From contig CAXHJY010000494.1 in the NCBI GenBank assembly GCA_964016885.1, positions 1 to 61,582 of the forward strand: DNA of 61,582 nucleotides, written 5' to 3'. A program made the position numbers and the translations under genes. Positions 1-61,582 of the stretch are shown piece after piece (within the stretch, counting starts at the first letter, position 1; every line of letters starts with the position of its first letter). The notes beneath the pieces were generated by a model. It was not told where the DNA came from. It ran no database searches and saw nothing but the letters and a program-made list of their open reading frames with translations. The stretch is from Eledone cirrhosa (lineage: Eukaryota).

Positions 1-36
1 ATTACCAACAAATTGAATATCCCTTTTGCTTATATA

Positions 37-93
<57 letters not shown>

Positions 94-281
94 AAAGAGT
101 CCTAGATAAATCTGTAGATAATAGAGAACGATATATATATAGAGAGAGAATTAATTTATATATCCATATACATATATCCGTATATACATATCTACATATA
201 CATATATACATATATATATATATATACATATATACATACATACATATATATATATATACATATATATATATACATATATAC

Positions 282-314
<33 letters not shown>

Positions 315-1602
315 CATATATATATACATATATACATATATGTAGATATGTGACGTGCTTCTAAATAAAGCAAATTATTCAGTCAAGAGTTTTATTCTAT
401 TAAACTCAATTCTACGTCGTTCAATTAAATTGATTGGATCATTGCAACATCGGAACTCGATAGGATTTCAGTTAATTCTTAATGGCAATTGTCTTCACTA
501 CTTGGAATTTGTGTGAATGAAATAAAATTACAATTAATGTAATCGATAATAAATAAAAATATATAAAAAATATAAAAATAGAAAATAGGTAAAAAAAAAA
601 AAATATGTAAAAATAAAAATATAAAAATATATAAAAATAAAAATATATTTAAAAAATAAAAAATAAAAATATATAAAAAATATGAAAATATATAATAAAT
701 ATAAAAATTTAAAATATATAAAAATATATTAAAAAATATGTAAAAATAAAAATATATAAAAATATATAAGAATATATACAATGTGATTCATGATGGAAAG
801 ACGACATAAAATTATTTCGACTCCGATCTGTTAATCTACGTTCGACAGCAATGCTCATTGTTTTTTATTAAAAGGAAATTGAGGTGGAAAAATCCCATAT
901 CTAAATTCGATTTCTAGTAAAAGCAATCGACTCCTCGGCTATTCGTGGCTGTTTTAATGATATAACCTAACCTGTTGTACATTGTTGAGTAAATATAATG
1001 TAAATATTGATGAATGGGGCTGGATTGTGGTGTAATAGTAGTGGAAATGATGTGGTGGTGGTGATGAAGATGGTGGTGGTGTTGGTAGTGATGATGGTGG
1101 TGGTGAAAATGCTGACGATGAGGATGGTGATGTGGGTGATGGTGTGATGATGATATTGATGGTGATGATGATGATGATGACGATGGTGATGATGATGGTG
1201 GTGGTGGTGAAAATGAAGATGATGATGGTGGTGGTGGTGGTGGTGAAAATGATGATGAATATGATGATGGTGATAATGATAATGATGATGGTGGTGGTGA
1301 TGATGATGATGGTGGTGGAAGTGGTGGTGGTGATGATGGTGGTGGTGGTGGTGGTGATTTTGATGATGATGATGGTGATCATGATGATGATGATGATGCA
1401 ATAGATTGTAACAGTTGCAACTATTCTCCAAAGAACGAAGTGGACAAGACAATAATTTTGCAGTAATTGAGAGATTATGAATTTTTTTTTTTTTTTGCTG
1501 TCTGGACTGAAACTTAAAGATTATGATAGATATGATGATAGTGATGATAATGGCGATTGTAATGACGACATCGATCACAATAACAATAACAAGAATGATA
1601 AA

Positions 1603-1752
1603 TTTTTTTCTGATTTAGGCACATGGTCGACAAATCTAGAGGAGGGGAAAGTTAATTAAATCGACTCCAGTTCGTTACTGGTACTTTATTTTATCCGTAA
1701 GGATGAAAGGCAAAGTTAAACTCGGTGAGATTTGAACTCAGAACGTAAATGG
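1603..1752 (-). mobile_element. tRNA-SINE copy, partial
   Basis: ACTGGTACTTTATTTT...GGATGAAAGGCAAAGTT...GATTTGAACTCAG family signature. Confidence 0.8.
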
Positions 1753-1803
1753 AGTCCTGATTATTGATTATTGAACGACAACAATCTGAGAGTAATTCAT
1801 ACG

Positions 1804-1929
1804 GAAGAAGAAGAAGAAGAAGAAGAAGAAGAAGAAGAAGAAGAAGAAGAAGAAGAAGAAGAAGAAGAAGAAGAAGAAGAAGAAGAAGAAGAAGAAGAAG
1901 AAGAAGAAGAAGAAGAAGAAGAAGAAGAA
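1804..1929. repeat. (GAA)n microsatellite
   Basis: Pure GAA run. Confidence 0.97.
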
Positions 1930-2548
1930 AGACCATCACATTTACCAAATGCATAAATGGGCCGTTGGAATCTTATCACTAACGACGCTATTGTTCACTT
2001 TTACCGTCACATTCACCAGATGTAATATGAAATATGAATAATACAACATAACATATATCAAATGAAACTCGTGACTATATCTCTATCTCTGACTATTGTA
2101 GATAATTGTTTACAACAGCAACACCAACAAAGAACACAACAACAAACAACACAACGACCTTACCAACATCAACAGCAAACAACAACTATATTTAAATCAA
2201 AACCGCTTTACACGGTTTATTTTAATTCCTGGTCTTTTCAAAGTTGCATGTTTTAATTCCTTTTGTAAGCATCTGTAAAATCTTAATGGCATCACATCTT
2301 GCCAAACGAAGCTGTCATTTTTATGGATTCGATTATTATTAAAAAGCCAAAAAAAAAAAGTCATCTAACGCATGCGCACTCACCTATAATCTTATATTAT
2401 GTGTTAAATTATTTAAACATGATTTCACTTATACACATTTAAATAGAGATATTTATAAACATAGTTCGTGGGTGTAGAAAGATGGAGAGAGAAGACTAGT
2501 GTTTCAATGGAAAAAAGTGACTGAGAAAACTCACAGACGGACACACGC

Positions 2549-2611
<63 letters not shown>

Positions 2612-2926
2612 TGCGTGCGTGCGTGTGTATACATGCATATATGTAAGTGTATATATATATATATATCTATATATATGTATGTATGGATGTATATATATAT
2701 ACATACACACACACACACATATATATATATATATGTGTGTATATGTACATATGTATATATGTATATATATAAAATATATATATGTGCATATATTATATAT
2801 ATGTATATATATATATATATAATTGTGTGTGTGTGTGTAAATATACATGGTGGGAGGTTTAGAAAACTTAGAATAGAAAAAAGGTGAAAGAGATTAGGAA
2901 GAAGAAAGAAAGAAAGAAAGAAAGAG

Positions 2927-2965
<39 letters not shown>

Positions 2966-3532
2966 AGAAAGAAAGAAAGAAAGAAGAAAGAAAGAAAGAA
3001 GAAAGAAGAAAAGAAAAATGAGCGGAAAATGTACATTTAATTAAAAAAAAGACAAAAAAGAAGATAGCTGGATAAGGTGATCACATGTCTATGAAATTAA
3101 GACAAAAATTTATTTAAATCTGCCATAAAAGATGTTTACCAGATGACAATGGTACAACCACCCGTTGAACACGTTTATTTGTTTATATATTTAATTGCAA
3201 TCTTAATTCAAGTTTTTTTTTAATTTCAGTTTGTCAATTCTGTGTATTTTATTGTAAATAATGTTTTCTTTCTTGTAAATGTTGTCATAGAAAATATTTT
3301 AAAATTTCAAAATAGTTATTAACATAAATGGAAGGAAATGGATAAATTTAATAAAATAAAATAATTATTTTGATGATTTCAGTTTTAAATGTAGTGTGAG
3401 AACAATTTATGACAACGGAGGTGTTATGTAAGCAATTTGAAATAATTTAATTTCCATTTAAGATCGGTCTCTGGCGATTAAACTCTATATATTGACAGAT
3501 TTACACAAAGCCGAAGGCCATTATTTTAGAGA

Positions 3533-4080
3533 GCGGTGGATTGACAGTATCGGTAGAGGGTCGGACACCATGCTTTAGAGCAAAGAGTTACATCCCTTTA
3601 TGATCTGAGTTCAAATCCCACCAAGGTTAACTTTGCCTTTCACCCCTTACGGGGTCGATAAAATAAAGTACCAGTAATACACTGTTATATGCTTTGCAGC
3701 ATAGAGTTACGGCTCTTTATGATCTGAGTTCAAATCCCACCAAGGTTAACTTTGCCTTTCACCTCTTACGGGGTCGATAAAATAAAGTACCAGTAATACA
3801 CTGACATATGCTTTGCAGCATAGAATTACGGCCCTTTATGATCTGAGTTCAAATTCCGCCGAGGTTAACTTTGCCTTTCATCCTTACGGGGTCGATAAAA
3901 TAAAGTACCAGTAATACACTGATATATGCTTTGCAGCATAGAGTTACATCTCTTTATGATCTGAGTTCAAATCCCGCCAAGGTTAATTTTGCCTTTCACC
4001 CCTTACGGGGTCGATAAAATAAAGTACCAGTAATAGACTGGGGTAATTGCTGGTCTTGTGCCAAAAGTAGAAACAATTAT
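3533..4080 (+). mobile_element. tRNA-derived SINE with four tandem copies of a ~119-bp internal segment
   Basis: A-box-like head; B box GAGTTCAAATCC repeated in units starting ~3570, 3688, 3808 and 3926. ATTATTTTAGAG flanks both sides (TSD). Confidence 0.88.
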
Positions 4081-4297
4081 TTTAGAGGAGTGAACGACAC
4101 GACCAGATGGAATTATTGTTGATATAAGTGCAGTATATTACAGGAAGTTAGCTTATCGTATGTCTACATAGTTAGCAGGGTATGAGTTTCACTAATGATA
4201 TGTGAGCATAATTTAGTAGACGCTAACTATGCGGAAGCCTACCGGGTTGAAATTTCCTGTTCTTGGGCGGTAGATTTAATCCGTTGCTTAATGTAAT

Positions 4298-4440
4298 GTG
4301 CATGGCTTAGTGGTTAGAGCATTGGGCTTGCAATCGAAAGGTTGTGAGTTCAATTTTCGGATCGGTGATGTGTTGTTTCCTTGAGCAAGACACGTTATTT
4401 CACGTTGCTCCAGTTTACTCAGCTGTAGAAATGAGATGAT
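4298..4440 (+). mobile_element. Second tRNA-derived SINE family, partial
   Basis: TGGCTTAGTGGTTAG (A box), GAGTTCAATT (B box), then a CCTTGAGCAAGACAC body. Related head on the minus strand at ~46495-46585. Confidence 0.7.
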
Positions 4441-4819
4441 AGGGACTGGGGTCCCTATCATTAAATCACTTGAATATCTGGTATTCAGATATTCAAAACA
4501 ACAAACAGCGGAGGACGCCTTTCGCACCTTTCCGACAGACAACCTTTCCCCCACCCCGGAAAAAACCCCAAGTTGATGGATGTGAATCCGAAATATATAG
4601 GGACAATTAAATCTCTCCCAGGGTAACTCTCCCTCGTGTTGTTATTTTTATTTTATCCTTTATACTCTTTCCTTCATTCCTCTACACGTCTTATACACAC
4701 CACGCATCTCAACGTACACCCATTTATATCTCTCTCTCCACCACCGGATCTTGTTACCCGGAGATTTACCCATTTGCATTGTCGAGGCTTCCAAACGACT
4801 TAAAGATATTTACCATATG

Positions 4820-4852
<33 letters not shown>

Positions 4853-6895
4853 GGACTTGTGTGAAATACATAAAGGGAGGAAAGTTGTTTTTGTTGATTT
4901 TTTTTTTCTTATCGATACAGAAAGGAAACGTTATAGGAACTAAAAAAAATACACAAAAACAAATGAATATTTTTTTATATACACACAAGAAAATATATAT
5001 AATTTCTATATACACGCCTATATAACATTAGTTGAACACATCAGCTGATAAATTGTTGGATTGGCTGATTGCTACATAGATCTAACTATATACGAGTGGT
5101 TTGTGTTAAAGATACGATGGAATGCATTAATCGATACCAGTTTGAAAGGTTTTTCATAAAAATGGATTAACAGAATATGCAACTGAAAAATATATATTTT
5201 AGCGATAACAGTATACTGTGATGGCGGTGGTGGTGGTAGTGGTGGTGGTGGTGGTAAGGTGGTGGTTTTGGTGGTGGTGAGTGTGGTGGTGGTGTTGGTA
5301 GTGGTGGTGGTATTGGTGGTGGTGAGTGTGGTGGTGGAGTTGGTGTTGGTGTTGGTAGAGGTGGTGGTGGTGGTGGTAGAGGATGATGGTAGTTGTGGAG
5401 GTCGTGGTGTTACTGGTGGTGGCGGTAGTGGTGGTGGTAGTTGTGGTTGTGGTGATGTTGCTGGTGGTAGTAGTGATGGTGGTGGCGTTAGTGGTAGTGG
5501 TGGTAATGGTGTTGGTGGTGTTGCTGCTGCTGCTTGTAGTTATGGTGGTGGTGGTGGAGGAGACATATGTTTTAGGTGTTGGATGAAGGATGAGATGGTG
5601 GCGGAGACATAGATATTGGTTGTGGGGTGTAGGGCGACTAGGTGTTGGGGGTGGCTGGTAGAGAAGGCTGCACTGAAGAGATAAACACCTACAACACATT
5701 AACTTTCTGCATGTGTGTGTGTGTGTGTGTGTGATATGTGTGTGTTTCATGTGTGTATGTGTGTGTGTATATATGTTTCATGTGTGCATATGTGTGAGTT
5801 TTTCAATTTAATTGTGTATGCATTTTGCATGTATATATATATGTGTGTGTGTGTGTGTATGTGTGTGTGCGCGTGTAAGTTTGTATTATACGTATTTCTA
5901 TACATATATATTTATATATCAAACGTATATATATACATATATATATATTTATGTGCGTGCGTGTGTGTGCGTGCGTGCGTGCGTGTGTGTGCGTGCGTGC
6001 GTGTATTATTCTTTTTAAATCTGATATATATTAAGATAGTAATCGATACATTAAACAAGTAAATACAAACACTTATATACACATACACATACATATGTGT
6101 GTGTGGGGGGGGGGGTGCATTAATGCACATTATAGCATCTATAGTAATGCTCATGCGTGAATATACATAGACACACATACACACACATATACACACATAC
6201 ACACACATATAAACACATACACATGTCCTTGTGTGTCTGAGCATGTATGTGTATATATGTGTGTATATTTGAGATATGTATGTATTGATATAACCATGGA
6301 TGGTTTAATCCAAGGACAAGATTCGGAATGTCTGCCATAGTTTTTCTGCTATCTGAAAACTCACTATTTTCTCATATGTGGTTTAAATGGTGGAAATACT
6401 GATAAAGAACAGCTTTATATTACTGTATATAATGGTGGTGGGGTGGTGGTGTTAATGGTGAGGTGTAGTGGTGGTGGTGGTGGCGGTGGCGGTGATGGTG
6501 GTGGCGGCAATGGTAGTGGTGGTGGTGGTGGTGGTGGTGGCGGTTGTGGTGGCGGCGGTGGTAGTGGTAGTGGTGGTGGTGTTGATGGTGGGTTGTAGTG
6601 GTGGTGGTGGTGGTGGTGGTGGTGGCGGCGGCGGCGGCGGCGGTAGTGGTAGTGGTGGTGGTGTTGATGGTGGGGTGTAGTGGCGGTGGTGGTGGTGGCG
6701 CTGGTGGCGGCGGCGGCGGCGGCGGTAGCGGTAGTAGTGGTGGTGGTGTTGAGGTGGTGGTCGTGGTGGTGGAGGTGTTGGTGGCGTGGTGGTGGTGGTG
6801 GTGGTGGTGTAGTGGCAGCTGGGGTGGAGATTGGTGCAGTTTCTTGCTGAAGTTGACACGGTCGGATATTATTCAAGGCACAACACACACATACA

Positions 6896-6928
<33 letters not shown>

Positions 6929-6990
6929 GAACACAAACACACATATATATATAACTGTAGATAGATACATAGATAGATAGATAGATAGAT

Positions 6991-7352
6991 TTCTATTTAT
7001 TGCCACTAGGGCGCAAAAGAAGGGGACAAATACAAGGGGGGAGTTTACACAAAAAGGCGAGTAAAGAAAACAAATAACAAATATAAAATTAACAATAAAG
7101 TCCTCAATAGGGAGGGGGAGTTTGGGGGTCGCACACACTCCCGAAAAAAGTGTGCAACCCCTTCTCCTCAGGAGCACAGAGAGAGGGTGCTCCCTCGTTC
7201 CTTCCTCTTTTCCACCTACAGGCTGGTGTAGAGAGAAGGCCCATTCACACGGGCCATTCTCGCCACTTTCACCCACCTTTCATAAAAACGACTGGGGTTG
7301 AGCATCTCTCTCTCCATCCTGATCCTTCTTCCGAAATGATATCGGAAGAAAC
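6991..7352 (-). mobile_element. L1/Tx1-like LINE 3' fragment inside (GATA)n
   Basis: Minus strand reads FFRYHFGRRIRMEREMLNPSRFYERWVKVARMARVNGPSLYTSL*, then a UTR with AATAAA. (GATA)n on both sides. Confidence 0.65.
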
Positions 7353-7422
<70 letters not shown>

Positions 7423-8461
7423 TTAGATAGATAGATAGATAGATAGATAAATGTGTGTATGTGTGTGTATGTGTGTGTATATATATATATGCGTGCGTGC
7501 GTGTGTGAGGGTGTGCACAAACAGTAATATGTTAATAATATTTCTATCTTGTCTCGTGGTGTAGGAGGTCTATTGGTGTAACCTATGTGCAATCACTGAG
7601 GTCAAGGACGTCACTGTTTGTAGATTATTGTACTGTGTTATGAAATCATCGGAGCCCAAGACAAGGCAAATATGTACAGGAAGGACCTAACGTATGACAG
7701 TGAGAGATAGTATATTTAGTAGTGGGTATTTTTAGTTTGATTATTTCGCAGAGAATTAGTCAAGTCGTTTGAGTATTAGATTAAATACAGTATTTGTTGC
7801 TGGTTACCTGTGCCCGAGTTTCTCAAATCCCACCGGAATCAACTTTATATTTCATTCTTCAAGGATTGATAAATAAAATACACATTCTGAGGATGGGAGT
7901 TAGCTGAATTATTAAAATGTCGGATTACGTTGTGGTATCAGTCTTCATTCAAATCCCGAATTTCCAGTTCAAATCCCGCTTTTTCTCGCCAGAAAGAGGA
8001 TGATTGATATTTCTGACAGATCTTGCGACCGACAGATAGTATCGGTATATGATAAGACCAATGGAAACATAGTGTCTTTGATTCGATTTAAGGATCAGAT
8101 TCTTTCTTCTTTTCCATATTTACAGCTAAGTTTCTATACGGCTAGCTTATGGCAGGAGTAAGTATACAGTTGTATTTGGAGTATAATTAGAGACTATGTG
8201 TAAGGTTGCGTCTGTTTTATGGAAAAGGAGGAAAGGTCATGTGAGTGTAATTTAAATAAAGTTAGTGAGAGCACGCTCCTTGCGGCACTCTGTGCCGGAA
8301 ATTGCAGTTTCTAATTGAATTGCTATTATATTCTACGAAGGTTTTGGTAACTGAGAGGCAGATTGGTAGATAGCGTTCATTGTTGTTTCTTAAGAAATTG
8401 CTTGGTATTATTGTCATTATATAAATAAATATATATATACACACACACACATATATATATG

Positions 8462-8492
<31 letters not shown>

Positions 8493-8647
8493 GTACGTGT
8501 GTGAGTGTGTGTGTGCATCTAATTACATATATAATATATATATATATACATATACATGTATATACATACATATACATGTATATATAAACATCTATATATA
8601 TGTATATATATACATACGGGATAAACTGATATATATATATATATGTG

Positions 8648-8682
<35 letters not shown>

Positions 8683-9088
8683 ATTTATGTATGTATAAGT
8701 ATGTAAATAAAGTTGGTAACGAGGAATGAAGTTAAAAGCTTTTTTCTGATGCGTCATATATAGTTATATACCTAACAAGATGGTGTCTTTACTGATACAT
8801 TTTGTCCATTTTTTTTTTTTTTTTTACTTTTCTTGTTATCAGCGTGCTTCGTAGTTCTTCCTTAAAAACTTGCTTTACCATTAGAAGAGAAAAATAAGAA
8901 GTGGTCTGTTTACGTCATAACGTAATACCTGTGACTATGTTGTAGATTCTGTTATATTATGTAACTCTGAAAACGATTACACGATGTATAATGATATATC
9001 TTTCATGCAGCATAAGTAGACAGGTTTCGTAGAGTACCTAAGCAAACCAGCCACCAGCCAACAGAATTTGTGTTTGTTATCTTTTGCG

Positions 9089-9163
<75 letters not shown>

Positions 9164-9205
9164 TATGCATATATATATTTATATATATATATTTATACAT
9201 ATATA

Positions 9206-9256
<51 letters not shown>

Positions 9257-9303
9257 TTATATATATATTTATTTATATATATATATATATTTATACATAT
9301 ATA

Positions 9304-9384
<81 letters not shown>

Positions 9385-10257
9385 GAAGAAAAGGGAAAAC
9401 ATATTATAAGAGGGGAAACGAAGAAAAGAATCGACCAGGTTCCATTATAAACAGGAGGCAGTTAGTGGTAGTGTTGAGTGTCTTGTTCAATGACGCTACG
9501 TTCGTCCTTTGCAGCTCAAGTCGAATTAAAGATTTTAATGGCGGAGAAACGTCCAATCCCTGACTGCAGATTTATGTTCAAAATGGCCGTCGTCGTCGCA
9601 GCAGCCATTGACGCTAGCGACACTGCCAACTGTAAGTTGCTAAATAGCTGAAAATGTGAATAACAAGAACACCACAAAAGACAAATCCGGCGAGTGATTA
9701 CAGAAAGTTTGGGAATAACATTTATTGTTAAACATTTACAATCTACAAAACCTAATGCTTTGATGAGAATCAACAGATTATGGTTGAGCGAATTAAGAAA
9801 TAGTTGTAAATCCAGTGCTTTGAGATTACTCACTCGTTCGATACGATAAAGATTATTAGAAATAGCTTTACACTTCTCCCAATAATAGATCCAAAATTTC
9901 AGACAAATGAAATAACTCCACACTGCTTCTTAAATTGTTTTCAGGTTTTAGCACACGCTGTCTAAGTGTTTAAAGTAGTCGGCAACAGGATCGTACGACC
10001 GTATATTTACTATACGTATTGTTTATTTAATCTGTTTCAGTAATCTCTATATTGTTACATATTTCGCTTCAAAAAACGTAATATTACTAACTAAGCTTCC
10101 TTTAATAATAGAGAAAGCCTTGAGTCAGTCTTATGTATATATGTGTGTATGTTTGTGTGCGTGGGTGTGAGCGTGTGAGTGAGTGTATACGTGTGTGTAT
10201 TTGTAGTAATCATGCTTACATTCCTAAAACGACAGTGTTTATGGCGGCACATAGACT

Positions 10258-10307
<50 letters not shown>

Positions 10308-10468
10308 CACATATACATATATAAATATACATATATATATTATATATATATATATAGACACACATACATATACATATATATATATATATATATATACATC
10401 CTTATATATATATATTTCTATATATATATATATATACATACATATATGCATATTTATATATATATAAA

Positions 10469-10521
<53 letters not shown>

Positions 10522-11250
10522 TACACAAACATGCACGTACACATATTCACATACATCTATATATATCTATATCTATATGAAGTCGACGGTGTATTCTGGA
10601 TATGTCTAGCTGTTACCAATTACTTGATGTGTTCAGAAGTTGTATGTTTGTCCAATTATCGTCTTTCTATATCAACACACTCTCTCAGCTTCTTCTCTGT
10701 AGGAATTCATTATATTTTTCATTGAGAAAAATAACAAGGAGAAAGTATTCTGATGTCATCAACTTCTTCTCCTCATACTTCTTCTTCTTCTACTTCATTT
10801 TCGTCTTCTTTATCTTTTTATTCGTCTTCTTCTTTCTTCTTCTTCTTATTATTATTATTATTATTATTGGTCTTCTCCTTTTTTCTTCTTCTCCTCCTTT
10901 TTTTCCTTCTTCATCTTATTCGTTTTCTCCTTCTTCATCCCTTCTTCTTCATCTTATTCGTCTTCTCTTTCTTCTTCTTCTTCTTCTTATTATTATTATT
11001 ATTATTATATTATATTGTCCGCTACATGTCGGCCCTTGTGGCTAATAAAGGAAATCATTATTATTATTATTATTATTATTTATATACATATATTCACAGA
11101 CAGAGAAACCGACACGGACAAACAATCATTCACGTGATGGCCGTGTAACTAAGTGCCGAGACACTTGCTTGACGGGTGGGGATTCTATTCTGAAGAACTT
11201 CTACTGTTCAGCTCTCCTGAGAGGTTCTTACCACTAACGATATTAATAAT

Positions 11251-11412
11251 AATGGTTTCTGATTTAAACACAAGCCCAGCAATTTTGGGGAAAGGGAAAA
11301 TCGATCAAATCGACCCCAGTGGATTACTGGTATTTTATTTTATCGACCTCGTAAGAATGAAAGGCAAAGCTAACCTCGGTGGGATTTGAACTCAGAACGT
11401 AAAGCGCCATAA
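11251..11412 (-). mobile_element. tRNA-SINE copy, partial
   Basis: Same family signature. A further fragment lies at ~12421-12522. Confidence 0.8.
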
Positions 11413-11470
11413 CTATATGTTATTGCTCCTACTTAAGGTCGACTTTCAATAATGACCTTTCACACTCACT

Positions 11471-11535
<65 letters not shown>

Positions 11536-11650
11536 GGTGTGTGGGTGTGTGTGTGTATCTATCTATCTATATACATAAATATACACCACCTTCACCACTA
11601 ATTGATACCATTGATACCAAATATTATTTGGTCAGGAGTTCGTGTGTAAG

Positions 11651-11682
<32 letters not shown>

Positions 11683-11688
<6 letters not shown>

Positions 11689-11888
11689 TAACAGATTAAA
11701 GTTTAAGCAAAGAATCGTTGCTTTCGCCCTTAACGGGATCTTCTGAAGATCCCGTTAAGGGTGAAAGCACCGATTCTTTGCTTAAACTTTAATCTGTTAT
11801 TTTAATAAATATTTGCTCTACGGTTCTTATATATTTGATATATATTTATCCTTATCGAGCCCTCTTTGGATTTTAGTCTTCAAACTTA

Positions 11889-11897
<9 letters not shown>
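11683..11897. mobile_element. Fold-back cassette in (TA)n, family B
   Basis: 11683-11806 is a near-perfect hairpin. Other copies at ~37877-38102, ~42356-43230 and ~43740-43922. Confidence 0.85.
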
Positions 11898-11947
<50 letters not shown>

Positions 11948-11992
11948 TACTTGTGTATCTAAATATTATTTGGTCAGTAGTTCGTGTGTAAG

Positions 11993-12081
<89 letters not shown>

Positions 12082-12904
12082 ATACTTGTGTGTCTGTGTC
12101 TATATATGTATGTTTGCATGCATGAATGAATACGCTAAGCTTTAGATTTAGTAGAATGTACAACCACTGATTCCGGCTATTTGCACTATCGTATATATTG
12201 TTTTCTAGTAATTCCCTGGGGAATTGGTTGACCAAATGCTCTGATTAATTGTTTTATTTATTTATTTTTTATTTTATTCTTTCCCTTAGATTTCAGGTAT
12301 TTTTTGAAAGCAAAGCATTGGCGCCTAAAATACTACAGTGGGCCCTGCAATCCTACCATGGGCGCCCTGGGGCCCACTTGCCATTGGGCAAACTGGCAAC
12401 CTGGCCAGTCCGCGACTGCTTGTAAGGATGAAAGGCAAAGTTAACCTCGGCGGGATTTGAATTCAGACCGTAAAGGGACGTAACTCTATGCTGGAAAGCA
12501 AAGCATTCGACCCTCTACCGATAATAATCGTATTCATTGCTTCCACCAACATCATTGTCTGTAATATCTTCATCAATTTAACGTATTTTCTTTGCTTTGC
12601 ATTTCTGGGCTGTTGCAATAGATTATACTGGTAGGACCTAATATTGCCATCATATTTGACAAGTGGAAAAAAAAGAAATTCCCTAAATATTGTAATATGT
12701 ATTTTTAATATGTATTTTTACTGTCATCAAGACAGCCTAAAATGAGATGACGTAGTGATAGAGTCATGTGATATTGGCGGCGACGGGAGGCGGGGGGAAT
12801 AACGATAGCGGTGGTGACTGCTGTACGATGAATATGAATTTGAAATTTAGCATTATAAAATAACTGCTTTCTAGTTTTTGTTCGTTTTTTTGCTGTTGTC
12901 TTGT

Positions 12905-12964
<60 letters not shown>

Positions 12965-13398
12965 CTCTTCTCCTCTCTTTATTTAGTGATTTGGGGAATA
13001 TATTTTTTCTCACGAAATACATCAGTTTTCAATAAAAGAGACAATAGAAAGATATTTAATACAATATAATGTCTTTGCTGCTAATTTTCTAACGTTAGCG
13101 GAATTGATTTTGTTCAATAAGAGAAAATAAAATAAAATGAAATAGAGGCCAAAAAAAATGGCGTTATCTAAATTCTCTTTCCATCGAGATGACAATGGTA
13201 AAAATGTTTTTTTTTACTGATTCTAACACTAACATTATTTCTTAAACTATAACTATATGTATTTAATAGCTATTTTCAATTACCACATGCTAATTATATA
13301 TTGTTTTGTTTGGTTGTTGTTGTTTTATGGTGTTGTATTATCGTATCATGATTTTTGCTGACAGAAATGTAATGGCTTGTATTTGTATATATATATAT

Positions 13399-13432
<34 letters not shown>

Positions 13433-13546
13433 GTATGTATATATATATGTGTATGTATGTGAGCATGTATATATATATATAATATATCATATATTATATT
13501 ATATTATTGTGTTATATTAGATATGTGTGCGTGTATATATGCATCG

Positions 13547-13653
<107 letters not shown>

Positions 13654-14142
13654 TATATATATATGTGTCTGAGGGAGAGAATATGTGCCCATGTGTGCTT
13701 GTGTTTTTACTCCATATATTTCTATATTTCCTCTCTAGCTTTAACTGTATCCTCTAAGAATTTGACACTTTTACAGAATATTTATTGCCAAATGTTTTTA
13801 TCTCTGTTTAATCTTACAAAGTTTACGGTCATTTAATCACAAATATTCCATTAAATACAGCCAATGATATCCATCAATATTGCATGTAATAATATCATTT
13901 AGTCATATCACATAATCATAAAACTGGAAGATATGGGTGGAGTGAAGTTGGAGAGAGCGGCGACGGAGAATGTCTTTAAGTATTTTGTGACATCCCTTTG
14001 AATTCCTAGTTCAAAACACATTTGAATCTGTGATGAAAGGAATTATTTGTTATCTCACTGGAATATACAGAGAAAAGTGCCAGTGAAATACTGTATCGTT
14101 TACACGTTTCTCAATCGTAAATGAGCATTTATTCATTTTGAC

Positions 14143-14186
<44 letters not shown>

Positions 14187-15139
14187 TTTTTTATTCCGGG
14201 GTCATTCTGCAGATAAAAATCGATGGGGGGGGGGTCACCTTTTTTTAGGTATCGAAAAATAGTTTTTTGGCTCTAGCTCCCACATTTTGCCACCGATTTC
14301 GTTCAAATTTTAAAGCAAAATAGAATTTATGATTGCACATCCTGTAATGGCTTTATGTTTTGCATTTGTTGTTCAGGGACGGCGTGGCAGGGACGGCTTA
14401 AATATTCAAAAATACCACTTTTAGACTCAAATTTCCACAAAATAACACAACTCACTATACACTATAAAAAGTACCAGTGATGCACTGGGGTTGATTTAAT
14501 TGACTTTCCCCTCCGCCAAAATTGATGGATTTGTGCCTATATAAGAAACCATTATCTTAACCTTCTTAGAACATTTTCTACCATATAACTGTTTCTACGG
14601 CAACCTATTTACCTTTAGTTATGTAAGGAAACCCAAAAATCTATCGTTTGTTATATGTCAGTTTACATTTAAGACTGAAGGGTATTGTTTCTCCTATAAT
14701 CTAATTTCAGACTTAAATTTGTATTGCATATTTCGAATCTGTATTCTTTAATTAGCTTCTCTTTCTAACATTATTAGACTGGGGAAATAAAGAATATTCT
14801 GGCATATTCGATGTACAGTTGCAGTTGCAAATGAAGTTGTATTTGTTGTTGTTGTTGTTGTTTTGTTTGTTTATTTATTTTTTAGATTAATGTGATTGAA
14901 GAACCTAACAAATGTTTCTGTAAATCAAAGAAGAAAAAAAACACCTTGTAGCATCTATATTATTATATTAAGTAGCTTCTACATTTGCCTTAGGACCGGT
15001 GTGGAAGTGGAGGTGGAGGTGGAGGTGTAGACTAAGTGAGGGTGGAGATTTATCTGCAGCAGCCTATATTCAGATTCACAGATTACACTAGATGTATAAC
15101 GAGACAATATCTGCTAAGAAATCAAAAGTCGGTAAAATA

Positions 15140-15330
15140 ATTGTTTCTACTTTTGGCACAAGGCCACCAATTATCCCAGTGTATTTATTACTGGTGCTTT
15201 ATTTTATCAATCCCGTAAGGATGAAAGGCAAAGTTGACCTCGCCGGGATTTGAACTCAGATCATAAAGGGCCGTAACTCGTTGCTGCAAAGCATGGCGTC
15301 AGACCCTTTACCGATACTGCCAATCCACCA
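15140..15330 (-). mobile_element. tRNA-SINE, full length, with 17-bp TSD
   Basis: AAAGTCGGTAAAATAAT at 15125-15141 and 15330-15346. A partial copy follows at ~15359-15465. Confidence 0.88.
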
Positions 15331-15565
15331 AAGTCGGTAAAATAATAGTAATAGTAATAATTGTTTCTACTTTTGGCACAAGGCCTCCAATTATCCCAGT
15401 GTGCTACTGGTACTTTATTTTATAGACATCGCAAGGGTGAAATCGAAGACTAACATCGGTGGAAATTCCATAGATGCAAGGACAAGGAGTCGAAGAACAA
15501 TGACTACTAGACAAAGGAAGATAGAAAGGGAGAAGCGAAGAGGGTGACAGACTCTACACAAACAA

Positions 15566-15651
<86 letters not shown>

Positions 15652-15654
<3 letters not shown>

Positions 15655-29112: not shown

Positions 29113-29159
<47 letters not shown>

Positions 29160-29176
29160 TATAGATAGATAGATAT

Positions 29177-29559
29177 GTTTCTTTATTAGCCACAGGGGCA
29201 CAAAAGAAAGGGACAAATACAAAGGGGGAAATTTACATACAATAAAAACGTGTAAAATATTATCACAAATACAATTTAAAAAATTAGTCGATTTTCCCCA
29301 ATAGGGGGAGACAGTTCATATGGGTAACACATACCCCCGAAAAAATGTGCAACCCTCATCTCCAGGAGTACGAAGAGTTTGTAGCCCTTTCCTCTCTTCC
29401 TCTTTTTCCTAAACCTACAGGCTGATATAGAGAGAAGGCCCATTCACTCGGGCCATTCTCGCCACTTTCACCCACCTTTCATTAAACTTGCTGGGGTACA
29501 GCACCTCTCTCTCAATCCTGATTCTTCTTCCAAAGTGGTGTTTGAAAAAAAGTATCAGT
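29177..29559 (-). mobile_element. Second, diverged copy of the (GATA)n-embedded LINE 3' fragment
   Basis: FFKHHFGRRIRIEREVLYPSKFNERWVKVARMARVNGPSLYISL*; (GATA)n on both sides. Confidence 0.65.
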
Positions 29560-29646
<87 letters not shown>

Positions 29647-29959
29647 TTTAGCGCATTAGTCAGTATATTATTTTTAGTATCATGATTCTCATCATAATAA
29701 TGGCTACCGATATATTATATATATATGTGTGTGTGTATGTGTGTTTAAATATATATAAATAGATATACATATGCGTTTATCGTGTGATTTTATCTAGAGT
29801 CGTATATTCAAACGAAAACAATTAGATATCGTCGTAGAGTCATTTTTCTCATAAACACCCGCACATACATCTTTATATTAAGTTTTACTGTATAAATATG
29901 TTATTAGGTAACCAGAATACTTTTTCGTTGTATGTCTACGGCCTACTCACTAATTCCGT

Positions 29960-30002
<43 letters not shown>

Positions 30003-30301
30003 CGAAGGAAGTGTGGTAAGGAACCAGATGGACCATAACGCACCAAGTACTCAATATTTAGGGTAGTGGAGTGGGTAATAGGAAAATGTTTAACCCCAGA
30101 AATAACCGTCTAAACAGTTTGCGCTCTGCCGTCGGGTTAAATATTTTCCTATATATATATATATATATATGTCCAATAAATTCTTTTCGTCGCAACACTG
30201 ATTCTCTTTTTTCTGTGATCCATACTCTGCTCTATGAGGGCATCGAGTGCTCATACGGCCTACCGCATACGGCGGACGCTTTAAGCATCCAACACAAATT
30301 A

Positions 30302-30337
<36 letters not shown>

Positions 30338-31325
30338 TTCCATGCGTCAGTGGTATTGCCTGTAACTTAATAAACACATACTCTCTCTAGTGTGTTTTCT
30401 TCTCTATATTATATTTGAAGAACCCGGGATTCTTCTTCCTTTGAGCTCATGAATTACCGGGACTAACGCGAGTTTCTGTCTCCGTTACTTCTAACTCAAA
30501 CCATTTAGATGATATTGAATAAATGGAAACTGATTGGAAGCTCGTCAGATGGGCTGTATCAGTAATTCAAAGGACCAACATATTTACACGCTGTATGATG
30601 CTGAATCTCCCTGAGAATTCGTACAGGGTGCACATTTTTGCGGAATTTTCAGTCACTTACACTAAAATACAAGATGGAATATACCTCTAATTCAAAAGGA
30701 CAGGTTTATCACAGACCGTGCCACACTGGATATTTCCAAAAAGTAAGGTACACATGTATGTTGAATGATCAAATTCCTTAAATTCATGATTATTTTGTTC
30801 CGTTAATCCAACAAATAAAACACTCATCCTAGCAACCGATGGAGATCCAGTCCATCCTATGCCATCTAATTCCATCTAATACCATGTAATTCCATCTAAT
30901 TTCTTTCTACAAACCAGAGACAAAATGTGTAATATTAAAAATATACCTACCTAACATTTGATGTTACAGTAAAATTAGGGGGCTAAGTTAACACATTGTA
31001 CTGTTGACTCATGACGGTAAAATTATAGATAATTTCTAATCCGGCAGAACATATCCGACACTTCCGGAATATGAAGAAGCGGCCATCTTTAATTATAGAA
31101 TTTTGTCCTACCTTACTGTCTGTGGCTGCAGGTTTTATTGCTTCATCTTTGCATTAATTTAATCATCCTTCTTATAATTACTCTCCCTTTTTGTTTAGCT
31201 ACATTTGTGTAAATAATTCTTTTATATATCGGTAACAAATTTTACTATATATATATATATGTATATATATACAAAGAGAGAGAAAGAAAGAGAAAGAAAG
31301 TCCTGTAATGAGTGAATGTATATAC

Positions 31326-31357
<32 letters not shown>

Positions 31358-31739
31358 GTATATATATATATATAATGTATATATATGTATATATATATAT
31401 ATATAATGTATATATATATATATATATAATGTATATAATATATATAAATATAATGTATATAATATATATAAATATAATGTATATAATATATATAAATATA
31501 ATGTATATAATATATATAAATATAATGTATATATATATATATATATACAAGGGCGGTGCCCCAGCATGGCCTCAGCCGGATGGCTGAAACAGGTAAAAGA
31601 GTAAAAGAGTTATATAAATATAATGTATATATATATATGTATATATATACATTATACATATATATATATACATTATACATATATATATATACATTATACA
31701 TATATATATATATATAATGTATATAATATATATAAATAT

Positions 31740-31927
31740 AATTGTTTCTACTTTAGGCACAAGGCCAGCAATTACTCAGTGCATTACTGGTACTTTATTT
31801 TATCGACTCCGTAAGGATGAAAGGCAAAGTTAACCTCGGCGGGATTTGAACTCAGATCGTAAAGGGACGTAACTATGCTGGAAAGCATGGCGTCCGACCC
31901 TCTACCGATACTGCCAATCCACCGCCA
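31740..31927 (-). mobile_element. tRNA-SINE, full length
   Basis: Full family sequence ending CTGCCAATCCACCGCC; ATATATATAAATATAAT on both flanks. Confidence 0.88.
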
Positions 31928-32042
31928 TGATATATATAAATATAATGTATATAAATATAATGTATATAATATATATATATGTATAATGTATATATATATG
32001 TATATATATATATATACATTATACATATATATATATATATAT

Positions 32043-34025
32043 GTTCTATATGTGACGGTATTTTAACGATAGTTATAGCTCTGATTCATCTGAATTATTG
32101 AGCCCTCTGCCGCTCATATCGAATTTCGTTTTTCGTGAACTCGTGCGCCGATTTTTCGATACTCGATCTTTCTAATATATTTAGCTCTGGACATAGCTAT
32201 CCACCAGTTAATTTTATTGCTCATTTTTTGTCGATTCTATTGAGTGATGAATAGCTTTTGTTTTATTTTAACATGTCTATTGAGCACTCTAATTCGATAT
32301 GTGTATTTCCACATTCACTCGAATTGTTTTCGCGGATATAGGGGTCATCTCCCTTGTCTAATGCCATGTGCGTTTTTCACCGCTAGTTGACTCCTTTGCC
32401 GCCAGGATAAAACTCGTTGACAACGTAAACTCCGTTCCACTTATTCTAGTAGGCTTTTATATTTATATGTGAGCTGATAGAGTACTGTCTAAGGATTTAC
32501 AGAAACCCATGAAGCTAGATTTAACACCTTTCTAGTGGGTCCGGGTATGATTTTACATTCATTTAAATTATTGACGTATTGTTTTATTGATATTTTTTAT
32601 CTGTTTGGCCCGAATCTTCCTTTATCGATTTTAAATCGTATGGTTGATTGTAGACTTGTTCTATATGTGACGGTATTTTAACGATAGTTATAGCTCTGAT
32701 TCATCTGAATTATTGAGCCCTCTGCCGCTCATATCGAATTTCGTTTTTCGTGAACTCGTGCGCCGATTTTTCGATACTCGATCTTTCTAATATATTTAGC
32801 TCTGGACATAGCTATCCACCAGTTAATTTTATTGCTCATTTTTTGTCGATTCTATTGAGTGATGAATAGCTTTTGTTTTATTTTAACATGTCTATTGAGC
32901 ACTCTAATTCGATATGTGTATTTCCACATTCACTCGAATTGTTTTCGCGGATATAGGGGTCATCTCCCTTGTCTAATGCCATGTGCGTTTTTCACCGCTA
33001 GTTGACTCCTTTGCCGCCAGGATAAAACTCGTTGACAACGTAAACTCCGTTCCACTTATTCTAGTAGGCTTTTATATTTATATGTGAGCTGATAGAGTAC
33101 TGTCTAAGGATTTACAGAAACCCATGAAGCTAGATTTAACACCTTTCTAGTGGGTCCGGGTATGATTTTACATTCATTTAAATTATTGACGTATTGTTTT
33201 ATTGATATTTTTTATCTGTTTGGCCCGAATCTTCCTTTATCGATTTTAAATCGTATGGTTGATTGTAGACTTGTTCTATATGTGACGGTATTTTAACGAT
33301 AGTTATAGCTCTGATTCATCTGAATTATTGAGCCCTCTGCCGCTCATATCGAATTTCGTTTTTCGTGAACTCGTGCGCCGATTTTTCGATACTCGATCTT
33401 TCTAATATATTTAGCTCTGGACATAGCTATCCACCAGTTAATTTTATTGCTCATTTTTTGTCGATTCTATTGAGTGATGAATAGCTTTTGTTTTATTTTA
33501 ACATGTCTATTGAGCACTCTAATTCGATATGTGTATTTCCACATTCACTCGAATTGTTTTCGCGGATATAGGGGTCATCTCCCTTGTCTAATGCCATGTG
33601 CGTTTTTCACCGCTAGTTGACTCCTTTGCCGCCAGGATAAAACTCGTTGACAACGTAAACTCCGTTCCACTTATTCTAGTAGGCTTTTATATTTATATGT
33701 GAGCTGATAGAGTACTGTCTAAGGATTTACAGAAACCCATGAAGCTAGATTTAACACCTTTCTAGTGGGTCCGGGTATGATTTTACATTCATTTAAATTA
33801 TTGACGTATTGTTTTATTGATATTTTTTATCTGTTTGGCCCGAATCTTCCTTTATCGATTTTAAATCGTATGGTTGATTGTAGACTTGTTCTATATGTGA
33901 CGGTATTTTAACGATAGTTATAGCTCTGATTCATCTGAATTATTGAGCCCTCTGCCGCTCATATCGAATTTCGTTTTTCGTGAACTCGTGCGCCGATTTT
34001 TCGATACTCGATCTTTCTAATATAT
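32043..34025. repeat. 615-bp tandem repeat, about 3.2 copies, inside (TA)n
   Basis: Unit start GTTCTATATGTGACGG at 32043, 32658, 33273 and 33888. No differences seen in the segments compared by eye. Confidence 0.97.
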
Positions 34026-34122
34026 ATATATACATATATATATACATGCCTATGTATGTATCGCAAACAGGCACATACACACACCCACACACCAACATGC
34101 GCATTTATACATATATAATATA

Positions 34123-34174
<52 letters not shown>

Positions 34175-34506
34175 TATATATAGAGACATTCCCGTGGGAG
34201 CTGCTTTCCTTCTAAATAATTAAATCGTTTTATGAAGGAATTCGTTGTTGCCTACAACTTATTTGGTAAGATGGTTGGATCTGTGTAGAGACCTGGAGCT
34301 GTGTGAATAATTCTGTTAAAGGTAAGCCATTTCCTGAGAAGCAGGGCTACTGTGGTTAAATTCCTACTGCGACATTTAATTAAATTCTTTGTTACATACA
34401 TTGAAATTGAATCATCTATATAAGACTCCTATGGTCTTCTTCAAATTATGTAGGAGATATACGAAAGCCTTATAACTGTTGTTACGGCTCTGATAATACT
34501 AAAAAT

Positions 34507-34875
34507 AATTGTTTCTACATTTAGCTCAAGGCCAGCAAATTACCCAGTGTATTACTGGTACTTTATTTTATAGACTCCGTAAGCATGGAAGGCAGAGTTA
34601 ACCTCGGCGGGATTTGAACTCAGATCATAAAGGGAGGTAACTCTATGCTTCAAATCATGTGTCCGACCCTCTACCGATACTGCCAATCCACCGCCTTAGT
34701 AATAGTAATAATAGTAATAATGATAATAATTGTTTCTACTTTAGGGACAAGGCCAGCCATTTGAAGGGGAGGGAAAAGTCGATTAAATCAACCCCCACTG
34801 TATTACTGGTACTTTATTTTATCGATCCCGTAAGGCAAAGCTAAGCTTGGCGGGATTATAAAAATAATAACAATC

Positions 34876-34926
<51 letters not shown>

Positions 34927-35095
34927 CTTTTAGGATTAAGAACAAGACCAGTAATGTTTGTGAGGAAGGGAAAGTTGATTAAATAGACTCCAGTCGAGGT
35001 TAATTTTCCTTTCATCCTTGCAGGGTCGATAAAATAAAGTACCAGTAATGCACTGGATGTTTGCTGGCCTTGTGCCAAAAGTAGAAACAATTATT
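34507..35095. mobile_element. Cluster of tRNA-SINE copies and fragments in both orientations
   Basis: Copies at ~34507-34696 (-), ~34729-34855 (-), ~34928-34995 (-) and ~34996-35095 (+), separated by (TAA)n or (TAG)n. Confidence 0.8.
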
Positions 35096-35224
35096 ATTAA
35101 TAGTAGTAGTAGTAGTAGTAATAGTAGCAGTAGTAGTAGCAGTAGTAGTAGTAGCAGCATCAGCAGCAGCATCAGCAGGAGCAGCAGCAGCAGAAGCAGC
35201 AGTAGTAGTAGCAGGAGCAGCAGC

Positions 35225-35255
<31 letters not shown>

Positions 35256-35397
35256 GCAGTAATGGTAGTAGCAGTAGTGGTGGTGGTGGTGGTGGCGATG
35301 GTAATAATAATAATTGGTTCTACTTTTGGCACAAGGTCAACAATATTTTGAAGGAAATGGGAATGTCGATTACATCGGTTGAATTTGGAATCGTGAC

Positions 35398-36790
35398 TGT
35401 GCTGCTTGTGGTGGTGGTGGTGCTGCTTGTGGTGGTGGTGGTGCTGCTGCTTGTGGTGGCGGTGGTGCTGCTTGTGGTGGTGGTGGTGCTGCTGCTTGTG
35501 GTGGTGGTGGTGCTGCTTGTGGTGGTGGTGGTGCTGCTTGTGGTGGTGGTGGTGCTGCTGCTTGTGGTGGCGGTGGTGCTGCTTGTGGTGGTGGTGGTGC
35601 TGCTGCTTGTGGTGGTGCTGGTGCTGCTTGTGGTGGCGGTGGTGCTGCTTGTGGTGGTGGTGGTATTGCTTGTGGTGGTGGTGGTGCTGCTTGTGGTGGC
35701 GGTGGTGCTGCTTGTGGTGGTGGTGGTGGTGGTGCTGCTTGTGGTGGTGGTGGTGTTGCTTGTGGTGGTGGTGATGCTGCTTGTGGTGGTGGTGGTGCTG
35801 CTTGTGGTGGCGGTGGTGCTGCTTGTGGTGGTGGTGGTGCTGCTTGTGGTGGTGGTGGTGCTGCTTGTGGTGGTGGTGGTGCTGCTGCTTGTGGTGGTGG
35901 TGGTGGTGCTGCTTGTGGTGGTGGTGGTGCTGCTTGTGGTGGTGGTGGTGCTGCTTGTGGTGGAGGTGGTGCTGCTTGTGGTGGTGGTGCTGCTGCTTGT
36001 GGTGGCGGTGGTGCTGCTTGTGGTGGTGGTGGTGCTGCTTGTGGTGGCGGTGGTGCTGCTTGTGGTGGTGGTGGTGCTGCTTGTGGTGGCGCTGGTGCTG
36101 CTTGTGGTGGTGGTGCTGCTGCTTGTGGTGGTGGTGGTGCTGCTGCTTGTGATGGCGGTGGTGCTGCTTGTGGTGGCGGTGGTGCTGCTTGTGGTGGCGC
36201 TGGTGCTGCTTGTGGTGGCGGTGGTGCTGCTTGTGGTGGTGGTGGTGCTGCTTGTGGTGGTGGTGGTGCTGCTTGTGGTGGCGGTGGTGCTGCTTGTGGT
36301 GGTGGTGCTGCTGCTTGTGGTGGTGGTGGTGCTGCTGCTTGTGATGGCGGTGGTGCTGCTTGTGGTGGCGGTGGTGCTGCTTGTGGTGGCGGTGGTGCTG
36401 CTTGTGGTGGCGGTGGTGCTGCTGCTTGTGATGGCGCTGGTGCTGCTTGTGGTGGCGGTGGTGCTGCTTGTGGTGGTGGTGGTGCTGCTTGTGGTGGTGG
36501 TGGTGCTGCTTGTGGTGGTGGTGGTGCTGCTTGTGGTGGTGGTGGTGCTGCTTGTGGTGGTGGTGGTACTGATTGTGGTGGTGGTGGTGCTGCTGCTTTT
36601 GATGGCGGTGGTGCTGCTTGTGGTGGCGCTGGTGCTGCTTGTGGTGGCGGTGGTGCTGCTTGTGGTGGTGGTGGTGCTGCTTGTGGTGGTGGTGGTGCTG
36701 CTTGTGGTGGTGGTGGTGCTGCTTGTGGTGGTGGTGGTGCTGCTTGTGGTGGTGGTGGTGCTGCTTGTGGTGCTGTTATTGTTGGTGGTG
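35398..36790. repeat. 21/24-bp triplet-based minisatellite, (GTG)4-5 CTG CTT
   Basis: Direct inspection. Confidence 0.95.
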
Positions 36791-37753
36791 TTGTTGTGGC
36801 TGCTTGGTTTCTTTTTGTATAAAGTAAATATTCTTTTTAAAAAAATATTATCTCCCTACAGTAATGTGTGTGTCTGTGTGTATGTGTGTGTGAGTGTATG
36901 CGATGTGTGCGTATATGTGTGTGTGTGTGTGTGTGAGTATATGTGTGTGTGTGTTTATGTGTGTGTCTGTATGTCTGTGTGTAATATGCAACCATTAATA
37001 TATTACCCTTCCTTTTGGTTTAGTTGTTATTGTTGTGGAAATGGAAATATTCTTTAAAACACACACACACGTGTGTGTATGTGTCTGTCTGTCTGTCTCT
37101 GAGTGTGTGTGTCTGTGTGTGTCTATGTGTCTATGACTGTGTGTGTATGTGTGTATGTGCGTATGTGTGTGCGCGTGCGCGTGTCTGTGTATGTGTGTAT
37201 GTGGCTGTGTGTGTATGTGTCTGACATATGCAACCATTAAATATGAGCTTTCGTTTTGCTTTTGTTGTTGTTATTGTTAGTGTTGTTGTTGTTTTTGCTG
37301 TATAAATAATCTTTTAAAAATTATTACGTCCCTATACGTTGGGCTTAAATTTTTTTGGCTATTAAAATTTTTATTGTTTATTCCACTTTGATAAACTGTA
37401 ATGAACCAGCAGAACCAGAGACATAATTATCAAAGAGTAAAGATTTTCAGATGGCCAAAAGTGTTTTGATATATGCACCTAATATACTCTTCATTAATTA
37501 TATAGAGTGTATTGGGTACATCCGTGATTCCTTGAATGCTCATCTTGTATGATATTGAAATATTTAATGTGAGCTGAATGAGAGAAGATGAAAAACTTTC
37601 ATTGGCGTTTCATTGGATTGAGACGGAAAAAACTCGTAATAGAAGATAAATTTAATGTTTTAATAAGATTATATATGATATCAATCCCAAGTGCAAAATT
37701 CTATGACTGGCTGGCTGGCTGGATTATCTCCTGTGAAATAAACACGTGAACAG

Positions 37754-37793
<40 letters not shown>

Positions 37794-37844
37794 TATATAT
37801 ATGTGCATATACATATATATACATATAAATTCATATGTGTGTGT

Positions 37845-37880
<36 letters not shown>

Positions 37881-38382
37881 ATAATAATAAATTTGAAGAC
37901 TAAAATCCAAAGAGGGCTCGATAAGGATAAATATATATCAAATATATAAGAACCGTAGAACAAATTTTTATTAAAATAACAGATTAAAGTTTAAGCAAAG
38001 AATCGCTGCTTTCACCCTTAACGGCATTTTCTGAAACTCAGAAGATCCTGTTAAGGGTGAAAGCAGCGATTCTTTGCTTAAATTTTAATCTGTTATTTTA
38101 ATATATATCACAGAAAAAAGATGATCAGTGTTGCGACAAAAGGGATTTATTGGACATATTACAAATGTTTCTCGGGCGACCAGCTCGAGGCTCTACGAGG
38201 GCATTGAGTGCTCATACGGCCTACCGCATACAGACGCTTTAAGCATCCAACACCAATTATATATATGTATATATTATATATGTATATATATATGTATATA
38301 TATTATATATATGTATATACATATATGTATATAATATGTATATATATATATATGTATATACATATATGTATATACATATATG

Positions 38383-38480
<98 letters not shown>

Positions 38481-38550
38481 AATATATATATATATATGTG
38501 TGTGAGTGTGTGTGTATGTGTATTGCAACAGCTAAATATTCGATTTACCC

Positions 38551-38588
<38 letters not shown>

Positions 38589-38650
38589 TATCAAACCTTG
38601 TTTGTAAATAACATTATTCTTTCTGCACCTTCTCTTTAAACATTTCACTA

Positions 38651-38690
38651 TCATTTGATAATGCATAAAAATGTTGAAACCGGTAATAGA
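38651..38690 (+). ncRNA. Minimal hammerhead motif (U3-A8 core)
   Basis: AT-TTGATAA-tGCAT aaaa ATGTt-GAA-ACCGGT-A-AT, in a cassette next to (TA)n. Confidence 0.55.
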
Positions 38691-38932
38691 CAAGGATTAA
38701 ATATATAAATAGATAAATAAATGCCATTGTTAAATAATAAATAAATCAACTAATACCTTAACACTTCACACGAAATAAAACACTTCGTTTTAATCATTTT
38801 CTAACCCAGAAAAAAGAGAGAGAAACAAAAAAGGAAAAAACTATATTTTTCTTCCTAATAATCGTCTCTTTCTCCGTTTTCATATATATATATATATATC
38901 CTAACTCGTGTGCTTCCTCTCCACATTTTATT

Positions 38933-39012
<80 letters not shown>

Positions 39013-39354
39013 TATATATATATAAATATATATATATATAAATGAAAGGTATAGAAATTGTTGTGAGCGTGAAGCCATATATATATATATATATATATAT
39101 AAATGAGAGGTATAGAGATTGTTTTAGCAAGAAGCTAACGGCATTCTATAACATATATGCGACTATAACGTCAAGATGGGAAAAGTAGTTAACGAAAGAT
39201 TTAGGAAAAATAACTCAAACTCATCTCAAAAGAGAATCAGGATATAAATTCATCCACAGAATTTAGTAAAATTCAGGGAAAAATCTATAGACCTTTAACT
39301 CATGATAAAATAAAGTTTGAAACACTTATCCTTCAATTTGGAATAACATCAAAT

Positions 39355-39435
39355 GCTCTGTATAGTCTTAAAAGACTATTTCATGAAAACTTTCAGTGGA
39401 GATGGTCACGGTTGGATTTCATTCATCAGCAGAGC
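39355..39435 (-). ncRNA. Type I hammerhead ribozyme, same family as 16137-16213
   Basis: Minus strand: GCTCTG-CTGATGA-ATGAAA...TTTCAT-GAA-ATAGTCTT tt AAGACTAT-A-CAGAGC. Confidence 0.85.
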
Positions 39436-39680
39436 TCAACAGAAACCAGGGCTCTCACAGTAATATAATCCGAAAAAGGGAGTTCTAAAACTGGCTAGTT
39501 CGCCTTCATGTGTATTTATGAAAAAGCACATGAGGAAAAAACGGGGCTAGTGACGTCAGGATGGAAGTGAATGTTTATTTACAAGAAATAGCATATATAT
39601 ATATATATATATATATGTGTTCGTATGTGAATGTGGTGTGTGCGTACACGGCCATAGGCATACATATATACATATATGTA

Positions 39681-39760
<80 letters not shown>

Positions 39761-40182
39761 TGTGTGTGCATGTGCATGTGCATGTATATCTGTATATGTA
39801 TCTATATGTGTATATATATATATATATATATGTGTATGTAGGTGTGTGTATCGGATCTGTATATGTGTGTATATATGTGTCTATATGTGTATATGTGTAT
39901 ATTTATATATGTATCTGTGTGAATGTGTGTGTATATATGTGTCTATATGTATGTATGTGGGCGTATATGTGTATATATGTGTATACATGTGTGTATGTGC
40001 GTATATGTATGTATATGTGTGTATATGTGTGTATAATATGTGTGTATACGTGATTAACAGTATAACTCTCAAGTTAAAAAGGTTAAACCCAACATGAAAT
40101 CTTGTGGAAAAACATCAGACATAAATTGTAGAAATTATCTTTCTTTACACATCAGTTATCAAATAAATCCTTATATTTACTT

Positions 40183-41435
40183 ACACCACACCACACTAGA
40201 CCACACAACACTACACCACACAACACTACACTACACCACACCACACCACACTGCACCACACCACACCACACTACACCACACCATACCACACTACACCACA
40301 CCACACTGCACCACACTGCACCACAGCACACCACACCACACACCACACCACACTACACCACACCACACCGCACCACACCACACCACACCACACCATACCA
40401 TACCACACTGTACCATGCCACACCACACCACACCATACATGCCACACCATACAATACCACACCACACCACACCACACCGTACCACACCACACCATACCAT
40501 GCCACAGCGCACCACACCATACCATGCCACACCACACCATACCATACCACACCATACCACACCACACCACACCGCACCACACCATACCATACCATACCAC
40601 ACTGTACCATGCCACACCAAACCACACCATACATGCCACACCACACCATACCACACCACACCAAACCATGCCACACCACACCATACCACACCACACCACA
40701 CCAATCCATGCCACACCATGCCACACCACACCATACATACCACACCACACCACATCAAACCACACCATACCACACCACACCACATCAAACCATGCCACAC
40801 CACACCACACCACGCCACACCATACATGCCAGACCATACCACACCAAACCATGCCATGCCACACCGCACACACCATACCATGCCACACCACACCACACCA
40901 CACCATACCATACTACACCACACCATACCATACCACACCACACCACACTACATACCATACCACACCATACCATGCCACACCACACCACACCACACCACAC
41001 AACATACCATACCACACCATACCACACTACACAACATACCATACCACACCATACCATGCCACACCACACCACACAACATACCATACCATACCACACCACA
41101 CCACACCACACTACACAACATACCATACCACACCAAACCATGCCATGCCACGCCACACCACACAATACCACACAATACCATGCCACACCACACCACACTA
41201 CACAACATACCACACCATACCATGCCACACCACACCACACCACACAACATACCATACCACACCAAACCATGCCATGCCATGCCACGCCACACCACACAAT
41301 ACCACACAATACCATACCATACAACACCATACCACACAATACCGCACAATACCATAGCACACGATACCACACCATACCACACAATACCACACCACACATC
41401 GCAATACCACACCATACCAAACCACACCACACAAT
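40183..41435. repeat. Degenerate pentanucleotide satellite (CCACA/CCATA/CCATG)
   Basis: Direct inspection. Confidence 0.95.
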
Positions 41436-42084
41436 ACGAAATATTTTATTCAAATAGGTTTAATAGAAAATAGATATTGATCTCAGCTCTGGTATATTGA
41501 ATAATTATATACTCTGGGATTAAATCGTATTCCAATGTCGCAGCTAGTTTACACCAGAATAACCTCTATCACGTCATAGACTAGCTAGTGTTTGTCTATG
41601 ATATGATAGCTATACTAGACCACTCGTGACTCGTTCGGTTACGCTCACTTTAAAAAAAATTCTTTTGAAATCATGTTCATTTAAAAATAATTTTAAGATA
41701 ATTAAAATATATACAGACCTGAATATAATGTAAAATGAAATGTTCAATCTACTCTCTCACAACCACTATTATCTCTTTCGCTCTATCCTTCCCTCTCTCT
41801 ATTTATGAAGTGAAGGTACCCGGAAAAAACCCTGTATCTCGGGAACCCGTGCTCCGATTTACGCGAAACTCGTTTTATTCCATTCGTATCCCCATTTCAG
41901 GGACAATTTCCTGTCAACATATTTTCCCACTATGCACCGTTTTGGCTGTATTACATTACAGACAAGCACGCAATTACAGAGTTTTAGTAGTATACAGAAT
42001 ATAATACAGGTACACCACCGATTTTCCGGAATTGTTGGTTCGAGGGCCGTGCCGGTTTATCCTTTTTGCCGGACTAAATAATAG

Positions 42085-42262
42085 TTTCTAATTTAGACAT
42101 AAAACCAACGATTTGTGGAGTAAGGGAACGTCGATTAAACTGACCCCAGTATATTACTGGTATTTTATTTTATCTACCCATAAGGATGAAAGAAAGGAAA
42201 AGCTAACCTTGGTGGGATTGAACTCGCAATGTAAAGGGATGTAACTATATGCCACAAAGCCT
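42085..42262 (-). mobile_element. tRNA-SINE copy, diverged
   Basis: Family signature present. Confidence 0.7.
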
Positions 42263-42355
42263 ACTTATTTGTGTGCGTGTGTGCATCAAATGTACCTTAT
42301 GTATATATATATATATATATATATAAGTTTATAAATATATATATATATATATATA

Positions 42356-43227
42356 GTAATAATAATAAATGTGAAGACTAAAATCTAAAGAGGGCTCGAT
42401 AAGGATAAATATATATCAAATATATAAGAACCGTAGAGCAAATATTTATTAAAATAACAGATTAAAGTTTAAGCAAAGAATAGCTGCTTTCACCCTTAAC
42501 GGGATCTTCTGAAACTAACAAAGTCAATCTGAGAATATTTAAAAAAACGTTGCAACCGGAGGAAGACAGGAAGTCGATACTTTAGTTCGTGGAAACGTTC
42601 CCTGGCAAAGAACGGGAAAAACGAATATAATACGTCATTTGTATAATGCGTGTATTTGTGTACCTATGGCGAGTGTTTTCGCGTATGCTTGTGTATGTAC
42701 GTATATGGATGCGTGTATGTATTTATTTAATTTCAATAACCTCTGTATTTTATTTACTTTATTCTTAACTCTGAAGCCGAGAATCATTCGGTTTCCTAGT
42801 TAGAATTTTAGTCTACGACTTCAGTTATACCATTTACATGGTTTTGTCTTTGCGTGCAATTGTTCTCTTTGCTCCACATATGACGTATTATCTTCGTTTT
42901 TTCCGTTCATTGCCAGAGAACGTCTCTATGAACCACCTAATAGAATATTAGTCTACGACTTCTTTTATACTATAAACGTGGTTTTGTCTTTGCGTGTAAT
43001 TATTTTCACCGCACCAAATAATGACGTGTTATCTTCGTTTTTTCCCGTTTTTTGCCAGGGAACGTTTCCACGAACCAAAGTATCGTCTTCCTGTCTTCCT
43101 CCGGTGGCAACAGTTTTTTGAAATATTCACTTTTGCGTTCACAGATTGACTTTGTTAGTTTCAGAAGATCCCGTTAAGGGTGAAAGCAGCGATTCTTTGC
43201 TTAAACATTAATCTGTTATTTTAATAA

Positions 43228-43230
<3 letters not shown>
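42356..43230. mobile_element. Longest family B fold-back cassette
   Basis: ~42445-42640 is the reverse complement of ~43020-43230. Internal tandem duplication ~42800-42930 and ~42940-43075. (TA)n on both sides. Confidence 0.85.
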
Positions 43231-43279
<49 letters not shown>

Positions 43280-43360
43280 GAGATAAGCGAAGCAAGTAAG
43301 ATTCAAACAATTTTTTTAAATAAATTAAAAAATATAATTTAAATATTTACCTGTTCCTTT

Positions 43361-43442
43361 TGCTTTTACCAACGGTTTCACCTCACAAAAGATTGGAAAT
43401 CCGAAGGACTTCCAATGGAAATGTTCGGTTCTTCAGAAAGCA
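43361..43442 (-). ncRNA. Type I hammerhead ribozyme, complete
   Basis: Minus strand: TGCTTT-CTGAAGA-ACC...(ATTGGAAGTCC ttc GGATTTCCAAT)...GGT-GAA-ACC gtt GGT-A-AAAGCA. All three stems form; GUA site. Confidence 0.85.
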
Positions 43443-44071
43443 TTTTCGCTACATAGGACGTACAGTCCCACGACCGGCAAAATATATTGCCTTCTGCCAG
43501 CTAGTGTAGAATCGAATGAGGTCGTAAACTTGACCTACACATGAACTAGCCCTTAGTAGAAGCGGAAGTAAACATAGACGTTTTGTCTATCACGCCACTA
43601 AAAATAGCAGCTAGGTAAAACAATGAACTTTTTCTCTACACATAGGAGGATATATTAAAGGAGATCAATATTACCACAGGTACTAAGTACCCCTGTTGTT
43701 CTATTTTATTAATTTGACATACATATATATATATATATAGTAATAATAATAAATTTGAAGACTAAAATCCAAAGAGGGCTCGATAAGGATAAATATATAT
43801 CAAATATATAAGAACTGTAGAGCAAATATTTATTAAAATAACAGATTAAAGTTTAACGGGATCTTCTGAAACTCAGAAGATCCCGTCAAGGGTGAAAGCA
43901 GCGATTCTTTAATCGATAAGGATTATATATATATATATATATATACAAAACACTAGCACCAACAGTTTTGCAAGAGATGTCAACATGAATGAACCTGTTA
44001 TTTTTATCTAAAGATATTTTTATTCCAATTCCAACCCACCCGTCCCCTCAATCTATCTTATTTCTCATTCT

Positions 44072-44108
44072 TTCTTCTGATGAAGGACTAGCGTCCGAAA
44101 CGTTAATT
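44072..44108 (+). ncRNA. Minimal type I hammerhead ribozyme
   Basis: CTGATGA-a-GGAC tagc GTCC-GAAACGTTA with palindromic stem III. Stem I is weak. Confidence 0.7.
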
Positions 44109-44196
44109 ACCTCTTCCTGCTATATCAAGCGTTAACCTAATATATCCCCTCCATATACTGTACCGATTGTGTTGTTAATTCTGTTTACCTTTTACC

Positions 44197-44258
<62 letters not shown>

Positions 44259-44477
44259 AAAATGTTCAAGATTCAAGACCTCTTTTGGGATCTACCAAAA
44301 GGGGTCGTGAACATTTTGGATCTACCAACTCATAATATTATAATATTATATTATAACATTAAATCATAAATTTGTTAACACTACAAGTGAAGTCATTCGT
44401 TTCCTTTTTTCAAATATACCTAACTGTACCACGGATCTCACACATTTTCCAATATATATATATATATATATATGTAC

Positions 44478-44553
<76 letters not shown>

Positions 44554-44844
44554 GGAGAGAGAGAGAATACATATGTAAACATGTATGTATCTATGCATGT
44601 GCCTGTGTCGTTTTGTATATTTTTCAATGGATACAAATGTTCTTATATCATGTTACATACACCAAAAGTAACAAATCCTGGTTAGAGCAAACACTTACAA
44701 TTAGGATTTACTTTTTTATTAATTCGTATTATTTGAATTGTACAATATGTTAAGAATAAATAATTATTCTCTCTATCTATCTATCTATCTCTCTATCTAT
44801 CTATCTAAAATCCCCGGCATGTCTTTGTATTGTCCCCTTTTCTT

Positions 44845-44892
<48 letters not shown>

Positions 44893-45270
44893 AGAGATTG
44901 AGGGTTGTGAAGAATAAAATTAGAGGGAATTTATAGATAGAGAGAGAGATAGAGAGAGAGATATATAGAGAGAGAAATAGATAGAGAGACAGAGAGAAGG
45001 AGAGAGAAATGAGAGAGACAGAGAGAAGGAGAGAGAATAAGAGAGAGATAGATAAAGAATGAGAGAGATAGAGGGAGATGTAGATGGGTGGGAAGAATAA
45101 AAGAAAAGGTTTCTGGTTGATGCCATGGTTTCTGGGAATGGTAAAAATAAAAGATTATCTCTAACCCATCACCTCATTTCTAGTGGAATATAAGATTTCA
45201 ACAAGTTGACACTATTCTTAAAATTCAATTATATATTCCAAACAAAAGATTTTCAATAATGTTAAAATGT

Positions 45271-45361
<91 letters not shown>

Positions 45362-45460
45362 CATGTGTTTATGTATGTATGCGCAAATGGCTATTATAAA
45401 TATATAAATATACATAAATGTGTGTGTGTGGGTGTGTTTGTGTGGGTGTGTGTTTGTGTG

Positions 45461-45495
<35 letters not shown>

Positions 45496-45592
45496 AAGCG
45501 TGTGTGTGTACATATATACATGTATATATATATATATATATATTTGCAAATGTATACATGTATATATATATATATATATATTTGCAAATGTC

Positions 45593-45637
<45 letters not shown>

Positions 45638-45696
45638 GTGTTTATGTATGTAAGCACATATACGTATGTATATACACATACACACACACTCACACA

Positions 45697-45757
<61 letters not shown>

Positions 45758-46069
45758 CTTTCCTTTTATTGGTAACTTTCTAAAAGCCCGCAAGTTTACA
45801 GAAAGTTAATAATAACGTTGTGAACACTCTTTTTCGCTAATCAATAAAAAGGACCATAGACAAGTATTCAGTCGTTAATTAGATTAGTAAATCACACTCC
45901 ATTTGAAACACATCTTTAAAATGGTTGCCATTTTATGACGTATCTGAAGTGCAATTTTAAAAAGACTACACACTTTTATATTTGGATTTTATTCTCATAC
46001 CATGTCTCAAACTTAAATTTCTGAAAGTATGTGTGATATAGTTTAATGCATTGACTCCTAGATTATTCT

Positions 46070-46263
46070 GCTGCTATTTCTAGCATGCCCAGTGACTGCT
46101 ATCCAGTACGTTACTGGTAGTTTATTTTATCAACCCCGTAAGGATAAAAGGCAAAGCTAAACTCAGAAATTCAGAACTCAGAAGTTCAGATTGTAAATAG
46201 ACGTAACTCGATGTCATAAAGCATGGTGTCCGGCGCTCTACTGATACTGCTAATCCACTGCCT
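46070..46263 (-). mobile_element. tRNA-SINE copy, diverged
   Basis: Family signature present; ends CTAATCCACTGCC. Confidence 0.75.
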
Positions 46264-46742
46264 TCGTGTAACTAGTAATTAAGGGCATTACCTGGCAGAT
46301 GTTGATTTTAGAAATATTCATATTCATGTCGAAATTGTTGGCGGACCTCCGTCGAGTCCAACGATGAGTGTTCAATTTGATCGCACAACGAAACAGCTTG
46401 CTCTCAGAATTATCGTTGTATCTGTAATTCAAGCTAGCTCCTGAATTAGAGATACAATTCTTCTTTGTCAGCTGCGAGGGCTGGAACGATATGTAATAAT
46501 GTCCTCCAGGACACAACGCACCACCAGGAATCGAACTCTCGACCTTACAACCGTTAGTTGAACATGCTAACCAGTAAGCCATACCTTCACTTATGTCTAA
46601 CTCTTAAATTATCAACCCTGCCAAAACCGGCTGTTTCTATGAAATAGAATCACCTATTTTAAATGTTTCCAATTTAAATTAAAATCTTCCAACATAATTT
46701 AATATTAGATCCTTACATTAAATTATTATTTTTAAAATGAAA

Positions 46743-46934
46743 GGGCGGTGGATTGGCAGCATCGGTAGAGGGTCGGGCGCCATGTTTTGACGCATAGAGT
46801 TACGGCCCTTGCCATTCTGAGTTCAAATCCTGCCAAGGTTAACTTTGCCTTTCATCCTTACGGGGTCGATAAAATAAAGTACCAGTAATACACTGGGTAA
46901 TTGCTGGCCTTGTGCCAAAAGTAGAAACAATTAT
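46743..46934 (+). mobile_element. tRNA-SINE, full length
   Basis: GGCGGTGGATTGGCAGCATCGG head, GAGTTCAAATCC B box, tail AGAAACAATTAT. Confidence 0.88.
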
Positions 46935-47156
46935 CTTAATAATGAAATAATACTTTTAGTAAATCCCTCGAAATTATACATTCATTAATTAAAATATAGT
47001 GTATTTCATTAGAAATGTGGTCATGAAAGGGTTAACCTTTTAGTTACCAACCCGGCCAAAACTAACTCTGGTTCTATGAAATAAAATCACCCATTTAAAG
47101 GTTTCCAATTTAAATTAAAATCTTCCAACAATATTTTATATAAGAGCCTAACATTA

Positions 47157-47342
47157 ATTGTTTCTACTTTAGGCACAAGGCCAGCAATCACCCAGTGCAT
47201 TACTGGTACTTTGCCTTTCATCCTTACGGGGTTGATAAAATAAAGTCAACCTTGGCGGGATTTGAACTCAGATCGTAAAGGGACGTAACTATGCTGGAAA
47301 GCATGGCGTCCGACCCTCTACCGATACTGCCAATCCACCGCA
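47157..47342 (-). mobile_element. tRNA-SINE, full length, with TSD and internal microinversion
   Basis: ATAAGAGCCTAA(C/T)ATTAAT at ~47140-47158 and ~47344-47362. Confidence 0.88.
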
Positions 47343-47944
47343 AATAAGAGCCTAATATTAATGTACTATCTTAGTAATGAAATAAGTTATACTTTTAGTA
47401 AATCCCCTGAAATGTTTCATTAATTAAAATAGTATATTTCATTAGAAGTGTGGTCATGAAAGGGTTAAGTTACTATCTTAGTAATGAAATTATTAATACT
47501 TTTAGTAAATCCCTTGAAATTCTTCATTAATTAATCAAAATATAGTGTATTTCATTAGAAATGCGGTCATGAAAGGGTTAAATAATAATAATTTATTCCG
47601 TCACTGTGTCGATTCTCCAACATTTTGGAACGGAATTTAAAGAGTCACAACCAAGAACTGGAACGAAATATGAGTTTATCAGAAATGCTAAACTTTGTAA
47701 ATCGTTTTAATTTTCCGGAGATGTTTTAAAAGGTCGCAATAAAACAGGAGAGAAAATTCAATCAAATACAAACACCTGCGTCTTCACCTCACTTCTATAA
47801 GACAAGACGCTTCGCTAGTTGTTCCATTATTTAGCAAAAGAAAATGTCGTTATATTTCCTTTCATTTTTAGTCTATCTCTCCACCTGAGTTACTTCTTCC
47901 CGTTCTAAGATTTCGAAAGATATTGAAATAGCTATTTTAAACGG

Positions 47945-48075
47945 TCAGGCGATGAATTAGTAGAACCGTTAGAACGTTAGATAGAATGCTATGCGGTATA
48001 TGTTACGGCTCTCTGAGTTCAAATCCCACCGAGGTCAACTTTCCTTTTATTCATTCAAGGTCGATAAAAATGTGC
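47945..48075 (+). mobile_element. tRNA-SINE, diverged
   Basis: B box plus CGAGGTCAACTT...TCGATAAAA body. Confidence 0.7.
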
Positions 48076-48571
48076 CAATTTAGTTCTGGCGATCGATTCT
48101 TCCTCTATATCTCTTTCTCGCTCCCATTCTCTCACTCTCTATCCTTCTCTGGCAGAAACCTTCTGCATTCCCACCTGGAGAGTAGATGGGCTCTGTCCGG
48201 TGTTAAAATGCCCTAGAAACGCCATATGTCAATACGGCGCCCCTACGATATCCTTGTGAGTTACGAGACTGTACCATACATTTTTATTGGTTCACAAAAA
48301 AGGTAGCGAGGAATTGGCAGAGTGATTACAGGTGTCAGATAAGAATTCTTTGTGATATTCATTTCAGATTTCTGCGATCTAAGTTTAAATACATCCAAGG
48401 TATTTCTTGCCTTTCATACTTTTGAGTCCTCTACTGCGGTTATTTCTTCCTCAATCTCCATCCCTCTCCATCTCCATCTCCCTCTCTCTCTCTTTATATA
48501 TATATCACTCTAATTCACTCCCATCCACTGCCCACCCCCTCTCTCTCTCTATCTCTCTCTCTCTCTCTCTC

Positions 48572-48614
<43 letters not shown>

Positions 48615-48881
48615 TCTCATTCACTCCAACTCTCACCCTCTCTCTCTCTCTGTGAAGAAATTGATTGCACTCAGAGATAGAGAAGTTTGTGCTATATATG
48701 TATGTGTGTGTGTATATGTAAGTGGGTATGTGTGAATGTGTATGTGTGTGTATGGGTGGGTGTGTTTATTAGTGTAGAACGAAGAAATCTATGAAATAAG
48801 AAAATAAATGACTTTAGAAAAGATGGTATTTAGAATAGAACAATCAGAATCAAATGAAGACAGCAAAGACAGAGAGATAGT

Positions 48882-48954
<73 letters not shown>

Positions 48955-49125
48955 ATGAAGGGAAGATATAGGAATATTGATATACATATATATATATATG
49001 TGTGTTAATATATTGTATATTTACTCCAATAATTTTGAGTGCTTTATATCAGTTATAAAAATATTTTGCCTGTTGTATCCCAACAAATTAATATCTCTAC
49101 ATATATATATATATATATATATATA

Positions 49126-49370
49126 GGAACCAGTAAGACCCCGACAGCTGAGCTCAAGCCATTTCGACGGCTAATTCTGGACTTAAAAAAAAAAAAAATA
49201 AAAAAATAAAAAAAAAAAAGATTTTTTTTTAGTCCAGAATTAGCCGTCGAAATGGCTTGAGCTCAGCTGTCGGGGTCTTACTGGTTCCTATTACCCACTC
49301 TACTACCTCAAGTATTGAGTACTTTGGTGCGTTATGGTCCACCTGGTTCCTTACCACATTTCCTCCGTTA
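49126..49370. mobile_element. Fold-back cassette in (TA)n, family C
   Basis: ~49126-49190 mirrors ~49222-49289. The tail is shared with ~16563-16750 and ~30000-30150. Confidence 0.8.
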
Positions 49371-49381
49371 TATATATATAT

Positions 49382-49416
<35 letters not shown>

Positions 49417-50031
49417 TGGGGGAGAGAGGGAGAGAGAGAGAATGAGCAGAAGATGTAGGAAAAATATATATACAGAGAGAGAGTGAGAGTGATAGGGAGA
49501 GAGAAGGAACGATTAATATAGGAATAGTAGGGGGGAGATAGAGGGGGAGACAGAGAAAAGACAGCAGAAAAAGAGAGAGAAAGAATCAAATATATAGGAA
49601 GAGTGGGAGAGTGAGAGAGGAAAAGAGAATGAGAGAGAGGGAGACAAAAAATAGAGAGGCTGAACAAGAAGAAATCATAAACGTACCTAATATAAGAAAG
49701 GGCGACATATACCAAAAAGAAATTACCATTTTTATTAAGTTCATTTATATAAAAAAAATAATTCTTAATAAAACTCATTTTATTATGTTTTGTGAAAGAA
49801 TTTGAGAGACAATAGGTCAAAATATTACATTACCTTTTATTCTCATTATTTTTATGAAATTGGTTATTTTTTGTGTGTAATTATTAAATCAGAACAGAAT
49901 TTAGAATACGTCGGCTGCTTGCCTAACGAAAAAAAAACTCAAACAAAATGGTGGAAATATAAGGTGAAAGTAAAGACGTAAGGAAATCTTGAAATAAAAT
50001 ATAATTATACACACACACACATATATACAGT

Positions 50032-50084
<53 letters not shown>

Positions 50085-50235
50085 GAGAGAGAGAGATGAG
50101 AGAAGGAGGAGGGAGGAGAGAGAGAGAGAGAGGAGAGGAGAGATAAGATGAGAGAGAGAGAGAGAGAGAGAGATAATTATATATATATATATGTATGTGT
50201 ATATATATGTGTGTATTTATATATATACACACACA

Positions 50236-50272
<37 letters not shown>

Positions 50273-50315
50273 GTATATATATATATATTATATATATATA
50301 TACATATGTATATAT

Positions 50316-50438
<123 letters not shown>

Positions 50439-50460
50439 GTATATATATATATATAATATA

Positions 50461-50856
<396 letters not shown>

Positions 50857-50863
50857 ATATATG

Positions 50864-51088
<225 letters not shown>

Positions 51089-51150
51089 GTTTTGCGAGGT
51101 TTTTTATATGAAATCGTGTGTCGAAACAGATATTGTTATATTTGCGGGAG

Positions 51151-51278
51151 GGTCATATTTGCGTAATATTGCCAGAATTAATAACAGAACACACTCACTG
51201 TTTGGTTGGTTTTCGAAAACCAACCAAACAGTGAGTGTGTTCTGTTATTAATTCTGGCAATATTACGCAAATATGACC
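51151..51278. repeat. Near-perfect palindrome between (TA)n tracts
   Basis: GGTCATATTTGCG...GGTTTTCGAAAACC...CGCAAATATGACC. Confidence 0.9.
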
Positions 51279-51734
51279 TCCCCAAATATAACTATATATA
51301 TATATATTGTTAGAAAAGGAATGGGATTAATGACAATGGCATATGTAAGACAAGAAGCAAGATAAGAAGCAAATATATATAAATTATGCTTTAATGGTTA
51401 TTAAAGGGAACTCAGAGGACCGCCATTTTCAACAATATAGTTACCGTAAAATAAAGTACCAGTAAAGTATTGGCGTCGATATAGTCGGATTTGCTCTCCC
51501 CGTGTAAAAATGCTGGCCTTGTGCTTAAATTAGAAACCATTGTTGTTGAAATAGCGTGTTGTTTGATCCTCTGTTTTTTCTTCTCATTATCATTCGAGCG
51601 AAAAGTTCCTTGTCAGGTTTAAACGTATGTTTAACCAGGTGACATATTATGCCTGCGATACATCTAAAGAAAAGATCAAGAAATATGACCAGTTGCTACG
51701 ACAATTTCCTAGCAGTTCCTGTATATTAAATTAC

Positions 51735-52135
51735 AATCAGAAGACTTTGCTCAAACCACAGTGTCACGAAGTGGACTTTAACTCGAACCAAAAGGGTGTG
51801 CTGTGATCTACTTCTTTAGGATCATAAGAATTTGTTCAAACTAAAGTGTCATGAAGTACTATTAAACCCGAATCAGGCAATATATGAAGGCGGAGAGCAG
51901 AAAATATGATGTGATCTATTTATTTACGATCATAAGAATTTGGTCAAAACCAAAGAGCTATTAAACCCCGCATCATGCAATGTATAATGACGACGAGCAG
52001 ACAAAATATGATGTTATCTATTTATTAACTATCATAAGAATTTGGTCAAAAGAAGATGTCACAAAGCAGTATTAAACCGAATCACGCAAAATATTAGTGG
52101 ACGAGCATTAAAATATGGTGTGTTGTACTTCTTGA
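51735..52135. repeat. Diverged ~85-110-bp tandem repeat, four copies
   Basis: ATCATAAGAATTTG-like anchors near 51737, 51821, 51930 and 52032. Confidence 0.75.
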
Positions 52136-52624
52136 ATAATTTCAATATTTTCCAGAGTTTCCTATAATTATTCTAATATGATCTTCCGCTAATAATAATT
52201 ACAGTAGAGAAAAAATGTAATATTCAAAACCATTGACCTTTTTTATTTATTATAATTTTTTTTAGTTTTTCGTTTGGTTTGGTTTGGTTTGGTTTTGCGA
52301 ATTTTTTTTCTTGTAAACAACATGTTTTTTTCTCGAATAATCAATATAACGGATCCATTAAAATTATCAAATTTTATATTTCATGCCCAGCTATTGAAAA
52401 CATTAACAATTGTATGCAGCTTCCATATATTTCCCTGATGTGTTTACAAGGAACTGTGAAAGACTTCCATATTCGTTTATCGTCTCTGATTCGCCATCCA
52501 CGACCAACCTCCCAAACCTTGGTTAAATGAAATATTCAAATATTCCATTACATGACCGAAAAGGTTCTTTTTTCAAAGCAGTTTATGAATATTTTACATT
52601 AATTTTTTTTAACGAAGACAATTA

Positions 52625-52692
<68 letters not shown>

Positions 52693-52916
52693 GAAGGGAG
52701 GGTGTGAGAGACAGCGACAGATAAAAACATAGATAGATACACACATATATACATACACACATACATACATACACACATATATACACATATACATGTATAC
52801 ATACATGTATACATACATATATACATACACACATACATATGTGCTTGGTGTATTAAGGTTGATCCAACGGTTTGACATTTGTCTGTGTGCTACAAATTCC
52901 TCAGAGTTGAATTATA

Positions 52917-52965
<49 letters not shown>

Positions 52966-53064
52966 GTATATATATAAGCAGAGGGGATATTCAATTTGTT
53001 GGTAATTCAACAAATATAAATGTTTATAACTGATTCAGAGCACTTAACAGTTTTCTGGAGTATA

Positions 53065-53410
53065 ATATATAATGATATTAAAATATATGGAGACTATATT
53101 TATAAAACCATATTTATTCTATTATATATATTTCAAGGGTACCAAAATTGTGGTACGCTATCATCAGATAAAATACGACGTGTGTTTATAAATTTTGACA
53201 TAACCAAGGAGAATATACCTTCACGGTTCAAGTTATCCTTGGATAACTATCCACGGATAACTTGAACCGTTAAGGTATATTCTCCTTGGTTATGTCAAAA
53301 TTTATAAAACACACGTCGTATTTTATCTGATGATAGCGTACGAAAATTTTGAAATATATATAATAGAATAAATATGGTTTTATAAATATAGTTTCCATTT
53401 ATTTTAATAT

Positions 53411-53418
<8 letters not shown>
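53065..53418. mobile_element. Fold-back cassette with HHR motif
   Basis: ~170-bp arms centred near 53250, adjacent to (TA)n. Confidence 0.85.
53113..53173 (-). ncRNA. Hammerhead motif; mirror copy with stem II deletion at ~53321-53368 (+)
   Basis: Minus strand: TTTTAT-CTGATGA-tagcGTACCA caattt TGGTAC cctt-GAA-ATATATAT-A-ATAGAA. Confidence 0.6.
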
Positions 53419-53491
<73 letters not shown>

Positions 53492-53694
53492 TTATATATA
53501 TATATATATACATTTATATATATATATAAATATATATATTTATATAGGTGTTATATAGTAAGGTGTATTATTGGTTGTGTCAAACGGTCCAATAAATTTT
53601 TGTTAGCAATATTAAGTTCTCCACGCCTTTGTATATCTCCAATTCCATTTATGGGAACAGCTAGATGATGTAAAACGGAGTATTTGTATCAAGA

Positions 53695-54052
53695 AAGATC
53701 CAAAGGCATGGTATAAATTTCCAATCATTTTAATCACGACACATGTTTCAATAAGAGATAAATTGATCGTGTAGCCATGATCGATTATCACTGATCTCGT
53801 CAGGTGAAAATGAATTGTCTTCAAATCCTTGATATGAGGGAAAAAATTCACGATGTTCACTTACAGAGTTTAGTCCACTCTGTGAGAGAACATCGTTAGT
53901 TTTCTCCCTCATATCAAGGATTTGAAGACAATTCATTTTCACCTGACGAGTTCAGTGATAATCGATCATGGCTACACGATCAATCTATCTCTTATTGAAA
54001 CATGTGTCGTGATTAAAATGATTGAAAATATATACCATGCCTTCGGATCTTC
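53695..54052. mobile_element. Fold-back cassette with an HHR in each arm
   Basis: ~160-bp arms centred near 53870, between (TA)n tracts. Confidence 0.85.
53939..54012 (+). ncRNA. Type I hammerhead ribozyme with long stem II
   Basis: TCAC-CTGACGA-...GATC atggctacac GATC...-GAA-ACA tg TGT-C-GTGA; GUC site. Mirror copy on the minus strand at ~53733-53807. Confidence 0.75.
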
Positions 54053-54085
54053 ATTTTGATATCATCGATATTTCTTCGCATTAAC

Positions 54086-54127
<42 letters not shown>

Positions 54128-54191
54128 TTATATATACAGTATATATATATAATTTATATATATATAAATTTATATATATATAAATTTATAT

Positions 54192-54248
<57 letters not shown>

Positions 54249-54581
54249 CTTAATGCATAATGGAGATGCATAAGAAAACGAAATGTATATATGCGTGTGT
54301 ACATACCTATATATATATAAATATATATATTATAAATATATATATATATATTTATAAACATATGGTGTATGTGTGTGTGTGCGTGTGTATGTGTGGGTGT
54401 GTACATGTGTGCTTCTGTGTGTCAGTGCCTCAGTTTATGTGTGTGTGTGTTGGTCTTTTTGTCATTAGTTAGAATGTTTATGCGGTTCCATTATTTTATT
54501 CTGACAAAACTTCCACCATCTTGTTTGCAGGAAGTTTGCATTTTATGATGTTAATATTGTTTTTTGATATGCTACAGAAAC

Positions 54582-54620
<39 letters not shown>

Positions 54621-54848
54621 CGTATATATACATGCATATGCATATATGTATATATGTATATATATATATATATAATTATATTATATATATTGTTATGCTT
54701 TGGGAGGGTCATGTTGCCAATAAGAAACACACGCACCAGTTGCTTTCACTTCAATTTATTATAATTAAATTTATAAATTTAGGAATTTATAAATTTCCGG
54801 TTGGTTGGTTGGTTGGTTGGTTCCACAGCCAGACGATTGTTCATATAT

Positions 54849-54892
54849 TGTCAAAGTTCTTTCGTCACACATTATGTGACCTCTTCAGTGAC
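54849..54892 (-). ncRNA. Minimal type I hammerhead ribozyme
   Basis: Minus strand: GTCA-CTGAAGA-g-GTCAC ataatgt GTGAC-GAA-AG aa CT-T-TGAC. Confidence 0.8.
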
Positions 54893-54971
54893 TGGTGATT
54901 ATTTTCTTTGTTTCTGTGCCTCTCCTTTGTTCTGTCCTACGCCATCTTGTTATATATATATATATATATAT

Positions 54972-55039
<68 letters not shown>

Positions 55040-55335
55040 GTAAATATACATGCATATGCTTATATGTATATAAATATATAATTACATATTGATAATTACA
55101 TATATATATATACATATGACTCGGCTCGGTCGAAAAAAAACAAACGATTTTGCCATCATAACATAATGTAAAATGTAAACTTCCTGATAGAATGGATAAG
55201 AAAATAGTGGAATGTTAACCGAAATAATATGCTTGAAACACATAAATATCGTATGAAATAATAAAAGGAGCCTTTCAGCGAGGCCAAATCATTCTTTCTT
55301 CCGGAAATTATACCAAAGGGACTTACTCATGCATC

Positions 55336-55457
<122 letters not shown>

Positions 55458-55603
55458 TTATATATATATACATGTGCGTGTGTGTGTATATATATATGTA
55501 TATATACATATATATATATATGTAAGTATATACATATATATTTATGTGTGTGTATATGTATATATATACATATTTGTGAATATATATGTATTTATAGTAT
55601 ATA

Positions 55604-55636
<33 letters not shown>

Positions 55637-55650
55637 GTATATAAAATATG

Positions 55651-55685
<35 letters not shown>

Positions 55686-55762
55686 ATGTATATACACATA
55701 TGCATATATATATACATATATACATATATATATATACACATGTATAAATACATATATACGTA

Positions 55763-55803
<41 letters not shown>

Positions 55804-56226
55804 CTGATGATAAATATGCTGGTGATGAGTCGGTGGTGCTAGTCGTGTTTATGGTGGTGGCGATGCTTGTGGTGGCGATGGTGGTGGTGGTGGTGACAGT
55901 GATGGTGTTGCTGCTGGTGTTGCTGCTGGTGGTGCTGTAACCTATCTTGCTGGAAGTCATCAATAATACAGAGCCATTGTCAACTGATATGAAGGGTCGT
56001 GGTTAACAGTTGTATTTCCTTTCTTTCCTTCGCTACTGACATTCTCTTTCAGCCAACTCCTAGCTAACCATACCACAGAGGATCCAAGTCGTCGACAGGG
56101 ATACAAGCTATTTTCTACTTTCTCTCGTCTTTACTCTCTTCTCTCTCTGGTTCTCTTTCTCTATTTTTCTCTCTCTTCTCTCCTCTCTCCTTCTCTCTTT
56201 ATTTTATTTTCTCCTCTCTCTCTCTC

Positions 56227-58352
<2,126 letters not shown>

Positions 58353-58734
58353 CACTCTATCTCTACACACATTATCTTTCCTTGACATATACACACACAC
58401 ACACATATATAAACACAAATACACACAAACACACACACGCATACACATTCACACATACACACCATACACTGCTGTGTCAACACACCATAATACAGTGTCA
58501 TTTATCACGCTCTTCCGGTTCCTTTTTTATCTCGATTTATATTTTTTTTTATGGATTTTCTGACGTTGGCCATTTTTTTTTTTTTTCGTAGAAGCGGGAA
58601 AGAATGATCGATTAAATCATGACTGTTATTTCGTATTTATTTTATCGATCCAGGAACAATTGTAAGTGACGTGTATGATGGCACACACTAACGTGTAATG
58701 TGTAATCAACGAAAAACGCTTGATCGATTCAATT

Positions 58735-58858
58735 TCGTTCGATTTACGCGGACGTAGTAGACAACAGCACAACACAATATATGGTGTCATGACTTTCAAG
58801 CGATACAATCTGATATTTATTTACGACTATTGTCAACTACGTCCGCGTAAAACGAACG
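58735..58858. repeat. Imperfect inverted repeat (MITE-like)
   Basis: CGTTCGATTTACGCGGACGTAGTAGACAA versus TTGTCAACTACGTCCGCGTAAAACGAACG. Confidence 0.6.
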
Positions 58859-58969
58859 GAACTGCATTAAGCTTTCGTTTTAGTTCACGCTACACATAAA
58901 TGCGTCGGTTAAAGTACTTTGAGGTATTAATTTTGCTTTCTGCTCTCTCAGTTCAAATCTCGCCGTGGT

Positions 58970-59600
58970 TCTGAGGACGATAAAAAAGTACCATGCTAGT
59001 ACTGAAGACGATAAAATAAGTACCAGTTTAGTCTGAGGACGATAAAATAGTACCAGTCTAGTACTGAAGACGATAAAATAGTACCAGTCTAGTACTGATG
59101 ACGATAACAAAAAGTACCAGTCTAGTACTGAGGACGATAAAAAAGTACCATGCTAGTACTGAAGACGATAAAATAAGTACCAGTTTAGTCTGAGGACGAT
59201 AAAATAGTACCAGTCTAGTACTGAGGACGATAAAAAAGTACCATTCTAGTACTGAAGACGATAAAATAAGTACCAGTTTAGTACTGAGGACGATAAAATA
59301 AGTACCAGTTTAGTCTGAGGACGATAAAATAAGTACCAGTTTAGTCTGAGGACGATAACAAATTACCAGTCTCGTACTGAGGACGATAACAAATTACCAG
59401 TCTAGTTCTGAGGACGATAAAAAGTACCCTTGTAGTACTGAGGACGATAAAAAAGTACCATTGTAGTACTGAGGACGATAAAAAAGTACGAGTATAGTAC
59501 TGAGGACGATAAAAAAAAGTACCAGTCTAGTACTGAGGACGATAAAAAAAGTACCAGTCTAGTACTGAGGATGATAAAAAAAGTACCAGTTTAGTACTGG
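58970..59600 (+). repeat. ~31-bp minisatellite (about 20 units) derived from a SINE body
   Basis: Unit AGTACTGAGGACGATAAAA(T)AAGTACCAGTCT. Preceded by the SINE B box CAGTTCAAATCTCGCC and followed by GGGTCGAT. Confidence 0.88.
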
Positions 59601-60129
59601 GTCGATTTTTCTTCTTTATTTCTTTCTCACTTTCTCTCTCTCACTTTCTCTCTCTCACTTTCTATCTTTGTCTGAAAGAAATCTGCTGTACTCCGCAAGG
59701 TTTAAAATACCCAAATAAAAGCCGTATGTCAATACGGTGCCCCTATGACTCTATCAGGAATTACGGGACAATATCATATCATACATTACTGCGTCGCTTA
59801 GAATATATCGTTGCGTCATGACAAGAGAAGACAACCAGGTACATTATGAAATACCTTTAGTCTTATTCCCGACCTACGGCTCGATCGAACGTTCTCTCTC
59901 CACCACAGTTCTTTAATTATTTTGATACGAAACTGCCTGAAACCACCTCGGGTTTAACGATGCAAAACCTTTTATCTCAATATGAAAATTATATGTAGCA
60001 ACCTATTTGAAGTTATGTTCCACAACCAACATAATAAAAAATATCGTAACGAAAGGGTTAAAGTTTGATGTTATTGAAGCTGAATGATGGGAATCGTGAC
60101 TTTTGAACCTTCTTTATCTACTTCACGTG

Positions 60130-60330
60130 GGGGAATATTCCTCAAACACACCATCCAGCGGGTCATCAAGTTGATCCGGTTTTTTTTGCTTGTAAAATCT
60201 GTCCAGCGATTATGTCCTGTCACCACATTCTAACCACATGCCCGTAGTAATGGAAGTGTGATCTCTTGATGTGGAGAAGGTAGAAGTAGCAACTTTACCT
60301 GGAGGGATTCTCTGATTTCCGAGCTACTTT
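60130..60330 (-). mobile_element. RTE-clade LINE 3' fragment, degenerate
   Basis: Manual translation across a frameshift: SSEIRESLQVKLLL / LHIKRSHFHYYGHVVRM, resembling the RTE 'LRWYGHVxRM' motif. Confidence 0.6.
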
Positions 60331-60879
60331 TGAACCGAACAATAAAATAATATGAACAAGTTTGATAGGATTGACAGCTTATTGATATGAATATCTGAAG
60401 TGTGTTGTTAATATACGTTATATTCTAGTGGGAAGTTAACATTCGACGTGCCAGGTTAAACTGACATTGATGTTCTACTTTCTCTTCACTGGTGAACTAT
60501 TATATTATGTATTCAATTCTGCTCTAAGCAGCTGCTGTATGTTGTAAATACGTATCTGTACAGAAGCAATACAAGATTTCACCGAAATATTTATATATGT
60601 TACTATGTAAATGTGTATTATTTATATATTTCTCATGGCAATTGACTGACAGAGTTGTTGGCACATCAGTTGAGTGCTTCACAGTCCTAGTTCCGGCTCG
60701 ATACGTTCTGAGTTCAACTCCCAACAAGAAATGCTTGTCGTAAGAAGCGACTAAAGGAACGACAAAGAGAAACTGCTAAATTCTTAATGGGGTCGATATG
60801 ACCGACTAAATCCTTTCAGGATGGATCCCCCATTATGGTCACAGCCTAATAATTAAAATCAGTAAAATATTAAAAGAAT

Positions 60880-61318
60880 AATTCCAGTAGAATAATTCAG
60901 GCCCATTGGACCATCAAGCATAAGTAGTGAAAGAGTCACTCGCTGGAAGAAAAACTTAACAAGCTCCCATCTGCAACAACAATGGAGCTAAAGGTCAGCA
61001 AGGCACTGCCCCTCCCCCCGGAGCAGATACAATCTAAACAGTGTGGAAATGCCTCAACAGATTAAGATTTGGTATTGGACGTGTAAAAGTCAATCTGGCA
61101 AAATGGGGATGTTTAAAGGATGGGGACGTTGTGTGTAACTGCCGCATCGAATTACAGACTACGCAGCACCTCCTGATATGCCCCCTGCTGGAACACCCCG
61201 CATAGCATTGGACTTGGCAGAGTTTAATCAGAAAAGACAGCAATGTGTTCATCTGTGGCGAAACCACATCTAACCAAGCTTTGTAGCTGACACTCTTGTA
61301 GACACGATAAGAAGTAGT
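60880..61318 (+). mobile_element. Non-LTR retrotransposon 3' end (Ingi/Vingi- or RTE-X-like) with CCHC knuckle
   Basis: From 61041: VWKCLNRLRFGIGRVKVNLAKWGCLKDGDVVCNCRIELQTTQHLLICP. Clade assignment is from memory of the motif. Confidence 0.7.
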
Positions 61319-61582
61319 TGAATGAGGGGTGACTAAATTTTACGTCAGTGTTCATGAGGTGTGAGTATGTTTGTAATACAGTTCAGAATAGATACACTGT
61401 ATCACTACGTGAACTGTTAGCATCGGGAAAGTCATCCAGTCGTAAACCATTGCCTTTAAAAATGACTTCATTTTGGGTAGAAAGCTTTATCACGAGGATC
61501 GCATGGCTATAACCTGGTTTAGCTGGGAAATTGTCTTAAAGTGTTTAAGGTTGTGTTGTTGTTGCATATACTGTATGTCTGG

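What the first reader, a model, noticed from the sequence alone, without database searches (positions are those of the whole stretch)
32043..34025. Apparently identical 3.2 x 615-bp array inside (TA)n: possible circular-template insertion
Seen: complex, CpG-containing, ORF-poor sequence repeated at exactly 615-bp spacing, with a 138-bp partial fourth unit, and both ends merging into (TA)n. Each unit has an imperfect HHR-like segment (32474-32541): CTGATAGA...GAA-ACCCA..CTAGA...TCTAG-TGGGT-C, with a good stem III and GUC site but a non-canonical core and poor stem I. Inference: a recent product of reverse transcription around a circular RNA (retrozyme-like), or rolling-circle copying, using the same (TA)n targets as the PLE cassettes.
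Basis: partly seen in the sequence, partly recalled or inferred. Interest (0 to 1): 0.78.

Follow-up and report, generated by a model that had tools for sequence, protein, structure and literature searches.

The report
Circular-RNA retrozyme riding a Penelope transposon
This 615-base repeat is one of over 750 insertions of a non-coding mobile element that sits in AT microsatellites as fragments or long chains; each unit holds a predicted self-cutting RNA of unusual shape, and each chain was likely copied round and round from one circular RNA, probably by a Penelope-type transposon's enzyme, which would make a long-proposed mechanism testable.

Summary
Real and not an artefact: 3.23 identical 615-bp units in (TA)n, one of 757 exact 3' junctions genome-wide. 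The 3' end is fixed (29 of 30 loci), 5' ends are scattered (41 bp to 26.6 units), some with inverted arms. Arrays carry array-wide private variants; single-unit changes are strand-biased (T>C 14, A>G 0); three of four arrays with a repeatedly miscopied site end at that site, one as predicted beforehand. This fits repeated reverse transcription of one circular template. A young Penelope-like element in the same genome shares the 13-nt 3' motif, the U3-A8 core, the (TA)n target and the 'tail' anatomy: a likely partner. Class known (non-LTR retrozyme); the ribozyme variant, partner link and genomic rolling-circle evidence appear new. Cleavage, expression and circles are untested.

The parts
31930..32042 (.). 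left (TA)n target flank; 5'-truncated end of the insertion joins here
32042..34025 (+). insertion: 3.23 identical 615-bp non-coding units; + strand is the inferred RNA strand
32412..32546 (+). predicted type I hammerhead, unit 1: stem I 32412-16 with 32542-46; core TTGACAA 32417-23 (U3-A8); extra nt 32424; long helix II 32425-32500; extra A 32501; GAAA 32502-05; helix III to 32540; predicted cut after C 32541
33027..33161 (+). same predicted hammerhead, unit 2 (cut after 33156)
33642..33776 (+). same predicted hammerhead, unit 3 (cut after 33771)
34013..34025 (+). fixed 3' end / inferred priming site CTTTCTAATATAT (also internal at 32168-80, 32783-95, 33398-410); predicted single-stranded between two hairpins; identical to the end of the Penelope-like element
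32068..32071 (+). unit position 26-29 (GATA loop): second end site, used mostly by inverted arms at other loci; not used as an end here
34022..34047 (.). right (TA)n-like target flank
18416..22422 (-). older, interrupted copy of the candidate partner: Penelope-like element (RT, C-terminal GIY-YIG) with inverted 5' pseudo-LTR, between (TA)n runs, 3' end CTTTCTA
18550..18588 (-). minimal type I hammerhead motif of the Penelope-like element, U3-A8 core TTGAAAA (second copy on + at 22316 in the inverted arm)

Best explanation
It is a young insertion of a non-coding repeat family (a non-LTR retrozyme) that likely spreads as a self-cut, closed 615-nt RNA which a Penelope-like reverse transcriptase probably copies round and round from a nick in (TA)n. 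Steps. (1) A tandem locus is transcribed on the + strand (inferred). (2) The U3-A8 type I hammerhead in each unit cuts after GUC at unit position 499, freeing monomers that are ligated to circles (motif shown, activity and circle inferred). (3) The GIY-YIG nuclease of a Penelope-like element nicks (TA)n, and the target 3' end primes on the unpaired CUUUCUAAUAUAU segment (fixed 3' end shown; enzyme inferred from the shared 13-mer, core variant, target and tail). (4) The RT reads the same monomer repeatedly, displacing its own cDNA, up to at least 26 turns, and stops at random, at damaged template bases, or at the free 5' end of unclosed monomers (length distribution and variant patterns shown; cause inferred). 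(5) The 5' end joins the other (TA)n flank, sometimes through a second arm primed at unit position 29, giving an inverted arm without the ~105-nt tail (anatomy shown).
For: Fixed 3' end at unit 132-138 against (TA)n in 29 of 30 loci found by unit sequence, the 30th ending at an assembly gap; scattered 5' ends. 757 junctions; 94 insertions taken in list order on C1: 35 shorter than one unit, longest closed 26.6 units. 45 arrays of 3 or more units (379 units): 25 haplotypes, 22 seen once, 15 arrays with a variant in all units and in no other array; 58 single-unit variants in 44 arrays, none shared at the same offset. Single-unit substitutions T>C 14 vs A>G 0, G>A 9 vs C>T 3 (p 0.0009; same bias on both genomic strands). 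Dispersed same-site variants: G445T in 5 of 13 units, array ends at 446; T353C 3 of 6, ends at 353; A386T 5 of 26, ends at 383-387 as predicted before fetching. Hammerhead: unconstrained fold gives the three-way junction; UUGAnRA in 19 of 20 relatives not chosen on it, G10.1-C11.1 20 of 20; 7 of 33 pairs change on both sides, 0 of 500 shuffles reach the score. 5' ends enriched 0-25 nt after the cut: pre-registered 7 of 34, p 5e-4. Partner: shared CTTTCTAATATAT at the end and at the internal junction, CTTTCTA at 1 of 1,705 other TA-run borders; U3-A8 core; 8,768 junctions; five copies 99.3-99.9% identical over 775 codons of RT + GIY-YIG; inverted arms end 61 nt short in 11 of 13.
Against: No RNA, circle or cleavage was observed. 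Rfam finds no hammerhead at E<=10. The extra A before G12 is not among the variants I read of; 4 of 20 relatives have U3-G8; the isolated motif folds no better than shuffles (z -1.27); RNAalifold on the most diverged set recovered stems I and III but not helix II; covariation counts are inflated by relatedness. 8 of 9 predicted Xenopus retrozyme dimers did not cleave in vitro. The 5'-end cluster centres near 515, not 500, so a start site or AT microhomology could cause it. One of four dispersed-variant arrays (L186, a homopolymer indel) does not end at its site; 8 variants sit in two adjacent units, so some local duplication or conversion occurs; L050 is mosaic beside a gap. Unit and Penelope-like element share no other homology; other (TA)n-targeting families exist; older subfamilies end in TATTCTA(C/T) rather than the 13-mer.
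Confidence: 0.8

Rival explanations
1. Penelope-driven insertion, but from long linear read-through transcripts of existing homogeneous arrays; no circle is needed.
For: Explains fixed 3' ends, 5' truncation and per-unit copying errors; two haplotypes hold 12 and 8 of 45 arrays, as if from few masters; an initiator-like TCATTT (consensus recalled) lies at unit 517-522, in the 5'-end cluster.
Against: Cannot make variants that are private to one array yet fixed in 11-26 units (L097, L107, L172, L192, L200); no single-unit variant is shared in register; cannot explain one site miscopied in scattered units with the array ending there.
Confidence: 0.07
2. The RT copies a linear self-cut monomer and jumps end to end on the same molecule each turn (telomerase-like repeat addition), with no covalent circle.
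Against: Junctions are seamless: single-unit variant positions show no pile-up at 499/500; jumps between molecules would give mosaic arrays, seen in 1 of 45 (L050, beside a gap).
Confidence: 0.06
3. Short (about 1.x unit) insertions later expanded in place by unequal exchange or slippage, as an ordinary satellite (the route proposed for Xenopus retrozymes).
For: Keeps ends and array-wide variants; 8 variants lie in two adjacent units; proposed in print.
Against: Single-unit changes are strand-biased like first-strand copying errors (p 0.0009); singletons outnumber adjacent pairs 58 to 8; the longest arrays are among the least diverged, while all 11 copies under 95% identity are at most 1.7 units; both arms of three inverted insertions exceed one unit.
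Confidence: 0.03
4. DNA rolling-circle element (Helitron-like or extrachromosomal DNA circle).
For: Young copies end in CTAA after a hairpin and sit in AT; a damaged DNA circle would also give same-site errors.
Against: CTRR is not kept (older ends CTAC, CTAT, TACT); no TC follows it; a hammerhead is kept down to ~60% identity; inverted arms and tail match the Penelope-like element. Helitron end rules are recalled.
Confidence: 0.03
5. Assembly or library artefact (chimeric or rolling reads).
For: Perfect identity of units in the window; a few loci touch gaps (L050, L082, L198, L268).
Against: Hundreds of dispersed loci with locus-specific haplotypes and subfamilies from 99% to ~60% identity; a contig of another run crosses the unit-unit junction with two differences.
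Confidence: 0.01

Closest known systems
Metazoan non-LTR retrozymes (Cervera and de la Pena 2020, PMC7229834; Li, Clavereau and Pollet 2026, bioRxiv 10.64898/2026.07.22.740005)
   Same: Non-coding tandem repeats, low GC, one type I hammerhead per unit; proposed life cycle of circle and multimeric cDNA, Penelope-like elements suspected as helpers.
   Different: 615-nt unit (typical 150-450; up to 972 reported); U3-A8 core with ~75-nt helix II and stable helix III instead of a canonical motif; not derived from the pseudo-LTR of the candidate partner; carries a partner-pointing motif, whereas PMC7761336 says these repeats show none; dispersed young arrays with one fixed end.
Non-autonomous Penelope-like elements such as MRC1 (Chlamys; Craig et al. 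2021, PMC8557442)
   Same: Multicopy head-to-tail insertions, 5' truncation, inverted 5' arm, tail at one end, microsatellite target, likeness to an autonomous family at the 3' end.
   Different: Chlamys mostly lack canonical hammerheads; here the shared end is only 13 nt, the tail is 103-109 nt rather than 30-40, and the helper has a C-terminal nuclease.
Minimal hammerheads of Penelope-like elements (Cervera and de la Pena 2014, PMC4209133)
   Same: Type I, extra nucleotide between 9 and 10.1, G10.1-C11.1, short helix I, U3-A8 variant (reported in Schistosoma Cercyon elements).
   Different: Helix II there 6-8 bp and helix III minimal (dimeric); here helix II spans ~75 nt, helix III is 10 bp, and an extra A precedes G12.
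Neptune/Nematis-type Penelope-like elements (candidate partner)
   Same: RT followed by GIY-YIG with a CX4CX2C linker, pseudo-LTR with hammerhead, microsatellite target (features from PMC8557442 passages).
   Different: Clade not tested by tree; the sampled copies hold two overlapping frames (407 and 775 codons).

Membership tests
non-LTR retrozyme | short non-coding unit in head-to-tail tandem copies | tested here: met
non-LTR retrozyme | type I hammerhead motif in every unit | tested here: met
   variant motif; pattern found 3,456 times, control 3; no Rfam hit
non-LTR retrozyme | GC below 45-50% | tested here: met
   36%
non-LTR retrozyme | self-cleavage | not testable with these tools
   only indirect: 5' ends enriched just 3' of the site
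non-LTR retrozyme | accumulates as circular RNA | not testable with these tools
   indirect one-template pattern; no RNA data laid that could show it
non-LTR retrozyme | no LTR, tRNA primer site or polypurine tract | not tested
   no LTR anatomy seen; primer site not searched
non-LTR retrozyme | target-site duplication, when present longer than 4 bp | tested here: inconclusive
   hidden by (TA)n flanks
type I hammerhead ribozyme | three helices round the junction | tested here: met
   helix II not recovered by RNAalifold on the most diverged set
type I hammerhead ribozyme | canonical core CUGAnGA | tested here: not met
   family has UUGAnAA (16 of 20) or UUGAnGA (4 of 20), one with G5 changed; the canonical form with this stem III gave 5 unrelated hits; U3-A8 is a published variant
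type I hammerhead ribozyme | G10.1-C11.1, GAAA, NUH cut triplet | tested here: met
   20 of 20 for G-C; an extra A precedes GAAA in all 20; GAAA was part of the pattern that found 13 of them
type I hammerhead ribozyme | tertiary contact between helix I and loop II | not tested
   no descriptor or model run
non-autonomous Penelope-like element | fixed 3' end, 5' truncation, partial tandem | tested here: met
non-autonomous Penelope-like element | inverted 5' arm with a tail at one end only | tested here: met
   7 of 12 position-29 ends are inverted arms, 3 direct, 2 unresolved; no inversion in 93 unbiased stretches, so rare
non-autonomous Penelope-like element | 3'-end similarity to an autonomous family | tested here: met
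   13 nt only
non-autonomous Penelope-like element | mobilised in trans by that family's protein | not testable with these tools
   inferred
Helitron | conserved 3' CTRR and 5' TC ends (recalled) | tested here: not met
Neptune/Nematis clade (partner) | C-terminal GIY-YIG with CX2-5CxxC linker | tested here: met
Neptune/Nematis clade (partner) | RT phylogeny | not tested
   no reference set fetched

The most novel reading that the evidence does not exclude
A currently spreading animal retrozyme with a new hammerhead form (U3-A8 core, ~75-nt helix II) whose genomic copies are natural recordings of single RNA circles being reverse-transcribed up to 26 times (16 kb) by an identified Penelope-like RT, primed telomerase-style on an unpaired UA-rich segment; the first direct genomic evidence for the circular-template model of Penelope and retrozyme integration, and a class of ribozyme elements that standard descriptors miss.
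Probability: 0.5. Interest if true: 0.85.

Novelty: new variant of a known kind. Interest (0 to 1): 0.72.

Why it matters
The circular-template model for Penelope-like elements and animal retrozymes was proposed in 2014 and 2020 but, in what I read, rests on tandem anatomy and on circles seen in RNA; a 2026 preprint offers local satellite expansion instead, and a 2020 review says retrozymes carry no motif naming their helper. This family offers data that separate the models (array-wide private variants, strand-biased single-unit errors, arrays ending at their miscopied site), a candidate helper with a shared priming motif, and a defined substrate (615-nt circle, (TA)n primer, RT-nuclease) for the in vitro system the field says it lacks. 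It implies an RT with at least 16 kb of strand-displacing synthesis, and a hammerhead form invisible to Rfam, so such elements may be under-counted.

Tried and rejected
Rfam at gathering score (window) and E<=10 (unit; partner end): no hammerhead. Coding or rolling translation: 8-18 stops per turn in all six frames. Homology of the unit to the partner's pseudo-LTR or other fetched DNA: only the 13-mer. An RT gene attached to a family copy: none among fetched loci; hits were separate nearby elements. Back-splicing or lariat origin: a conserved donor-like GGTRWG follows the cut site, but no acceptor abuts it, so it would not regenerate the unit (by eye). Minus strand as the RNA: weaker fold and fewer consistent changes. 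Sequencing runs: no RNA holder listed; small shares not used. Raw-read support was not obtained. The repeat finder was swamped by microsatellites. Earlier-findings look-ups returned nothing. PMC5785218 (Lunse et al., PLE hammerhead variants) is not held and may describe similar cores. L031 (indel-rich small contig), L109 and L110 (overlapping, two insertions) were left out of the variant counts; L050 was left out of the spectrum test.

Full report
Observation. The array has period 615 without a mismatch from 32042 to 34025; GC 36%, 27 CpG per unit; (TA)n on both sides; no frame longer than 62 codons round the circle. The host is a 3.0-Gb genome in 1,796 contigs; I take it for an octopod from a recalled likeness of its SINEs, not from a test. 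Unit positions (u) below count from 32043.

A dispersed family with one fixed end. The unit search gave 234 matches from 31 of 535 candidates scored. I fetched the 29 other loci visible in the listing: with the window, 29 of 30 end at u132-138 (CTTTCTA then TA repeat), the 30th at an assembly gap; 5' ends are scattered; three have an inverted 5' arm ending at u29. The exact 3' junction occurs 757 times, control 0. Of the first 100 junctions listed on C1, 94 not already held were taken in order: 22 of 54 and 13 of 40 are shorter than one unit; the range is 41 bp to 26.6 units (16.35 kb), with two arrays still open at 19 units. None of those 93 stretches has an inversion. Ends at u29 number 12: 7 inverted arms, 3 direct, 2 unresolved. 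Older subfamilies at 73-82% (561 pattern hits) and about 60% identity end in the same phase against (TA)n. In an independent run a 645-nt contig with two differences crosses the unit-unit junction; 615+30 is what a closed loop gives in a 31-mer graph (inference). This anatomy is that of target-primed reverse transcription by Penelope-like elements (PLEs): 5' truncation, partial tandems, inverted arm, tail at one end, microsatellite bias (PMC8557442, passages).

One template per array. In 45 arrays of three or more full units (379 units) there are 25 all-unit haplotypes, 22 seen once; 15 arrays carry a variant fixed in all units and found in no other array, including arrays of 26, 18, 18, 14 and 11 units. 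The 58 single-unit variants (44 arrays, L050 left out; 2.6e-4 per base) are never shared at the same offset; two recur at different offsets. Their spectrum is T>C 14, A>G 0, G>A 9, C>T 3 (23 vs 3, p 0.0009; young arrays 18 vs 2; both genomic strands alike) (earlier version). That is the wobble error pattern of a polymerase reading the + strand (inference from general knowledge), so each unit was copied separately, yet from one monomer. Four arrays show one site varying in scattered units. L083 (G445T, 5 of 13) ends at u446; L054 (T353C, 3 of 6) ends at u353; for L097 (A386T, 5 of 26) I wrote down an end at 386 plus or minus 2 before fetching and found 383-387 depending on how the variant is read; L186 (homopolymer indel, 7 of 13) ends elsewhere, near u271. 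A damaged base on one circle, misread on some turns and finally blocking, explains this; it does not by itself tell RNA from DNA. Against: 8 variants lie in two adjacent units, and L050 is mosaic next to a gap.

The ribozyme. Rfam finds none. Folding 20 relatives (73-99% identity; alignment A1) showed that CTGATAGA lies in the 3' arm of a long hairpin and that a three-way junction forms further out: stem I u370-374 with u500-504, core UUGAcAA u375-381, one extra base, helix II u383-458, an extra A, GAAA u460-463, helix III u463-498, GUC at u497-499. The unconstrained fold of the window segment is this junction, though its energy is not unusual (z -1.27). The core half UUGAnRA is kept in 19 of 20, N7 takes all four bases, position 8 is A in 16 and G in 4, G10.1-C11.1 is invariant. 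33 pairs: 90.9% paired, 7 with changes on both sides, 0 of 500 shuffles reach the score, slid controls 30-43% (relatedness inflates this). With ~60% relatives (chosen by the core pattern) pair 10.2-11.2 is UA 9, CG 8, UG 2 and 10.3-11.3 AU 8, GC 6, UA 1, unpaired 5, but RNAalifold alone did not recover helix II there. The pattern occurs 3,456 times, control 3. U3-A8 and the extra base between 9 and 10.1 are described for PLE hammerheads (PMC4209133, parts 1-2 of 4 read); I saw no report of so long a helix II or the extra A. The whole + strand folds better than shuffles (z -3.99; minus -2.60; 20 shuffles), and the priming segment is mostly unpaired in the 13 relatives folded. Unclosed cut monomers fit; a start site near u519 or AT microhomology are alternatives.

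The likely helper. The window holds an interrupted PLE at 18416-22422. Its family has 12,460 candidates, many with a 775-codon frame holding RT and GIY-YIG (the RT score is just under Pfam's cut-off), five copies 99.3-99.9% identical, 8,768 3' junctions. It ends in the same CTTTCTAATATAT, which also stands at its internal pseudo-LTR junction; CTTTCTA borders 1 of 1,705 other TA runs in 96 stretches. Its pseudo-LTR has a minimal hammerhead with the same U3-A8 core (no Rfam hit). In 30 copies taken in order, 13 have inverted arms, 11 ending 61 nt short of the 3' end; 5 are truncated 2-23 nt after its predicted cut and 13 at 198-216 nt. No other homology was found, and other (TA)n-bordering repeats exist, so the pairing is likely (about 0.65), not shown.

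Comparison and novelty. It works like, and meets the tested features of, a non-LTR retrozyme (PMC7229834, passages); cleavage and circles are untested. The circle-to-multimer model is in print as a proposal; the 2026 preprint (parts 1-3 of 5 read; supplements not seen) links retrozymes to pseudo-LTRs and suggests local expansion; PMC7761336 (passages) says no motif names the helper. Searches listed no paper on this family or on such per-array evidence; PMC13282606 (Octopus repeat annotation, passages) has no 'ribozyme' or 'retrozyme'; PMC6765202 was seen as passages; PMC5785218 was not held. The library lacks most subscription journals and repeat databases were not searched.

Verdict. New variant of a known kind; best explanation 0.8 (insertion by a PLE-type RT about 0.9, single-monomer template about 0.85, active hammerhead about 0.65, this partner about 0.65); interest 0.72.

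Noticed in passing
L130:1059-4516 (also L131-L134): The sampled young Penelope-like copies hold two overlapping frames (407 and 775 codons) meeting at an A-run, while the older window copy reads through that point; frameshifting, splicing or a defective subfamily are all open. No frame above 938 codons among the 150 scored.
   Followed up: partly
L223-L252: 13 of 30 short copies of the Penelope-like element start 198-216 nt from the 3' end, perhaps marking its transcription start.
   Followed up: partly
window 32545-32550 (unit 503-508): A splice-donor-like GTAAG/GTGAG/GTATG overlaps the 3' strand of stem I in all subfamilies; Penelope of Drosophila has an intron end at helix I.
   Followed up: partly
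window 16325-16434 (+): U6 snRNA copy, 106 bits.
   Followed up: no
window 44077 (+); also L053, L055, L062, L080, L088, L098, L104, L125: Canonical minimal hammerheads (CTGAnGA...CGAAAC) of other, probably Penelope-related, families.
   Followed up: no
window 16209 and 39429 (-): Two related CTGATGAA...GAAA motifs in a shared repeat, possibly another hammerhead family.
   Followed up: no
window 58971-59600: About 20 copies of a ~31-bp tandem unit, each with CTGAnGA followed by CGATAAAA.
   Followed up: no
window 23749-24306 (-): 185-codon frame that looks like the C-terminal part of a LINE RT; no Pfam hit.
   Followed up: no
L094:5561-7877: A second Penelope-like family, about 50% identical in protein to the candidate partner.
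   Followed up: no
L077, L082, L083, L085, L097, L107, L172, L186: One haplotype group (A80G G95T T183A with changes at 284 and 392) accounts for most arrays above 11 units, as if template sequence or age sets the number of turns.
   Followed up: partly
unit position 164 (L050, L052): Three different bases replace A164 in different arrays; possible hot spot.
   Followed up: no
runs X1-X10: Half or more of the unit's words are held by runs of seven coded organisms in six studies; three laid runs had pieces at 99-100% identity. Close relatives or transfer between hosts cannot be told apart here.
   Followed up: partly
L079:5900-6015 and L121 5' flank: Insertions of the unit abut another repeat with a GTCGAAACGGC hairpin, itself head-to-head inverted in L079.
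   Followed up: no
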